Origin: Hyphomicrobiaceae bacterium
GTDB taxonomy: Bacteria; Pseudomonadota; Alphaproteobacteria; Rhizobiales; Hyphomicrobiaceae
Length of the DNA: 48,311 nt
Direction: 5' to 3'
Assembly: GCA_036555805.1 (NCBI GenBank)
Contig: DATBKR010000686.1
Span: 1 to 48,311 of the forward strand
Below are positions 1 to 48,311 of the stretch, one piece after another; position 1 is the first letter of the stretch, and each line of letters opens with the position of its first letter. Made by a program: the position numbers and the translations under genes. The notes beneath the pieces were generated by a model. The model was given only the letters and a program-made list of their open reading frames with translations. It did not search any database and had not been told where the DNA came from.

Positions 1-105
1 GAAGTCGTGCGCGGCAATGCCATGAAACCCTACGGCGGCATCGCCTCCTCCGACACCCGCGCCAGGATCATCGCCTACCTGGAGGCGGGCGGCGCAGGCA
101 AATGA
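1..105 (+). CDS. 3' end of a c-type cytochrome gene (partial, runs off the window edge)
   Basis: Frame 1 reads EVVRGNAMKPYGGIASSDTRARIIAYLEAGGAGK followed by TGA at 103-105. G-N-A-M-x-P-Y-G-G ... I-A-Y-L resembles the Met-ligand and C-terminal helix region of class I cytochromes c. The CxxCH heme site would lie upstream of the window. Confidence 0.35.
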   Translation, partial: EVVRGNAMKPYGGIASSDTRARIIAYLEAGGAGK

Positions 106-185
106 GCGCCGCGCTCCGCGTGGCCCGCAAGAAGATGGCCCTGCAGCGGCCCCCAGTCCGCTTCCCGCCTGCTTGAGCTGCCAAT

Positions 186-461
186 CTACGAATTCGAGCG
201 GGCCAGCACGTCCATCAGCTCATCGATCTTGCGCGTCTGGTCGTCGAGGTCGTTGCTGCGCATCGCCTGCTTGACGCAGTGGCCGACGTGGTCGCGCAGG
301 ATCTCGTGCTCCACGCGGCGCAGGGCCGCCCGGACGGCCGAGAGCTGCGTCACGATGTCGATGCAGTAGCGGTCCTCATCGACCATGCGGGACAGACCGC
401 GCACCTGGCCCTCGATTCGGCTCAGGCGCTTCAGGCACGCAGATTTGACCGACTCGTTCAT
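186..461 (-). CDS. csoR: CsoR/RcnR-family (DUF156) metal-sensing transcriptional repressor, copper type
   Basis: 91 aa. Contains RLSRIEGQVRGL, a Cys in RYCIDI and HVGHC near the C-terminus, giving the C-H-C Cu(I) ligand pattern. Divergent from a Cu P-type ATPase gene, with an operator-like palindrome in the spacer. Confidence 0.85.
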   Translation of the reverse strand: MNESVKSACLKRLSRIEGQVRGLSRMVDEDRYCIDIVTQLSAVRAALRRVEHEILRDHVGHCVKQAMRSNDLDDQTRKIDELMDVLARSNS

Positions 462-470
462 GCCTTGACA

Positions 471-489
471 TATACCCTGGAGGGGTATA
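471..489. promoter_or_regulatory. CsoR-type operator: inverted repeat TATACCC-tggag-GGGTATA
   Basis: Perfect 7-bp arms at 471-477 and 483-489 in the 73-bp csoR/copA spacer. The GC-rich TACCC..GGGTA core matches my recollection of CsoR operators. It is flanked by TTGACA (465-470, + strand) and TTGACG (498-493, - strand). Confidence 0.6.
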
Positions 490-534
490 GCGCGTCAAAT
501 CGCTGCCATACGCCCGCAGGGTTCGGAGTCGATC

Positions 535-2943
<2,409 letters not shown>

Positions 2944-2998
2944 GATGCAGCCCGCCTCGCGCCCTATCGCATCGATTCGCGCTCCGGCTCTGCCGCCG

Positions 2999-3154
2999 CT
3001 ACAGATCGGGGCCGCCGGTCTTGGGCTCGTAGGTGCGCATGTAGCGGTCGTGACTGCGCTTGTACTGCTCCGGGTCGGTGGGACCGCCCTGGCAGGCCGT
3101 GAGCGCGAGCACCAGGGTGCATGCGCCTGCTAGAAGCAGAAGAACTCTCTTCAT
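2999..3154 (-). CDS. Small putative lipoprotein (51 aa), below the ORF-track length cut-off
   Basis: My own translation of the - strand: MKRVLLLLAGACTLVLALTACQGGPTDPEQYKRSHDRYMRTYEPKTGGPDL, then TAG. GGAG lies 6 nt upstream of the ATG (ggagaaaaccATG). There is a basic n-region, a hydrophobic core and an L-T-A-C lipobox. Confidence 0.45.
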   Translation of the reverse strand: MKRVLLLLAGACTLVLALTACQGGPTDPEQYKRSHDRYMRTYEPKTGGPDL

Positions 3155-3171
3155 GGTTTTCTCCCCGCGTT

Positions 3172-3269
3172 ACGTAGCTTGGGTCAAGCGAAGCGCAGAA
3201 CCCAGCATTTCTCGGGTTGCACGCGTCTCTGTTGGGTCTCCCCCGGCTTTCGCCGGGGTCGACCCTACG
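3172..3269. repeat. REP-like nested palindrome, degenerate TTGGGTC-core type (copy A)
   Basis: cgtagcTTGGGTCaagcgaagcgcagaACCCAgc...tctgTTGGGTCtcccccggctttcgccggggtcGACCCtacg. It aligns with the cleaner copy at 8341-8420 and lies between two convergent stop codons. Confidence 0.55.
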
Positions 3270-3273
3270 CCAC

Positions 3274-4038
3274 CTACGCAATCGTCACCCCGCCGTCGGC
3301 GACGATCACCGCACCGGTCATGAACGACGCCGCCTTGGAGGCGAGGAACGCCACGATGCCGCCGATCTCGTCGGGCTCGCCGATGCGCCTGAGCGGTGTG
3401 GCGTCCAGGCGCGGCTTCAGGGCGTCGGCGTTCTCCCACAGGGCGCGCGCGAAGTCGGTCTTGACGAGGCCGGGCGCGACGCAGTTGACGCGCACGTTCT
3501 TCCATCCCCACTCGGTTGCGAGACTGCGGGCGAGCTGGAAATCGGCGGCCTTGGAGATGCCGTAGGCGCCCAGCACCGCGCTGCCGCGCAAGCCACCTAT
3601 CGAGGACACGATGATTACGCTGCCGCCGCCCTTCTCGACCATGGCGGGGATGGCCCGGTTGCAGAGCCACAGGTTGCTCTTGATGTTGGAGCTCATGATC
3701 TTGTCGAACGCCTCGTCGGAGATGCCGCCGAGCGGCCCGAAATAGGGGTTGACGGCGGCGTTGCACACCAGCGTGTCGATCCTGCCCCACTGCTTCAGCG
3801 TGCCGTCGATCAGCCCCTCCACCTCGGCCCTGCGCGAGATGTTGCAGGGGATGACGAGCGCCTCGCCGCCGTCCTTGCGGATCGCCGCCGCCACCTCCTC
3901 GCAGGCGTCGGCCTTGCGGCTGGAGATCACCACCCTGGCGCCCAGTGCGGCCATGGTCTCCGCCGCCGAACGGCCGATGCCGCGGCTCGATCCGGTGATG
4001 ACGGCCACCTGGCCGGTGAGGTCGAACGGGTTGGTCAT
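3274..4038 (-). CDS. SDR-family NAD(P)-dependent oxidoreductase
   Basis: The track ORF 3274..4140 is trimmed to the Met of MTNPFDLTGQVAVITGSSRGIGRS (cat at 4036-4038, GAGGAGG upstream). Motifs: TGxxxGxG, NAAV, YGISK (YxxxK). About 254 aa, which is typical. Confidence 0.9.
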   Translation of the reverse strand: MTNPFDLTGQVAVITGSSRGIGRSAAETMAALGARVVISSRKADACEEVAAAIRKDGGEALVIPCNISRRAEVEGLIDGTLKQWGRIDTLVCNAAVNPYFGPLGGISDEAFDKIMSSNIKSNLWLCNRAIPAMVEKGGGSVIIVSSIGGLRGSAVLGAYGISKAADFQLARSLATEWGWKNVRVNCVAPGLVKTDFARALWENADALKPRLDATPLRRIGEPDEIGGIVAFLASKAASFMTGAVIVADGGVTIA

Positions 4039-4180
4039 GGCGCGGCGCCTCCTCGGAATGGACCGTTGTGATCGGCCGGGTATCCCCTTGCCCTTTACGT
4101 TAACTTGTTGCCAGAAGCGAGCCTCGCCCTTAACGTGCATGCATCATAGAGACCGGCCCGATACGCAGACAAGGACGGCG

Positions 4181-5878
4181 ATGGGAGAGGAGCGGCCCTG
4201 GCCCTGGGAGCGGAGCTACCCGCCCGGCGTGCGCTGGGATGCGCCTCTGGCGATTTCCACCATTCCACAGATGTTCGACGCCTTTACGGCGCAGTGGGGG
4301 CCCAAGCCGGCGCTGGAATACCGCGACCGCACGACCACCTACGCGGAGCTGCGCGCCGCCGTCGATGCCATGGCCTCGGGCCTGATGGAGCTGGGCGTTG
4401 GCCCCGGCACGGCGGTCGCGCTCTATCTGCCCAACACGCCGTATCATCCGATCGCGTTCTTCGCCGTGCTGAGGTGCGGGGGTCGTGTGGTGAACCTGTC
4501 TCCGCTGGACGCCGAACGCGAGTTGGCCTTCAAACTCAAGGATTCCGGCGCCCGCATCCTGGTGACGACCAACATCGGCTTCATGGCGCCGATGGCACTG
4601 AAACTGAAGGCCGACGGGCTCATCGACCAGCTGATCGTCGGCGACGACACCGCCTTCGGGCCCTCGGCGCTGCCCACCACGCCCATCGCCGCGGATGCGC
4701 CGGTGGTCCCCTTCGACCGGCTGCGCGAGGACGGTGCCGCCAGCCTGCCGCTCAAGTGGCCGGAGATCGACGTGGAGGGCATCGCGCTCCTGCAGTACAC
4801 CGGCGGCACCACCGGCCGGCCCAAGGGCGCGATGCTGACGCACGCCAACCTGAGCGCCACCTGCGCCATCTATAAGGCCTGGAGCGATCCACAGCGCATC
4901 TCGGCGCCCGGCGAGGACAAGGTGATCTGCGTCCTGCCGCTGTTCCATATGTACGCGCTGAGCGCGGTGATGCTGCGCTGCCTGTGCGAAGGCAACGAGC
5001 TGATGCTGCGGCCGCGCTTCGACGTGGCCACCACGCTCAACGACATCGAGGTGAAGCGCGCCACCGTCTTCCCCGGCGTGCCCACCATGTGGATCGCGCT
5101 CGCCAACGCCGCCGGCATCGAGCGGCGCGACCTCTCCTCGCTGCGCCGGGTCAGCTCGGGCGGCGCGCCGCTGCCGGTGGAGGTGGCGGAGCAGTTCCAC
5201 AGGCTTACCGGCCACCGCCTGGGCGGCGGCTGGGGCATGACGGAGACGTCGCCCGCTGGCACCACCCTGCCGCTGGAGTGGCCGCCGGGCAAGGCCGGTT
5301 CGGTGGGCCTGCCGCTGCCCGGCATCACGATGGACATTGTGTCCCTGGACGACCCGCGCCGCCGGCTGCCCCCCGGTGAGAAGGGCGAGATCCGCATCAA
5401 GGGCCCCAACGTGACCAAGGGCTATTGGAACGCGCCAGAGGAGACGGCCGCCGCCTTCATGGACGGATATCTGTTGACCGGCGACATCGGTTACATGGAC
5501 GAAGACAGCTATTTCTACTTGGTGGACCGCAAGAAGGACATGATCGTCTCCGCCGGGTTCAACGTCTATCCGCGCAGCATCGAGGAGGCGATCTACGAGC
5601 ACCCGAGCGTCGCCGAGGTGATCGTGATCGGCGTGCCCGATGCCTACCGCGGCGAGGCCGCCAAAGCGTTCGTGCGGCTCAAACCCGGCACCGGCGCCTT
5701 CACGCTCGACGAACTGCGCGCCTTCCTGGCCGACAAGCTCGGCAGGCACGAGCTGCCGGCGCACCTGGAATTCCGCGACGCCCTGCCGAAGACCGCCGTC
5801 GGCAAGCTGTCCAAGAAGGAGTTGATCGAGGAGGAGCGGCAGAAGGCCCAAGCTGCCTCCCGGTCTGCCGCCGAATAG
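4181..5878 (+). CDS. AMP-dependent acyl-CoA (dicarboxylate/fatty acid) ligase, PimA-like by context
   Basis: The track ORF 3749..5878 is trimmed to the ATG at 4181 (AAGGA upstream; [17 protein letters not shown]). AMP-binding motif [17 protein letters not shown]-terminal GKLSKKEL. Confidence 0.85.
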
Positions 5879-5909
5879 GCCCCCCACCCCCGCAGAAGAG
5901 GACCACCCC

Positions 5910-7091
<1,182 letters not shown>

Positions 7092-7106
7092 GGGAGGAGA
7101 AGCCCA

Positions 7107-8327
7107 ATGGACCTTCGCTTCAGCCCCGAGGAGAACGCCTTCCGCCAGGAGCTGCGCTCCTTCTTCCGATCGGCGGTGCCGGAGAGCATCCGCAACAAGG
7201 TGAGCGAGGACCGGCACATCTCCAAGGCGGAATGGGTGACCGCGCACAAGGCCCTGCACGCCAAGGGCCTGGCCGTGCCGCACTGGCCCAAGGCGTGGGG
7301 CGGCGCCGATTGGACGCCGGTGCAGCACTACATCTACACCGAGGAGCTGCAGTTCAACGGCGTGCCCCAGCCCCTGCCCTTCAACGTGGCCATGTGCGGG
7401 CCGGTGGTCATCGCGTTCGGCACGGAGGACCAGAAGCGGCGCTTCCTGCCGCGCATGGCGTCGCTCGACGATTGGTGGTGCCAGGGCTTCTCGGAGCCCG
7501 GAGCCGGCTCCGACCTCGCCGGCCTCAAGGCCACCGCCGTGCGTGCAGGCAGCCCAGGGGGCGACCACTACATCGTCAACGGCCAGAAGACCTGGACCAC
7601 GCTGGCCCAGCATGCCGACTGGATTTTCTGCCTGGTGCGCACCGATCCCGCCGCCAAGAAGCAGCTCGGCATCTCCTTCCTGCTGATCGACATGAAGACG
7701 CCGGGCATCACCGTGCGCCCGATCCAGACCATCGACGGCGGGCGCGAGGTCAACGAGGTGTTCTTCGACGACGTGAAGGTGCCGGTGGAGAACCTGGTGG
7801 GCGAGGAGAACCGCGGCTGGGACTGCGCCAAGTTCCTGCTCGGCAACGAGCGCACCGGCATCGCCCGCGTCGGCTACACCAAGCAGCGCGTGCAGCGCAT
7901 CAAGGCGCTCGCCGCCCGCGTGTATGCCGGAGACAGGCCGCTGATCGAGGACGAACGCTTCCGCGAGAAGCTGGCCGCCATCGAGGTGGAGCTGAAGGCC
8001 CTGGAGATGACGCAGATGCGCATCCTCTCCGAGGATCGCCATCGCAGGGACCGGACGCCCAACCCGATGTCGTCGATCCTCAAGATCAAGGGCAGCGAGA
8101 TCCAGCAGGCCACCACCGCGCTGGCGCTGGAGATCGCCGGCCCCCTGGCGCTGCCCTACCGGTCGGAGCGCGACGACCCCGAGTTCGGCTCCAACGAGCC
8201 GCCGCAGGACCTCGAATGGGCGGCCCCGGCCGCGCCCGCCTATTTCAACTACCGCAAGGTATCGATCTACGGCGGCTCCAACGAGATCCAGCACAACATC
8301 CTGGCGAAGGCGGTGCTGGGGCTGTGA
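7107..8327 (+). CDS. pimC: Acyl-CoA dehydrogenase, pimeloyl-CoA dehydrogenase large-subunit-like
   Basis: 406 aa. MDLRFSPEE..., DDWWCQGFSEPGAGSDLA, NGQKTWTTLAQHADWIFCLVRTDP, KIKGSEIQQ and a C-terminal YGGSNEIQHNILAKAVLGL closely match my memory of PimC-type proteins of Rhodopseudomonas/Bradyrhizobium. The gene order ligase-thiolase-ACAD-ACAD also fits. Confidence 0.75.
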   Translation: MDLRFSPEENAFRQELRSFFRSAVPESIRNKVSEDRHISKAEWVTAHKALHAKGLAVPHWPKAWGGADWTPVQHYIYTEELQFNGVPQPLPFNVAMCGPVVIAFGTEDQKRRFLPRMASLDDWWCQGFSEPGAGSDLAGLKATAVRAGSPGGDHYIVNGQKTWTTLAQHADWIFCLVRTDPAAKKQLGISFLLIDMKTPGITVRPIQTIDGGREVNEVFFDDVKVPVENLVGEENRGWDCAKFLLGNERTGIARVGYTKQRVQRIKALAARVYAGDRPLIEDERFREKLAAIEVELKALEMTQMRILSEDRHRRDRTPNPMSSILKIKGSEIQQATTALALEIAGPLALPYRSERDDPEFGSNEPPQDLEWAAPAAPAYFNYRKVSIYGGSNEIQHNILAKAVLGL

Positions 8328-8340
8328 TGCTACGCCAACT

Positions 8341-8420
8341 GTAGGTTGGGTCGAGCGAAGCGAGACCCAACAACCTCTGTTGGGTCTGCCGCCGGCTTCG
8401 CCGGCGTTGACCCAACCTAC
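8341..8420. repeat. REP-like nested palindrome, TTGGGTC-core type (copy B)
   Basis: The outer arm GTAGGTTGGGT (8341-8351) pairs with ACCCAACCTAC (8410-8420). Inner hairpins are TTGGGTC...GACCCAA and GTTGGGTC..GCCGGCttcGCCGGC..GACCCAAC. It lies in the 137-bp pimC-pimD spacer. Confidence 0.8.
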
Positions 8421-8464
8421 GGGAGCGCGAGGCCGGGCGGCAAGCGCGGGGAGAGGGAGAAGCG

Positions 8465-9622
8465 ATGGACTTCGATCTGAGCGACGAGCAGCGGCAGCTG
8501 AAGGAGAGCGTGGAGCGGCTGCTCGCCGACGCCTACGGCGATCTCAACCTGCGCAAGGGCTATATCAAGGAGCCGAGAGGCTACAGCGCGGCGTTGTGGC
8601 AGCAGTATGCCGACCTGGGCCTGCTCGCAGCGCCCTTCGCCGAGGAGCACGGCGGCCTCGGCCTGGGGCCCACGGAGGCCATGATTGTCGCCGAGGCGCT
8701 CGGCCGCGCGCTGGCGGTGGAGCCCTACATGGCCGCCATCGTGCTCGCCGGCGGCGCGCTGCGCCAGGCCGGCAACGCCGCGCTGCTCGCCGACCTCGTG
8801 CCGGCCATCGCCGCCGGCCAGCTCACCCTCGCCCTGGCGCACCAGGAGCGGCAGGCGCGCTACGATCTGGCCGACACCGCCACCACCGCCCGCGCCGACG
8901 GCAAGGGCGGCTACACGCTGGAGGGCGAGAAGGTGGTGGTCCTCGCCGGCGACAGCGCCGACAAGCTCATCGTCTCCGCGCGGGCATCGGGCGCGCGCGC
9001 CGACCGCGGCGGCATCGGCCTGTTCCTGGTCGATGCCAAGGCCAATGGCGTCACCCGGCGCGGCTATCCCACACAGGACGGCATGCGCGCGGCGGACGTC
9101 ACGCTCTCCGGCGTCAAGGTGGCGCCGGAGGCGGTGCTGGCCGGACCGGACACGAATCCGGGGGGCCTCGAGGTGCTGGAGCGGGTGGTGGACGAGGCCC
9201 TCGCGGCGCTGGCGTCGGAGGCCGTGGGCGCCATGGCGGGGCTCACCGATCTCACCGTGGAGTATCTCAAGACGCGCAGGCAGTTCGGCGTGCCGATCGG
9301 CTCGTTCCAGGTGCTGCAGCACCGTGCCGTGGACATGCTGACCGCCCTGGAGCAGGCACGCAGCATGGCCTTCTACGCCACCATGATGGCGACCGAGCCG
9401 GACGCCCAAGAGCGCCGCAGGGCAATGGCGGCGGCCAAGGTGCAGATCGGCCGCTCGGGCCGCTATGTGGGCGAGAGCGCCATCCAGCTCCACGGCGGCA
9501 TCGGCATGACCATGGAGTACAAGGCCGGCCACTACTTCAAGCGCCTCTCCATGATCGACCTCGCCTTCGGCGACGCCGGCCACCACCTGCGCGAACTGGC
9601 CCGGATGGGCGGGCTGTCGTAG
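8465..9622 (+). CDS. pimD: Acyl-CoA dehydrogenase, pimeloyl-CoA dehydrogenase small-subunit-like
   Basis: 385 aa. MDFDLSDEQRQLKESV..., YLKTRRQFGVPIGSFQVLQHRAVDM, IQLHGGIGMTMEYKAGHYFKR. It lies directly downstream of the large-subunit-like gene. Confidence 0.75.
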   Translation: MDFDLSDEQRQLKESVERLLADAYGDLNLRKGYIKEPRGYSAALWQQYADLGLLAAPFAEEHGGLGLGPTEAMIVAEALGRALAVEPYMAAIVLAGGALRQAGNAALLADLVPAIAAGQLTLALAHQERQARYDLADTATTARADGKGGYTLEGEKVVVLAGDSADKLIVSARASGARADRGGIGLFLVDAKANGVTRRGYPTQDGMRAADVTLSGVKVAPEAVLAGPDTNPGGLEVLERVVDEALAALASEAVGAMAGLTDLTVEYLKTRRQFGVPIGSFQVLQHRAVDMLTALEQARSMAFYATMMATEPDAQERRRAMAAAKVQIGRSGRYVGESAIQLHGGIGMTMEYKAGHYFKRLSMIDLAFGDAGHHLRELARMGGLS

Positions 9623-9635
9623 GTGTCGTAGTGTC

Positions 9636-9716
9636 GTAGGGTGCAATAATCGGCAGCGCATTGCACCGATCTCGCGCCATAACGGTGCAATGAGGCTTCG
9701 CCCTATTGCACCCTGC
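9636..9716. repeat. REP-like nested palindrome, GTGCAAT-core type (copy C)
   Basis: The outer arm AGGGTGCAATA (9638-9648) pairs with TATTGCACCCT (9704-9714). The inner arm CATTGCACC (9659-9667) pairs with GGTGCAATG (9684-9692). It contains the same GGCTTCGCC loop motif as copy B (9694-9702). It is preceded by three tandem TGTCGTAG octamers (9615-9639). Confidence 0.75.
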
Positions 9717-9721
9717 CCCGC

Positions 9722-10471
9722 CTACTTCGCGTCGTGGAAGATGAGCCCCAGCGTGAAGCGCTCGCCGGAGCGCAGGCGGCTGACGCCGTGGCGCATTTTG
9801 ACCCGATAGACGCCGCGCGCGCCGCGCACGGGCCGCTCGCGCACCGGGAACACCACGGCCTCGCCCTGCCTGACCGGCACCACCTCGGCCCGCGACTGCA
9901 TGCGCGGACGCTGCTCGGTGAGCACGAACTCGCCGCCGGTGAAGTCCGCGCCAGGCTCGGACAGCAGGATGGCCACCTGCAGCGGGAAGACGTGCTCGCC
10001 GTAGAGGTCCTGGTGCAGGCAGTTGTAGTCGCCGGCTTCGTATCGCAGCAGCAACGGCGTCGACCTGATCTGGCCGGCCCGGTGACACCGCTCCAGAAAC
10101 TCGACGTGCCGGGCCGGGTAGCGCACATCGATGCGCATGTCCTCGTTGAAGCGGTTGGCGATCGCTGCGAGCGGCGGGTAGAGCGCGGTGCGCAAGGCTT
10201 CGACAAGGGGCGGGAGCGGATACGCGAAATACTTGTACTCGCCGCGGCCGTAGCCGTGCCGGGCCATCACGATCCGGCTGCGGAACCGCGCTTCAGCGGT
10301 GAACATCGCGCCGATGGCGCGGCACTGCCGTGCCGAGAGCAGGGGGCCGACCGTTGCGCAGCCGTGCGCGTCCAGCTCCGCCCCAACCTCGGGCCACGCT
10401 ATGCGGTCGAGCGCGGCGGGAGCCGCGGGTCCGGTCGTCGCGCTGTCCTTCGGTTCCGCTGTTCGCACCAC
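9722..10471 (-). CDS. 2OG-Fe(II) oxygenase superfamily protein (COG3826-like)
   Basis: 249 aa. HxD in NCLHQDLYGE, a distal His in KMRHGVSRL, then RxS. The overall pattern fits the prolyl-hydroxylase-like double-stranded beta-helix fold. Confidence 0.7.
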   Translation of the reverse strand: MVRTAEPKDSATTGPAAPAALDRIAWPEVGAELDAHGCATVGPLLSARQCRAIGAMFTAEARFRSRIVMARHGYGRGEYKYFAYPLPPLVEALRTALYPPLAAIANRFNEDMRIDVRYPARHVEFLERCHRAGQIRSTPLLLRYEAGDYNCLHQDLYGEHVFPLQVAILLSEPGADFTGGEFVLTEQRPRMQSRAEVVPVRQGEAVVFPVRERPVRGARGVYRVKMRHGVSRLRSGERFTLGLIFHDAK

Positions 10472-10681
10472 AATCGTCCGTCCTGGCTTGCGTCCGGCAG
10501 TCTATGCCAGGCCTGGGGGGCCCGCCGACCCGATTTACGCCAGTCCCGATCGAGCCGGCCGGGGGCGCCTCTGGGGCTGGCCCGTGTGAGCCTTTCTCAT
10601 GCGAAGTTCAAGCTCGCGTCGTTTGCACGCCGCATCCGGCTACGCGAGTATGGGCGGTCCCTTCCGCACGAGGTTCACGCG

Positions 10682-11815
10682 ATGACCACGCCGGTTCCAG
10701 CGCCGTTCACGCTGCATGTTCCCGACAGCGCCATCGCCGACCTCAAGGAGCGGCTGGCACGCACACGCTGGCCCGATGAGCCGCCGCTCGAGCCTTGGGC
10801 CACTGGGACGAGCGTGGCCTATATCAAGGACCTCGCGGAGTATTGGCGCACGAGCTTCGGCTGGGGCGCCTGGGAAACAAAGCTCAACTCATTCCGCCAG
10901 TTCACGGTGCCGATCGGCGGCATCGATCTGCACTTCATCCACGAGCCGGGCCGCGGGCCCAACCCGATGCCGCTGCTCATCTCCCACGGCTGGCCCGGCT
11001 CGGTGTTCGAGTTCCACAAGCTGATCCCGCTGCTCACCGAGCGCTTCACGGTGGTCGCGCCGTCGCTGCCCGGCTACACACTCTCGTTCAAACCGGGGCA
11101 GAAGCGCTTCGGCGTCGGCGAGATCGCCGATCTCTATGCCGAGCTGATGACCGACGTGCTCGGCTACCGGCGTTTCGGCGTGCAGGGCGGCGACTGGGGC
11201 GCCTTCGTCGCCTCGGTCATGGGCCTGCGCTATCCGGACCGGGTGTCCGGCGTCCATCTCAACCTGCTGGCGGTGCGGCGCGACCCGGCGATGCTGTCGA
11301 ACCCGACGCCCGAGGGGAAGGTCTATCTGGAGCAACTCCAGCACTTTCTCAAGGAGGAGACGGGTTACCAGTGGATTCAGGGCACCAGGCCCCAGACGCT
11401 GGCCTACGCCCTTACCGACTCGCCGGCAGGACTGCTGGCGTGGATCGTCGAGAAGTTCCGCGCCTGGACCGACAATACCGGCAGCCCAGAGGACGCCGTC
11501 AGCCGCGACGAGATGCTCGCCAACATCGCGCTCTACTGGTTCACGGGCGCGATCGGCTCGTCCTTCTGGCCCTATTACGCCCGCATGCACGGCCCCTGGC
11601 CGATTGCCGAGGGTCAGACGGTCGGTGTGCCCGTGGGCTACGCGCAATTCCCCAGGGAGATCCTGCGCCCCCCGCGCTCGCTCGCCGCCAAGACCTATAC
11701 CGACATCCGCCGCTGGAGCGTCATGCCCAAAGGCGGCCACTTCGCCGCCCTGGAGCAGCCGGAGGCTCTGGCGCGCGAGGTGGTTGAGTTCTTCCAAATC
11801 CTCGGAGCGGCGTAG
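10682..11815 (+). CDS. Epoxide hydrolase (microsomal-type, EHN N-terminal domain plus alpha/beta hydrolase)
   Basis: The track ORF 9734..11815 is trimmed to the ATG at 10682 (MTTPVPAPFTLHVPDSAIADLKERLARTRWPDE). Motifs: IHFIH-type segment, HGWPGS, nucleophile motif GGDWG. Confidence 0.85.
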   Translation: MTTPVPAPFTLHVPDSAIADLKERLARTRWPDEPPLEPWATGTSVAYIKDLAEYWRTSFGWGAWETKLNSFRQFTVPIGGIDLHFIHEPGRGPNPMPLLISHGWPGSVFEFHKLIPLLTERFTVVAPSLPGYTLSFKPGQKRFGVGEIADLYAELMTDVLGYRRFGVQGGDWGAFVASVMGLRYPDRVSGVHLNLLAVRRDPAMLSNPTPEGKVYLEQLQHFLKEETGYQWIQGTRPQTLAYALTDSPAGLLAWIVEKFRAWTDNTGSPEDAVSRDEMLANIALYWFTGAIGSSFWPYYARMHGPWPIAEGQTVGVPVGYAQFPREILRPPRSLAAKTYTDIRRWSVMPKGGHFAALEQPEALAREVVEFFQILGAA

Positions 11816-11854
11816 GTGCATGCTGCGGAAGCGGCCGGCACACCCTTCTGCAAA

Positions 11855-13732
11855 TCACGGCCCGTCGGCCTCAAGGGCCAGTGTCAGGCCCGCAAGCAGT
11901 CGCTCTTGAGGCTGATGCCCGTGCCTCGCCAAGCTGAACTCGACCAATCGCTGTTGGTCAGTGAGGCCAGGCGTAAGCTTGCGCAGTTCTGCGACGTGTC
12001 GGTGTGCCTCCTGCCACTCGCCAGTTAGCGCGTGCAAGGCGGCCAGGCTTGCGTGCACGTAGGGACCATGCGGGCGGGCGGCAATCGCCTCATTGAAAGC
12101 TGCCCGAGCCGCGTCCAGATGGCCCAGTTCCAGTTCGGCCCAACCCGCCCACAACTGCCAAACCGTAACGATCGATGTATCGGCATTCAAGCGCTGCGCG
12201 TAGCGGATCAGTTGAAGCGCCTCCTCGTACCTGTGCAAATTGATGAGAGCGCGTCCCTTTCCGGCGTAGGCCGGGGCATGGCTGGGATTGATCTCGAGTG
12301 CACGATCATAGCTTTCCAAAGCCGCCGAAAGGTTGCCCTCGATTCTGTGCAGGAGACCGAACCAGTAGTGCACGGCATCATTTTGCGTGTTCCGCGCGAG
12401 AGCGCGGCGCAAGAGGTCTTCGGCCTCGTTCACGTGCTGATCGCGCTCGGCCAAAAGGTAGTATGCCGCAAGGCCGATCATGGCGCCGGTAGACTCTGGA
12501 TCGCGTCGCAAGGCCTCGCTGAAAGACGCTTTGGCGCCGTTAAACAGCGGCGAGTCTTCGGTATCCAATATGCCGGCACGGCCACGTGCCACGAGGTCGC
12601 CGACGCTCGGCTCCTTGCCTGGATTGAGCGCCTCAGCTCCAACGCGTCGCATCAGCTCGAAGTGGACCGCAAACACCGTCCGTCGCACGATATCCTCTTG
12701 CGCCAAGGGCCATTTGCTCGAATCCTGGGAAAAATGATGCGACCACAGGTGCTGCCCCGAACGCGCGTCGATGACAGCTATGTTAACCCGCAGCTGGTCG
12801 CCTTCAGCGTAGACGGCCCCGACAAGAACGTAGCGAGTGCCCGTGCTGGCGCCGCTGGCTCTGACATCCGGTTGCCGGCCGGGGGAGTGCTGCGCAACAC
12901 CCTGGCTCGAAACAACTCGCAACGCATGGATCCGTGACAGGTAGTTGGTGAGGTCGGCGTTCATCCGCTCCGCCAAGCTCGCCGCGCTGCCGGACGTGGC
13001 GGTGAATGGCAGGACGGCGATAGGGATGCCGCCCGACGTTATTTGGGACGCCTGCAGGATCCCGTTTCGGGCATTGGCGTCAACCAGTGTCGGGGCGTTG
13101 TGGAGCGCAAGCCAGAAGAGACCCAGCAAGGCACTAGCCGCCAGCAGAGAGCTCCCTAACCGTCGACGATCAAAGGCCTGAAGCGCGAAAGAGGCAAAGG
13201 TGGTCGCCCGCGCCCCCTCCCCATGGGATGATGCCCGGTCACCCTTGGCAGGAGCTGATTCGACACGCGCTTCCGCGCGATCACCGGCTGCGGGTGAGGG
13301 AGCTGGCCCGTCACTCCGATCACATGGTTCTGGCAGGCGAGATTCCTCACCGACCCACTCCGTTGAGGGTGGGAGCACATTCTGGCTGCTTGCCGGCGCC
13401 CGTGTGACGGCCGCGGCCAAGAGGTAGCCGCGGCCGGGTATGGTTTTGACGATCTGCTGCCCCCGGTCGCCGAGCGCCCGGCGGATGTCACTTACACACC
13501 TGGCGATCGATTCATCGGTTACGCTCACACCCGGCCAGACCGCCTGAAACAACGCGTCCTTGGTCACGAGCCGGCCTGCGTGCTCGACGAGGCAACACAG
13601 CACGTCGAAGCTCTTCGGGCGCAACTCAACACCGCGTTCGGCGGCGCACAGAGTGCGGCGCGTCATGTCGAGGATGAAGCCCTCGAACTCGTACACCCTT
13701 TCATAGACTGCATCCATGAACGCAACCGACAA
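11855..13732 (-). CDS. Membrane-anchored transcriptional regulator: N-terminal OmpR/CadC-type winged helix, TM segment, TolB-N-like domain, C-terminal TPR repeats
   Basis: 625 aa. The wHTH is YEFEGFILDMTRRTLCAAERGVELRPKSFDVLCCLVEHAGRLVTKDALFQAVWPGV...IPGRGYLL. The hydrophobic segment is LLAASALLGLFWLAL. Then IAVLPF...YVLVGAVYAEGDQLRVNIAVIDARSGQHLW. The C-terminal part has several TPR-like A/Y/L repeats. Confidence 0.8.
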   Translation of the reverse strand: MSVAFMDAVYERVYEFEGFILDMTRRTLCAAERGVELRPKSFDVLCCLVEHAGRLVTKDALFQAVWPGVSVTDESIARCVSDIRRALGDRGQQIVKTIPGRGYLLAAAVTRAPASSQNVLPPSTEWVGEESRLPEPCDRSDGPAPSPAAGDRAEARVESAPAKGDRASSHGEGARATTFASFALQAFDRRRLGSSLLAASALLGLFWLALHNAPTLVDANARNGILQASQITSGGIPIAVLPFTATSGSAASLAERMNADLTNYLSRIHALRVVSSQGVAQHSPGRQPDVRASGASTGTRYVLVGAVYAEGDQLRVNIAVIDARSGQHLWSHHFSQDSSKWPLAQEDIVRRTVFAVHFELMRRVGAEALNPGKEPSVGDLVARGRAGILDTEDSPLFNGAKASFSEALRRDPESTGAMIGLAAYYLLAERDQHVNEAEDLLRRALARNTQNDAVHYWFGLLHRIEGNLSAALESYDRALEINPSHAPAYAGKGRALINLHRYEEALQLIRYAQRLNADTSIVTVWQLWAGWAELELGHLDAARAAFNEAIAARPHGPYVHASLAALHALTGEWQEAHRHVAELRKLTPGLTDQQRLVEFSLARHGHQPQERLLAGLTLALEADGP

Positions 13733-14007
13733 CTGGCACGCTGCCTTGCGACATCTCTTTCAGAAATTTTCACCCCTAGAGCAGGCGCGCTTTCACACGC
13801 TTTCAGGACGCTCGGCGTCCAGTCTGGCAGCATCGCATGCGAGGAGCACCGGAGCAATGGTGTACGTGCTGCCTGGGGGTAGTCGTATCCGGCTGGTGAC
13901 GCATCGCAACGGGTCCGCCACCTCGATCCAGGACGTGGTGACGTGAAGTCATAGGTAGCCGACCGCGGCAGCCCCTCAGGCAGTCTACGACCATAAGGCA
14001 AATTTGC

Positions 14008-14319
14008 ATGAGTGAGAGGATCAGACCGGAACAGCGGCCGGCAAGCGCGCGCCGAGCGGCGCTTCCCGTTCTCGTACTGGTGGCGTTTGGCTGCGCAGTG
14101 GCCACCATCCTGCCGGTCCCGGACGCCGAAGCACGCGGGCCCGGATCCTGGCAGCCCTATCATACCTGGCGGGTCAAAGGGAGCAGTCCGGCAGCACGCT
14201 TATTCCCCTTGAAACGCCAGCGCGTCCCTAAAAGCTCCTACTACCAGACCGGTATTGGCGAGAAGGCCGTCAAAGGAGGGAGCCCGGCGGCTAACGTCTT
14301 CAGGCCACACTCACAATGA
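14008..14319 (+). CDS. Small secreted basic protein with an internal duplication (hypothetical)
   Basis: 103 aa. AAGG lies 9 nt upstream of the ATG. The signal-like N-terminus is RRAALPVLVLVAFGCAVATILPVPDAEA. The duplicated segments are VKGSSPAARLF and VKGGSPAANVF. Its stop overlaps the next start (ATGA at 14316-14319). Confidence 0.45.
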   Translation: MSERIRPEQRPASARRAALPVLVLVAFGCAVATILPVPDAEARGPGSWQPYHTWRVKGSSPAARLFPLKRQRVPKSSYYQTGIGEKAVKGGSPAANVFRPHSQ

Positions 14320-15500
14320 ACGGTCCGCTGGGCATACGCGTGAGATCAGCCCGCCAACGCGGCCGTGCGGTTAGCCCTTGGGCCCGATGGCGTCCGATCA
14401 GTACGTGGTCGAGACTTATAATCGTTGTGATAGCGAGCTCTCTCGCAATGCGCGCGCTGGCGGGCGATGACGCCGTCGACCCGCGGTATCCAGGCCGGTA
14501 TTGCTTTTGGTACGGATCGTGCCCGTTCTCTGGGGCGGGGCGGGGAGAATGCCCCGCTCCGTACCAGGATCCAGGCATTGTACCCGATGTGGTGTTCGGC
14601 AAGCCGCAAAGTCTTCTTTGGGGTACAGAGCGTCTCTGCGCAGGGTGGGGATGGAAAAACCTCTGCTGCGAGCCACTGGGTTCTGTCTCGCAGGATGAAA
14701 AAGCGTCAACGCCGCCGCCCAGTCACCCTGCAAACGTGCCAATCACGATCACTCCGCGACCAGCAGACCGCTCCCCGGCGTTGGATCAACCTGTAGACAG
14801 GCTGATCGGCCCCCATCCCGCAGACGGCCGCCCCCCCCTGAGTCAACCTTCCAGCGCACCAATCACCGTCTATCCGGCAGATCCCTCCTCATTGGATCTG
14901 CCCGTGCGCAAGGTCATCGGCGCTCATCCGACAGACGACGGGTCGGCGTCGGTTCAGCCTGCGAATAGGCCTACCGGCGTCTATCCAAAGGAACCGAGCG
15001 GCCCTGTGGTGAAGCCCGGCGGCCCCTATCAAGCCTATCCCAGCGGCCCTTCCGCACATGGTCTGCCGCCGTTCGGCCAATCCGTAAGCACGCCGATCGG
15101 GCCCCATCCCGCTGGAATTCCCAGCGCGCCCGGCGGCGGATTCGATGCGTCTAAGAATCTGCCGCCCTTCGGTCAGCCCGGGAGTCAGCCCGGGAGCATG
15201 CCATTTGGCTCCGCCGCCAATCCCCTGCCCAAGGCACCCGATGGCGTTGCAGTGAGCACGCAGGGGAACGCGAACAAGTCACCAGGCACAATGACGACAA
15301 ATACAGGCGGCATCTATCAAGTGCATCCAGGCGGCACCGCGCTAAACGGCTCCAAGGGTATTTCGGTGAAGAAGGATCAATCCACGAAACTTGGAAAATC
15401 TCCCGGTGCTGCTACGGGCCCCTTGCGCAGGCGGAATTCGATGAGCCATCGGAACCGCTGGCGGGCTGCCATGAGGCGATACCGGTCTGCGCATCACTAG
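14316..15500 (+). CDS. Secreted Cys-rich / Pro-rich repeat protein (hypothetical)
   Basis: 394 aa. Hydrophobic segment LIIVVIASSLAMRALA-GD. A six-Cys module runs from YCFWYGSCPF to NLCCE. Three degenerate repeats are marked by IGPHPADG, IGAHPTDD and IGPHPAGI, encoded with different synonymous codons. The C-terminal tail is very basic. Confidence 0.5.
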   Translation: MNGPLGIRVRSARQRGRAVSPWARWRPISTWSRLIIVVIASSLAMRALAGDDAVDPRYPGRYCFWYGSCPFSGAGRGECPAPYQDPGIVPDVVFGKPQSLLWGTERLCAGWGWKNLCCEPLGSVSQDEKASTPPPSHPANVPITITPRPADRSPALDQPVDRLIGPHPADGRPPLSQPSSAPITVYPADPSSLDLPVRKVIGAHPTDDGSASVQPANRPTGVYPKEPSGPVVKPGGPYQAYPSGPSAHGLPPFGQSVSTPIGPHPAGIPSAPGGGFDASKNLPPFGQPGSQPGSMPFGSAANPLPKAPDGVAVSTQGNANKSPGTMTTNTGGIYQVHPGGTALNGSKGISVKKDQSTKLGKSPGAATGPLRRRNSMSHRNRWRAAMRRYRSAHH

Positions 15501-15573
15501 GACGTGTTGAGTTCGTGCGACGCAATTCTCATTGCGACCTGCCGCACTCCGAATTCCCACTCTGGAGCTGAGC

Positions 15574-16698
15574 ATGCCGGCATCCAAAATTGTTCTCGCG
15601 GTCGGCCTCTTGCTCGCTGTCGCGTTCACGCCAGCGATTGCCCAAACATCGAGTACCGGCCCGACGCCACCAGGGCGGGGGCAGCAGCCCGAGCTGTCTG
15701 TCGCCCAATTCGCCTGCCCGAGGGGCACGCAAGTCTTGCTGCTGATCGAGCAAGGCAACGTTCCAGCCTATCTGGTCGTCGATGAACTGCCGGCGCCGGG
15801 ACAAGGAACCGGGAGGCGCCTGGATGCCAGAACGGTGTCTCCCAATGAGATGCCGGTTACGCTTGATCTCACCTCGCTGGTTGGGGATCTGGACGTGCGG
15901 GTTCTGGTGCGAGATCGCACGGCCGATCAAAGCAACCGCAAGGACATCCAGGCGAACCTGGCCGGCTATATCGGCTGCGGCCAGTGGCAGGCACGCATCG
16001 CCGGGGGCCAGCCGGCCGCATTCCTGCTGAAGCGGGCCCAGCAATCGCAATCGAGCACTCCCGCGCCCGCGGCTCCCACACCAACGGCTCCCACGCCTGT
16101 AGCTCCAGCGCCGGTCACTTCGGCGCCGGTGGCCCCAGCGCCGGTGAGCCGGGCCGAGAATATCGCCAATGGAAAGCTGACGTACCGCGGCTTCACGGTC
16201 GATGTAGCCGCGATCAGAAGCTCGCAGGAGCGCGATGCAATCATCGCCTCCCTCCAACATCAGATCGACATTGCTGCGGACTGCGGCGCCAAGCAGGACG
16301 TGCTTCATTTCTTTCAGAGCCAGGAAATAGTCGTGAGGAGCGACCTGCGCGACCCGTATGGTCACTTCGACAAGCGCGGAGTGTCAATCAAGGCCGCCGT
16401 GGCAGCCCCGCAAAAACCGATTGTCCTCCATGAGCTGCTTCACGCCTTCCACTTCAAGGTGATGTCCGGCCGTTTCCGGAATGCCGAGATCCTCAAATTC
16501 TACAATCGGGCGAAGTACAACCGGTTCTACCCGGAAGACGCGTATGTGTTGAAGAATGTGCTGGAATTCTTCGCGGTGACCGCGAGCCTCTATCTGTGGG
16601 GTCACGTCGATCGTGAACCGTATACACGCGAAAAGCTGAAGGCCATTCAACCGATCTACTACGCGTGGCTGGGAGAGCTGTTCGGTGTGAGGAAATGA
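15574..16698 (+). CDS. Secreted two-domain protein with a C-terminal HExxH...E (gluzincin-like) putative metallopeptidase domain
   Basis: The track ORF 15532..16698 is trimmed to the ATG at 15574 (GGAG 6 nt upstream). Signal peptide MPASKIVLAVGLLLAVAFTPAIA-Q. A P/A/T linker is encoded at about 16057-16146. HELLH is at 16429-16443 within VLHELLHAFHF. The Glu of LEFFAV is at 16564-16566. Confidence 0.65.
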   Translation: MPASKIVLAVGLLLAVAFTPAIAQTSSTGPTPPGRGQQPELSVAQFACPRGTQVLLLIEQGNVPAYLVVDELPAPGQGTGRRLDARTVSPNEMPVTLDLTSLVGDLDVRVLVRDRTADQSNRKDIQANLAGYIGCGQWQARIAGGQPAAFLLKRAQQSQSSTPAPAAPTPTAPTPVAPAPVTSAPVAPAPVSRAENIANGKLTYRGFTVDVAAIRSSQERDAIIASLQHQIDIAADCGAKQDVLHFFQSQEIVVRSDLRDPYGHFDKRGVSIKAAVAAPQKPIVLHELLHAFHFKVMSGRFRNAEILKFYNRAKYNRFYPEDAYVLKNVLEFFAVTASLYLWGHVDREPYTREKLKAIQPIYYAWLGELFGVRK

Positions 16699-17416
16699 TG
16701 GCACGCGGCGCGCGCAATCGACTCTCGTCCGCTTGCGCGGCTGCGCGTGGAGGAGGCGCCAGGCACCGTTGTCCGGTCTGACGGCGCGGTGCTCGCGCCT
16801 TTCGCAGAGGTCGGAAGACGTCCTGCTTTTTTGATCGATTGGGCGCTGGCGTACCTGCGCCGGGCCGGCTTGCGCACCGCCCCGCCTGGCGCCAAGTCGG
16901 GCTTTTCTTGGCGGTGCTCGGTGCCAGCGTGGTCGCGGGCCCAGGGGGCCGGACGGGCCGACGAGGTCGATGTCGCCGTGGATGCGTTCGTCGCGGGCGG
17001 GGCGCTGGTCGGCATCGGCATCGGGCCGAACGAGGAGCGACGAGGACCGGACTGACGTGAGCCTGCTGACCGTCCAGCCGATCATCAATGCCTCAGCAAG
17101 CGAACCACATCACGACCATGTGATCACGCGTCGGAAGGTCACAGAGAACGATCCTCGGCTTCCCGTCGCGCATGCGGCGCGGGGCCACTCACACTTCGTG
17201 CCGGATTCGGTCGTGAGCAAACACAGCAAGGGGCGTACTCGATCACTCGAGAACTCACTTGACCACCTCCTCGGCGCGCCGGCACAGCGCGGGTTGTTGC
17301 CTCCAATACTTGACAGGATATGACAGGCGCAGTTCGAATGGGTGGATAAAGCCTCGGGAACGGACTGATCCGCCACAAAAGTCCGTCGTTAGAACAATAA
17401 CTCAGGGGAGGGTTCC

Positions 17417-18607
17417 ATGACCCAACGGGCAATGCGCGCCGGCCTGGTGGCGCTCGCTTTCCTTCTCATGTTCGCGCCGGCGCCCAGCCGGGCCCAGAAT
17501 AAGGAGGTGCTGGTCGGCGGGGCGATCTCGCTGACCGGTCGCTTCGCGGAGCCCGCGGGCCGGCAGGTGAATGCCATCAAGATGTGGGTCGAGGAGGTCA
17601 ACGGCCGCGGAGGCCTGCTTGGCCGCAAGATCAAGCTGCTGCTCCTCGACGACAAGTCGGACACCCAGACCGCCGTCAAGCTCTACGAGAAGCTCATCAC
17701 AGAGGACAAGGTCGAGGTGCTCCTCGCCCCCTACTCGAGCGCGATCACCGAGGCGGTGGCCAACATCAACGAGCGCTACAAGATGCCATTCGTCGCCTAC
17801 GGCGCCTCGTCGAGCCCCATCTGGGAGAAGGGCCGCAAGTACATCTTCAGCATCGTCGCCGTCGCCGAGGACTACCAGAAGGGCGCTGTGCACCTCGCCA
17901 AGCAGATCGGCGTGAGCAAAGTTGCCATCATCGGCGAGGACAGCCTCTTTCCGCGGCAGGCCGGCGTCGGCGCCAAGCGGTGGGCAGACAAGCTCGGCAT
18001 CCAGGTCGTCCTCCAGGAGAATTACCCCCAAAAGCAGACCGACTTCACCGCCCTGCTGCAGAAGATCAAGGCCTCCGGCGCCGAGGCGGTCCTGTCGAAC
18101 AGCTACTTCGCCGATGCGGCGGCCCAATTGCGGCAGATGCGCGAGCTGAACCTGAACTTTAAGCTCTACTCCAGCACGATCGGTCCGAGCCTGCCGAACT
18201 TCCCCGAGCAACTCGGCGGCACCGCCGAGTACGTGCTGGGCTTCAGCCAGTGGGAGCCGATCCCGGACGTTCTGAAGCTTCCCGGCATGAGGGAGTTCAT
18301 CGCCGACTACGAGAAGCGCTTCGGCGAGAAGCCCAACTACCATGCCGGCAGCGCCTACGGCGCGCTCCAGGTGACCGAGGCGGCGCTCAAGGAGGCCGGC
18401 AGCTTCGACCAGGAGAAGTTGCGTGAGGCCCTCGCCACCATCGAGGTCACGACCGTGTTCGGACGCTACAAGGCTAACGCCAAGGGGATGAACGAGCACG
18501 AGGGCCTGACATTCCAGATCCTTGGTGGCAAGCGGCTCACGGTTTTTCCCGAGAAATGGGCCGAGACGAAGGCCAAGCTCCCCGCGCCCGACTGGAACAA
18601 GCGGTAG
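17417..18607 (+). CDS. ABC transporter substrate-binding protein, LivK/Peripla_BP_6 (branched-chain amino acid-type) family
   Basis: 396 aa. Signal peptide ...LLMFAPAPSRA-Q. Then VGGAISLTGRFAEPAGRQVNAIKMWVEEVNGRGGLLGRKIKLLLLDDKSD. GGGGAGGG lies upstream of the ATG. Confidence 0.9.
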   Translation: MTQRAMRAGLVALAFLLMFAPAPSRAQNKEVLVGGAISLTGRFAEPAGRQVNAIKMWVEEVNGRGGLLGRKIKLLLLDDKSDTQTAVKLYEKLITEDKVEVLLAPYSSAITEAVANINERYKMPFVAYGASSSPIWEKGRKYIFSIVAVAEDYQKGAVHLAKQIGVSKVAIIGEDSLFPRQAGVGAKRWADKLGIQVVLQENYPQKQTDFTALLQKIKASGAEAVLSNSYFADAAAQLRQMRELNLNFKLYSSTIGPSLPNFPEQLGGTAEYVLGFSQWEPIPDVLKLPGMREFIADYEKRFGEKPNYHAGSAYGALQVTEAALKEAGSFDQEKLREALATIEVTTVFGRYKANAKGMNEHEGLTFQILGGKRLTVFPEKWAETKAKLPAPDWNKR

Positions 18608-18615
18608 GCGGCCGC

Positions 18616-19698
18616 GTGGACCAGCCCCTCGAGGCGGTCGGCCGGAAGGCTGCGGGCAGTGTCGGGGCTCCGGCTTCCGGGACGGGCACGCCGGTGGCGG
18701 CGCGCGGGTGGAGGGAGCGCAGCGACGTCCGCAGCCTCTACCTGCTTGCCGCCTTCCTGGTCGCCGCATACGCCCTGCCCTTCCTGATCGGCATCTGGTA
18801 CGGGACCGTACGCGCCGACGCGACGTGGCTCGGCTACCTTGCGACCGTCATGCTGGGCGGCTTCCTGCAGGGCGGCGTGTACGCCATGTTCGCGGTCGGT
18901 CTCACCTTGATCTTCGGCGTCATGCGCATCATCAACGCCGCGCACGGCGAGATGGTCATGATGGGCGCCTATCTCACCTGGGTCGCCTTCTTCTTCTTGG
19001 GCGTCGATCCGCTGCTGTCGCTGTTCCTGACGCTGCCGATCGCGTTTCTGTTCGGGGCGCTGCTGCAAAAAGTGCTGCTCAACCCGGTCGTCGGGCAGCC
19101 TGAGCTGACGGGGCTGCTGATCACCTTCGGGCTCGGCCTCACGATGATCTATGTCGCCGAGCTGATCTTCACGACCGACTTCCGCACCATTCCCTACGCG
19201 CCGCAAAGCATCCAGATCACTGACACCATCGCGGTCGGCCAGAACAAGCTCATCAGCTTCGTGATGGCCCTCGTCATCTCGGTGAGTGTTTATCTCTTTC
19301 TCCGCCTCAGTCGGCTGGGCAAGGCGATCCGGGCCACCGCCCTCAACGCGGAGGTGGCCATGATCTGCGGCATCAATGTGCGCCGCATCTATCTCGTAAC
19401 GACCGGGTTGGCGACCGCGCTGGCGGTGGCGGGCGGGGCACTCGTGTCGATCCAGTTCGGCTTCAACCCCGAGACCGGCACGGTCTATACCCTGCAGGCC
19501 TTTGCCATTGTCGTCCTCGGCGGCCGCGGGCACTACATCGGCGCGCTGATCGGCGCGTTCATGCTTGCTCTGCTCGAGAGCCTCGTGTCGCTGATGATCC
19601 CCAACGGCACGGCGATGGTCGAGCTTGCCGCGTACGCCCTGCTCATTGCCGTGCTGCTGATCCGCCCCGGCGGTCTCATGGGCGTCAAGGACCTGTGA
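18616..19698 (+). CDS. HAAT-family ABC permease (LivH-like); start uncertain
   Basis: The conserved core starts near WLGYLATVMLGGFLQGGVYAMFAVGLTLIFGVMRIINAAHGEM. Candidate starts are GTG 18616 (9 nt after the SBP stop), GTG 18694 and ATG 18850. An extra hydrophobic segment, SLYLLAAFLVAAYALPFLIGIWYG, precedes the core. Confidence 0.85.
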   Translation: MDQPLEAVGRKAAGSVGAPASGTGTPVAARGWRERSDVRSLYLLAAFLVAAYALPFLIGIWYGTVRADATWLGYLATVMLGGFLQGGVYAMFAVGLTLIFGVMRIINAAHGEMVMMGAYLTWVAFFFLGVDPLLSLFLTLPIAFLFGALLQKVLLNPVVGQPELTGLLITFGLGLTMIYVAELIFTTDFRTIPYAPQSIQITDTIAVGQNKLISFVMALVISVSVYLFLRLSRLGKAIRATALNAEVAMICGINVRRIYLVTTGLATALAVAGGALVSIQFGFNPETGTVYTLQAFAIVVLGGRGHYIGALIGAFMLALLESLVSLMIPNGTAMVELAAYALLIAVLLIRPGGLMGVKDL

Positions 19699-19708
19699 GC
19701 CGGAACCG

Positions 19709-20647
19709 ATGACACGCCAAGAGCATCTGCGCAACCTCCTGCTCCTCGGTCTGCTGGCCCTGGCTCTCGCGCTGCTGCCCAATGGGCTCAGCGTCTATCT
19801 TCGCTCCTTCGCCCTGTTCACGATGATGTATGTCGTGCTCGCGCTGTCCTGGAACATCATCAGCGGTTTCACCGGCTATACGTCGTTCGGGCACGTGGCT
19901 TTCTACGGCATCGGCGCCTACGCCTGCGCCATCCTGGTTGCCGACTACGGCTGGCCCTGGGTGCCAACCCTGTTTGTGGGGGCGCTGGTGGCGGGAGCGG
20001 TTGGCGCCGCCATCGGCTACCCGGTGCTGCGGCTCAAGGGCCCCTATTTCGCCATTGCCATGCTGGGTGCGGCGGAAGGGACACGCGTGGTAGCCACGGT
20101 ATGGGACAGCCTCACGCACGGCGGTGTCGGCATCAGCCTGCCCAGCACCGAGAACTCGCTGTCGACCTACTACGCCATGCTGGCCCTGATGCTGACAACG
20201 ATCGCCGTCGCCTATGCGGTGGGGCACTCGCGTTTCGGCATCCGCTTGAACGCGATCCGCGAAGACGAGGTGGCTGCCGAGGCGCTCGGCATCAACGTGG
20301 CCTGGTACAAACTGGCGGCGTTCGTGTTGTCCGCCGTGTTTCCCGCGGTTGCCGGGGGCATCCAGGCCTACAAGGTGCTCTACATCGAGCCCGCCGCGGT
20401 CTTCTTTGTCCAGATCACCATCGCCATGGCGCTTATGTCCATGCTGGGCGGCAAGGGCACCATCATCGGGCCGGTGGTAGGGGCAGTGCTGCTCTATTCG
20501 GCGCAGGAGCTGACCTGGGTCAACTTCCCGACCGCCCACCTCATCGCCTACGGGGCGTTCATCGTCGTCGTGGCTCGGTTCATGCCGCGCGGGCTCATGG
20601 GCCTTGCGATCGACCGCGGCTGGGTCCGCAAGGGGATGGTCCACTGA
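19709..20647 (+). CDS. HAAT-family ABC permease (LivM-like)
   Basis: 312 aa, polytopic. Contains ...NIISGFTGYTSFGHVAFYGIGAY... It lies between the LivH-like and LivG-like genes, and its stop overlaps the next start (TGATG at 20645-20649). Confidence 0.9.
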   Translation: MTRQEHLRNLLLLGLLALALALLPNGLSVYLRSFALFTMMYVVLALSWNIISGFTGYTSFGHVAFYGIGAYACAILVADYGWPWVPTLFVGALVAGAVGAAIGYPVLRLKGPYFAIAMLGAAEGTRVVATVWDSLTHGGVGISLPSTENSLSTYYAMLALMLTTIAVAYAVGHSRFGIRLNAIREDEVAAEALGINVAWYKLAAFVLSAVFPAVAGGIQAYKVLYIEPAAVFFVQITIAMALMSMLGGKGTIIGPVVGAVLLYSAQELTWVNFPTAHLIAYGAFIVVVARFMPRGLMGLAIDRGWVRKGMVH

Positions 20648-21393
20648 TGGCGCCTGACGATATCGTGCTGGAGGCGCGCGGCCTGCGCAAGGCATTCGGG
20701 GGCGTCAGGGCCGTCGACGGCTGCAGCTTCGCCGTGCCCCGCGGCAGGATCTGCGGCCTCATCGGCCCGAACGGATCTGGCAAGACTACCACCTTCAACC
20801 TCCTGACAGGGCTCGCCGAGGCCGATGCGGGCGAGGTCCTGCATGACGGCGTCGACATCGTCGGCCTCAAGCCCCACCAGATCTTCCGGCGCGGCATCAC
20901 GCGCACCTTCCAGATCACACGCGTATTCCGTGAAATGACGGTCTTCGAGAACATGCTGTCGGTGACCGGGCTCGGGGTGCCGCAGAAGGTGGCGCGCGAG
21001 CGCGCCAAGGAACTGATCGCGCTGGTCAACCTCACGGGCCTGCGGGGTGAGTACGGCGGACGCCTCTCCTATGGGCAGCAGAAGCTCCTCGAATTCGCCC
21101 GCGCGCTCATGACCGACCCGGACGTAATCCTGCTGGATGAGCCCGCCGCCGGCGTCAACCGCACGCTGCTCCAGCAGCTGCTCGACCAGATCCACTGCCT
21201 GCAGGAAGCGGGCAAGACCATCCTGATCGTCGAACACGACATGAACGTCATCATGAATCACTGCGAGCACATCTTCGTCATGGACTACGGCGTGAAGATC
21301 GCGGAGGGCCCACCGGCCGCGATCCAGGGTAACGAGCGCGTGATCGAGGCCTACTTCGGCCGCCGCCAGGGGGAGGCGGTTCATGCCGGTTGA
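20647..21393 (+). CDS. ABC transporter ATP-binding protein (LivG-like)
   Basis: The track ORF 20101..21393 is trimmed to the ATG at 20647 (MAPDDIVLEARGLRKAFGG). Walker A GPNGSGKTT, signature LSYGQQKLLE, Walker B ILLDEPAAG. Confidence 0.9.
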   Translation: MAPDDIVLEARGLRKAFGGVRAVDGCSFAVPRGRICGLIGPNGSGKTTTFNLLTGLAEADAGEVLHDGVDIVGLKPHQIFRRGITRTFQITRVFREMTVFENMLSVTGLGVPQKVARERAKELIALVNLTGLRGEYGGRLSYGQQKLLEFARALMTDPDVILLDEPAAGVNRTLLQQLLDQIHCLQEAGKTILIVEHDMNVIMNHCEHIFVMDYGVKIAEGPPAAIQGNERVIEAYFGRRQGEAVHAG

Positions 21394-22126
21394 AGGGGGC
21401 AAGCCCCTGCTTGTGCTGCGCGACGTCTCCGCCGGCTACGGTGCGATCCAGATCCTGCATGGCGTGTCGCTGCACGTGGACGAGGGGGAGATCGTCGCAG
21501 TCATCGGTCCGAACGGTGCGGGCAAATCGACCACCTTCAAGGTGATCATGGGCCTGATCGATCATCTGGGCGGTGAGGTGGAATACCGGGGCCGGAGCCT
21601 GGTCGGCGAGCGCCCCGATCGCATTCTCGGCTTCGGGCTCGCCTATGTGCCACAGGGACGCGTGGTCTTTGCCCAGCTCACCGTCACCGAGAATCTCGAG
21701 ATGGGCGCCTATCTCGAGCGCGACAATGCCAGGCTCAAGGACGCGATGGACTACGTGTTCACGCTCTTTCCGGTGCTCGCCGAGCGCAGGCGTCAACTCG
21801 CGGGCTCGATGAGCGGGGGCGAGCAGCAGATGCTCGCCATGGGCCGCGGCCTCATGATGCGGCCCAGGATGATGATGCTCGACGAGCCTTCTCTCGGCCT
21901 GTCGCCCCGCCTGGTCGACGAGGTGTTCGAGAAGACGGTGGCGATGGCGCGGGGAGGTCTTACCGTCATGCTCGTGGAGCAAAACGCTGCGCGCGCGCTC
22001 GAGATCTCGGATCGCGGCTACGTCCTCGAGCTTGGCCGCAACCGCTACCAGGGTACGGGTCAGGAGTTGCTGGGCAACCCGGACGTGCGGACGATGTATC
22101 TCGGCGGAGGTGTCAAAGCGATGTGA
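21383..22126 (+). CDS. ABC transporter ATP-binding protein (LivF-like)
   Basis: 247 aa. Walker A GPNGAGKST, signature MSGGEQQML, Walker B MMLDEPSLGL. It overlaps the previous gene by 11 nt. Confidence 0.9.
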   Translation: MPVEGGKPLLVLRDVSAGYGAIQILHGVSLHVDEGEIVAVIGPNGAGKSTTFKVIMGLIDHLGGEVEYRGRSLVGERPDRILGFGLAYVPQGRVVFAQLTVTENLEMGAYLERDNARLKDAMDYVFTLFPVLAERRRQLAGSMSGGEQQMLAMGRGLMMRPRMMMLDEPSLGLSPRLVDEVFEKTVAMARGGLTVMLVEQNAARALEISDRGYVLELGRNRYQGTGQELLGNPDVRTMYLGGGVKAM

Positions 22127-22143
22127 GCGATAGGAACTGCCGA

Positions 22144-23346
22144 TCAGGAGCCGACGATCACCCTCTGCTCCGCCAATGCGGCGACCTCCTCCAACGAAAA
22201 TCCGGCTTCCACCAGAACTTCCCGACTGTGCTCGCCCAAGCGCGGTGGCTGGCGATGCAGGATCGGGCGCCCGCGCCCTGCGCCGAACTCGACCGGTAAG
22301 GTCGGCAGGCCGGCCTTGCGGCCTTCCCTGCCGCCGGCGCGTGAGATGAAAACATCCAGGAGCCCGCCAGTGGCAAGCAGGTGTGCGTCGGCAAACAGAT
22401 CACCGGGCCGTCCGACCGGCGCCCACGGGACGTTCGCGCGCGCGCAACGGCGCGTCACCTCCGCGAGCGGCAATCCTGCCATGACTTCCTTGATCGCGGG
22501 AATCAGCCACGGGCGCTCTGCGCACCGCATCAGGTTCGTAGCCAGGCGTGGATCGACAGAGAGCGCCTGCAGCCCGAACTCTTCGGTAAAGCGCGTCCAT
22601 TGCTGGTCGCTCGTGACGCCAATGAACAATTCCCCATCTGCCGCAGCAAACACTTCGTAGACAGCCCAGGCCCCGCGCCGCGCAGGCATTGGCTCGGGCG
22701 CAAGACCTGTCGCCGTGATCCCGGCCAAGTGTGTGCTCATCAGGAAGGCGGCGCTCTCGAACAGCGCGCTGCTGACGCGCTGCCCCTTTCCGGTCGCCTC
22801 GCGCTCGCGCAGCGCGGCCTGAGCGGCGACCACGCCGAAAACCGCGCCGAGAATGTCGATGATGGAGGCCCCAGCGCGCAACGGCTGGCCGGGCGGCCCG
22901 GTCATGTAGGCAAGGCCGACATGGAACTGCACGACCTCGTCCAACGCCGGGCGGTGCTCATATGGCCCCGTCAGATATCCCTTGAGTGCCAGATAGACGA
23001 GGCGCGGGTTGAGCTTGGCGAGGTCTTCGTATCCGCAGCCCAACCTCTCCATGGTGCCCGGCGCGTAGTTCTCGATCACCACATCGGCCGTCGCCGCCAG
23101 TCGCTGCATCGCCGCGCGGCCCTCCGCCCGCTTCAGATCAATCGTCAAGCTGCGCTTGCTGCGGTTGAAGGCAGCGAAGAACCCGGCAGCGAATCCGCCG
23201 AGCCCGCGCGTGTGGTCGCCCTGCGGGGCCGGCTCCACCTTCACCACGTCGGCGCCGAGCTCCGCGAACACCAGCCCCGCCGTCGGGCCCATCACGGTGT
23301 GGCTGAACTCGAGAACCTTCAAGCCGGTCAGGGGCGTTGCAGACAT
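22144..23346 (-). CDS. Family III CoA-transferase (CaiB/BaiF type)
   Basis: The track ORF 22144..23730 is trimmed to the Met of MSATPLTGLKVLEFSHTVMGPTAGLVFAELGADVVKVEP (cat at 23344-23346). About 400 aa. Its start shares one base with the upstream stop (TGATG). Confidence 0.85.
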   Translation of the reverse strand: MSATPLTGLKVLEFSHTVMGPTAGLVFAELGADVVKVEPAPQGDHTRGLGGFAAGFFAAFNRSKRSLTIDLKRAEGRAAMQRLAATADVVIENYAPGTMERLGCGYEDLAKLNPRLVYLALKGYLTGPYEHRPALDEVVQFHVGLAYMTGPPGQPLRAGASIIDILGAVFGVVAAQAALREREATGKGQRVSSALFESAAFLMSTHLAGITATGLAPEPMPARRGAWAVYEVFAAADGELFIGVTSDQQWTRFTEEFGLQALSVDPRLATNLMRCAERPWLIPAIKEVMAGLPLAEVTRRCARANVPWAPVGRPGDLFADAHLLATGGLLDVFISRAGGREGRKAGLPTLPVEFGAGRGRPILHRQPPRLGEHSREVLVEAGFSLEEVAALAEQRVIVGS

Positions 23347-24305
23347 CAGGCGGCCTTGCGGCGGAAGGCGTCCAGGCTCCCGGCGTGGATAAGCTCGCTC
23401 GGCAGCTGGTGGCCAACGATGACCTCCGCCATGCGCCCGACCTCGATCAGTCTGTCGAGATCCACGCCCGTGCGAACGCCCATCTCCTCGCAGAGCAGCA
23501 CCAGCTCCTCGGTGCAGATATTGCCCGCGGCGCCTTTCTGGCCGGCGAACGGGCAGCCGCCGAGCCCGCCGACAGTGGAATCGAAACGGCTCACGCCCAT
23601 GCGCAGCCCGGCATGCGCATTGGCGACAGCCAGACCGCGCGTGTCGTGGAGATGCAGAGAAAGCTGCTTTTCGGGCCAGCGCGACCGGACTTCGCCGAGC
23701 ACGCGCTCGATACGCGCCGGCGTCGCCCACCCCATTGTGTCGGCCAGTGAGAACAGCTCGACTTGCGTGCCCGTGTCGGCGGCGATGGCGAGTCCGTCCT
23801 CCAGGGTGCGGATGACCTGCTCCGGCGCAATGTCGCCCTGGTAGTTGCAGCCGAACGCCGCCATCACGCCGATGCGGCCCACCGGCACGCCCTTTGAGAG
23901 ATGCAGGCTGGTCTGCTTGCGCATCGCCTCGAGGTTTTGTGCATGGCTGCGGTTGAGGTTCTTGCGGGTGAAGGCCTCCGACGCGGTGAGCGCAATCGAG
24001 CCCGCGACGGCCAGCTTGTCGCGAAAATTCAAGGCCCGCTCCAAGCCGCTGGCGTTAAACCAGAGGGCGGTGTAGTCGATCCCCGGCTTGGCTTTGAACC
24101 CTTCGACAACCGTCTCGGCATCGGCCCACCCAGGCACCAGGCGAGGATTGACGAAGGAGCACACCTGGATGTGGCCAAGGCCGGTTTCGGCCAGAGCCTC
24201 GATCAGGCGGACCTTGTCGGCCGTCGCGATCGGCCCGGGCTCGATCTGGAAGCCTTCGCGGGGGCCTTCTTCGTGGATCTCAACATGCGACGACAGGTCC
24301 GTCAT
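23346..24305 (-). CDS. HMG-CoA lyase-like (HMGL family) acyl-CoA lyase
   Basis: 319 aa. EEGPREGFQIEP (compare EVGPRDGLQ), LHLHDTRGLAVANAHAGL, STVGGLGGCPFA. Confidence 0.85.
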   Translation of the reverse strand: MTDLSSHVEIHEEGPREGFQIEPGPIATADKVRLIEALAETGLGHIQVCSFVNPRLVPGWADAETVVEGFKAKPGIDYTALWFNASGLERALNFRDKLAVAGSIALTASEAFTRKNLNRSHAQNLEAMRKQTSLHLSKGVPVGRIGVMAAFGCNYQGDIAPEQVIRTLEDGLAIAADTGTQVELFSLADTMGWATPARIERVLGEVRSRWPEKQLSLHLHDTRGLAVANAHAGLRMGVSRFDSTVGGLGGCPFAGQKGAAGNICTEELVLLCEEMGVRTGVDLDRLIEVGRMAEVIVGHQLPSELIHAGSLDAFRRKAA

Positions 24306-24700
24306 TCTCGCTTCCTCCGTCCGCTACGCGTTTCGTGATCGTGCCAGAAAACCCCGGCAATTTCCAATGGGGGGCTGCCGCGCGCCCCGAATACATACCA
24401 TGGTGTCCTTGGACGTGCCGGAGCGCTTGGCCAGATCGGCACGGCGTCCCGTGCTCGCGGCCTGTCACAAGTCGCTCGCTCATTCCTCGGCCCCTCATCC
24501 TTCTCGACTCGTTGCCAAATGGCCCGCTCGGTATTCTTGCGGGTCGTCAGGCCGAGCCCTACGAGGAAGTCGGAGTCGATCAGTCCGGGGGGCGCATCGG
24601 GCGTGGATCCGCTTGCCGGCTTGGCGGACGGCGCCACGCATCTTGCCCGCGCACGGAAGAGGCGCCAGTGTTGGCGGGGTCAACCGCACTGGGGGAGGCT

Positions 24701-25864
24701 ATGAAGATCTCGCTGTTCTATCTGCCGTCGCTCGGCAGCAAGTCTGACATCGAGGCCGGCATGGCGGGCATGCGCACCGACCTCTACCAGCAGATGCTGC
24801 GCGAGGTATCCGAGCAGTGCCGGCTGGCCGACGACCTCGGCTACGAGTCCGTGAGCTTCACCGAGCACCATTTCCACATCGAGGGCTTCGAGGTCTCCAA
24901 CAATCCGGTGCTGCTCGATCTCTACATCGGCATGCAGACGAAGCGCATCAAGGTGGGCCAGCTCGGCATCGTGCTGCCGGCCTCCAACCCCATCCGCGTT
25001 GCCGAGGACATCGCCATGCTCGACCACATGACCGGCGGGCGCGCCTGCGCAGGCTTCGCGCGCGGCTACCAGCGCCGCTGGGTCGACATCATGGCGCAGC
25101 AGACGCACGGCATCCATGGCGCCCTGCCGCACCAGCATGACGCCATCGACGCCGCCAACCGCGCCGCCTTCGAGGAGTGCTTCGCTATCGTCAGGAAGGC
25201 GTGGACGGAGGAAATGCTCTGCTACCAGGGCCAGTACTGGAAGATCCCGCCGGGCGAGACGCCCTGGACCCTGGAGGCCACCGACAAATGGGGCAGGGGC
25301 GTCGAGGGGGGCATCCTCAAGGCCGTGGGCGTGGTACCGAAGCCCCTGCAGAAGCCGCATCCGCCCATCTTCCAGCCGTTCGCCTCCTCCGAGCGCTCGA
25401 TTCGCTGGTGCGCGGAGAACGGCGTCACCGCGATCCTGCCGCCGATGCACGAGACGCACGAGCGGCACCTGTTCGAGGTCTACGCCAGCGCATCAGGCCG
25501 CGCCCCTGGCGACGGCATGGGCATGCTGCGCGATATCATCATCGCCGACAGCGACGAGGAGGCACGGGCGCTGTGGGTCGACTCGGCGACCTTCTGCGGC
25601 AACGCCTGGTTCGTCCCCTTCGGGTTCCGCCGCGGCATGCTGGACCCGGTGACGGGCGAGGCTCCGACGCCCGACGAGGCCATCGCCAGAGGCTACGCGC
25701 TGATCGGCACGCTCGATACGGTGACGCGCAGCCTGGAGGCCTTGATGCGGAAGCTCCCGGTGCAGTGGATCTTCGGCTGGACGCACAACACTCTGGTGCC
25801 GCACGCCAAGCTGATGCGCTCGATTGAGCTGTTCCACACCAAGGTGCTGCCGCGGGTGGCGTAG
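24701..25864 (+). CDS. LLM-class (luciferase-like) flavin-dependent oxidoreductase/monooxygenase
   Basis: The track ORF 24335..25864 is trimmed to the ATG at 24701 (GGGGGAGG upstream; MKISLFYLPSLG). Contains YESVSFTEHHFHIEGFEVSNNP and a TIM-barrel LLM pattern. Confidence 0.8.
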   Translation: MKISLFYLPSLGSKSDIEAGMAGMRTDLYQQMLREVSEQCRLADDLGYESVSFTEHHFHIEGFEVSNNPVLLDLYIGMQTKRIKVGQLGIVLPASNPIRVAEDIAMLDHMTGGRACAGFARGYQRRWVDIMAQQTHGIHGALPHQHDAIDAANRAAFEECFAIVRKAWTEEMLCYQGQYWKIPPGETPWTLEATDKWGRGVEGGILKAVGVVPKPLQKPHPPIFQPFASSERSIRWCAENGVTAILPPMHETHERHLFEVYASASGRAPGDGMGMLRDIIIADSDEEARALWVDSATFCGNAWFVPFGFRRGMLDPVTGEAPTPDEAIARGYALIGTLDTVTRSLEALMRKLPVQWIFGWTHNTLVPHAKLMRSIELFHTKVLPRVA

Positions 25865-25875
25865 CGCAGAACCTG

Positions 25876-26679
25876 TCACTCCGATGCCTGGATCGTGTTG
25901 AGGGCGCCGCCCACCGCGGTCCGACCGCCGTCGACCACGTACTGGGCGCCGCTGACGTTGCTCGCGAGGTCCGAGCACAGGAACAGCACAACCCCAGCGA
26001 CCTCCTCGGCCGTGCCGTAGCGACCGCTGGGCAGGCCCGCCTGGTAGCGGCGCCCAACGGCGGCCGGGTCTGCCGGGTCCACCTGCGCCTCGATCCTGCG
26101 TATCATGTCGGTGTCGATCGGGCCGGGGCACACGGCATTCACGCGCACGCCGTTGCGCGCCACCTCGCCGGCAGCCGCCTTGGTAAGGCCGATCACCGCG
26201 TGCTTGGAAGCCACATAGGGCGCCATGCCCGGCGTGCCGACCAGCCCTGCTACCGACGCGGTATTCACCACCGCACCCGAGCCCTGCGCGATCATCACGG
26301 GAAGGACGTAGCGCAGGCCCAGGAACACGCCCCTGACATTGACGGCCATCACCTCGTCGAACGCCGCCGTGTCGTAGCTGGCAATGGGCGCCACCTTGCA
26401 GATGATGCCGGCGTTGTTGAAGAAGCAATCGATGCGTCCGTAAGCCTGGAGTGCGGCTTCGACATAGCGTTGCACGTCGGTGCCCTGGGTCACGTCGGCG
26501 CTCTCTGCGCGCGCGACTCCGCCTTGGTGGCGAATGGCTGCTGCCGTGGCCTCGACCCCCGCCGCGTCGCGATCGACAGCAAGCACCTGCGCGCCGGCCG
26601 CGGCGAAGGCGAGCGCCGTCCGCCTCCCAATGCCGTTGCCGGCCCCGGTGATGACTGCGGTCTTGCCTGCAAAGTTCAT
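25876..26679 (-). CDS. SDR-family oxidoreductase
   Basis: The track ORF 25876..26772 is trimmed to the Met of MNFAGKTAVITGAGNGIGRR (cat at 26677-26679, GAGGAGGAGG upstream). Contains NNAG and YVASKHAV (YxxxK). Confidence 0.9.
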   Translation of the reverse strand: MNFAGKTAVITGAGNGIGRRTALAFAAAGAQVLAVDRDAAGVEATAAAIRHQGGVARAESADVTQGTDVQRYVEAALQAYGRIDCFFNNAGIICKVAPIASYDTAAFDEVMAVNVRGVFLGLRYVLPVMIAQGSGAVVNTASVAGLVGTPGMAPYVASKHAVIGLTKAAAGEVARNGVRVNAVCPGPIDTDMIRRIEAQVDPADPAAVGRRYQAGLPSGRYGTAEEVAGVVLFLCSDLASNVSGAQYVVDGGRTAVGGALNTIQASE

Positions 26680-26812
26680 GGGCGTCCTCCTCCTCGTCGG
26701 CGTTTGCGGAACTGCGCGGCGACATAGAGCTTGTGCCCTCCCGAGTTCCGACTTGTCGAAGAGCGGGGGCACGGGTGGGTAACCGAGCAGCCCGCCGCAC
26801 GGCCGAGCGGGG

Positions 26813-27682
26813 TCAGCCGCCCGCGACGTCCTTGAAGCGGCGCAGGGTCTCGATCTGGTCGTCGAAGCTGGGGATGCGGTACATGGGGTAAAGCATCACC
26901 ATCTGCGCCCCCAGCTTGCGCCAGCCATCCGCGGCGGCCGCCCAGCGCTGCGGGTCGGGCTCGTGCATGCGCAGCCAAGCCTCCAGTCCGAACTTTGTAG
27001 CGTCGCGCCCAAGCGACTTCAACTCACCGCGCAACACGGAAAGCTTGCGCTCGGCCTCGGCGTCGGGCGCGCTGATCGGCATCCAGCCATCGCCCAGGCG
27101 TGCGGCGCGCATGACCGCCGCGTCGGAAATGCCGCCGAACCAGATCGGAATGGGCCGCTGTACAGGGGGCGGCACGATGTTGACGTCCTTCAGGCTGTGA
27201 AAGCGGCCGCTGAAACTGACCAAATCCTCGGACCACAGGCGACGCAGAACCTCGACCTGCTCGGCCTGTCGCGCCCCGCGGGTCGTCCAGTCGACGCCGA
27301 GCGCCTCGTATTCGACGTGGTTCCAGCCGACGCCGATGCCGAGCCGCAAGCGCCCGCCGCTGAGGATGTCGACCTCCGCCGCCTGCTTGGCGATGACGCC
27401 GGTCTGGCGTTGTGGCGCGATCAGCACGCCGCTCGAGAGGCAGATGGTCTTGGTGACCGCGGCCAGAAAGCCGAGGGTGACGAAGGTCTCATGGAACGGG
27501 TCTTTGTCGTTGTAGAGCGGGGTCCAGCCATTGCGTGCCGTGGCGCCGAACACGTGGTCGGGGACCTCGATGGCGGCGTAGCCGAGGTCCTCGGCGGCCT
27601 GCGCCCAGTCGCGGATCCTGGCAGGATCGCTGCCGATGTCGCGGGTCGGGAAGAACGCATTGAGCTGCATGTCGTCTGCCAC
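26813..27682 (-). CDS. LLM-class oxidoreductase (F420/flavin-dependent, Rv2161c-like subgroup)
   Basis: 289 aa. Contains GYAAIEVPDHVF, LSGGRLRLGIGVGWNHVEYEALGVDWTTRGARQAEQVEVLRRLW and PIPIWFGG. Confidence 0.75.
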   Translation of the reverse strand: MADDMQLNAFFPTRDIGSDPARIRDWAQAAEDLGYAAIEVPDHVFGATARNGWTPLYNDKDPFHETFVTLGFLAAVTKTICLSSGVLIAPQRQTGVIAKQAAEVDILSGGRLRLGIGVGWNHVEYEALGVDWTTRGARQAEQVEVLRRLWSEDLVSFSGRFHSLKDVNIVPPPVQRPIPIWFGGISDAAVMRAARLGDGWMPISAPDAEAERKLSVLRGELKSLGRDATKFGLEAWLRMHEPDPQRWAAAADGWRKLGAQMVMLYPMYRIPSFDDQIETLRRFKDVAGG

Positions 27683-27881
27683 ACATCTCTGGAGTGGAAC
27701 CGGGTTCCGGACCTTAGCCCAGCGGCATCCCGCTTGTCGCGCCGGTCAGCCCGCTTTTTTTGGCGTAACTCCGGATGCGACTCGAAAGACGGCGACGAAG
27801 CCGTCGGATTCGCTTAACGTTCTGGCGTCGAAGCAGCGCGTGGCGTTTATGCCGGGCAACAAACGTATCGAAGGATGACCC

Positions 27882-28886
27882 ATGCCTGAGCACTGCACGA
27901 TCGACGCCCACGCGCACATCCTTGCCGAGGAGACGATGGCGCTCATGCTCAAGGAAGCGCCGAACATCGGGCCGCGGATGGAGCGCATCGACGACGATTT
28001 CGCCTTGCTCGAGGTGGCAGGCAGCCGCTATCGGCCGTTTCCGCGCGGGGGCTGGGACATGCCGAGGCGCCTCGCCGACATGGACGCCGCCGGCATCGAC
28101 ATGCAGCTCGTCAGCAACACGCCGCAGACGTTTCTCTACAATCAGGACCCCTCGCTCACCGCTGCAATGGCCGCGCTTCAGAACGACCAGATCGCCAAGG
28201 CCGTTGCCGGCAATCCGAAGCGGCTGATGGGCCTCGCGACGCTGCCGATGCAGGCGCCGGCCCTGGCCGCCGACGAGCTGCGCCGTGCCATCCGCAGCCT
28301 CGGCCTGAAGGGCGCCCAGATCGGCTCCAACGTCAACGGCCGCAACCTGGACGACCCGGCCTTCGAGCCGCTGTGGGCGGCGGCCGACGAACTCGCTGCC
28401 TTCATCATGGTGCATCCGACCCAGGTCGCCGGCGCGGAGCGGCTCGGCGCGTACTACCTGACGAACCTGATCGGGAACCCGCTCGACACGACGATCGCCG
28501 CGGCCTGCCTGGTATTCGGGGGCGTCATCGAGCGGCATCCCCGCATCAAGTTCCTGATGGTGCACGGCGGCGGCTTCGTTCCCTACCAGGCAGGCAGGTT
28601 CAGGCACGGCTGGCAGGTGCGCCCCGAGCCGCGGGCCACCCTGGCCGCGCCGCCCGACGACTCCCTCAACAGGCTCTATTTCGACACCATCGTGCACGAC
28701 CCGTCCGTGCTCCAGTTTCTGGTGTCGAGCGCCGGCGCATCGCGCGTGCTGCTGGGCAGCGACTACCCGTTCGACATGGGCACCCTCGACGGCGTCCGCC
28801 AGGTGCGCGCCCTGCCGCTTTCAGAGCCGGAGAAGGCGGCCATCCTGGGCGGCGCGGCCCAGGCGCTGCTGGACGGGGTTGGGTAG
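27882..28886 (+). CDS. Amidohydrolase_2 family protein (ACMSD/LigW-like non-oxidative decarboxylase/hydrolase)
   Basis: 334 aa. AAGGA lies upstream. N-terminal IDAHAH. Also GAQIGSNVNG, IMVHP, GNPLDTT, MVHGGG and LLGSDYPFD. Confidence 0.8.
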   Translation: MPEHCTIDAHAHILAEETMALMLKEAPNIGPRMERIDDDFALLEVAGSRYRPFPRGGWDMPRRLADMDAAGIDMQLVSNTPQTFLYNQDPSLTAAMAALQNDQIAKAVAGNPKRLMGLATLPMQAPALAADELRRAIRSLGLKGAQIGSNVNGRNLDDPAFEPLWAAADELAAFIMVHPTQVAGAERLGAYYLTNLIGNPLDTTIAAACLVFGGVIERHPRIKFLMVHGGGFVPYQAGRFRHGWQVRPEPRATLAAPPDDSLNRLYFDTIVHDPSVLQFLVSSAGASRVLLGSDYPFDMGTLDGVRQVRALPLSEPEKAAILGGAAQALLDGVG

Positions 28887-29073
28887 CGACGGCTGCCGAC
28901 GAACATGGGAGCGGCGACATCACCGGTCGCTATTGGCCCCACGTCTCGCCTCCTCGCTAAACCGGGCACGTTGGTGCTACAGTGCCTGCGGCGTCGGCGG
29001 TATCGGCACGGATCGAGTGATCGAAGATGTTGCGGCGCCCGTCTTGTGGCGTTCGTTTCAGGAGGGATCCCCC

Positions 29074-29475
29074 ATGGCCCTACCCGCAGCGGCCAAGACT
29101 CCGGGCGTCAAGCGCGCCAGCCCAGGCGAGCATCACTTCGAGCTCGCCAAGGCCAACCGAATAGATGGGGGGCCGGGCTACTCGACGGCCACCGGCGGCT
29201 GTATCGAGGGCGAGCGGATGATGGTGGCGCTGATGCGGATGCCGGCCGGCACCGGGGCCGAGCCGCACAGCCACCCCAACGAGCAGTGGATCTACATCCT
29301 CGAAGGCACCTTCGCGGCCAATATCGGCGGCCAGGCGGTGACTGCGCAGGCCGGCTCCGTCCTCTACATTCCTGCCAACCTGGTGCATTCGGGGGTGGCG
29401 ACGCCCGACGGCGATGTGGTTTTCTTCACCGTCAAGGACACCTCGCACGGCCTGCACGGCGTCAAGGCAGCGTAG
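29074..29475 (+). CDS. Cupin-domain protein
   Basis: The track ORF 28879..29475 is trimmed to the ATG at 29074 (AGGAGGGA upstream). Cupin motif 1 is GAEPHSHPNEQWIYILEG. Motif 2 is GSVLYIPANLVHS. Confidence 0.75.
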   Translation: MALPAAAKTPGVKRASPGEHHFELAKANRIDGGPGYSTATGGCIEGERMMVALMRMPAGTGAEPHSHPNEQWIYILEGTFAANIGGQAVTAQAGSVLYIPANLVHSGVATPDGDVVFFTVKDTSHGLHGVKAA

Positions 29476-29566
29476 GCCTCCGCAAGCGCCCGGACCGCCG
29501 GCCGATCGGGGCGACAAGCTCGAGACCAACTCGAGCGCAACGAAAAGCAAAACGTGGGAGGACCCA

Positions 29567-30562
29567 TTGCCAACGTTCCGAGCAGTGTTGCTGTGTGTCG
29601 TGGCCCTCGCCCTCGCAGGCGTCGAGGCGAGCGCGCAATCCGCGGTTTACCCCGACAGGCCCGTCAAGATCCTCGTGCCCTATGCCCCCGGCGGTGCCAC
29701 CGACATCGTGGCGCGCATCATCGGCGAGCAGATGCGCCAAATTCTCGGCCAGCCGGTGGTGATCGAGAACAAGCCGGGCGCGAACGGCATCATTGCGGTC
29801 GAGGAGATGGCGCGTTCGAAGCCCGACGGCCACACCCTGCTGGTCGGCAACGTGACGACCAACGCCATCGCGCCGGTGCTCTACCGCAAGCGATACAAGA
29901 TCAACTACGAGGCGGACGTGGTGCCGGTGCAGCGGCTGGTCGACATCCCGGCCTTCCTGCTGGTGACGACCACCAATTTCCCGCCCAAGACCGTCGCCGA
30001 GCTCGTCGACTACGCCAAGAAGAACCCGGGCAAGGTGCGCTACGGCACCGTCGGCGCCGGCTCCTATCCCCACTACGACATGGCATTCTTTGCCAAGCGC
30101 GCCGGCGCTCTCGACATGACGGCCATCCATAACAAGGCGGGCGCATCCGGCGTGATCAACGACATGATCACCGGCGACACCCAGGCCGCGTTCCTCAACG
30201 TGGCCTCGACAGCTGCCATGGTCAGGGCCGGCAAGCTCAAGCCGCTTGCGCTGGTCAACCACGAGCGCCTGCCCGAATATCCGGATGTGCCCACCATGAA
30301 GGAGGTCGGCTACCCCGACGTCGGCACGCTGGCTTGGCAGGCCCTGTTCGCGCCGTCCGGGACGCCGAAGGAGGTTCTGGAGAAACTCGCCAAGTCCTCC
30401 CTCGAGGCAATGCGCGCGCCTGCCAGCCAGGAAGTCTTCAGGAAGCAGAGCTTCAACATCGTGCCCAACAAGTCGCTCGACGAGGCCAAGGCCTGGCTCG
30501 CCGGAGAGATGGCAGCCTGGAAGAGGATCGCCGACGAGGTAAAGATCGAAACAGCCGAATAG
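29567..30562 (+). CDS. tctC: Tripartite tricarboxylate transporter substrate-binding protein (Bug/TctC family)
   Basis: The start is placed at TTG 29567 (GGGAGG 6 nt upstream; there is no in-frame ATG before the signal peptide FRAVLLCVVALALAGVEASA-Q). Contains YPDRPVKILVPYAPGGATDIVARI. Confidence 0.85.
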   Translation: MPTFRAVLLCVVALALAGVEASAQSAVYPDRPVKILVPYAPGGATDIVARIIGEQMRQILGQPVVIENKPGANGIIAVEEMARSKPDGHTLLVGNVTTNAIAPVLYRKRYKINYEADVVPVQRLVDIPAFLLVTTTNFPPKTVAELVDYAKKNPGKVRYGTVGAGSYPHYDMAFFAKRAGALDMTAIHNKAGASGVINDMITGDTQAAFLNVASTAAMVRAGKLKPLALVNHERLPEYPDVPTMKEVGYPDVGTLAWQALFAPSGTPKEVLEKLAKSSLEAMRAPASQEVFRKQSFNIVPNKSLDEAKAWLAGEMAAWKRIADEVKIETAE

Positions 30563-30684
30563 GGGGCGGCCGGCCGATCGAACGCGCCGCATCCAGCGGC
30601 GACGGGCAGTGCGGCGCGCGCGTTGTCGATCTGCCCCGTGCCGGTCAGTCGGCGGCGGGACCGGCATCGATCGGGAGAGCACGG

Positions 30685-31188
30685 ATGTCTGCGGACCACG
30701 CGAAGCCCAGGAGCTGGCTGCGTTGGCGGCTGGTGCTCCAGGGCAAGGACGTCCTGGCGGGCCTGTTGTTCATCGGCATCGCCGCCTTCGGACTCTGGGT
30801 CTCGCGGACCTATCCGGTTGGCACGGCGTCGCGCATGGGCACCGGTTATGTGCCGCGGCTGCTGTTATGGGTGCTGCTGGGACTTGGGGGGGCGATCCTG
30901 ACCTTGGGCCTTTGGAAAGCCGACCGGCCCCAGGAACCGGACATCCCCGCGGGGGCGGCCTGGCGCCCGGTCGTGTTCGTCGCCTTCAGCCTGGTGGCAT
31001 TCGCCTTCGCCCTCGAACGGCTTGGCCTCGTGGTGTCGATTCTGCTCCTGACAGGCATCGCCGCGGCGGCGGGGCGCGGCTCGCGACCCCTGGAGACCGC
31101 GACCGCCGCGCTCGTGCTGGTCGTCCTGTGCTGGTTGATTTTCATCGTCGGCCTTTCGCTGACCATTCCCGTGTGGCCCACGTTCTAG
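30685..31188 (+). CDS. tctB: Tripartite tricarboxylate transporter small membrane subunit (TctB family)
   Basis: The track ORF 30334..31188 is trimmed to the ATG at 30685. It encodes 167 aa with four hydrophobic segments and lies between tctC and tctA. Confidence 0.75.
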   Translation: MSADHAKPRSWLRWRLVLQGKDVLAGLLFIGIAAFGLWVSRTYPVGTASRMGTGYVPRLLLWVLLGLGGAILTLGLWKADRPQEPDIPAGAAWRPVVFVAFSLVAFAFALERLGLVVSILLLTGIAAAAGRGSRPLETATAALVLVVLCWLIFIVGLSLTIPVWPTF

Positions 31189-31192
31189 CCCG

Positions 31193-32701
31193 ATGGGACT
31201 CCTCCAGAACCTTGCGACCGGCTTCGGCGTCGCCATGACGCCCTCGAATTTGCTCTTTGCCTTCGTCGGGGCCCTGATCGGGACGCTGATCGGCGTCCTT
31301 CCCGGCATCGGTCCCATTGCCACCATCGCCATGCTGCTGCCGCTGACCTTTCAGCTGGAGCCGACCTCGGGCATGATCATGCTCGCCGGGATCTTCTACG
31401 GAGCGCAGTATGGCGGCTCGACCTCCGCCATTCTCGTCAATCTTCCGGGCGAGACCTCCTCGGTCGTCACCTGCATCGACGGCCACCAGATGGCCCGGCA
31501 GGGCCGGGCCGGGGCGGCGCTGGCCGTCGCGGCGCTGGGGTCGTTCTTCGCCGGCTGCGTGAGCACGGCACTGATCGCGGCTTGCGCTCCGCCGCTCGCC
31601 CTGGTCGGCCAGTCTTTTGGGGCACCGGAATATTTCTCGCTCATGCTGTTCGGCCTCACCGCGGCGGTCGTGCTGGCGCATGGCTCGGTGATCAAGGCGG
31701 TCGCAATGATCGTCCTCGGGCTCCTGGTCGGGCTCGTCGGAACCGACGGCCAGACCGGCGGCATGCGTTTCACCTTCGGCATCACCGAGTTGAGCGACGG
31801 GATCGACGTCGCCACGCTTGCCATCGGCCTCTTCGGCGTCGCAGAAATCATCGCCAACTTGGCGCGCACCGAGGAGAAGCGCGCGATCCTTTCTCAGAAG
31901 ATTGCGCGGCTCTGGCCGACGAGCGACGACTTCCGCCGCTCCTGGCCCGCCGTGCTGCGCGGCACGACGCTCGGCTCGCTGCTCGGCGTACTCCCCGGCG
32001 GCGGCGCCATGCTGAGCTCCTTCGCCGCCTATGCCCTGGAGAAGAAAGTCTCCGCTACGCCCTCCCAGTTCGGTCGAGGGGCGGTGGAGGGCGTGGCCGG
32101 CCCCGAATCTGCCAACAATGCCGGAGCCCAGACCTCCTTCATTCCGATGCTGACGCTGGGGCTGCCCGGCAACGCCGTCATGGCGCTCATGATCGGCGCT
32201 CTCACCATCCACGGCATCCAGCCGGGACCGCAGGTCATGACCGAGCGTCCCGGCATGTTCTGGGGTCTGGTCGTCAGTATGTGGATCGGCAACCTGATGC
32301 TGCTCATCATCAACCTGCCTCTGATCGGCGTGTGGGTGCAGCTGCTCAAGGTCCCCTATCGCTTCCTCTACCTGGCAATCCTGCTGTTCTGCGGCATCGG
32401 CGTTTACACCGTGAACAACAGCCCGGCCGCGGTTCTCCTCGCCGCCTTCTTCGGTGTCGCCGGTTACGTGTTCATGAAGCTCGAATGCGAGCCGGCGCCG
32501 ATGATCCTCGGCTTCGTGCTCGGTCCACTGATGGAGGACAATCTGCGCCGGGCGCTGCGCATCTCCGGCGGCGACCCGATGATCTTCATCGAGCGTCGTA
32601 TCAGCCTCGCCCTGTTGACCGCGACCTTGGCGCTGTTGCTGGTGCTCGTCCTGCCCTTCATCCGCAAGACACGCCAGGAGGCGTTCCAGGCCGAGGGATA
32701 G
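31193..32701 (+). CDS. tctA: Tripartite tricarboxylate transporter large permease (TctA family)
   Basis: 502 aa, polytopic. Contains GVLPGIGPIATIAMLLPLTF and GAQYGGSTSAILVNLPGE. Confidence 0.9.
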   Translation: MGLLQNLATGFGVAMTPSNLLFAFVGALIGTLIGVLPGIGPIATIAMLLPLTFQLEPTSGMIMLAGIFYGAQYGGSTSAILVNLPGETSSVVTCIDGHQMARQGRAGAALAVAALGSFFAGCVSTALIAACAPPLALVGQSFGAPEYFSLMLFGLTAAVVLAHGSVIKAVAMIVLGLLVGLVGTDGQTGGMRFTFGITELSDGIDVATLAIGLFGVAEIIANLARTEEKRAILSQKIARLWPTSDDFRRSWPAVLRGTTLGSLLGVLPGGGAMLSSFAAYALEKKVSATPSQFGRGAVEGVAGPESANNAGAQTSFIPMLTLGLPGNAVMALMIGALTIHGIQPGPQVMTERPGMFWGLVVSMWIGNLMLLIINLPLIGVWVQLLKVPYRFLYLAILLFCGIGVYTVNNSPAAVLLAAFFGVAGYVFMKLECEPAPMILGFVLGPLMEDNLRRALRISGGDPMIFIERRISLALLTATLALLLVLVLPFIRKTRQEAFQAEG

Positions 32702-32741
32702 CTTTCCCAACCCGGCGCTGATAGTGCGGTGCTCGGGCTAG

Positions 32742-33854
32742 CTAGCGCGCGGCCTCCTCGGGCGTCAGCGGCAAGGCGACAGCGGCCTTGCGCCTGGCGG
32801 ACAGGTCGAGCGCCTTGGTCAACATCAGGTTGCGGTGCGCCTCGCGCGCGGTGGCGGCGGGCGTAGGCAGCCCGAGAGAGACGCGGTTGAGCCACGCCAC
32901 GGTCTCGTCCGCCATCGGTCCGCGAAGCTCGCCCAGCGCCATGTCGCCGGGCGGGTAGGAGCCCATGAAATCGACCAGCCGGCCGCGGTCGGGCGCGTAG
33001 CCCTCCTCCTGCGGGTTGGAGACGGCCAGCACCATGTCGCGGTGGGTGTCGTCGATGGTGAGCACCCCGTGCGTGCCGTTGATCCCCACCTCCAGGCTGT
33101 AGACCGCGCCCGGCCACGTCACCGGCAGCGCCCAGGAGATGTTGAGGTGGTAGACGCTGCCGTCGGAAAACATGATCATGCCCGCGGTGGCGTCGATGCC
33201 GCCGTACTGCGGGCCCAGCACCTTGTCGACGGAGCGGGCGTAGCACTCGACCGGCGTCTTGGCCTCCATGCACCACATGACGATGTCGAGCGCGTGGCTG
33301 CCGGAGATCACCATGGGCGATATCGTGGACGGGTCGTCCGTGCGCTTGTAGTTGTCGACGGCAACCAGGCGGTTCATGAAGGCGCGGCTGGTGACGAGCG
33401 TGACATCGCCGAGCGCACCGGTGCGCACCTTCTCCTTGGCCGAGAGCCACTTGCGACGGAAGCGCTGGGTATAGCCGACGACCGCGTCGATGCCGGCCTT
33501 TTCGATCGCCGCCAGAACCGCGGCGGACTGGGCGAGGTCGGTCGCCAGCGGCTTCTCGATCAGCAGCGGCAGGCCGCGCTCGACCGCGGCCAGGGTCGGC
33601 GCCACGTGCAGGTGTTCGTCGGTGGCAATGATGGCGGCGGTCACCTCCGGCCGGGCCAGCAGCTCCCGGTGGTCCTGGGTGACGAAGTCGGCACCGATCC
33701 CGGCCGCCACCTCGCCGGCGCGGTTGGGGCTCTTCTCGGCGAGCCCGATCCAGCCCACGGACGGGTGACGCGTGGCCACCTCGCCGCGGAACAGGCCCAC
33801 CCGGCCGCCGCCGACGATGGCGAGACCGATCTCCTTCGCTGCGCGGCCCCTCAT
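32742..33854 (-). CDS. Gfo/Idh/MocA-family NAD(P)-dependent oxidoreductase
   Basis: The track ORF 32742..34850 is trimmed to the Met of MRGRAAKEIGLAIVGGGRVG (cat at 33852-33854). Contains the LLIEKPLA (EKP) motif. About 370 aa. Confidence 0.8.
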   Translation of the reverse strand: MRGRAAKEIGLAIVGGGRVGLFRGEVATRHPSVGWIGLAEKSPNRAGEVAAGIGADFVTQDHRELLARPEVTAAIIATDEHLHVAPTLAAVERGLPLLIEKPLATDLAQSAAVLAAIEKAGIDAVVGYTQRFRRKWLSAKEKVRTGALGDVTLVTSRAFMNRLVAVDNYKRTDDPSTISPMVISGSHALDIVMWCMEAKTPVECYARSVDKVLGPQYGGIDATAGMIMFSDGSVYHLNISWALPVTWPGAVYSLEVGINGTHGVLTIDDTHRDMVLAVSNPQEEGYAPDRGRLVDFMGSYPPGDMALGELRGPMADETVAWLNRVSLGLPTPAATAREAHRNLMLTKALDLSARRKAAVALPLTPEEAAR

Positions 33855-33937
33855 CGCACCCCCGGTTCGCGATGCACTGTACGCGGTCGAATCGACACCG
33901 CAATGCCAGTGTTGTGTCTCTAACAGAGCGAATACTT

Positions 33938-34029
33938 TGTCATGCCGGGACTTGTTCCCGGCATCCAGCCTACAGCTTGCGCCGGCGCCAGTGATGGGAT
34001 GGATTCCGGCGACAAGCGCCGGAATGACA
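33938..34029. repeat. REP/MITE-like inverted pair of hairpin units (TGTCATGCCGGG..CCCGGCATCC type)
   Basis: tgtcatgccgggacttgttcccggcatcc (33938-33966) is mirrored by ggattccggcgacaagcgccggaatgaca (34001-34029). Each unit is itself a hairpin. It resembles the widespread alphaproteobacterial repeat that translates as MPGLVPGIH. Confidence 0.7.
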
Positions 34030-34217
34030 TAGTACGAAGCGTCGGAGTCACAACACTCTAGCATGGGGCATGCGCAGCGGCCAGCCGACCCGGCAACGGT
34101 CGACCCGGCAATCGCCGCGCCGTGCCGCGCGGTGCGTGCCGCGCGGTGCGTTGACGTGTACGGCCCGCACCCGATAGCCTCGCTGCACAACGACAAGCGT
34201 CGGCCCGGGAGGAAATC

Positions 34218-34928
34218 ATGCAGTCCGTACTCAAATCGGCACTCGCGCTCGCCGTCCTGGCTGCCATGGCGGCTGCCGTCCGCGCCCAGGCCCCGGCACC
34301 GCCCCCCGCTCCGCCGGACGGCCCGCGCTATGCCGTCACCTACATCGAGGTGAAGTCGACCGCCGCCATCGAGGCGCAGAAGCTGGTGCGGGGCTTCCGC
34401 GACGCTGCCCGCAAGGAGGCCGGCAATCTGCGGGAGGAGGCCGTGCAGCGCATCGGCCAGATAAACCAGTTCGTGCTGCTGGAGGCGTGGAAGGACCAGG
34501 CGGCCGTCGATGCCCACTTCAAGGCGCCCACCACGGCGGAGTTCCGCGACAAGATCAAGTCGATCCAGAACGCGCCCATCGACGACCGCGTGCATTTCGC
34601 GCTGTCGGTAGGACCCGTGCAGCTCAAGGCGACCGCCGCGGCGGTTGCGGTAGTGACGCACGTCGACGTGATCCCGCCGCAGCGCGAGAACGGCACTGCC
34701 TTCACCAGGCAGCTGGCCGAGGAGAGCCGCAAGGAGGCCGGCAACATGCGCTTCGAGGCGGTGACCCAGGTCAATCGGCAGAACCACTTCACCGTGATCG
34801 AGGTGTGGCGCGACCGCAAGACCGTCGATGTGCACAGCATGGCGGAACACACGCGCGCGTTCCGCGACAAGCTCGCCCCCGCCGCCGGCGCGCTTTACGA
34901 CGAACGCTTCTACCGCTTCATGGACTGA
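34218..34928 (+). CDS. Periplasmic protein with two tandem ABM (antibiotic-biosynthesis-monooxygenase-like) domains
   Basis: 236 aa. Signal peptide MQSVLKSALALAVLAAMAAAVRA-QA. Two repeats of the ferredoxin-like pattern: ...NQFVLLEAWKDQAAVDAHFKAPTTAEFR... and ...NHFTVIEVWRDRKTVDVHSMAEHTRAFR... Confidence 0.7.
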   Translation: MQSVLKSALALAVLAAMAAAVRAQAPAPPPAPPDGPRYAVTYIEVKSTAAIEAQKLVRGFRDAARKEAGNLREEAVQRIGQINQFVLLEAWKDQAAVDAHFKAPTTAEFRDKIKSIQNAPIDDRVHFALSVGPVQLKATAAAVAVVTHVDVIPPQRENGTAFTRQLAEESRKEAGNMRFEAVTQVNRQNHFTVIEVWRDRKTVDVHSMAEHTRAFRDKLAPAAGALYDERFYRFMD

Positions 34929-34942
34929 GGAGCGGGCCGCGC

Positions 34943-35824
34943 ATGCCGCAAACTACGGTTCGGATGGGGGGCTACCAGCCGGCGACCTCCATCCTGACGC
35001 GCGCGCTGCGCCGGCTGGCGGCGTCGCTCGCCGCCGCTTCGGGAGCGGAGTGGCAGGTGCAGGCGATCCGCGACGTGACCGAGCGGGGCGCCCGCGCCGC
35101 AGACGTGCTGGCGATGGTCGAGCGCGGCGAGGTCGAGATCTGCTATTTCGCCGCGGGCTATCTGGCCGGTCGCGTCCCCGCACTCGGCCAATTCGACGAG
35201 CCGTTCCCCGCAGCGGACCGGACGCGACTTTACGCCGATCTCGACGGCGAGCGGGGCGCGCGGCTCGCCGGCGAGCTCGACAGGCTCACCGGCTACAAGC
35301 TGCTGGGCTTCTGGGACAACGGGCTGCGCCACATCTCCAACCGGCTGCGCCCGATCCGCCATCCCGACGACTGCCGGGGCATGCGCATCCGCACCCTCGA
35401 CAATGCCATGTACAGCAGGGTGCTGGCCGCCGTCGGCTTCACGCCTGTGGTGATCGACGTGAAGGACCTGGCGCGCGCCGTCGAGACCCGCGCGGTGGAC
35501 GCCCAGGAGAACCCGCTCACCAACACCGTCAACTTCGGTCTCCACAAGACCCACAAGTACCTGAGCCTCACCTCGCATTTCCATGGGCTAGCCCTCCTGC
35601 TCGCCAACCGCGCCTGGTTCGACGGGCTCACCGCCGCCTTGCAGGCGGCCCTGCGGTCGGCCGCCGCCGATGCGACCGCCGCCCAGCGCCAATGGGCGAT
35701 CGACGAGGATGCCCTGTGCCTGGAGCGCCTGGACGCGGAGGGCGTGACGATCGTGCCGGCCGAGGAGATCGACTTCGCCGCCTTCCGCGCCGCGGTTGGT
35801 CGCGCAACTCACGGACAGGATTAA
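34943..35824 (+). CDS. DctP-family (TRAP-type) solute-binding-like protein without a signal peptide; no dctQM nearby
   Basis: The track ORF 34487..35824 is trimmed to the ATG at 34943 (GAGGAG 10 nt upstream). It starts MPQTTVRMGGYQ. Contains FWDNGLRHISN, MRIRTLDN and VDAQENPLTN, a pattern typical of DctP-like SBPs. Confidence 0.7.
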   Translation: MPQTTVRMGGYQPATSILTRALRRLAASLAAASGAEWQVQAIRDVTERGARAADVLAMVERGEVEICYFAAGYLAGRVPALGQFDEPFPAADRTRLYADLDGERGARLAGELDRLTGYKLLGFWDNGLRHISNRLRPIRHPDDCRGMRIRTLDNAMYSRVLAAVGFTPVVIDVKDLARAVETRAVDAQENPLTNTVNFGLHKTHKYLSLTSHFHGLALLLANRAWFDGLTAALQAALRSAAADATAAQRQWAIDEDALCLERLDAEGVTIVPAEEIDFAAFRAAVGRATHGQD

Positions 35825-36089
35825 CGCGGATTAACGGGCCAGGCGCGGCTCCGACGCGCCGACCCCGATTCGCTCGAGGTCCGCCGCCAGATGACCGCCG
35901 AAGCGCCCAGGAAGGCCGTGGAGCGCCCTCGCGGGCCGGACTGGGGGGGTTAACACCTCTGCAGCAAGGAAGGCGCCAGCGGCCAAATTTGTTTGGTACA
36001 TGCAAGCGTCCGTGGGGGCAGGCCCTGCCGGCCTTGCCCCATGGCATCCACCACTCGTTCACCGGGCCCAGGCGAAGCCGCAGTCCGGC

Positions 36090-36515
36090 CTACGGCATCG
36101 CCTCGATGCGGGCAACCCAGGGGACGGCGGCGAGGCGGGAGAGGTTGTCGGGGGAGACGTTGCGCAGGCGGATGCGGTTCAGCGCGCCGTCGCGGCCGGC
36201 AAACACGCCGTACTCGGCCACGCGCTCGTTGTGGAAGCGGTCGGGCATGAAGCCGAGCACGACAGTCACGTTGCGGGAGGTGGCGGCGCCGCGCAGCGCG
36301 GGGTCGAGGCGGTTGAACGCGGTGGCGCGGCCATAGAGGTCCTGGCCGAACAGAACGAGCGCAATGAGGGCGATCCCCGCGGCGATCTTGCGACCCTCGG
36401 GGCCGAGACGCGGGATCAGACCCCTCGCACCCGCGATCTCTTTCGACACCGACGTTGGAGGCGAGGGGTCTGACCCCTTCTGGTGCGAGGGGTCTGACCC
36501 CTTTGGGTCGCTCAC
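36090..36515 (-). CDS. Hypothetical single-pass membrane protein, last gene of the NitT/TauT operon; N-terminus encoded by REP copies, true start uncertain
   Basis: GTG start at 36515. The first ~35 codons (SDPKGSDPSHQKGSDPS...) are translated REP sequence. Then comes a TM segment, RKIAAGIALIALVLFG, and a ~85-aa domain that I cannot assign to any family. Confidence 0.4.
   Translation of the reverse strand: MSDPKGSDPSHQKGSDPSPPTSVSKEIAGARGLIPRLGPEGRKIAAGIALIALVLFGQDLYGRATAFNRLDPALRGAATSRNVTVVLGFMPDRFHNERVAEYGVFAGRDGALNRIRLRNVSPDNLSRLAAVPWVARIEAMP
36412..36503. repeat. REP-like GCGAGGGGTCTGACCCCTT units (two direct copies 24 nt apart plus one inverted copy)
   Basis: Direct copies lie at 36461-36479 and 36485-36503. 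An inverted, slightly diverged copy (gggatcagacccctcgc) lies at 36412-36428. The core GGGTCTGACCC is itself palindromic. Confidence 0.75.
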
Positions 36516-36518
36516 GGC

Positions 36519-37358
36519 CTACTCCTCCTTTCCCGCGTCGAACACCAGGCCCCAGCGTTGCACCGTCCGCTGCTCGATCGGCAGCAGCAGCCACCGGTCC
36601 ATGGCGACGGCGATCAGCCCGATAATGAGGCAGCCGCCGATGACGATGTCGGAGCGGTGGTACTCGGTGGCGCCGAAGATCATCTGGCCGAGCCCGGTGG
36701 TGGCGCCGACCAGCTCTGCGGCGATCAGCGCGCGCCAGCCGAAGCCGAGACCGGACCTGAGCCCGGTGAGGATGTAGGGCGATGCGCCCGGCAGGATGAC
36801 GCTGCGGATGACCTCCCAGCGCCCGCCGCCCAGCGCCTCTACGCCCTGGGCGTAGACCTGCGGGACCAGCTGCACGCCGAGCACGGTGTTCTGGAACACG
36901 ATGAAGAACACCGTATTCCAGATCAGGAACACGGCGAGCGCGGTGCCGATGCCGAGCCAGCCGATCATCAGCGGCAGCCACACGATGCCGGAGATGGCGT
37001 TGAAGAACACGATCAGCGGGCTCAGGAACTCCGCAATCGGCCGGTTGAGCCCGACGATGAAGCCGCCGATCACCCCGCTGGCGACGCCCAGCGCCACCCC
37101 GAGCAGCAGCCGCCACAGGCTCGCCAGCACATGCACGGCGAGCTCGCCCTTCACAGCCAGCTCCCACATGGCGCCGGCCACGTCCTGCACGGCCGGCAGG
37201 GTCTCGGCCGATGGCCGGGCGATGGCCCAGCAGGCGACCCAGGCCGCCAGGATCAGCAAGAAGGGGGTGAGCGGCAGCAGCCGCCAGACGACCGGCTGGG
37301 CCCTCCGGCGTGCAGCGGACCGGCGGGCTAGACCTCCCTCGATGGCCGTATCGCTCAT
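36519..37358 (-). CDS. ABC transporter permease (NitT/TauT, SsuC/TauC-like)
   Basis: The track ORF 36519..38330 is trimmed to the Met of MSDTAIEGG (cat at 37356-37358). About 279 aa. The EAA-like loop is ALGGGRWEVIRSVILPGASPYILTGLRSGLGFGWRALIAAE. Confidence 0.85.
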   Translation of the reverse strand: MSDTAIEGGLARRSAARRRAQPVVWRLLPLTPFLLILAAWVACWAIARPSAETLPAVQDVAGAMWELAVKGELAVHVLASLWRLLLGVALGVASGVIGGFIVGLNRPIAEFLSPLIVFFNAISGIVWLPLMIGWLGIGTALAVFLIWNTVFFIVFQNTVLGVQLVPQVYAQGVEALGGGRWEVIRSVILPGASPYILTGLRSGLGFGWRALIAAELVGATTGLGQMIFGATEYHRSDIVIGGCLIIGLIAVAMDRWLLLPIEQRTVQRWGLVFDAGKEE

Positions 37359-38185
37359 TGGCGCAGCACTCCCCAGCGGGCCACCGTGAGGTTCTCGATC
37401 GGTTGCACGATCAGCCGGTCCACCACGACGTAGAGGCAGCCGATCACGATCATCCCGGTGATGATGCGGTCGATCTGGCCGAACGTGCGCGCGCCGAAAA
37501 TGAGATCGCCGAGGCCGCCCCTGCGAACCAGCATCTCGGCGGCGATCAGCGCGCGCCAGCCATAGCCCATGCCGAGCCTGAGACCCACGACGATGCTCGG
37601 CAGCGCGCCCGGCAGGTACACGTCTTTTACGAGCCGCAGCCGCGAGGCGCCGAGCGAACGCAGCGCCAGCCCGTACTGCTCGGGGATCGCCCGCACGCCG
37701 ATCATGGTGTTGAAGATGATGGGCACGATCAACGTGTAGATGACGATCACCAGTGTGGTGGTGTGGGTGAACCCGAACCAGATGATGGCGAGCGGCAGCC
37801 AGGCGATGCCGGAGATGCCCTGCAGGAACCGCAGGAAGCCCTCCAGGGCGTGCGCGGCATAGCGGTTGACGCCCACCGCGAACCCCACCGGCACGCCCAC
37901 GGCGAGCGACAGAAGAGCCGCGAAGCCGATCATGCGCAGGCTGGTGCTGGCGTACTCGGCCATCACACCGTGGGTGACGAGGTGCAGGAACGCGGTCCAG
38001 ACGGCCAGCGGAGAGACCAGCACCTGCGGGGAGAAATCGCCGCTGGCATGGATGGCCCACCACACCGCGACCAGCGCCGCGAACGGCAGCAGGATGCGGA
38101 ACGCCCTGAGCGGTCGGAGCACGCCCGCCGGGCGGGCCGCGGGCCGGGAGAGGCCACCGCGAGGCTCGGCCGCCGTCGCGCTCAT
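37355..38185 (-). CDS. ABC transporter permease (NitT/TauT, second paralogous subunit)
   Basis: The track ORF 37355..38722 is trimmed to the Met of MSATAAEPRGG (cat at 38183-38185). Contains SLGASRLRLVKDVYLPGALPSIVVGLRLGMGYGWRALIAAE. It has ATGA overlaps with both neighbours. Confidence 0.85.
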   Translation of the reverse strand: MSATAAEPRGGLSRPAARPAGVLRPLRAFRILLPFAALVAVWWAIHASGDFSPQVLVSPLAVWTAFLHLVTHGVMAEYASTSLRMIGFAALLSLAVGVPVGFAVGVNRYAAHALEGFLRFLQGISGIAWLPLAIIWFGFTHTTTLVIVIYTLIVPIIFNTMIGVRAIPEQYGLALRSLGASRLRLVKDVYLPGALPSIVVGLRLGMGYGWRALIAAEMLVRRGGLGDLIFGARTFGQIDRIITGMIVIGCLYVVVDRLIVQPIENLTVARWGVLRQ

Positions 38186-39015
38186 GCCGTCGCCCCTGCC
38201 GATGCGGCCGCCGGTGCCGCGGCACCCCGCTCCTCGCGCACCAGGCGCAGCACGTGCTCGACGATGGCCTGCATCGCGCCGTCGACCTTGAAGGATTCCC
38301 AGTCGCGGCCCTCGGCCCGGCCCGGCACATCGATGGCTGCCTTGATGCGGCCCGGCCGGCGGGTCATCACCAGCACCCGGTCGGCGAGGAACACCGCCTC
38401 GTCGACGCTGTGCGTAATGAAGAACACCGTCTTGCCCGTGGCACCGCACAGCCGCACCAGCTCCTCCTGCAGGGTGAGCCGCGTCATCGCGTCGACCGCC
38501 GCGAACGGCTCGTCCATCAGGATCACATCGGGATCGGCGGCCCAAGTGCGGGCCACGGCCACGCGCTGGCGCATGCCGCCCGACAGCTCGTGCGGGTAGC
38601 GCTCCTCGAAGCCCGCGAGCCCGGTGAGCTGGATCAGGCGCGCGACCGCGACCTCGCGCTCGGCCCGCGGCACGCGCGCGATCTCCAGCCCGTGGCCGAT
38701 GTTGCGCCGCACGGTGCGCCACGGCAGGATGGCCAGCTCCTGGAACACCACGCCGCGGTCTCGCCCCGGCCCCAGCACCGGTGCGCCGTCGAACAGGATC
38801 GCGCCTTCGGTCGGCCTGATGAAGCCGGCGAGCGCCTTGAGCAGCGTGGTCTTGCCGCAGCCCGAGGGGCCCACCAGCGTGACGAACTCGCCGGCGCGGA
38901 TCGACAGATCGATCCGGTCGGTTGCCTGCACAGGCCCGTCGGCGGTCTCGAAGAAGTGGCGGAAACCGGAGACGACGATCTTGTCCTGGGAGGACTTCGC
39001 CATGTCATCCGGCAT
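38182..39015 (-). CDS. ABC transporter ATP-binding protein (NitT/TauT family)
   Basis: Walker A GPSGCGKTT, signature LSGGMRQRVAVAR, Walker B ILMDEPFAAVD. The start is either ATG 39015 (MPDDMAKSS) or ATG 39003. Confidence 0.9.
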   Translation of the reverse strand: MPDDMAKSSQDKIVVSGFRHFFETADGPVQATDRIDLSIRAGEFVTLVGPSGCGKTTLLKALAGFIRPTEGAILFDGAPVLGPGRDRGVVFQELAILPWRTVRRNIGHGLEIARVPRAEREVAVARLIQLTGLAGFEERYPHELSGGMRQRVAVARTWAADPDVILMDEPFAAVDAMTRLTLQEELVRLCGATGKTVFFITHSVDEAVFLADRVLVMTRRPGRIKAAIDVPGRAEGRDWESFKVDGAMQAIVEHVLRLVREERGAAAPAAASAGATA

Positions 39016-39075
39016 CGTGTGCGAGCCGCTGCGGCACATGAGGCGCCGGGACGGCGCTTGCTGCGCGTGAGCTCC

Positions 39076-39303
39076 CTCTCCCCGTCGTCCTCGGCCTACG
39101 TGCAATGGTCCGTTCGCCACAATGGGCCGAGGGCGACGGGGAGACGGTTGGGGTTAGGGGCAGCCAAGGGCGCTGCCCTGTCAGCGCGGGGCGTCGATGA
39201 AAGGTCGGGAGCATGTCGAGCATGATCGGAAGACTTTCCGTGGATGGGGTTTCCCTTGAGGCTGCCCCTCACCCCTAGCCCTGTCCCCGCAAGCGGGGAG
39301 AGG
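39076..39303. repeat. Mosaic of REP-like inverted repeats in the SBP-ATPase spacer
   Basis: ctctccccgtcgtcctcggcc (39076-39096) pairs with ggccgagggcgacggggagac (39125-39145), matching 19 of 21 positions. ggggttaggggcagcc (39150-39165) pairs with ggctgcccctcacccc (39260-39275). There is also a TCCCCGC-aa-GCGGGGA hairpin at 39284-39299. Confidence 0.7.
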
Positions 39304-39312
39304 GGACCGGTC

Positions 39313-40407
39313 TCAGCTCAGGTTACCCTTGCACTCGGCCAGCGACTTCGGCAGCGGCGGCAGGTCTGAGAAGAACTGCGGGTTCTTTTCCATCACTCGC
39401 TTGAGCACGGTGTCGTCGTAGAAGTCGTCCGCAGTGAAAGGCCGGCTCATCTTGATGAGGCCGTCCTTGACCATGCCGTTGCCGGTCTGGACCAAGCCCT
39501 CGGATGTGCACACCGAGATGCGCGGGTCCCAGCTGAGCCACTTCAAGGCCTCGATGGCGTCGGCCACGTTGAGGCCGTCGAGGTAGCGCGTGTCGATCTC
39601 GGCCGCGCCTTTGGGGTTCTCGCGGATGAATTTCGCCGCCTGCGCAATGCCGACCGAGAACTTCTCCAGGAGGTCGTAGTTCTTGCCGATCCAGTTCTCG
39701 TGCGCCACCACGCCGATGATGTCGGTGACGAGGCTCGCCTCGCCGCGGCTGACGACCACGGCGTTGGGGCCGAGCTCGCGCACCACCTGGGCGGTGTAGG
39801 GCTCCCACGGCGCCACCGCGTCCACCTGGCCCTGCACCAGCGTGATCGGCATGTTCTCGACCGGCACGTTGACCAGCTCCGACTTGGTGATGTCGAGCTT
39901 CTCGCGCTTGAACCACGCGCGCAGGTAGACGTCGTTGGTGCTGCCCTTGAGGTAGCCGATCTTCTTGCCTTCCATCGTCTTGGGATTGGCGGCATCGATG
40001 CCGCGGTCCTTGCGGGCGATGATGGCGCGGCCGCCGGCCTTGGCGATGAAATCGGCGGCGTTGTAGTAGGGCATCACGCCCTTCAGCATGTTGCCGCCCG
40101 CCCGCGCCGACGCCGTGGTCGTGGACAGCGCCGCGTGGCCGAGCTGCGCCTCGCCCGCCTGCAGGCTCTGCGTCACCTGCCGGCCGCTGGAGGTGAGCTT
40201 GATCTTCACGTTGAGGCCCTGCTTGGTCCAGTAGCCGTTCTCGACCGCGACGAAGGCCGGCGTCGAGAACAGGTTGTTGACCACGATGAAAGCGACCTCC
40301 TTCATCTCCTGGGCGCGGGCGTCCGTCGCCTGACCGAAGGGGCCGAGAACGAGGCCCGCGGCGCAGACGGCCGCGAGGCGCGGCGGCACTGCACGGATCC
40401 GACGCAT
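39313..40407 (-). CDS. ABC transporter substrate-binding protein (NMT1/THI5-like, SsuA/TauA family)
   Basis: 364 aa. GGGAGGAGGAAT lies upstream. Signal peptide ...GLVLGPFGQATDARA-Q. Contains AFVAVENGYWTKQGLNVKI and VDAVAPWEPY. Confidence 0.85.
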   Translation of the reverse strand: MRRIRAVPPRLAAVCAAGLVLGPFGQATDARAQEMKEVAFIVVNNLFSTPAFVAVENGYWTKQGLNVKIKLTSSGRQVTQSLQAGEAQLGHAALSTTTASARAGGNMLKGVMPYYNAADFIAKAGGRAIIARKDRGIDAANPKTMEGKKIGYLKGSTNDVYLRAWFKREKLDITKSELVNVPVENMPITLVQGQVDAVAPWEPYTAQVVRELGPNAVVVSRGEASLVTDIIGVVAHENWIGKNYDLLEKFSVGIAQAAKFIRENPKGAAEIDTRYLDGLNVADAIEALKWLSWDPRISVCTSEGLVQTGNGMVKDGLIKMSRPFTADDFYDDTVLKRVMEKNPQFFSDLPPLPKSLAECKGNLS

Positions 40408-40501
40408 GGTATTCCTCCTCCCACGACTTTTTGGTTATGTTCAGCAATGCTCCGTTCATTGGGCAGTGCCGCCCTCAGTAGAAGCGCGCGCTCCGGGCCG
40501 G

Positions 40502-40771
40502 TCAAGCGCGGTTTCGGAGTTTCCGCTGCCGGAGCCCGACAAAAATCCAAGGCACCGCCGCAATGGCGATGGCGCCCACCAGCAGGGCGGCCAGGCAAGG
40601 CCATCCGCGCCATCGCCGCGTCGGGAACCACGCTGCCGATGGCGCCGGCGGTGAAGAAGCCGACGTTAATGCCGATGAAGCGGGCAACGGCAACAGCAGC
40701 GGCGCAACGACGATGCAATCGAAGCCGTGGCCCAAACTTCCCCGGGGCGTTCCGGCTTGTGTCGCAGCCAT
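40502..40771 (-). pseudogene. Possible small (about 3-TM) membrane-protein gene whose coding signal switches frame twice
   Basis: There is an open 89-codon frame, but in the middle (about 40600-40700) the third-position G/C pattern and a helix-like peptide (ARFIGINVGFFTAGAIGSVVPDAAMARMA) sit in the other minus frame. The flanks (..GFDCIVVAPLLL.. and ..LAALLVGAIAIAAVPWIFVGLRQRKL) fit the open frame. Confidence 0.25.
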
Positions 40772-40846
40772 GGACGTGGCTCAGTGTTCCAGCGTTTGAT
40801 GACGTGGGTGCCAAATGAGGGCAGCGCTTGGCAGATGGCTGGTCGC

Positions 40847-41749
40847 ATGACCGCCTCAAAGCAGATCGGAATGGTTGGCCTGGGCCTCATGGGGACCGCG
40901 TTGGCCGGGCGGCTGGCGCATGCCGGCTATGGCGTCGTCGGCTTCGACATCGATGCCGGGAAGCAGCACGCGTGGCAGCAGCTGGACGGCGCCACGGGCG
41001 TCGCGTCCATCTCCGATGTGGTCCGCCGCTGCGATGTGCTGTTCCTGGCTGTGTTCGACACCGACCAGGTTGAGGCCGTCGTGGAAGGCGAGCTTCTGGC
41101 CGCCGCCGGCGCCGGCTCCGGCAAGATCGTCCTCTGCGCCAGCACCTGCGACCCTGAACGCATCGCCAAGCTCGCCGAGCGCGTGGCACCGGAGGGGCTC
41201 ACTCTTCTCGATACCCCGATCTCCGGCACCAGTGCGCAGGTGCGGCAAGGCCACGGCGTTGCTTTCGTCGGCGGCGATGCGGCTCGGCTCGCAGAGGTTG
41301 TCCCTATCCTCGACGCGATCGTCCCTACCCATTTCCATATGGGGCCGGCGGGCAGCGCCGGTCGCGCCAAGCTGGCCATCAATCTGATCCTCGGCCTCAA
41401 CCGGCTTGCCCTGGCCGAGGGCCTCGTCTTCGCCGAGCGCCTTGGCCTGGAGCCCGCGCGCTTTCTCGACGTTGCGCGCCGGGCGGCGTGCTATTCGCAG
41501 GTCATGGACACCAAGGGTCCCAAAATGGTGCGCGGCGACTTCTCGCCCGAGGGCCGCGTGCGCCAGACACTGAAGGACGTGGAGCTGATGCTGGCCCAGG
41601 CGCGCAGCCTCAGCCAGGACCTGCCGCTGGCGCGGCTCAACGCCGAGATCCTGCAGGCCTGCGTGCGCAACGGCGAAGGCGACCGGGACAACAGCGCGGT
41701 AATCAACGAGATCCGGCGCCGCGTCGGGCCTGCTTCTTCTCCACCGTGA
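40847..41749 (+). CDS. NAD(P)-dependent beta-hydroxyacid dehydrogenase (3-hydroxyisobutyrate dehydrogenase/GarR family)
   Basis: The track ORF 40727..41749 is trimmed to the ATG at 40847 (MTASKQIGMVGLGLMGTALAGRL). Contains LLDTPISGTSAQVRQG and GSAGRAKLAINLILG. About 300 aa. Confidence 0.85.
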   Translation: MTASKQIGMVGLGLMGTALAGRLAHAGYGVVGFDIDAGKQHAWQQLDGATGVASISDVVRRCDVLFLAVFDTDQVEAVVEGELLAAAGAGSGKIVLCASTCDPERIAKLAERVAPEGLTLLDTPISGTSAQVRQGHGVAFVGGDAARLAEVVPILDAIVPTHFHMGPAGSAGRAKLAINLILGLNRLALAEGLVFAERLGLEPARFLDVARRAACYSQVMDTKGPKMVRGDFSPEGRVRQTLKDVELMLAQARSLSQDLPLARLNAEILQACVRNGEGDRDNSAVINEIRRRVGPASSPP

Positions 41750-41774
41750 CCCGGCGGGAGCGCGCGGCGCGGCC

Positions 41775-41915
41775 GTGATCGGGCTCGGGCGGATGGGGCG
41801 CGGCATCGCCCGCAACCTCGACCGCACCGGGCGCCTCGCGGCGGCCTGGGATGCGAGCCCGGAGGCGCTGCGCCGCGCCGGCCTCTCGCCCAAGGTTGCG
41901 CCGGCCGAGCCCGGG
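41775..41915 (+). pseudogene. Truncated N-terminal fragment of a second beta-hydroxyacid dehydrogenase gene
   Basis: VIGLGRMGRGIARNLDRTGRLAAAWDASPEALRRAGL... is a Rossmann GxGxxG start parallel to the intact neighbour (VGLGLMGTALAGRLAHAGYGVVGFD). Recognisable similarity stops after about 45 codons and the frame ends at 42011. Confidence 0.45.
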
Positions 41916-42138
41916 AGCTTCGATTGCAGTGATCGCCCGTCCGCCCCCGCCGCATGCAGTCCCGCAGTTCGTGCCCTGCGCCTCCAGCAGTTCGCGAGGG
42001 CATGTTCATGATGGAAACAGTCCGTGGAACAAAGCTTGGACTCTGTCGTTACCTCCCATTGCATCGGGGGCGAGCAGCGGATTTCCTACGGAAATTCAGG
42101 GACGCAGGGCCAATTCGTGCCATTGAGGGAGTGCGACC

Positions 42139-44115
42139 GTGAGGACGCCGTCAGCGGGCACAGACGCAGTACACAATTCGACATGCGCCGTCGAACAAGA
42201 GAGCCTTGACGAGCAGATCATCAATGGCAAGGAAGCCGTCGCCAATGCGTTAGCTGAGGCCGGCGCTCTTTCGCTGGACGTTTTGCAAGCCCTTCCTGTG
42301 GCCGTTTACGTTACGGACGCCTTGGGCCGGATCACCTTCTTCAACGAAGCGGCTGCCACGCTCTGGGGTTGTCGCCCCGAACTAGGCAAAAGCGAGTTTT
42401 GCGGGTCCTGGAAGCTGTATTGGCCCGATGGCACACCTCTCCCGCATGACGAGTGCCCCATGGCCCTGGCACTCAGGCAACGACGCCCCATCCGCGGCAT
42501 CGAAGCGGTCGCCGAGCGACCCGATGGGAGCCGCGTTCCTTTCATCCCGTATCCGACTCCGCTGGTCGACGCGTCCGGTGAGCTGACCGGGGCGATCAAC
42601 TTGCTGGCGGATATTTCGCATAGCAAGAGCACAGATGCGTCCCTGGCGAGACGCCGGGACGAACAAAACGCATTGTATCAATTCACCGACAGACTCTTCC
42701 GAGCAGCGTCGTTGGCTGACGTCCACAGCGCAGGTTTGGCCGCTATCGCCGACGCGCTGCGCTGCGAACGCGCTTCGATACTGCTCTTCGATAGCTCCGG
42801 TGTGATGCGGTTCGTCGCGTGGCGCGGTTTGTCCGATGCCTACCGACGGGCTGTTGAAGGACACTCGCCCTGGACGCGCCAGGTAAAGGACCCGCAGCCC
42901 CTCTGTATACCCGATGTCGAAGGGGCGGAATTCTCCGACCAGCTCAAGGCAGCCGTCAAAGCCGAGGGTATCGGCGGACTTGCTTTCATTCCACTCGTTG
43001 CGAGCGGCGAACTCATTGGCAAGTTCATGACCTACTACGACGCCCCCCACGTTTTCAGTAACGACGAGGTCGCACTTGCTGTCACCATTGCGCGGCAGCT
43101 CGGGTTCGGTATTGAGCGTGTGCGTGCCGATCAGGCGGGGCGGCTGCTGGCCTCGATAGTGGAGACGTCAGACGATGGGATCGCGAGCAAGGATCTCGAC
43201 GGTATCGTAACCAGCTGGAATCGCGGCGCTGAGCGGATCTTCGGCTACGGGGCCGCTGAAATGATCGGCCGGTCGCTCCTAACCGTGATTCCACGGGATC
43301 GCCACGGTGAAGAAGTGGAAATTCTGGACAAGCTCAGACATGGCGAGCGCATCGACCACTTTGAGACCGTCCGCCAGCGCAAGGATGGAAGCCTGATCGA
43401 CGTCTCGATTACGGTGTCACCCGTACGGGATGCAACAGGGAAAATTGTCGGTGCGTCCAAGATCGTCCGTGACATCAGTGAGAGAAAGCAGGCTCAGGCA
43501 CGGCACGAGTTGCTGACGCGGGAAATTCAACATCGGACCAAGAACCTGTTTGCAGTCGTGCTCGCCGTTGTTTCCAGAAGCTTCGCCGGCAAGCAGAGCG
43601 TCGCAGACGCGGAGGCTGCCGTCGTGGGCCGTCTCCGTTCACTCGGTCAGACCCACGTCATCTTGATGGACAAGAAGTGGCAGGGCGCCGATCTCGATGA
43701 AATTGTACGGTCTGAGATGAGTCCCTACACCGGCCGCGTGCAAGTGGAGGGACCGAGCTTGATGCTCAATGAGAAGGCGACACAAAACTTTGCGCTCGCC
43801 GTACATGAACTTGCAACGAACGCCGCCAAGTATGGCGCACTGTCGAATACAACCGGTCAGGTCCACGTTAGGTGGTGGGAGAGCTCGGACTGCTTGACGT
43901 TTCGCTGGCAAGAGCGAGGCGGTCCTTCCGTGGCGTCTCCGGCGCACAAAGGGTTCGGAAGCGTGGTGCTCGAACACCTGATGGCCGAGCATTTCGAAAC
44001 GCTTCCCGAGATGGATTTTGCATCGAGCGGCTTAACCTATTCGCTCACGACTTCGCTCGGCTCGATTGCGGCGAGCGACCGACGAACTTCCCACCAGGGA
44101 GGATGCAGTGAGTAA
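42139..44115 (+). CDS. PAS-GAF-PAS sensor histidine kinase of the HWE/HisKA_2 class
   Basis: 658 aa. GTG start with GAGGGAG 7 nt upstream. PAS segments are VYVTDALGRITFFNEAAATLWG and IVTSWNRGAERIFGY. The H-box is LTREIQHRTKNLFAVV. The HWE-type ATPase region is VRWWESSDCLTFRWQERGGP...GFGSVV. Confidence 0.85.
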   Translation: MRTPSAGTDAVHNSTCAVEQESLDEQIINGKEAVANALAEAGALSLDVLQALPVAVYVTDALGRITFFNEAAATLWGCRPELGKSEFCGSWKLYWPDGTPLPHDECPMALALRQRRPIRGIEAVAERPDGSRVPFIPYPTPLVDASGELTGAINLLADISHSKSTDASLARRRDEQNALYQFTDRLFRAASLADVHSAGLAAIADALRCERASILLFDSSGVMRFVAWRGLSDAYRRAVEGHSPWTRQVKDPQPLCIPDVEGAEFSDQLKAAVKAEGIGGLAFIPLVASGELIGKFMTYYDAPHVFSNDEVALAVTIARQLGFGIERVRADQAGRLLASIVETSDDGIASKDLDGIVTSWNRGAERIFGYGAAEMIGRSLLTVIPRDRHGEEVEILDKLRHGERIDHFETVRQRKDGSLIDVSITVSPVRDATGKIVGASKIVRDISERKQAQARHELLTREIQHRTKNLFAVVLAVVSRSFAGKQSVADAEAAVVGRLRSLGQTHVILMDKKWQGADLDEIVRSEMSPYTGRVQVEGPSLMLNEKATQNFALAVHELATNAAKYGALSNTTGQVHVRWWESSDCLTFRWQERGGPSVASPAHKGFGSVVLEHLMAEHFETLPEMDFASSGLTYSLTTSLGSIAASDRRTSHQGGCSE

Positions 44116-44470
44116 CGGAGTCCTGGCCGGCCGTTCGATCCTGATCGTCGAGGACGAGCCTTTGATTGCATTGGAGGTGCATGCGGCATTCCGCGCCGCG
44201 GGCGCAAACATCGCGTCGGCAGCCGATGCTCAGGAAGCTCTGAGGATGATCAATGTGCCGGGCCTATCCGCCGCGTTGGTCGACATCAATCTTGGGAGTG
44301 GCGACTGTTCAGCCGTTTGCGAGCGGCTCGCTCGCCAGGGGATCCCCTTTGTCTTCTACACCGGGGAGGCGCGGCCCGATATCCTGCTCAAGTGGCCCAG
44401 CGCGCCGGTCCTGACCAAGCTCGCAGACAAGCAGCGCGTTGTCGAGGTCGTGGCAGGCGTCATCCGCTGA
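44108..44470 (+). CDS. Single-domain (CheY-like) response regulator
   Basis: The start is placed at GTG 44108 (GGGAGGA 5 nt upstream), overlapping the kinase stop by 8 nt. Contains SILIVEDEPLIA and the phospho-acceptor context ALVDINL, with no output domain. The track alternative is ATG 44066. Confidence 0.8.
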   Translation: MSNGVLAGRSILIVEDEPLIALEVHAAFRAAGANIASAADAQEALRMINVPGLSAALVDINLGSGDCSAVCERLARQGIPFVFYTGEARPDILLKWPSAPVLTKLADKQRVVEVVAGVIR

Positions 44471-44659
44471 GGCGTTCCACAGACGCGATGTCTCAGATGG
44501 TGCAGGTATCTCGGACGCCGTGCCGGCGAGGGTGCCGCGCACTCCGTCAAGGCGGCGTCCGAGACGCGCCCAGGCACGAAATCGCGATTGGGGAGGCTCA
44601 ACGGTGAGGCCGGCTCCCTGGGGATTTGGGCAGGACCATATCCTCAAGGAGACACTTCC

Positions 44660-44725
44660 ATGCGCCACACTTCCCCTCTTGGACATGGACACCATCACGG
44701 TCATGGCGGTCATCATCATCGCTGA
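44660..44725 (+). CDS. Unannotated 21-codon His-rich micro-ORF (MRHTSPLGHGHHHGHGGHHHR)
   Basis: My own reading: AAGGAG at 44646-44651, an 8-nt spacer, ATG at 44660 and TGA at 44723-44725. Nine of the 21 residues are His and five are Gly. Confidence 0.35.
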   Translation: MRHTSPLGHGHHHGHGGHHHR

Positions 44726-44762
44726 CGACCCGGCTTGAGGGCCGCGCCGGCAGCGGCGTCGG

Positions 44763-45017
44763 CTACTTGCTGATTTCGAGCTGCCTACAGAACTTTCCGA
44801 ATTCTTCCTTGGTCCACCTCAGGCCAGCGCGCCATCCTGCCTTGCATTCATCTTTCGTCGGATTGATGACCAAGCTCTCTCCGCCCTTGGGAACGGGCAG
44901 CGTCTTCGGCGGCGCGGTGGGGCCAGGCGACGGCGATGTCTGAGCGAGGATCGCCCCAGCGATGCCGACGCAAACGGCGATGACCGCGGCCAATCTCGCT
45001 GCGATATTAGTAACCAT
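44763..45017 (-). CDS. Small secreted protein (hypothetical, two Cys)
   Basis: 84 aa. Signal-like segment AARLAAVIAVCVGIAGAILA-Q, then a Pro-rich spacer, then INPTKDECKAGWRAGLRWTKEEFGKFCRQLEISK. Confidence 0.5.
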   Translation of the reverse strand: MVTNIAARLAAVIAVCVGIAGAILAQTSPSPGPTAPPKTLPVPKGGESLVINPTKDECKAGWRAGLRWTKEEFGKFCRQLEISK

Positions 45018-45682
45018 ACGGCATAAACGCGCCTTCCTGCGGCCCGGTTCCGAAGGTCCAGCCGATTGTGGATCAGTGCATGGCCCACATCATTGGCATG
45101 GTCGGCTTCCGGTCCAATACGTGCGGCAAGTGCAAAAAAGCCACCCCCGGTCAGCTACCGCAGCGAGTCGGAGGACGCATGGAAGACCGTAGTGCTCAAC
45201 GGGTGGCGCCGGCTGTGCCGGATTCGACTGAGCCGGCGGTACGCCGGAGAGACACCGCGGCGCGTCCGTCGCAGCGGAGCGGGCTCTCGCCTCGGCCCTG
45301 GCGCGGCTGCGAATTTACTGGCCAGCGCATCTGCGCGCGATGCGCACCTTCGCATCGCATACTCACGTCTGATGTCGATCTGACGTATTTTGTCAGCAAC
45401 ATATCAGATTCAAGCTGACTGTTGCCTGATAGATACAGCGCAGGGTGATGATTGCTGATACAAAGGACGCAGCTGAGACGATTGATACTGTCGCTGAATT
45501 GGGGTGCGGGGCGGGTCGCATTACATATTGGTATCTGCCTCTTCGGTTCGTCAGGGCTTGTTGCGTTCGGCGCTGCGGACAGATGCCTGGACCGAGGAGC
45601 CGGTATTTTACGGGCTCCTCGGGAGGCAGCGAGGGTCGACTGCCGTCATTGACGTTCCTTTGGGTATTGAGGTTGAGAACGT

Positions 45683-46636
45683 ATGGAAGCACGGGCCGCA
45701 GTTGGGCTTTCGAGCAAGGGAGCCCGGCCATGTTTCACTCCGCGGACGGGAGAGAAGGCGCAACCGGCGTCAGCCGCGCGGCATGTCGAGGTGCTGCGCG
45801 CCGGAGCTCGGGCGTGGAATGCCTGGAGACTCGAGAATCCCGGCATCGTTCCGATCCTGAATGATCTCAACGTGTCTGCAACCGAGCGCCAATTCGGTCG
45901 CGTCCAGGGCGGTCCGATCAATCTCAGTCGGGCACAATTGTGCCGGGCGCGGCTGGACCAGGCAACGCTGATCGAGGCGAACTTGATGGGCGCCGCGCTC
46001 ACGGAAGCAGACCTCGCTGACGCGCGGCTGGAGCGGGCCGACCTGCGCGGCGCCAGGTTCGATTACGCCAATCTTGCGGGGGCGCAGCTCAACGGGGCCA
46101 ATCTGCGCGGCGCTCACCTGCGCCTCGCACGAGGCCTGACGCAAGCTCAAATCGATCGAAGCCTGGGCGATCATCGCACCGCTCTGCCGGCCCATCTGAC
46201 GACACCTGGGGCTTGGCTCGAGGAAGCACCCCCGGACCGCCGGCGAAACGTGCTTCAGACCGGGCAGTCCAACGTCGACGCCGACAAGATGGGCGACTCC
46301 GCGTTCCTTCGGGCCGGCCCTCGGTCCGCCATCCGAGAGGCTCGCGCGAGCAAGCGGCGCCATACCATCGATCGAGCCTGTCAGGAAATGAAGAAGCTCG
46401 AACGCCGGGCAGGCGGGGGGCACGAGGTGTCCGGCCCGCTACCTACCTCCAATATCGTCTTTGCGGCGGTCCTGGTGGCTGCGATCGCCGTCGGCGCCCT
46501 GATCGCGATGACGGAGAGCCGCTCGGAACGTCCCGGCACCCCTCCGGGCGAAGCGACGCCCGTGCTCGGCATCAGCGCTCAGGACGGTGGATCACAAACC
46601 GTGCTGCCGAGAGCTGGGCAGCGCTCCTCCGGCTAG
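45683..46636 (+). CDS. Pentapeptide-repeat protein with a C-terminal transmembrane anchor; start uncertain
   Basis: Contains a WNAWRLENP lead-in typical of pentapeptide proteins. It is followed by about 20 A(D/N)LxX repeats (ANLMGAALTEADLADARLERADLRGARFDYANLAGAQLNGANLRGAHL). The TM segment IVFAAVLVAAIAVGALIAM is near the C-terminus. Confidence 0.7.
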   Translation: MEARAAVGLSSKGARPCFTPRTGEKAQPASAARHVEVLRAGARAWNAWRLENPGIVPILNDLNVSATERQFGRVQGGPINLSRAQLCRARLDQATLIEANLMGAALTEADLADARLERADLRGARFDYANLAGAQLNGANLRGAHLRLARGLTQAQIDRSLGDHRTALPAHLTTPGAWLEEAPPDRRRNVLQTGQSNVDADKMGDSAFLRAGPRSAIREARASKRRHTIDRACQEMKKLERRAGGGHEVSGPLPTSNIVFAAVLVAAIAVGALIAMTESRSERPGTPPGEATPVLGISAQDGGSQTVLPRAGQRSSG

Positions 46637-46767
46637 CGGCGGGCCCTCCTCGGCCTCGGGCTGGCTGCCACCCCACGTTGTGCATCCCGATGCCGACGCC
46701 CGCGCAGCAACGCACGCCGCCATGATCCTTCGATGCCGCGCGCGCGCCCGCGCTGGTGGCGCGAGCG

Positions 46768-48147
46768 TCATCGGCTCGGTTGTCGGGGGAAGCTCAATCG
46801 CACCAGAAGGCCGCCGCGTGCCGAGCTCTCCAGGGCCATCATCCCTCCGTACGCCTCGACGACGGCCCGCGCGATATTCAGGCCCAATCCGGAGCCTGGA
46901 ACGCTTTCGTCGAGTCTCGCCCCTCGACGCATCACGAGGGCACGGTCCGGCTCGGACACGCCGGGTCCGTCGTCCTCGATGGTGAGCTCCACGCCGCCGG
47001 CGGCCGACTTGGCGGCGACGATCACTTCCGATCGGGCCCACTTGCGCGCGTTGTCCAGAAGGTTCCCGAGGATCTCCGCCAGGTCCACCTCCTCGACCGG
47101 CGCTGCAAAGTCGGGCTCGCAATCGAGCCTCCATGCCAGGCGATCGCCCCGCGGCAGCCTCTCCATCGTCCGCAGCAGCCGTGCGGCGAGCGGGTGCACG
47201 CTTGTCCTTTGCGTCACCGTGGAGTTGGCCGCACTGCGTGTCCGCGTCAGCTCCCTCTCGACATGGGCTTTGAGCCCCGTGAGCTGCTGCTCCAGCTCCT
47301 CGGCGAGCTCGGGGTCCTGCCGCTGGCGCAGCTTCTCCGCGACCATTGAGACGGCCGTCAATGGCGTCTTGAGGCCATGCGCCAGGTCGCCCGCCCGCGC
47401 ACGCGCGGCCTCGATCGCCTTCTCCTGCGCGGCCAGCAGCCGGTTCGCCTCGGTGACGAGGGGCTGCACTTCGGTTGGGACGTCGTCGGACAGCCGGCGT
47501 GCCTTGCCGACGCGGATGTTCTCCACCCCCGTTCGGAGAAGCTCCAGCGGGTGCAGCCCTATCGAGACCTGCGCCCACGCCGCCGCGATGAGGATCACGG
47601 CAAGCAGGCCGAGGGCCATGAACACGTTGCTGCGAAGCTGCGAGTTGAGCGCGTCAAGGGCCCCGATCTCCGCCACGTCCATGGCGACGATGAGCACGTA
47701 GGGCTTGACGCTCTGCCCGCGTGCGGCCGGGCTCGGCGCGATGCGGCGGATCGATGCGTAGAGCTTCTGCTTGTCGGGTCCGACCAGGGCCTGGCGCCAT
47801 GCATTGCGGCCGGCCTCCGAAGCCGATTCGATTTGGAGTGCGCCCTCGCCGAGGGACGCAGAACGCAATATCGGCTGGCCGTCGGCAGAGACCTGCCAGT
47901 AGCGCCCGGCAAGGCGCTGACGGAAGCGCACATCCGGCAGCTGACCGCTTAGCGAAGGCCGTCCGTCTTCTTGCAGGGTCAGGGACGCGGCGAGCTGGTC
48001 GAGCGCGGTGTCGAGTTCGTCGTGCACGAGGGATATGACATTGCGCTCGAAGAGAACGAGCACCATCAATCCCGCGAACTGTACCGCGAGAACGATGATG
48101 GCGACGGCAGCGCCGAGCAGCCGGAAGCGCAACGAGTTCGGGATCAA
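46768..48147 (-). CDS. Two-component sensor histidine kinase (periplasmic loop, HAMP, HisKA, HATPase_c)
   Basis: 459 aa. TTG start forming a TTGA overlap with the upstream regulator stop. H-box DLAHGLKTPLTAV, N-box LGNLLDNARKWA, G-boxes EDDGPGV and GSGLGLNIA. Two TM segments. Confidence 0.85.
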   Translation of the reverse strand: MIPNSLRFRLLGAAVAIIVLAVQFAGLMVLVLFERNVISLVHDELDTALDQLAASLTLQEDGRPSLSGQLPDVRFRQRLAGRYWQVSADGQPILRSASLGEGALQIESASEAGRNAWRQALVGPDKQKLYASIRRIAPSPAARGQSVKPYVLIVAMDVAEIGALDALNSQLRSNVFMALGLLAVILIAAAWAQVSIGLHPLELLRTGVENIRVGKARRLSDDVPTEVQPLVTEANRLLAAQEKAIEAARARAGDLAHGLKTPLTAVSMVAEKLRQRQDPELAEELEQQLTGLKAHVERELTRTRSAANSTVTQRTSVHPLAARLLRTMERLPRGDRLAWRLDCEPDFAAPVEEVDLAEILGNLLDNARKWARSEVIVAAKSAAGGVELTIEDDGPGVSEPDRALVMRRGARLDESVPGSGLGLNIARAVVEAYGGMMALESSARGGLLVRLSFPRQPSR

Positions 48148-48311
48148 TCGCCTACCTTCAGAAAATATCCCTGACCGCGGCGCGTTGCGATCACGTCGGA
48201 GCCGATCTTGCGCCGGAGCCGCCCGAGCAGGGCCTCTAGGACATTGGCGTCCTTCTCGTTGTCGTGTCCGTACACCTGGTCGAGAAGCTCGGCGGCGCTG
48301 ATGACCTGGCC
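48144..48311 (-). CDS. 3' end of an OmpR/PhoB-family response regulator gene (partial, runs off the window edge)
   Basis: The minus strand reads GQVISAAELLDQVYGHDNEKDANVLEALLGRLRRKIGSDVIATRRGQGYFLKVGD followed by TGA. This is the winged-helix C-terminus (..R.GYFL). Confidence 0.75.
   Translation of the reverse strand, partial: GQVISAAELLDQVYGHDNEKDANVLEALLGRLRRKIGSDVIATRRGQGYFLKVGD

Follow-up and report, generated by a model that had tools for sequence, protein, structure and literature searches.

An island of foreign composition in an uncultured soil alphaproteobacterium (Hyphomicrobiaceae) encodes an extracytoplasmic module of three proteins, one of which carries a C-terminal domain that is an M34 (anthrax-LF-like) zinc protease with the Pro-Pro endopeptidases (PPEPs) of Gram-positive bacteria as its closest solved relatives. 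The window, which is the whole stretch of 48,311 nucleotides that was analysed, holds four island ORFs, a regulator on the minus strand and genes 1, 2 and 3 on the plus strand (Table 1). We put at about one half the probability that the module combines a PPEP-style protease (gene 3) with a substrate encoded by the adjacent gene (gene 2), following the logic of the Firmicutes PPEP systems.

Table 1. Features of the island, with positions in the window.
Feature	Position	Strand	Remarks
ToxR/CadC-type one-component regulator	11855..13732	-	Pfam, NCBIfam, hydropathy
Divergent intergenic region, presumed shared promoter/operator of regulator and gene 1-2-3 operon	13733..14007	.	275 nt
Gene 1, 103-aa exported small basic protein	14008..14319	+	
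Gene 1 signal	14008-14133	+	Tat-like ARRAAL n-region, hydrophobic core, conserved AEA|RGPG junction
Gene 2, 394-aa secreted modular protein, candidate protease substrate	14316..15500	+	
Gene 2 long n-region and signal	14316-14462	+	
Gene 2 six-Cys head	14463-14690	+	
PPLSQ, first PP-Φ-[G/S]-Q unit, candidate cleavage site	14832..14846	+	invariant alignment columns
PPFGQ, second PP-Φ-[G/S]-Q unit, candidate cleavage site	15066..15080	+	
PPFGQ, third PP-Φ-[G/S]-Q unit, candidate cleavage site	15162..15176	+	
Gene 2 basic C-terminal tail ending in HH	15372-15497	+	preceded by Pro-rich stalk
Gene 3, 374-aa secreted two-domain zinc metalloprotease	15574..16698	+	profile, fold, AF2, dN/dS
Gene 3 signal peptide, AIA|Q	15574-15645	+	
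Gene 3 β-rich N-domain	about 15694-16068	+	
Gene 3 Pro/Ala linker	16069-16167	+	
Gene 3 PPEP/LF-like catalytic domain	16168-16695	+	
HELLH zinc-binding and catalytic motif (H286, E287, H290)	16429..16443	+	invariant in 60 family members
YVLKNVLE, Y324…E331	16543..16566	+	catalytic/oxyanion Tyr; third zinc ligand Glu 7 residues on
Terminator-like hairpin, then T-run	16884..16902	+	186 nt past gene 3 stop; possible operon end

Organization, composition and control of the island

The ORF coordinates proposed in the earlier note were right, and so were the ATGA overlap of genes 1 and 2 (14316-14319), the 275 nt between the starts of the divergent regulator and gene 1, and the 73-nt gap between genes 2 and 3, with GGAG 6 nt 5' of the gene 3 ATG. 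The overlap, the gap and this ribosome-binding site give genes 1-3 an operon-like layout. The ATGA coupling is not kept at the related locus L008, where gene 2 starts later and the gap is 108 nt. The N-termini of all three plus-strand products have, as had been claimed, a hydrophobic 19-mer (mean Kyte-Doolittle 1.6-2.5) after a basic n-region. The regulator-proximal part of the divergent intergenic region is conserved in L008 and the remainder poorly so. No sigma-70 consensus site and no Rfam element were found in this region, and there is no c-di-GMP riboswitch, which sets the locus apart from PPEP systems; control here is apparently exerted by the divergent transcription factor. Hairpin/T-run sites such as that downstream of gene 3 are no commoner in the region than in shuffled sequence and are weak evidence for a terminator.

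The island is compositionally foreign. Window-scale GC falls from 0.67-0.73 to 0.625-0.645 across about 11.5-18 kb, and the GC3 values of the four island genes (0.711, 0.692, 0.646 and 0.725) lie 5.5 to 8 sd under the host mean of 0.905 (sd 0.033, minimum 0.835, 16 host genes). The lower G+C content seen in the earlier note was borne out, the GC3 signal being stronger than its author thought; the underlying hand counts were exact (36/60 at 14161-14220 and 48/60 at 8701-8760), and the host-atypical codons ctt ata atc gtt gtg ata are found at 14415 in the gene 2 frame. The proposal of horizontal acquisition stands on the foreign composition, together with the differing flanks in L003; no mobility gene, tRNA or flanking repeat was found to mark the island.

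The regulator has the domains that had been described for a 625-aa protein: a winged helix at aa 34-105 on the cytoplasmic side, one TM segment at aa 192-210 and, in the periplasm, a TolB_N-like domain with TPR repeats. Pfam matches were to Trans_reg_C (E 5e-16), TolB_N (E 1e-4, at threshold) and several TPR families, and the N-terminus matched CadC/HilA families in NCBIfam. The start called on an identical contig, ATG 13717, gives 620 aa and is likely the true one. Its layout, in which one TM separates an OmpR/PhoB-type winged helix at the N-terminus from a sensor domain in the periplasm, is that of ToxR/CadC-type regulators, although the protein scores far below the CadC equivalog cut-off (56.7 against 400) and its periplasmic part is TolB_N-like plus TPR rather than the CadC sensor domain. 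L009 carries the regulator gene at 99.8% identity and L008 has its 5' end, but no homologue was found in L001, L002, L092 or L093; in L092 a divergent AraC-family regulator takes its place. The regulator is thus confined to the closest lineage (L008, L009), and the earlier view of it as part of the system did not hold.

A two-domain M34-type protease

The HExxH…E domain recognized in gene 3 is real, but the statement that none of the three proteins falls in a nameable family was wrong for gene 3, whose C-domain is M34/ATLF-like and nearest the PPEPs; profile searches left genes 1 and 2 without a Pfam family. Against the PDB, the best profile match was PPEP-2 (6fpc, E 1.8e-8, or 4.9e-8 with the 60-member profile), and the chains matched by the family profile were PPEPs only. 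A Foldseek search with the AF2 model (pLDDT 92-98 in the C-domain and about 80-86 in the N-domain) returned PPEP-3 (9g3t) as the top match, with a probability of 1.0, a TM of 0.53 and an alignment of 204 columns against the 206-residue chain; anthrax LF was also listed among the matches. Pfam ATLF is matched by 42 of the 60 family members and no other Pfam family recurs, although gene 3 itself scores 17.5-18.7 bits, under the gathering score of 27.4. The dN/dS of gene 3 relative to diverged copies is 0.27.

By hhalign, H286, E287 and H290 align to H142, E143 and H146 of PPEP-1, and Y324 and E331, the latter beginning EFFAVTASLYL, align to Y178 and E185. All five residues are invariant among the 60 members. 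The roles of these residues have been described (PMC12828418). Gene 3 and the PPEPs thus share a secreted ∼200-aa M34-type zinc protease domain with a two-subdomain fold and, in register, HExxH, a Glu ligand in E-F/Y-F-A and a Tyr seven residues before the Glu. Only the C-terminal ∼80 residues resemble the PPEPs in sequence (about 30% identity to PPEP-1 over this stretch), and the similarity falls far short of the 1e-25 threshold by which the PPEP family was defined (PMC8610288). The S-loop and edge-strand subdomain match PPEPs at the fold level only and their specificity residues are not alignable. The Val at S2' is shared with PPEP-2. Pro-Pro specificity would be in keeping with this relationship.

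Unlike the PPEPs, gene 3 has an additional N-terminal β-domain and the module has a third small gene. The N-domain matched no Pfam family, and its Foldseek matches, to the β-sandwich of the TGF-β latency peptide, are weak (E about 3e-3, TM below 0.3). A similar architecture is found in CD1597 of C. difficile, in which a genuine PPEP-like catalytic domain with an intact HExxH follows an extra N-terminal domain, yet which showed no Pro-Pro activity (PMC11460543); CD1597 differs from gene 3 in having no adjacent Pro-rich partner and, to the extent that they could be compared, the N-domains of the two proteins are unrelated. With anthrax lethal factor (Pfam ATLF, PF07737; MEROPS M34), gene 3 shares the HExxH…Y…EFFA gluzincin signature, but it has neither the LF-type accessory domains nor the PA-binding domain and does not lie in a toxin locus.

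Genes 1 and 2 and their association with the protease

The six Cys and Pro-rich repeats that had been noted in gene 2 are real. The six Cys are invariant in five homologues, and at identities of 43-68% the tail too is conserved; dN/dS values (against diverged copies) are 0.36 overall and 0.22 in the head. The family is rare, an exhaustive HMMER search of 1.84 billion representatives yielding 7 matches, and gene 2 matched no Pfam family. Its AF2 model (pLDDT 39) is uninformative or the protein is disordered. Heads are swapped within the family (6-Cys versus 12-Cys in L092), and the stalk motif and basic tail are retained. PPLSQ sits in the only invariant block of the stalk (R172 P173 P174 … Q177 P178 S179), around which the stalk evolves fast, and a 23-nt DNA repeat, D2, underlies both PPFGQ units (15062-15084 and 15158-15180). 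Across the 7 family members, 18 PP-Φ-[G/S/T]-[Q/E] units were observed against 0.1 expected, for a motif that was defined post hoc and on related sequences. Members of the family have essentially no canonical P|P-X-P site. Some units of the relative P0129 have the sequence VPSLSQP or VPSFSQP, such that the second Pro is not invariant, and the units may be structural or binding repeats instead of cleavage sites.

A gene-neighbourhood search, as the earlier note had proposed, found the trio again in L008, L092 and L093 and the gene 2-gene 3 pair in all readable contexts (the window with L009-11, L008, L003, L001, L002 and L092/L093). A gene 3-family gene lies 30-75 nt downstream of every gene 2-family gene with readable downstream sequence, and this adjacency holds across 42-82% protease identity, head swaps and different flanks. 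Furthermore, the gene 3 homologue P0002 is immediately preceded by a called gene whose size agrees with that of a 125-aa gene 2 tail fragment (P0127). The family of the gene 3 C-domain is itself large and unannotated, occurring in at least 168 representative genomes; at the loci of C-domain-only proteases (168 such relatives detected), gene 2 was found in none of the 80 that were fetched and checked. For genes 1-3, dN/dS values of 0.22-0.62 against diverged copies indicate purifying selection.

Mature gene 1 (∼61 aa) contains two G-[S/H]-P-x-A-x-x-F units, and the internal duplication reported for it (VKGSSPAARLF/VKGGSPAANVF) is genuine; the suggested link of this motif to KSPGAATGPL in the gene 2 tail has no support and is not conserved in homologues. 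In L008 (67% over aa 43-99) and L092/L093 (43-44%), a gene 1 homologue precedes the gene 2-type gene. The mature end is conserved among them; the first third of the protein is poorly conserved in L008, where it is out of frame. No further homologue was found in 5.8 billion proteins by a word-index search, and gene 1 matched no Pfam or NCBIfam family. Its dN/dS is 0.37. Gene 1 in the window, L008 and L092/L093 always accompanies a protease with the N-domain, while L001/L002 have an unrelated 116-aa protein in its place and a protease in which the N-domain is missing, a co-variation that covers four lineages only.

Proposed function and alternatives

The characterized PPEPs, namely PPEP-1 (C. 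difficile Zmp1/CD2830), PPEP-2 (Paenibacillus alvei) and PPEP-3 (Geobacillus), have substrates encoded by adjacent genes (CD2831, VMSP). At both kinds of locus, the product of the neighbouring gene bears a signal and consists of head, stalk and tail, with di-proline units that recur (PMC8610288). In both families some members have a neighbouring substrate gene and others do not, and gene 3 relatives with and without gene 2 parallel the Paenibacillus groups A and B. The candidate sites of gene 2 are PP-Φ-[G/S]-Q rather than the P|P-X-P of PPEP systems, and gene 2 has a basic tail instead of the LPXTG or SLH anchor of PPEP substrates.

We propose that genes 1, 2 and 3 are the conserved core of an envelope or secreted proteolytic module. 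Gene 3 would be exported by its Sec signal peptide and act as an M34-type gluzincin, with zinc bound by H286, H290 and E331, E287 as general base and Y324 stabilizing the transition state. Gene 2, directly upstream, is most likely its dedicated substrate, in which a disulfide-rich head is joined by an extended Pro/Gly stalk to a basic tail that is possibly an anchor. Cleavage would fall in the stalk, for which the x-P-P-[L/F/I]-[G/S]-Q units are the most plausible sites, and would part head from tail and so release or mature the head domain. Since gene 1 occurs only where the protease has the N-domain, this domain is its probable binding site, and gene 1 would then act as a modulator (inhibitory or chaperone-like). 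The membrane regulator probably couples expression of the operon to a periplasmic signal as an exchangeable add-on. No outer-membrane export route is encoded nearby and the host is diderm, so all three proteins may stay periplasmic, and adhesin release is no more than a possible role. Of the options raised in the earlier note, a protease plus substrate or partner is favoured, while a toxin or adhesin set has no specific support.

A possible, though less probable, reading is that gene 3 has other targets (host, competitor or envelope proteins) and that gene 2, a Pro-rich envelope or structural protein, is independent of it and goes uncleaved, the two being neighbours merely through co-regulation or co-transfer. 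The ∼210-aa catalytic-domain-only relatives are widespread and stand alone, lacking a conserved partner in genomes such as those of Bradyrhizobium, Rhizobium and Opitutia, which indicates that the enzyme needs no gene 2; moreover, gene 2 has no PPxP sites and its repeat units tolerate Pro-to-Ser changes. However, gene 2 is extremely rare, yet in each context that could be read it immediately precedes a gene 3 homologue, an adjacency that is hard to explain without functional dependence and is precisely the arrangement of the closest characterized relatives. That the trio is what remains of foreign DNA, decaying or without function, and that the ORFs, genes 1 and 2 especially, are not expressed proteins, is very improbable. 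Such decay would fit the frame change of gene 1 in L008, the failure of AF2 on gene 2, the lack of a promoter consensus and the flat GC1/2/3 of gene 2 (0.63/0.61/0.65), which has no GC3 periodicity as a codon-position signature, but a flat profile is expected at 15% Pro (CCN codons). It is also opposed by the dN/dS values of genes 1 and 2 (0.22-0.38) and of the L001/L002 pair (0.12-0.28), by the conserved Cys and tail of gene 2, and by ORFs that are intact in at least six diverged contigs.

Small periplasmic inhibitors are known to pair with secreted metalloproteases, as in AprA/AprI. Gene 1, possibly with the N-domain as a pro-domain, might likewise hold the protease latent in the periplasm, with gene 2 a released cargo or scaffold and the controlled secretion of a toxin-like LF-type protease as the main function. 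The strict co-occurrence of gene 1 and the N-domain, the small size, export and conserved mature end of gene 1, the weak likeness of the N-domain to the latency peptide and the LF-like fold of the protease are consistent with this, and an inhibitory N-terminal domain was suggested for CD1597 by the authors of that study (PMC11460543). Nevertheless, gene 1 has no similarity to known inhibitor families, the fold matches of the N-domain are weak, and neither a secretion system nor an immunity gene was found near the module, and we consider latency control unlikely as the main function. It is compatible with cleavage of gene 2 by gene 3. PPEP homologues have been reported only in Clostridiales and Bacillales (PMC8610288), and the host of gene 3 is a diderm alphaproteobacterium; no pairing of a PPEP-like protease with an adjacent Pro-rich partner has been described outside Firmicutes, and the gene 2-gene 3 pair would be such a pairing.

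Composition and layout of the island

The regulator gene and the three divergent genes of the low-GC island lie exactly where an earlier note, made from the sequence alone, had placed them, and the finer points of its layout were recovered as well: the ATGA overlap of genes 1 and 2, the 73-nt gap before gene 3 and a GGAG six bases 5′ of the gene 3 ATG. Its hand-counted 60-nt lines (36 and 48 G+C) and its quoted codon string were reproduced, and the compositional anomaly from which it had argued for a foreign module is real, and stronger than could be seen by eye. The drop in bulk GC is only about 5 points; GC3, by contrast, is 0.65–0.72 in the four island genes, 5.5 to 8 s.d. below the 0.905 ± 0.033 of 16 host genes in the flanks. 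Genes of ordinary metabolism surround the island: those for an acyl-CoA dehydrogenase, a 2OG oxygenase and an epoxide hydrolase lie at one end, and a branched-chain amino-acid ABC transporter is encoded at the other. Near-identical copies of the flank proteins were found in JGI metagenomes and in a MAG labelled Hyphomicrobiaceae, and HWE histidine kinases elsewhere in the window agree with an alphaproteobacterial host. The borders bear no tRNA gene, integrase, repeat (direct or inverted) or Rfam element. An Rfam search of 11500–17700 at E ≤ 1 returned a chance snoRNA match only, with no c-di-GMP or other riboswitch, and a search for promoter consensus sites and terminators at the island gave nothing informative. 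The ∼700 bp separating gene 3 from the ABC-transporter binding protein contain only small ORFs without a family and a single terminator-like hairpin; since this stretch keeps the lower GC3 of the island, the right border is probably near 17400. A second patch of low GC3 was seen elsewhere in the window (42139–46636), with a bulk GC of 0.59–0.63 versus about 0.68 elsewhere; in addition to the genes tabulated it contains about 1.2 kb without a confident ORF.

Positions of the features discussed (nucleotides of the window unless marked aa)
Feature	Position	Strand	Remarks
Regulator (CadC-like)	11855–13732	−	
Gene 1	14008–14319	+	small exported basic protein
Gene 2	14316–15500	+	Cys head, Pro-rich stalk, basic tail
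47-nt repeats, gene 2 stalk	14775–15112		four degenerate copies, 64–77% identity
23-nt units, gene 2 stalk	15062–15180		two copies, encoding LPPFGQ
Gene 3	15574–16698	+	two-domain zinc protease
HELLH zinc-binding/catalytic motif	gene 3, aa 286–290		H286, E287 and H290 invariant in 60 members; aligned to PPEP-1 HETAH; as in M34/ATLF proteases
Third zinc ligand E331 (EFFAVTAS)	gene 3, aa 331		Y324 seven residues upstream; both invariant in the family; as in M34/ATLF proteases
Small ORFs without a family	16699–17416		for example 16747–17055
Terminator-like hairpin	16884–16902		
HWE-type histidine kinase	42139–44115		GAF and PAS domains; GC3 0.69
Receiver-domain protein	44066–44470		
Pentapeptide-repeat protein	45683–46636		

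Comparison with diverged copies on other contigs gave a dN/dS of 0.37 (gene 1) and 0.36 (gene 2; 0.22 in the Cys head). For gene 3 the value was 0.27 against contig L003 and, over the N-terminal 89 codons, 0.62 against contig L008; the pair of contigs L001 and L002 gave 0.12–0.28. Codon-position GC periodicity is absent from gene 2, as expected with 15% proline. Gene 1 is the weakest of the genes in this respect: L008 conserves its start codon and the last two thirds of the protein, but the intervening segment has diverged and is not in frame.

Relationship of gene 3 to the Pro-Pro endopeptidases

Pro-Pro endopeptidases (PPEPs; EC 3.4.24.89) are secreted proteases of family M34 and hydrolyse the bond between two prolines (PMC8610288). 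In the gene 3 product a signal peptide (AIA↓Q) precedes a β-rich N-domain (aa ∼41–165), which a Pro/Ala linker joins to a C-domain (aa ∼199–374) that carries the catalytic motifs. In an hhalign comparison of the gene 3 family with PPEP-1, the sequence of which was checked against deposited chains, H286, E287 and H290 fall on H142, E143 and H146, Y324 on Y178 and E331 on E185, residues that serve the PPEPs as zinc ligands, general base and oxyanion Tyr (PMC12828418), while V325 occupies the S2′ position, which is L179 in PPEP-1 and V175 in PPEP-2. The alignment (E 7e-5, probability 62%) covers only the C-terminal ∼80 residues, and the S-loop (N-terminal) subdomain, which hhalign did not align, resembles that of PPEPs at the level of the fold only. 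In PPEPs an S-loop with Trp/Tyr, a diverting loop and S1/S1′ pocket residues impose the double kink on the Pro-Pro substrate; among the specificity positions, sequence alignment mapped S2′ alone. The AlphaFold2 model of the C-domain (pLDDT 92–98) has its strands and helices in the expected PPEP order, with an α/β N-terminal subdomain bearing an edge strand, an active-site helix and a helical C-terminal subdomain. Its best PDB match in Foldseek was PPEP-3 (9g3t_B; probability 1.0, 204 alignment columns versus a 206-residue chain, TM 0.53, rmsd 7.4 Å), with anthrax LF lower among the matches.

The family profile, searched against all PDB sequences, matched Pro-Pro endopeptidases only, namely PPEP-2 (6fpc; E 1.8e-8, or 4.9e-8 with a deeper profile), PPEP-1 (E 0.2–0.3) and, weakly, PPEP-3, all over the C-terminal ∼80 residues only. 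MtfA/M90 was considered as a relative and rejected, as the profile gave no PDB match to MtfA/M90 even at E ≤ 10. These E values fall short of the BLAST E ≤ 1e-25 to PPEP-1 or PPEP-2 by which the PPEP family has been delimited (PMC8610288). Against Pfam ATLF (PF07737) gene 3 scores 17.5–18.7 bits (E 0.0015–0.0036), below the gathering threshold of 27.4 bits; ATLF is matched by 42 of 60 relatives at E ≤ 0.01 (best E 2e-6), and no other Pfam family recurs. By these comparisons it is a distant clade and not a formal Pfam member. The assignment of gene 3 as a protease is well supported and very probably correct, and its conserved residues suggest a distant, catalytically intact PPEP relative in Gram-negative soil bacteria. 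A PPEP-like domain is no guarantee of Pro-Pro activity, however, and CD1597, in which such a domain follows an N-terminal extension and no Pro-Pro activity is detectable, serves as a warning (PMC11460543). The gene 3 N-domain has no Pfam match and weak, generic β-sandwich fold matches, and is confined to a handful of metagenomic homologues.

The C-domain places gene 3 in a large family whose other members are ‘hypothetical proteins’ of ∼210 aa with a signal peptide; the word-index search returned 219 matches. One-per-species genomes yielded 168 relatives, all matching only gene 3 residues ∼180–374, and these include Bradyrhizobium, Rhizobium, Rhizomicrobium, Eremiobacterota, Opitutia and Massilia. 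At the genome loci inspected (L012–L091, with Bradyrhizobium at L017–L025 and Rhizobium at L036–L045, and Burkholderiales also represented) the ∼210-aa form is solitary, without a conserved neighbour. A relative of gene 1 or gene 2 was found at none of the 80 genome loci of the catalytic-domain-only protease.

Partner genes and gene neighbourhoods

Gene 2 has no Pfam or NCBIfam family and few relatives. A word-index search returned five homologues, an exhaustive HMMER scan of 1.84 billion representatives only seven at E ≤ 0.001, and a pattern scan none in one representative genome each of 185,579 species or in 241 million metagenome records. The AlphaFold2 model reached a pLDDT of 39 and was therefore left out of the fold search. 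The family is modular: the signal peptide is followed by a Cys-rich head, then by a Pro/Gly stalk that evolves fast, and last by a conserved basic tail (…RWRAAMRRYRSAHH). Two kinds of head occur, a six-Cys module in which every Cys is invariant and, on contigs L092 and L093 and in the homologous protein P0129, an unrelated ∼280-aa head with 12 Cys. The stalk unit x-P-P-[L/F/I/V]-[G/S/T]-[Q/E], a motif defined post hoc, occurs in 18 copies in the seven members versus about 0.1 expected from composition, and one copy, R172-P-P-x-x-Q-P-S, is the sole invariant block of the stalk. PPxP, the canonical PPEP site, is not found in gene 2 of the window, the di-proline units of which are PP-Φ-[G/S]-Q; in P0129 some stalk units read VPSLSQP. 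On L003 the stalk is only 45% identical (protein) while the adjacent gene 3 is 82% identical, which, together with the degenerate DNA repeats (see table), suggests that the stalk undergoes rapid repeat turnover or recombination.

The start of gene 2 differs between lineages. Its first ∼27 codons (14316–14411, with the ATG overlapping the gene 1 stop) align to a non-coding segment of L008 (553–665), in which a later ATG begins gene 2 (MSMWSR…), and the window has no ATG, GTG or TTG between codon 9 (GTG 14340) and codon 38. The unusually long n-region of 32 residues (about 24 from GTG 14340) may thus be a lineage-specific extension.

Gene 1 likewise has no Pfam or NCBIfam family, and a word-index search returned only gene 1 itself, but tblastn on the fetched loci located homologues in the same position on L008 (67%) and on L092 and L093 (43–44%). 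When aligned, these proteins have a Tat-like n-region (SRRAAL/ARRAAL) and a conserved AEA↓RGPG junction, and the unit G-[S/H]-P-x-A-x-x-F occurs twice, so that the internal duplication described in the earlier note is real. The SPxA motif by which the note had linked gene 1 to the tail of gene 2 is not conserved in homologues, and the link is not supported. Reading gene 1 as a lipoprotein (VAFGC) was also rejected, because its lipobox departs from the canonical form and L092 and L093 do not conserve the Cys.

Contigs L009–L011 represent the same strain in other samples (99.9% identity). L008, at 77% nucleotide identity, keeps the 5′ end of the regulator (−) and genes 1, 2 and 3, and L003 holds the C-terminal part of gene 2 followed by gene 3, with different genes downstream. 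L092 and L093 carry a gene 1 homologue, the 12-Cys-head relative of gene 2 and a full-length gene 3 (54% identical); on L092 an AraC-family regulator (HTH_18, E 2e-16) is divergently upstream. On L001 and L002 an unrelated 116-aa R/D-rich signal-bearing protein precedes gene 2 (47–48% identical) and a 273-aa protease without the N-domain; these two contigs have no homologue of the regulator. Next to the protease, the secreted Pro-rich protein of gene 2 is conserved in all readable contexts, which leave out the contigs of the homologues P0002, P0005 and P0128, and contig L094 (too short for the downstream gene). Comparison of these neighbourhoods indicates that a gene 3-family protease always comes directly after gene 2, that the reverse does not hold, and that gene 1 tracks the gene 3 N-domain. 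The L001/L002 island also carries further signal-bearing, Cys-containing small proteins downstream of the protease, a caspase-like Peptidase_C14 gene and, upstream, a 452-aa protein without a family (L001 6524–6799 and 7647–8393; 2288–3646); these may be additional members of the module in that lineage.

The gene call on an identical contig starts the regulator at the ATG at 13717, giving 620 aa. The protein combines an OmpR/PhoB-type winged helix (Trans_reg_C, aa 34–105; Pfam, E 5e-16), a single TM/hydrophobic segment (residues 192–210) and a periplasmic sensor of a TolB_N-like domain and TPR repeats (aa 235–600), which is the architecture of CadC/ToxR-like one-component regulators. It scores 56.7 bits against the CadC equivalog NF007540 (cut-off 400 bits), over the N-terminal 175 residues only, and is ToxR/CadC-like in topology, not CadC. 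Residues 297–590 also match NCBIfam TIGR04510, ‘putative peptide modification system cyclase’ (E 1e-12, well short of its cut-off), which reflects the shared TolB_N/TPR sensor module present in many alphaproteobacterial signalling proteins. A place for the regulator as a conserved member of the module was rejected: of the 80 solitary protease loci only 2 have a regulator-like gene within 6 kb, as does L006, and since such regulators are common in these genomes this is consistent with chance. From the neighbourhoods compared, the regulator is an exchangeable add-on.

A probable PPEP-like module in diderm bacteria

PPEP-1 and PPEP-2 cleave CD2831 and VMSP, respectively, surface proteins of head-stalk-anchor design in which P↓P-X-P sites recur and the genes of which adjoin the protease genes; both protease and substrate genes carry c-di-GMP riboswitches in these two systems only, and PPEP homologues have been reported only in Clostridiales and Bacillales, covering two orders and nine genera (PMC8610288). 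Endogenous PPEP substrates are known for these two enzymes only, and both were found through the gene next to the protease gene. The island shares with the PPEP systems the catalytic machinery, the fold, an adjacent Pro-rich modular partner and a split between partnered and orphan enzymes. It differs in phylum and in its diderm envelope, in low sequence similarity, in the site motif, in the absence of the c-di-GMP riboswitch, and in having an extra N-domain on the protease and a third small gene. Full-text literature searches returned no paper on PPEP-like enzymes in Proteobacteria.

A PPEP-like protease/partner module of Gram-negative soil bacteria is the description that suits the locus best. 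Strict synteny and the analogy with PPEPs make it reasonable to infer that gene 2 is the dedicated substrate of gene 3, at odds close to even. More doubtful are the proposals that the PP-Φ-[G/S]-Q units are the cleavage sites and that gene 1 acts as a modulator. We propose tentatively, at a probability of roughly 0.3, that this is the first Pro-Pro-type (or Pro-X-type) endopeptidase system of diderms, in which a PPEP-related protease would specifically process its dedicated partner, the Pro-rich protein of the adjacent gene, at PP-Φ-[G/S]-Q, freeing or activating its disulfide-rich head, with the small Tat/Sec-exported partner gating the protease via the N-domain. On the same reading, the unannotated ∼210-aa homologues, which number in the hundreds and occur in Bradyrhizobium, Rhizobium, Opitutia, Eremiobacterota and others, would be envelope proteases specific for proline and together make up a new and widespread clade.

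Should the PP-Φ-[G/S]-Q specificity not hold, the locus is an ordinary secreted metalloprotease islet of modest interest. If it does, it would broaden the sequence rules for cleavage of proline-proline bonds and could give a new orthogonal protease/tag pair for biotechnology. PPEPs have so far been regarded as a Firmicutes-only curiosity. The locus merits attention because it is immediately testable, the candidate substrate gene adjoining the protease gene so that specificity and function can be addressed with two recombinant proteins, and because it opens a large unannotated protease family, filed as ‘hypothetical’, that is present in agriculturally important rhizobia.

What the first reader, a model, noticed from the sequence alone, without database searches (positions are those of the whole stretch)
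15574..16698. Secreted protein with a toxin-like gluzincin signature: HELLHAFH plus EFFA 45 residues downstream
Seen in the sequence: a cleavable-looking signal peptide (..AFTPAIA-Q), an N-terminal domain of about 125 aa containing two Cys, and a P/A/T linker (TPAPAAPTPTAPTPVAPAPVTSAPVAPAPV). The C-terminal domain of about 180 aa contains VLHELLHAFHF (HELLH at 16429-16443) and NVLEFFAVTASLY (Glu codon at 16564-16566), which places the Glu 45 residues after the first His. From memory of established families: HExxH plus a downstream Glu defines gluzincins. The HELxHxxH context is what I recall for clostridial neurotoxin light chains (HELIHAGH, M27) and the type III effector NleD (HELLH, M91). 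A third-ligand Glu inside EFFA is what I recall for anthrax lethal factor (H686/H690/E735 in EFFAEAF, M34) and MtfA (M90). Inference: this is a small LF/MtfA/NleD-like endopeptidase domain fused to an unknown secreted N-domain. That is unusual for a free-living, rhizobial-type genome, and it lies next to two odd secreted proteins.
Basis: partly seen in the sequence, partly recalled or inferred. Interest (0 to 1): 0.7.

Follow-up and report, generated by a model that had tools for sequence, protein, structure and literature searches.

The report
Secreted PPEP-like zinc protease cassette
This gene encodes a secreted, modular zinc protease whose nearest solved relatives are the proline-proline-cutting enzymes of Firmicutes, and because it always sits right after a proline-rich secreted protein it is probably a protease-substrate pair of a kind not yet described in Gram-negative soil bacteria.

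Summary
ORF 15574..16698 (+) encodes 374 aa: a Sec signal peptide, a two-Cys N-domain, a Pro/Ala/Thr linker, and a C-domain with HELLH (16429-16443) and Glu331 (16564-16566) 45 residues later. These residues are conserved in more than 110 homologues.

The domain is an M34 (anthrax LF / Pro-Pro endopeptidase) type gluzincin. The evidence is a sub-threshold Pfam ATLF match, a profile match to PPEP-2 (E 2.5e-8), hhalign 95% against a PPEP profile, and a pLDDT-94.6 model whose top 13 PDB matches are all PPEPs. M27, M90, M91 and DUF4157 gave no hit.

It is not toxin-like, and it is not rare in rhizobia: short forms occur in many Bradyrhizobium species. It lacks the PPEP S-loop signature (0/115 members against 26/26 PPEPs), so it is a sister family and not a PPEP.

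The new finding concerns the Pro-rich neighbour (14316..15500). All four of its known homologues sit immediately upstream of a protease of this family. All partners carry repeated PP-[FLIV]-[GS]-Q motifs. My best reading is a protease-substrate cassette analogous to PPEP-1/CD2831. The cleavage is inferred, not shown.

The parts
15574..16698 (+). Whole gene for the modular secreted M34-like zinc endopeptidase (374 aa plus stop).
   Evidence: ORF and translation. The same gene is called on independent contigs. 219 homologues were found.
15564..15567 (+). GGAG Shine-Dalgarno-like sequence 6 nt before the ATG at 15574. It favours this start over the TTG at 15532.
   Evidence: Read directly from the sequence.
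15574..15642 (+). Sec-type signal peptide, MPASKIVLAVGLLLAVAFTPAIA, with cleavage expected after AIA.
   Evidence: Sequence features. The same feature is seen in close homologues. No dedicated predictor was run.
15643..16035 (+). N-terminal module, residues 24-154. It is mostly beta, has a conserved Cys pair (C48, C135), and ends in GYIGCGxWQARIxxGxPxxFLLKR. It is a rare mobile domain with no Pfam or PDB relative.
   Evidence: AF2 pLDDT is ~80-87 for residues 40-115 and low for 122-161. Only 11 representatives exist among 1.84 billion proteins. It is fused elsewhere to PDZ, to Zn_peptidase PF04228, or to unknown domains. No PDB hit.
16036..16149 (+). Pro/Ala/Thr-rich linker, residues 155-192. 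It contains no Pro-Pro dipeptide.
   Evidence: Sequence. Low pLDDT. Its length and sequence vary among full-length homologues.
16150..16695 (+). Catalytic domain, residues 193-374, of M34 / ATLF-like fold. The nearest solved structures are PPEP-2, PPEP-3 and PPEP-1.
   Evidence: AF2 pLDDT 94.6, pTM 0.91. Foldseek top 13 hits are all PPEPs; 6fpc_A has E 7.3e-5 and TM 0.58 over 190 columns. Profile against PDB gives E 2.5e-8 to 6fpc. hhalign against a PPEP profile gives Prob 95.2%. Pfam ATLF scores 19.6 bits against a cut-off of 27.4.
16429..16443 (+). HELLH zinc-binding and catalytic motif: H286 and H290 as ligands, E287 as general base.
   Evidence: H286 and E287 are invariant and H290 is conserved in at least 90%. 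They align to H142/E143/H146 of PPEP-1.
16543..16575 (+). YVLKNVLEFFA. Y324 is the predicted oxyanion-stabilising Tyr. E331 (16564-16566) is the predicted third zinc ligand.
   Evidence: These align to Y178 and E185 of PPEP-1 and to Y174 and the equivalent Glu of PPEP-2. Y-x6-E[FY]FA is present in 112/115 members. The role of the Tyr is taken from PMC12828418.
16597..16629 (+). WGHVDREPYTR, a family-specific conserved insertion after the Glu-bearing helix. W342, G343, R347, P349 and R352 are invariant. PPEPs lack it.
   Evidence: Alignments. It appears as a 5-6-residue gap in PPEP-1 and PPEP-2.
14316..15500 (+). Partner gene encoding a secreted Pro-rich protein (394 aa). It has a signal peptide (residues 1-49), a six-Cys domain (50-122), a Pro-rich region with PP motifs, a conserved C-terminal part (GGIYQVHPGG) and a basic tail (RWRAAMRRYRSAHH). 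It is the proposed substrate.
   Evidence: Only 4 homologues are known. The Cys-rich domain and the RPPxxQPS motif are invariant. Every homologue lies directly upstream of a protease of this family.
14829..14852 (+). RPPLSQPS, the best-conserved Pro-Pro motif of the partner protein. R172, P173, P174, Q177, P178 and S179 are invariant in all 5 homologues. It is a candidate cleavage site.
15063..15083 (+). LPPFGQS, the second PP-Phi-G-Q motif.
15159..15179 (+). LPPFGQP, the third PP-Phi-G-Q motif.
14008..14319 (+). Small secreted protein (103 aa), the first gene of the cassette. Its stop overlaps the partner's start (ATGA). It contains two G-x-P-A-A-x-x-F repeats. Its function is unknown.
   Evidence: ORF. 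Gene call. Homologues occupy the same position in L045, L046, L048 and L049. No Pfam hit.
11855..13717 (-). Divergently transcribed regulator (OmpR-type winged helix, TolB_N-like region and TPR). It belongs to the same low-GC3 block and is a possible regulator of the cassette.
   Evidence: Pfam Trans_reg_C at 5.4e-16 plus TPR families. GC3 is 0.71, like the cassette and unlike the flanks. The regulatory link is inferred from position only.

Best explanation
The gene encodes a Sec-exported, three-part zinc endopeptidase.

Catalytic domain (residues 193-374). It has the anthrax-LF / Pro-Pro-endopeptidase (MEROPS M34) fold and catalytic set: His286 and His290 of HELLH plus Glu331 bind zinc, Glu287 is the general base, and Tyr324 stabilises the transition state. 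It belongs to a previously uncharacterised sister family of the Firmicute PPEPs. That family is common in Bradyrhizobium and other soil Alphaproteobacteria and lacks the PPEP S-loop.

Cassette. In this lineage the protease is the last gene of a three-gene cassette: small secreted protein, then Pro-rich secreted protein, then protease. I propose that the protease cuts the co-encoded Pro-rich protein at its repeated, conserved PP-[FLIV]-[GS]-Q motifs (RPPLSQPS, LPPFGQS, LPPFGQP). That would separate the six-Cys N-terminal domain from the basic C-terminal tail, as PPEP-1 and PPEP-2 release adjacent-encoded surface proteins.

N-terminal module. This rare two-Cys domain, tethered by a P/A/T linker, probably localises the enzyme or recruits substrate.

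What is shown: domain architecture, fold, conserved catalytic residues, conserved gene pairing, motif recurrence.
What is inferred: metal binding, proteolytic activity, the identity of the substrate, and the cleavage at Pro-Pro.
For: Catalytic domain:
- phmmer to PPEP-2 6fpc, E 3.7e-4.
- Family profile to 6fpc, E 2.5e-8.
- hhalign against a profile of 26 PPEPs, Prob 95.2%, E 2.6e-8.
- AF2 pLDDT 94.6.
- Foldseek top 13 PDB hits are all PPEP-2/3/1 over ~190 columns, TM 0.5-0.62, followed by anthrax LF.
- H286/E287/H290/Y324/E331 align to H142/E143/H146/Y178/E185 of PPEP-1. They are invariant or conserved in at least 90% of more than 110 homologues.
- 17/25 members hit Pfam ATLF at E<=0.01.

Gene pairing:
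- The Pro-rich protein has only four homologues in 5.8 billion clusters. Each is followed immediately by a protease of this family: L045 and L046 carry the window-type N-domain; L043 and L044 carry a different 273-aa form only 42-45% identical in the catalytic domain.
- A further lineage, L048 (protease 59% identical), has a different 596-aa secreted partner in the same position. It has the same PPF[GS]Q motifs, a basic C-tail, and the small-protein homologue upstream.

Motif:
- PP[FLIV][GSTV][QE] occurs 2-4 times in each of six partner proteins, against 0.02 expected from shuffles.
- RPPxxQPS is invariant in all five homologues.
- Some family members carry similar motifs (PPAYGQ, PPAASQPS) in their own N-terminal extensions.

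Precedent: the PPEP-1 and PPEP-2 substrates are encoded next to the protease and carry repeated Pro-Pro sites. Only a subgroup of Paenibacillus PPEPs has the adjacent substrate (PMC8610288).
Against: - The PPEP S-loop supplies residues that enclose the P1/P1' prolines and is important for catalysis (PMC12828418). Its signature (P[RK]GW, TWD) is absent in 0/115 members. The segment from the preceding strand to HExxH is 35 residues, against 64 in PPEP-1. Pro-Pro specificity therefore cannot be carried over from PPEPs.
- The candidate sites are PP-Phi-[GS], not the P|P-X-P of known PPEPs.
- The sequence similarity covers only the C-terminal half of the domain.
- Most family members have no Pro-rich neighbour: 39 genome loci and about 75 metagenome loci.
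- The pairing rests on perhaps three independent lineages. The motif pattern was defined after looking at the data.
- A PPEP-like protein, CD1597, showed no proteolytic activity (PMC11460543).
- No c-di-GMP riboswitch is present.
- I could not read model coordinates, so the His/His/Glu geometry was not measured.
Confidence: 0.5

Rival explanations
1. It is a general periplasmic or extracellular housekeeping metalloprotease, for nutrient acquisition or protein turnover. It has no dedicated relationship to the Pro-rich neighbour, and the adjacency reflects co-inheritance of a small acquired island.
For: Most homologues are stand-alone ~210-aa proteins with Tat or Sec signals and varied neighbours. 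The regulator, small gene, partner and protease form one low-GC3 block (0.65-0.73 against 0.81-0.94 in the flanks), consistent with joint acquisition.
Against: The pairing persists where the protease has diverged to 42-45% identity and has a different N-terminal extension (L043, L044). It also persists where the partner has a different N-terminal domain but the same PP motifs (L048). No partner homologue was found without an adjacent protease.
Confidence: 0.25
2. The neighbours are not substrates but modulators. The small 103-aa protein or the Pro-rich protein is an inhibitor, chaperone or anchoring partner of the protease. The PP-Phi-G-Q motifs are binding sites, for example for the N-terminal module, and not cleavage sites.
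For: The small protein is conserved in the cassette and in L049 lies directly upstream of the protease without the partner. The N-module is fused elsewhere to PDZ domains, which are peptide-binding modules, and to another peptidase. This suggests a role in protein-protein targeting.
Against: L043 and L044 keep the partner-protease pair but lack both the window-type small protein and the N-module. No similarity to any known protease inhibitor was found.
Confidence: 0.12
3. It is an LF/NleD/BoNT-like toxin or effector that is delivered into, or acts on, cells of another organism.
For: It has the M34 fold shared with anthrax lethal factor. The cassette lies in a compositionally atypical block.
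Against: LF ranks below all PPEPs (E ~0.05 against 7e-5). There are no Pfam hits to M27, M91 or M90. Only Sec or Tat signals are present. No secretion-system, receptor-binding or translocation component lies in the neighbourhood. The family is widespread in free-living soil bacteria.
Confidence: 0.05
4. It is a catalytically silent PPEP-like protein, as reported for C. difficile CD1597, that serves a structural or binding role.
For: CD1597 has a PPEP-like domain but showed no proteolysis (PMC11460543). The family lacks the S-loop that matters for PPEP catalysis.
Against: All catalytic residues (H, E, H, Y, E) are under strong conservation across more than 110 members. This is not expected for a pseudo-enzyme.
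Confidence: 0.06

Closest known systems
Pro-Pro endopeptidases PPEP-1 (Zmp1/CD2830, C. difficile), PPEP-2 (P. alvei) and PPEP-3 (G. thermodenitrificans); MEROPS M34, EC 3.4.24.89
   Same: - They are small secreted single-domain zincins with an alpha/beta N-subdomain, an HExxH helix and a helical C-subdomain.
- The Tyr lies 7 residues before the Glu ligand in an E[FY]FA helix.
- They are the best sequence and structure matches.
- A Pro-rich secreted protein with repeated Pro-Pro motifs is encoded next door, and only a subgroup has this adjacent partner.
   Different: - No S-loop: the P[RK]GW...TWDD signature is absent and the segment is ~29 residues shorter.
- There is an extra conserved WGxVDRxPxxR insertion.
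- Identity is only 14-20% and TM ~0.58.
- The hosts are Gram-negative, whereas PPEPs were reported only in Clostridia and Bacilli (PMC8610288).
- The candidate sites are PP-Phi-[GS]-Q, not P|P-X-P.
- There is no sortase or SLH anchor on the partner and no c-di-GMP riboswitch.
- This copy has an added N-terminal module and linker.
Anthrax lethal factor catalytic domain (M34; Pfam ATLF PF07737)
   Same: It has the same fold class and the same H-E-x-x-H ... Y-x6-E catalytic arrangement. ATLF is the only Pfam family hit. Foldseek TM is ~0.5.
   Different: The Pfam match is below the gathering threshold for this protein (19.6 against 27.4 bits). LF is a 776-aa four-domain toxin delivered by protective antigen, and nothing comparable is present here. 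LF ranks below every PPEP structure.
Uncharacterised proteobacterial M34 homologues, such as the Vibrio cholerae M34 peptidase used as outgroup in PMC8610288
   Same: They show that M34-type domains exist in Proteobacteria without known function.
   Different: I did not compare sequences with that protein. The present family is defined by its own conserved motifs (YRGFTVD, HQIDIVADCGA, EFFAVTASLYLWGxVDR).

Membership tests
Gluzincins (HExxH plus downstream Glu ligand) | An HExxH motif on one helix and a Glu third ligand on a later helix, both conserved in homologues. | tested here: met
   HELLH is at residues 286-290 and E331 lies 45 residues after H286. H286, E287 and E331 are invariant and H290 is conserved in at least 90%. 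The motif pair occurs in 113/115 members. Both lie on predicted helices, 283-295 and 329-342.
Gluzincins (HExxH plus downstream Glu ligand) | The two His and the Glu converge on one metal site in three dimensions, and zinc is bound. | not testable with these tools
The feature is implied only by alignment to the PPEP-1/2 ligands and by high pLDDT.
MEROPS M34 / Pfam ATLF (PF07737) | A match to the curated family model at its gathering score. | tested here: inconclusive
   The window protein scores 17.5-19.6 bits against a cut-off of 27.4 (E 8e-4 to 3e-3). 17/25 family members match at E<=0.01, best 2e-6. A minority of the listed homologues carry a precomputed PF07737 hit.
MEROPS M34 / Pfam ATLF (PF07737) | A catalytic Tyr 7 residues N-terminal to the Glu ligand (LF Y728/E735 from memory; PPEP-1 Y178/E185; PPEP-3 Y190/E197). 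| tested here: met
   Y324 and E331 are present. Y-x6-E[FY]FA occurs in 112/115 members. Y324 aligns to Y178 of PPEP-1. The PPEP numbering comes from PMC12828418.
MEROPS M34 / Pfam ATLF (PF07737) | Whole-domain fold similarity to solved M34 structures. | tested here: met
   Foldseek of the pLDDT-94.6 model gives PPEP-2, PPEP-3 and PPEP-1 as the top 13 hits (E 7e-5 to 3e-3, ~190 aligned columns, TM 0.5-0.62). Anthrax LF follows. The profile-profile probability is 95.2%.
[quoted passage not shown] | An S-loop carrying the conserved P-[RK]-G-W/Y ... T-W-D-D residues that enclose the P1/P1' prolines and close over the substrate. | tested here: not met
   P[RK]GW, TWD and W-x6-W occur in 0/115 family members. 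TWD occurs in 26/26 PPEPs. The strand-to-HExxH distance is 35 residues against 64 in PPEP-1. The role of the S-loop is taken from PMC12828418.
[quoted passage not shown] | A diverting loop just before the active-site helix that forces a double-kinked substrate. | tested here: inconclusive
   A loop of similar length (AVAAPQKP; P279, K281 and P282 conserved) precedes the helix. It shows no sequence similarity to GHD/GHG of PPEPs, and no coordinates were available to compare.
[quoted passage not shown] | Homology at the threshold used to define the family (E<1e-25 to PPEP-1 or PPEP-2), with Firmicute distribution. | tested here: not met
   The best single-sequence E-value to PPEP-2 is 3.7e-4. 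The search with PPEP-1 returned named hits only from Clostridia and Bacilli, and no member of this family. The threshold comes from PMC8610288.
[quoted passage not shown] | A substrate encoded next to the protease, carrying repeated P|P-X-P sites. | tested here: inconclusive
   The adjacent Pro-rich partner is conserved with the protease in about three lineages and carries repeated PP motifs. The motif is PP-Phi-[GS]-Q (P3' is not Pro), and cleavage is untested.
[quoted passage not shown] | A c-di-GMP riboswitch in the 5' UTR of the protease or substrate (PPEP-1 and PPEP-2 only). | tested here: not met
   Rfam gave no match at gathering score in the whole window. No riboswitch was found at E<=1 in 13500-17500.
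[quoted passage not shown] | Hydrolysis of a Pro-Pro peptide bond. | not testable with these tools
   This needs enzyme assays with the partner protein, FRET peptides or combinatorial peptide libraries.
M27 (clostridial neurotoxin), M91 (NleD), M90 (MtfA), DUF4157 | A match to the respective Pfam models. | tested here: not met
   No hit to any of these was found at E<=10, for the full protein or for the C-domain alone. None appears among the top Foldseek PDB hits.

The most novel reading that the evidence does not exclude
This is a Gram-negative counterpart of the PPEP system. An S-loop-less M34 protease family would recognise and cut Pro-Pro-containing PP-[FLIV]-[GS]-Q repeats in a co-encoded secreted protein. 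That would release a six-Cys domain from a basic-tailed stalk, a proteolytic switch for a surface or matrix protein in soil Rhizobiales. The rare two-Cys N-module would act as a portable targeting domain shared with PDZ proteins and other peptidases. This would take Pro-Pro endopeptidase biology outside Firmicutes and show a second structural solution for cleaving at di-proline.
Probability: 0.3. Interest if true: 0.7.

Novelty: new variant of a known kind. Interest (0 to 1): 0.52.

Why it matters
Pro-Pro endopeptidases are prized for an almost unique bond specificity. They are used as tools, for example in a C. difficile sensor and in engineered living materials (titles seen). They are described only from Firmicutes (PMC8610288).

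A distant sister family with its own conserved, motif-bearing partner gives a directly testable enzyme-substrate pair in Gram-negative soil bacteria. It could give a new cleavage specificity. It also gives a functional handle on a hypothetical protein conserved across Bradyrhizobium.

In addition, the work defines three uncharacterised protein modules: the N-module, the six-Cys Pro-rich partner, and the small cassette protein.

If the protease turns out to be a generic enzyme, the finding reduces to annotating a conserved hypothetical as an M34-like peptidase.

Tried and rejected
- Full-length two-domain model in Foldseek. It gave only weak E-values: PPEP-3 at 6.6e-3, and SUN-domain hits to the N-domain at TM 0.27. 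I re-ran with the catalytic domain alone. I do not trust the SUN-like hits.
- Pro-rich neighbours around 39 genome loci. None were found. All-against-all clustering of neighbours showed only Bradyrhizobium-specific synteny (MscS-like channel, MBL-fold hydrolase, PPK2, ABC transporter) with no obvious functional link. The ABC genes near the window copy are only 30-48% identical to the Bradyrhizobium ones, so they are paralogues and give neither synteny nor taxonomy.
- Metagenome scan with the partner alignment. It found nothing. The second scan, with the protease, supplied L047-L049.
- DNA for the contigs of P0002 and P0005 was unavailable. Their upstream genes (125 aa; a 620-bp gap) could not be inspected.
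- NCBIfam gave no hit. Pfam gave no hit for the partner, the small protein, the L043-type protease or the L048 partner. PDB profile searches of the partner and the N-module found nothing.
- The promoter and terminator scan found nothing above shuffle expectation.
- Literature searches found no description of this family or of Gram-negative PPEPs.
- I considered a cysteine-switch pro-segment (YIGCGQW). I dropped it because both Cys are conserved as a pair in the N-module even when it is fused to non-protease domains, which points to a disulfide instead.
- Sequence alignment of the N-terminal half of the catalytic domain to PPEPs failed. The absence of the S-loop therefore rests on the motif and length test.
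Full report
**1. Observation**

ORF 15532..16698 (+) exists. The ATG at 15574 is the likely start, because GGAG sits 6 nt upstream. Independent gene calls on other metagenome contigs use the same start. The 374-aa product has these parts:
- Signal peptide MPASKIVLAVGLLLAVAFTPAIA|Q, residues 1-23.
- An N-terminal region, residues 24-154, with two Cys (C48, C135).
- A P/A/T linker, residues 155-192.
- A C-terminal domain containing HELLH (residues 286-290, nt 16429-16443) and YVLKNVLEFFA, with Glu331 at nt 16564-16566, 45 residues after His286.

The motifs are not chance. In alignments of 118 and 115 sequences, H286, E287 and E331 are invariant, and H290, H293 and Y324 are conserved in at least 90%. 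113/115 members have HE..H followed by E[FY]FA.

**2. What the catalytic domain is**

- Pfam gives only a sub-threshold ATLF (anthrax lethal factor, PF07737) match: 19.6 bits against a cut-off of 27.4. There is no match to M27, M90, M91 or DUF4157 even at E<=10. NCBIfam gives nothing.
- Against PDB sequences, the single best hit is Pro-Pro endopeptidase PPEP-2 (6fpc, E 3.7e-4). This improves to E 2.5e-8 with the family profile.
- Profile-profile comparison with 26 Firmicute PPEPs gives Prob 95.2%, E 2.6e-8.
- An AlphaFold model of residues 190-374 is confident (pLDDT 94.6, pTM 0.91). Its 13 best PDB matches are all PPEP-2, PPEP-3 or PPEP-1, with ~190 aligned columns, TM 0.5-0.62 and 14-20% identity. 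Anthrax LF follows at E ~0.05.
- The alignment equates H286/E287/H290 with H142/E143/H146 of PPEP-1, Y324 with the catalytic Y178, and E331 with the third ligand E185. I recalled the PPEP-1 sequence from memory and verified it as 100% identical to 2n6j_A.

The domain is therefore an M34-type gluzincin. The BoNT, NleD and MtfA associations were not.

**3. Why it is not a PPEP proper**

PPEP specificity and catalysis depend on the S-loop. P100, K101, W103 and W110 of PPEP-1 enclose the P1/P1' prolines (PMC12828418). In my PPEP alignment these residues are invariant or nearly so.
- The signature is absent from all 115 family members. TWD occurs in 0/115 against 26/26 PPEPs.
- The segment between the preceding beta-strand and HExxH is 35 residues, against 64 in PPEP-1.
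- The family has its own invariant insertion, W-G-x-V-D-R-x-P-x-x-R, after the Glu-bearing helix.
- Sequence similarity is confined to the C-terminal half of the domain.
- PPEPs as defined in the literature (E<1e-25) occur only in Clostridia and Bacilli (PMC8610288). A search with PPEP-1 returned no member of this family.

I therefore class it as a sister family within the M34/ATLF-like fold.

**4. Distribution**

The family has at least 219 detectable members.
- Most are ~210-aa proteins made of a signal peptide and the catalytic domain. 58 of 107 with an intact N-terminus carry a twin-arginine motif.
- Genome hits include at least 15 Bradyrhizobium species or strains and many Alphaproteobacteria MAGs. 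There are also Eremiobacterota/Vulcanimicrobiota MAGs, one Obscuribacterales MAG and a record titled Frankia sp. RB7.
- Named proteins are all called 'hypothetical'. I found no literature on the family.
- A 90%-identity cluster mate of a neighbouring gene comes from a Hyphomicrobiaceae MAG, which suggests the window is from a Hyphomicrobiales organism.

**5. The gene cassette**

Upstream on the same strand lie a 103-aa secreted protein (14008..14319) and a 394-aa Pro-rich secreted protein (14316..15500). The stop of the first overlaps the start of the second.

The Pro-rich protein is real. It has four homologues with an invariant six-Cys domain (DPRYPGRYCFWYGSCP...ECPAPY...GWKNLCCEPLG), a Pro-rich middle, a conserved C-terminal part and a basic tail.

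In every one of the four loci the next gene is a protease of this family:
- L045 and L046 carry the window-type N-domain.
- L043 and L044 carry a 273-aa form with a lipoprotein-like signal and a different N-extension. Its catalytic domain is only 42-45% identical to the window's.

Three more loci add to the picture:
- L048 (protease 59% identical, same N-module) has a different 596-aa secreted protein in the partner position. It has another Cys-rich head but the same LPPFSQP, PPPFGQS and PPPFVPP motifs, a basic tail, and the small-protein homologue upstream.
- L047 (short protease, 70% identical) is preceded by a weak match to the partner's C-terminus.
- L049 is a deletion variant in which the partner's signal peptide is fused to the protease linker.

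The motif PP[FLIV][GSTV][QE] occurs 2-4 times in each of six partners, against 0.02 expected from shuffles. This pattern was chosen post hoc. RPPxxQPS is invariant in all five homologues.

Most family members have no such neighbour. The same is true of the Paenibacillus PPEPs, where only group A has the adjacent substrate VMSP (PMC8610288).

The regulator, small gene, partner and protease share a GC3 of 0.65-0.73, against 0.81-0.94 in flanking genes. This suggests a jointly acquired 4.9-kb block.

**6. The N-terminal module**

Residues 24-154 are predicted as a beta-rich domain (pLDDT ~80-87 for residues 40-115). A search of 1.84 billion representatives finds only 11 relatives. In these, the module (CPxGTQ[IV]L...GYIGCGxWQARI...FLLKR) is followed by a Pro-rich linker and then one of:
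- this peptidase;
- a PDZ domain (P0128, P0129);
- a PF04228 zinc peptidase (P0131);
- an unknown domain, or nothing.

There is no Pfam or PDB relative. It is a portable module, most plausibly for localisation or substrate recruitment. The conserved Cys pair suggests a disulfide.

**7. Mechanism proposed**

Both proteins are exported by Sec. The protease uses H286/H290/E331-bound zinc, E287 as base and Y324 as oxyanion stabiliser. This is established M34 chemistry, inferred here from alignment. I propose that it cuts the partner within its PP-Phi-[GS]-Q repeats and separates the Cys-rich head from the basic tail.

My confidence that it is an active M34-like zinc endopeptidase is about 0.85. 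My confidence that the partner is its physiological substrate is about 0.45. My confidence that the scissile bond is Pro-Pro is about 0.3.

Arguments against:
- The S-loop is missing.
- The candidate sites are not P|P-X-P.
- Independent lineages are few.
- The PPEP-like protein CD1597 showed no proteolytic activity.
- There is no c-di-GMP riboswitch.
- The metal-site geometry in the model could not be measured.

**8. Verdict**

The protein is not a toxin homologue of special rarity. It is a modular member of an uncharacterised M34 sister family.

The conserved protease / Pro-rich-partner cassette is a new variant of the PPEP paradigm in Gram-negative soil bacteria, and it is directly testable. 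Interest is moderate.

Noticed in passing
window 15643-16035; proteins P0126-P0135: The N-terminal two-Cys module is a rare portable domain: 11 representatives among 1.84 billion proteins. It always sits N-terminal and is followed by a Pro-rich linker. It is fused to PDZ domains, to a PF04228 zinc peptidase, to unknown domains, or stands alone. It has no Pfam or PDB relative.
   Followed up: partly
L049:763-1515 compared with L048:1087-4064: L049 looks like a natural deletion or recombination variant of the L048 cassette. The signal peptide of the 596-aa partner (MRSRSQLTRASGLGAI...PAKAE) is fused in frame to the protease linker and catalytic domain (95% identical). The partner body and the protease N-module are lost. 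An assembly artefact is not excluded.
   Followed up: partly
window 11855-16698: The regulator, the small gene, the Pro-rich gene and the protease form a block with GC3 of 0.65-0.73. Flanking metabolic and ABC-transporter genes have GC3 of 0.81-0.94. This suggests horizontal acquisition or distinct expression. No tRNA or mobile-element search was done.
   Followed up: partly
window 14008-14319; L045:293-553; L046:1-129; L048:783-1061; L049:465-728: The small secreted protein of the cassette is conserved across lineages. It carries two copies of a G-x-P-[AG]-A-x-x-F-[RP] motif (GSSPAARLFP..., GGSPAANVFRP). It has no Pfam hit. It could be an inhibitor, a chaperone or another substrate.
   Followed up: partly
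proteins P0014, P0016, P0013, P0017, P0023, P0052: Some family members carry Pro/Gln-rich N-terminal extensions with motifs resembling those of the partner proteins: QPPAYGQQ, APVYGQQ and QPPVYG repeats, or LPPAASQPS just before the catalytic domain. 6/112 N-regions match PP.{1,2}[GS]Q[PSQA], against 0.37 expected. Four of the six are close relatives. They may be pro-segments or self-cleavage sites.
   Followed up: partly
family alignment A4 (N-termini of short homologues, e.g. L008:5911-6534): 58 of 107 homologues with an intact N-terminus have a twin-arginine motif (e.g. MTSPDRRRILL...). This suggests Tat export of a folded, possibly metal-loaded enzyme. The window copy has a Sec-type signal instead.
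   Followed up: partly
L043:2288-3646 and 4064-4414; L044:243-1598 and 1996-2346: In the L043/L044 lineage the partner-protease pair is preceded by two genes. One is a conserved 452-aa protein of unknown function. The other is a 116-aa secreted protein made of Arg/Asp/Asn-rich repeats (RGDVRQFNRDNRRLGQDRQQFRNDR...). A Peptidase_C14 (caspase-like) gene lies downstream in L043.
   Followed up: no
loci L010, L012, L021, L023, L027, L029, L030: Family members with 46-56% identity occur outside Alphaproteobacteria: in Eremiobacterota/Vulcanimicrobiota (WPS-2) MAGs, in an Obscuribacterales MAG, and in a record titled Frankia sp. RB7. The neighbourhood of the Frankia record matches Bradyrhizobium synteny, which suggests contamination or mislabelling. 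The other cases suggest horizontal transfer among soil bacteria.
   Followed up: no
window 11855-13717 (-): A large regulator-like protein has an OmpR/PhoB-type winged-helix DNA-binding domain, a TolB_N-like segment and C-terminal TPR repeats. It is transcribed divergently from the cassette. The exact sequence is absent from the protein collection, although the gene is called on sister contigs.
   Followed up: no
L008-L020, L033, L038-L041 (Bradyrhizobium loci): In Bradyrhizobium the short protease gene has conserved synteny. An MscS-like mechanosensitive channel (784 aa) lies upstream on the opposite strand. Downstream come an MBL-fold hydrolase-like gene, a polyphosphate kinase 2-like gene and a branched-chain amino-acid ABC transporter. 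I identified these gene products by eye from the translations. No functional link is evident.
   Followed up: partly
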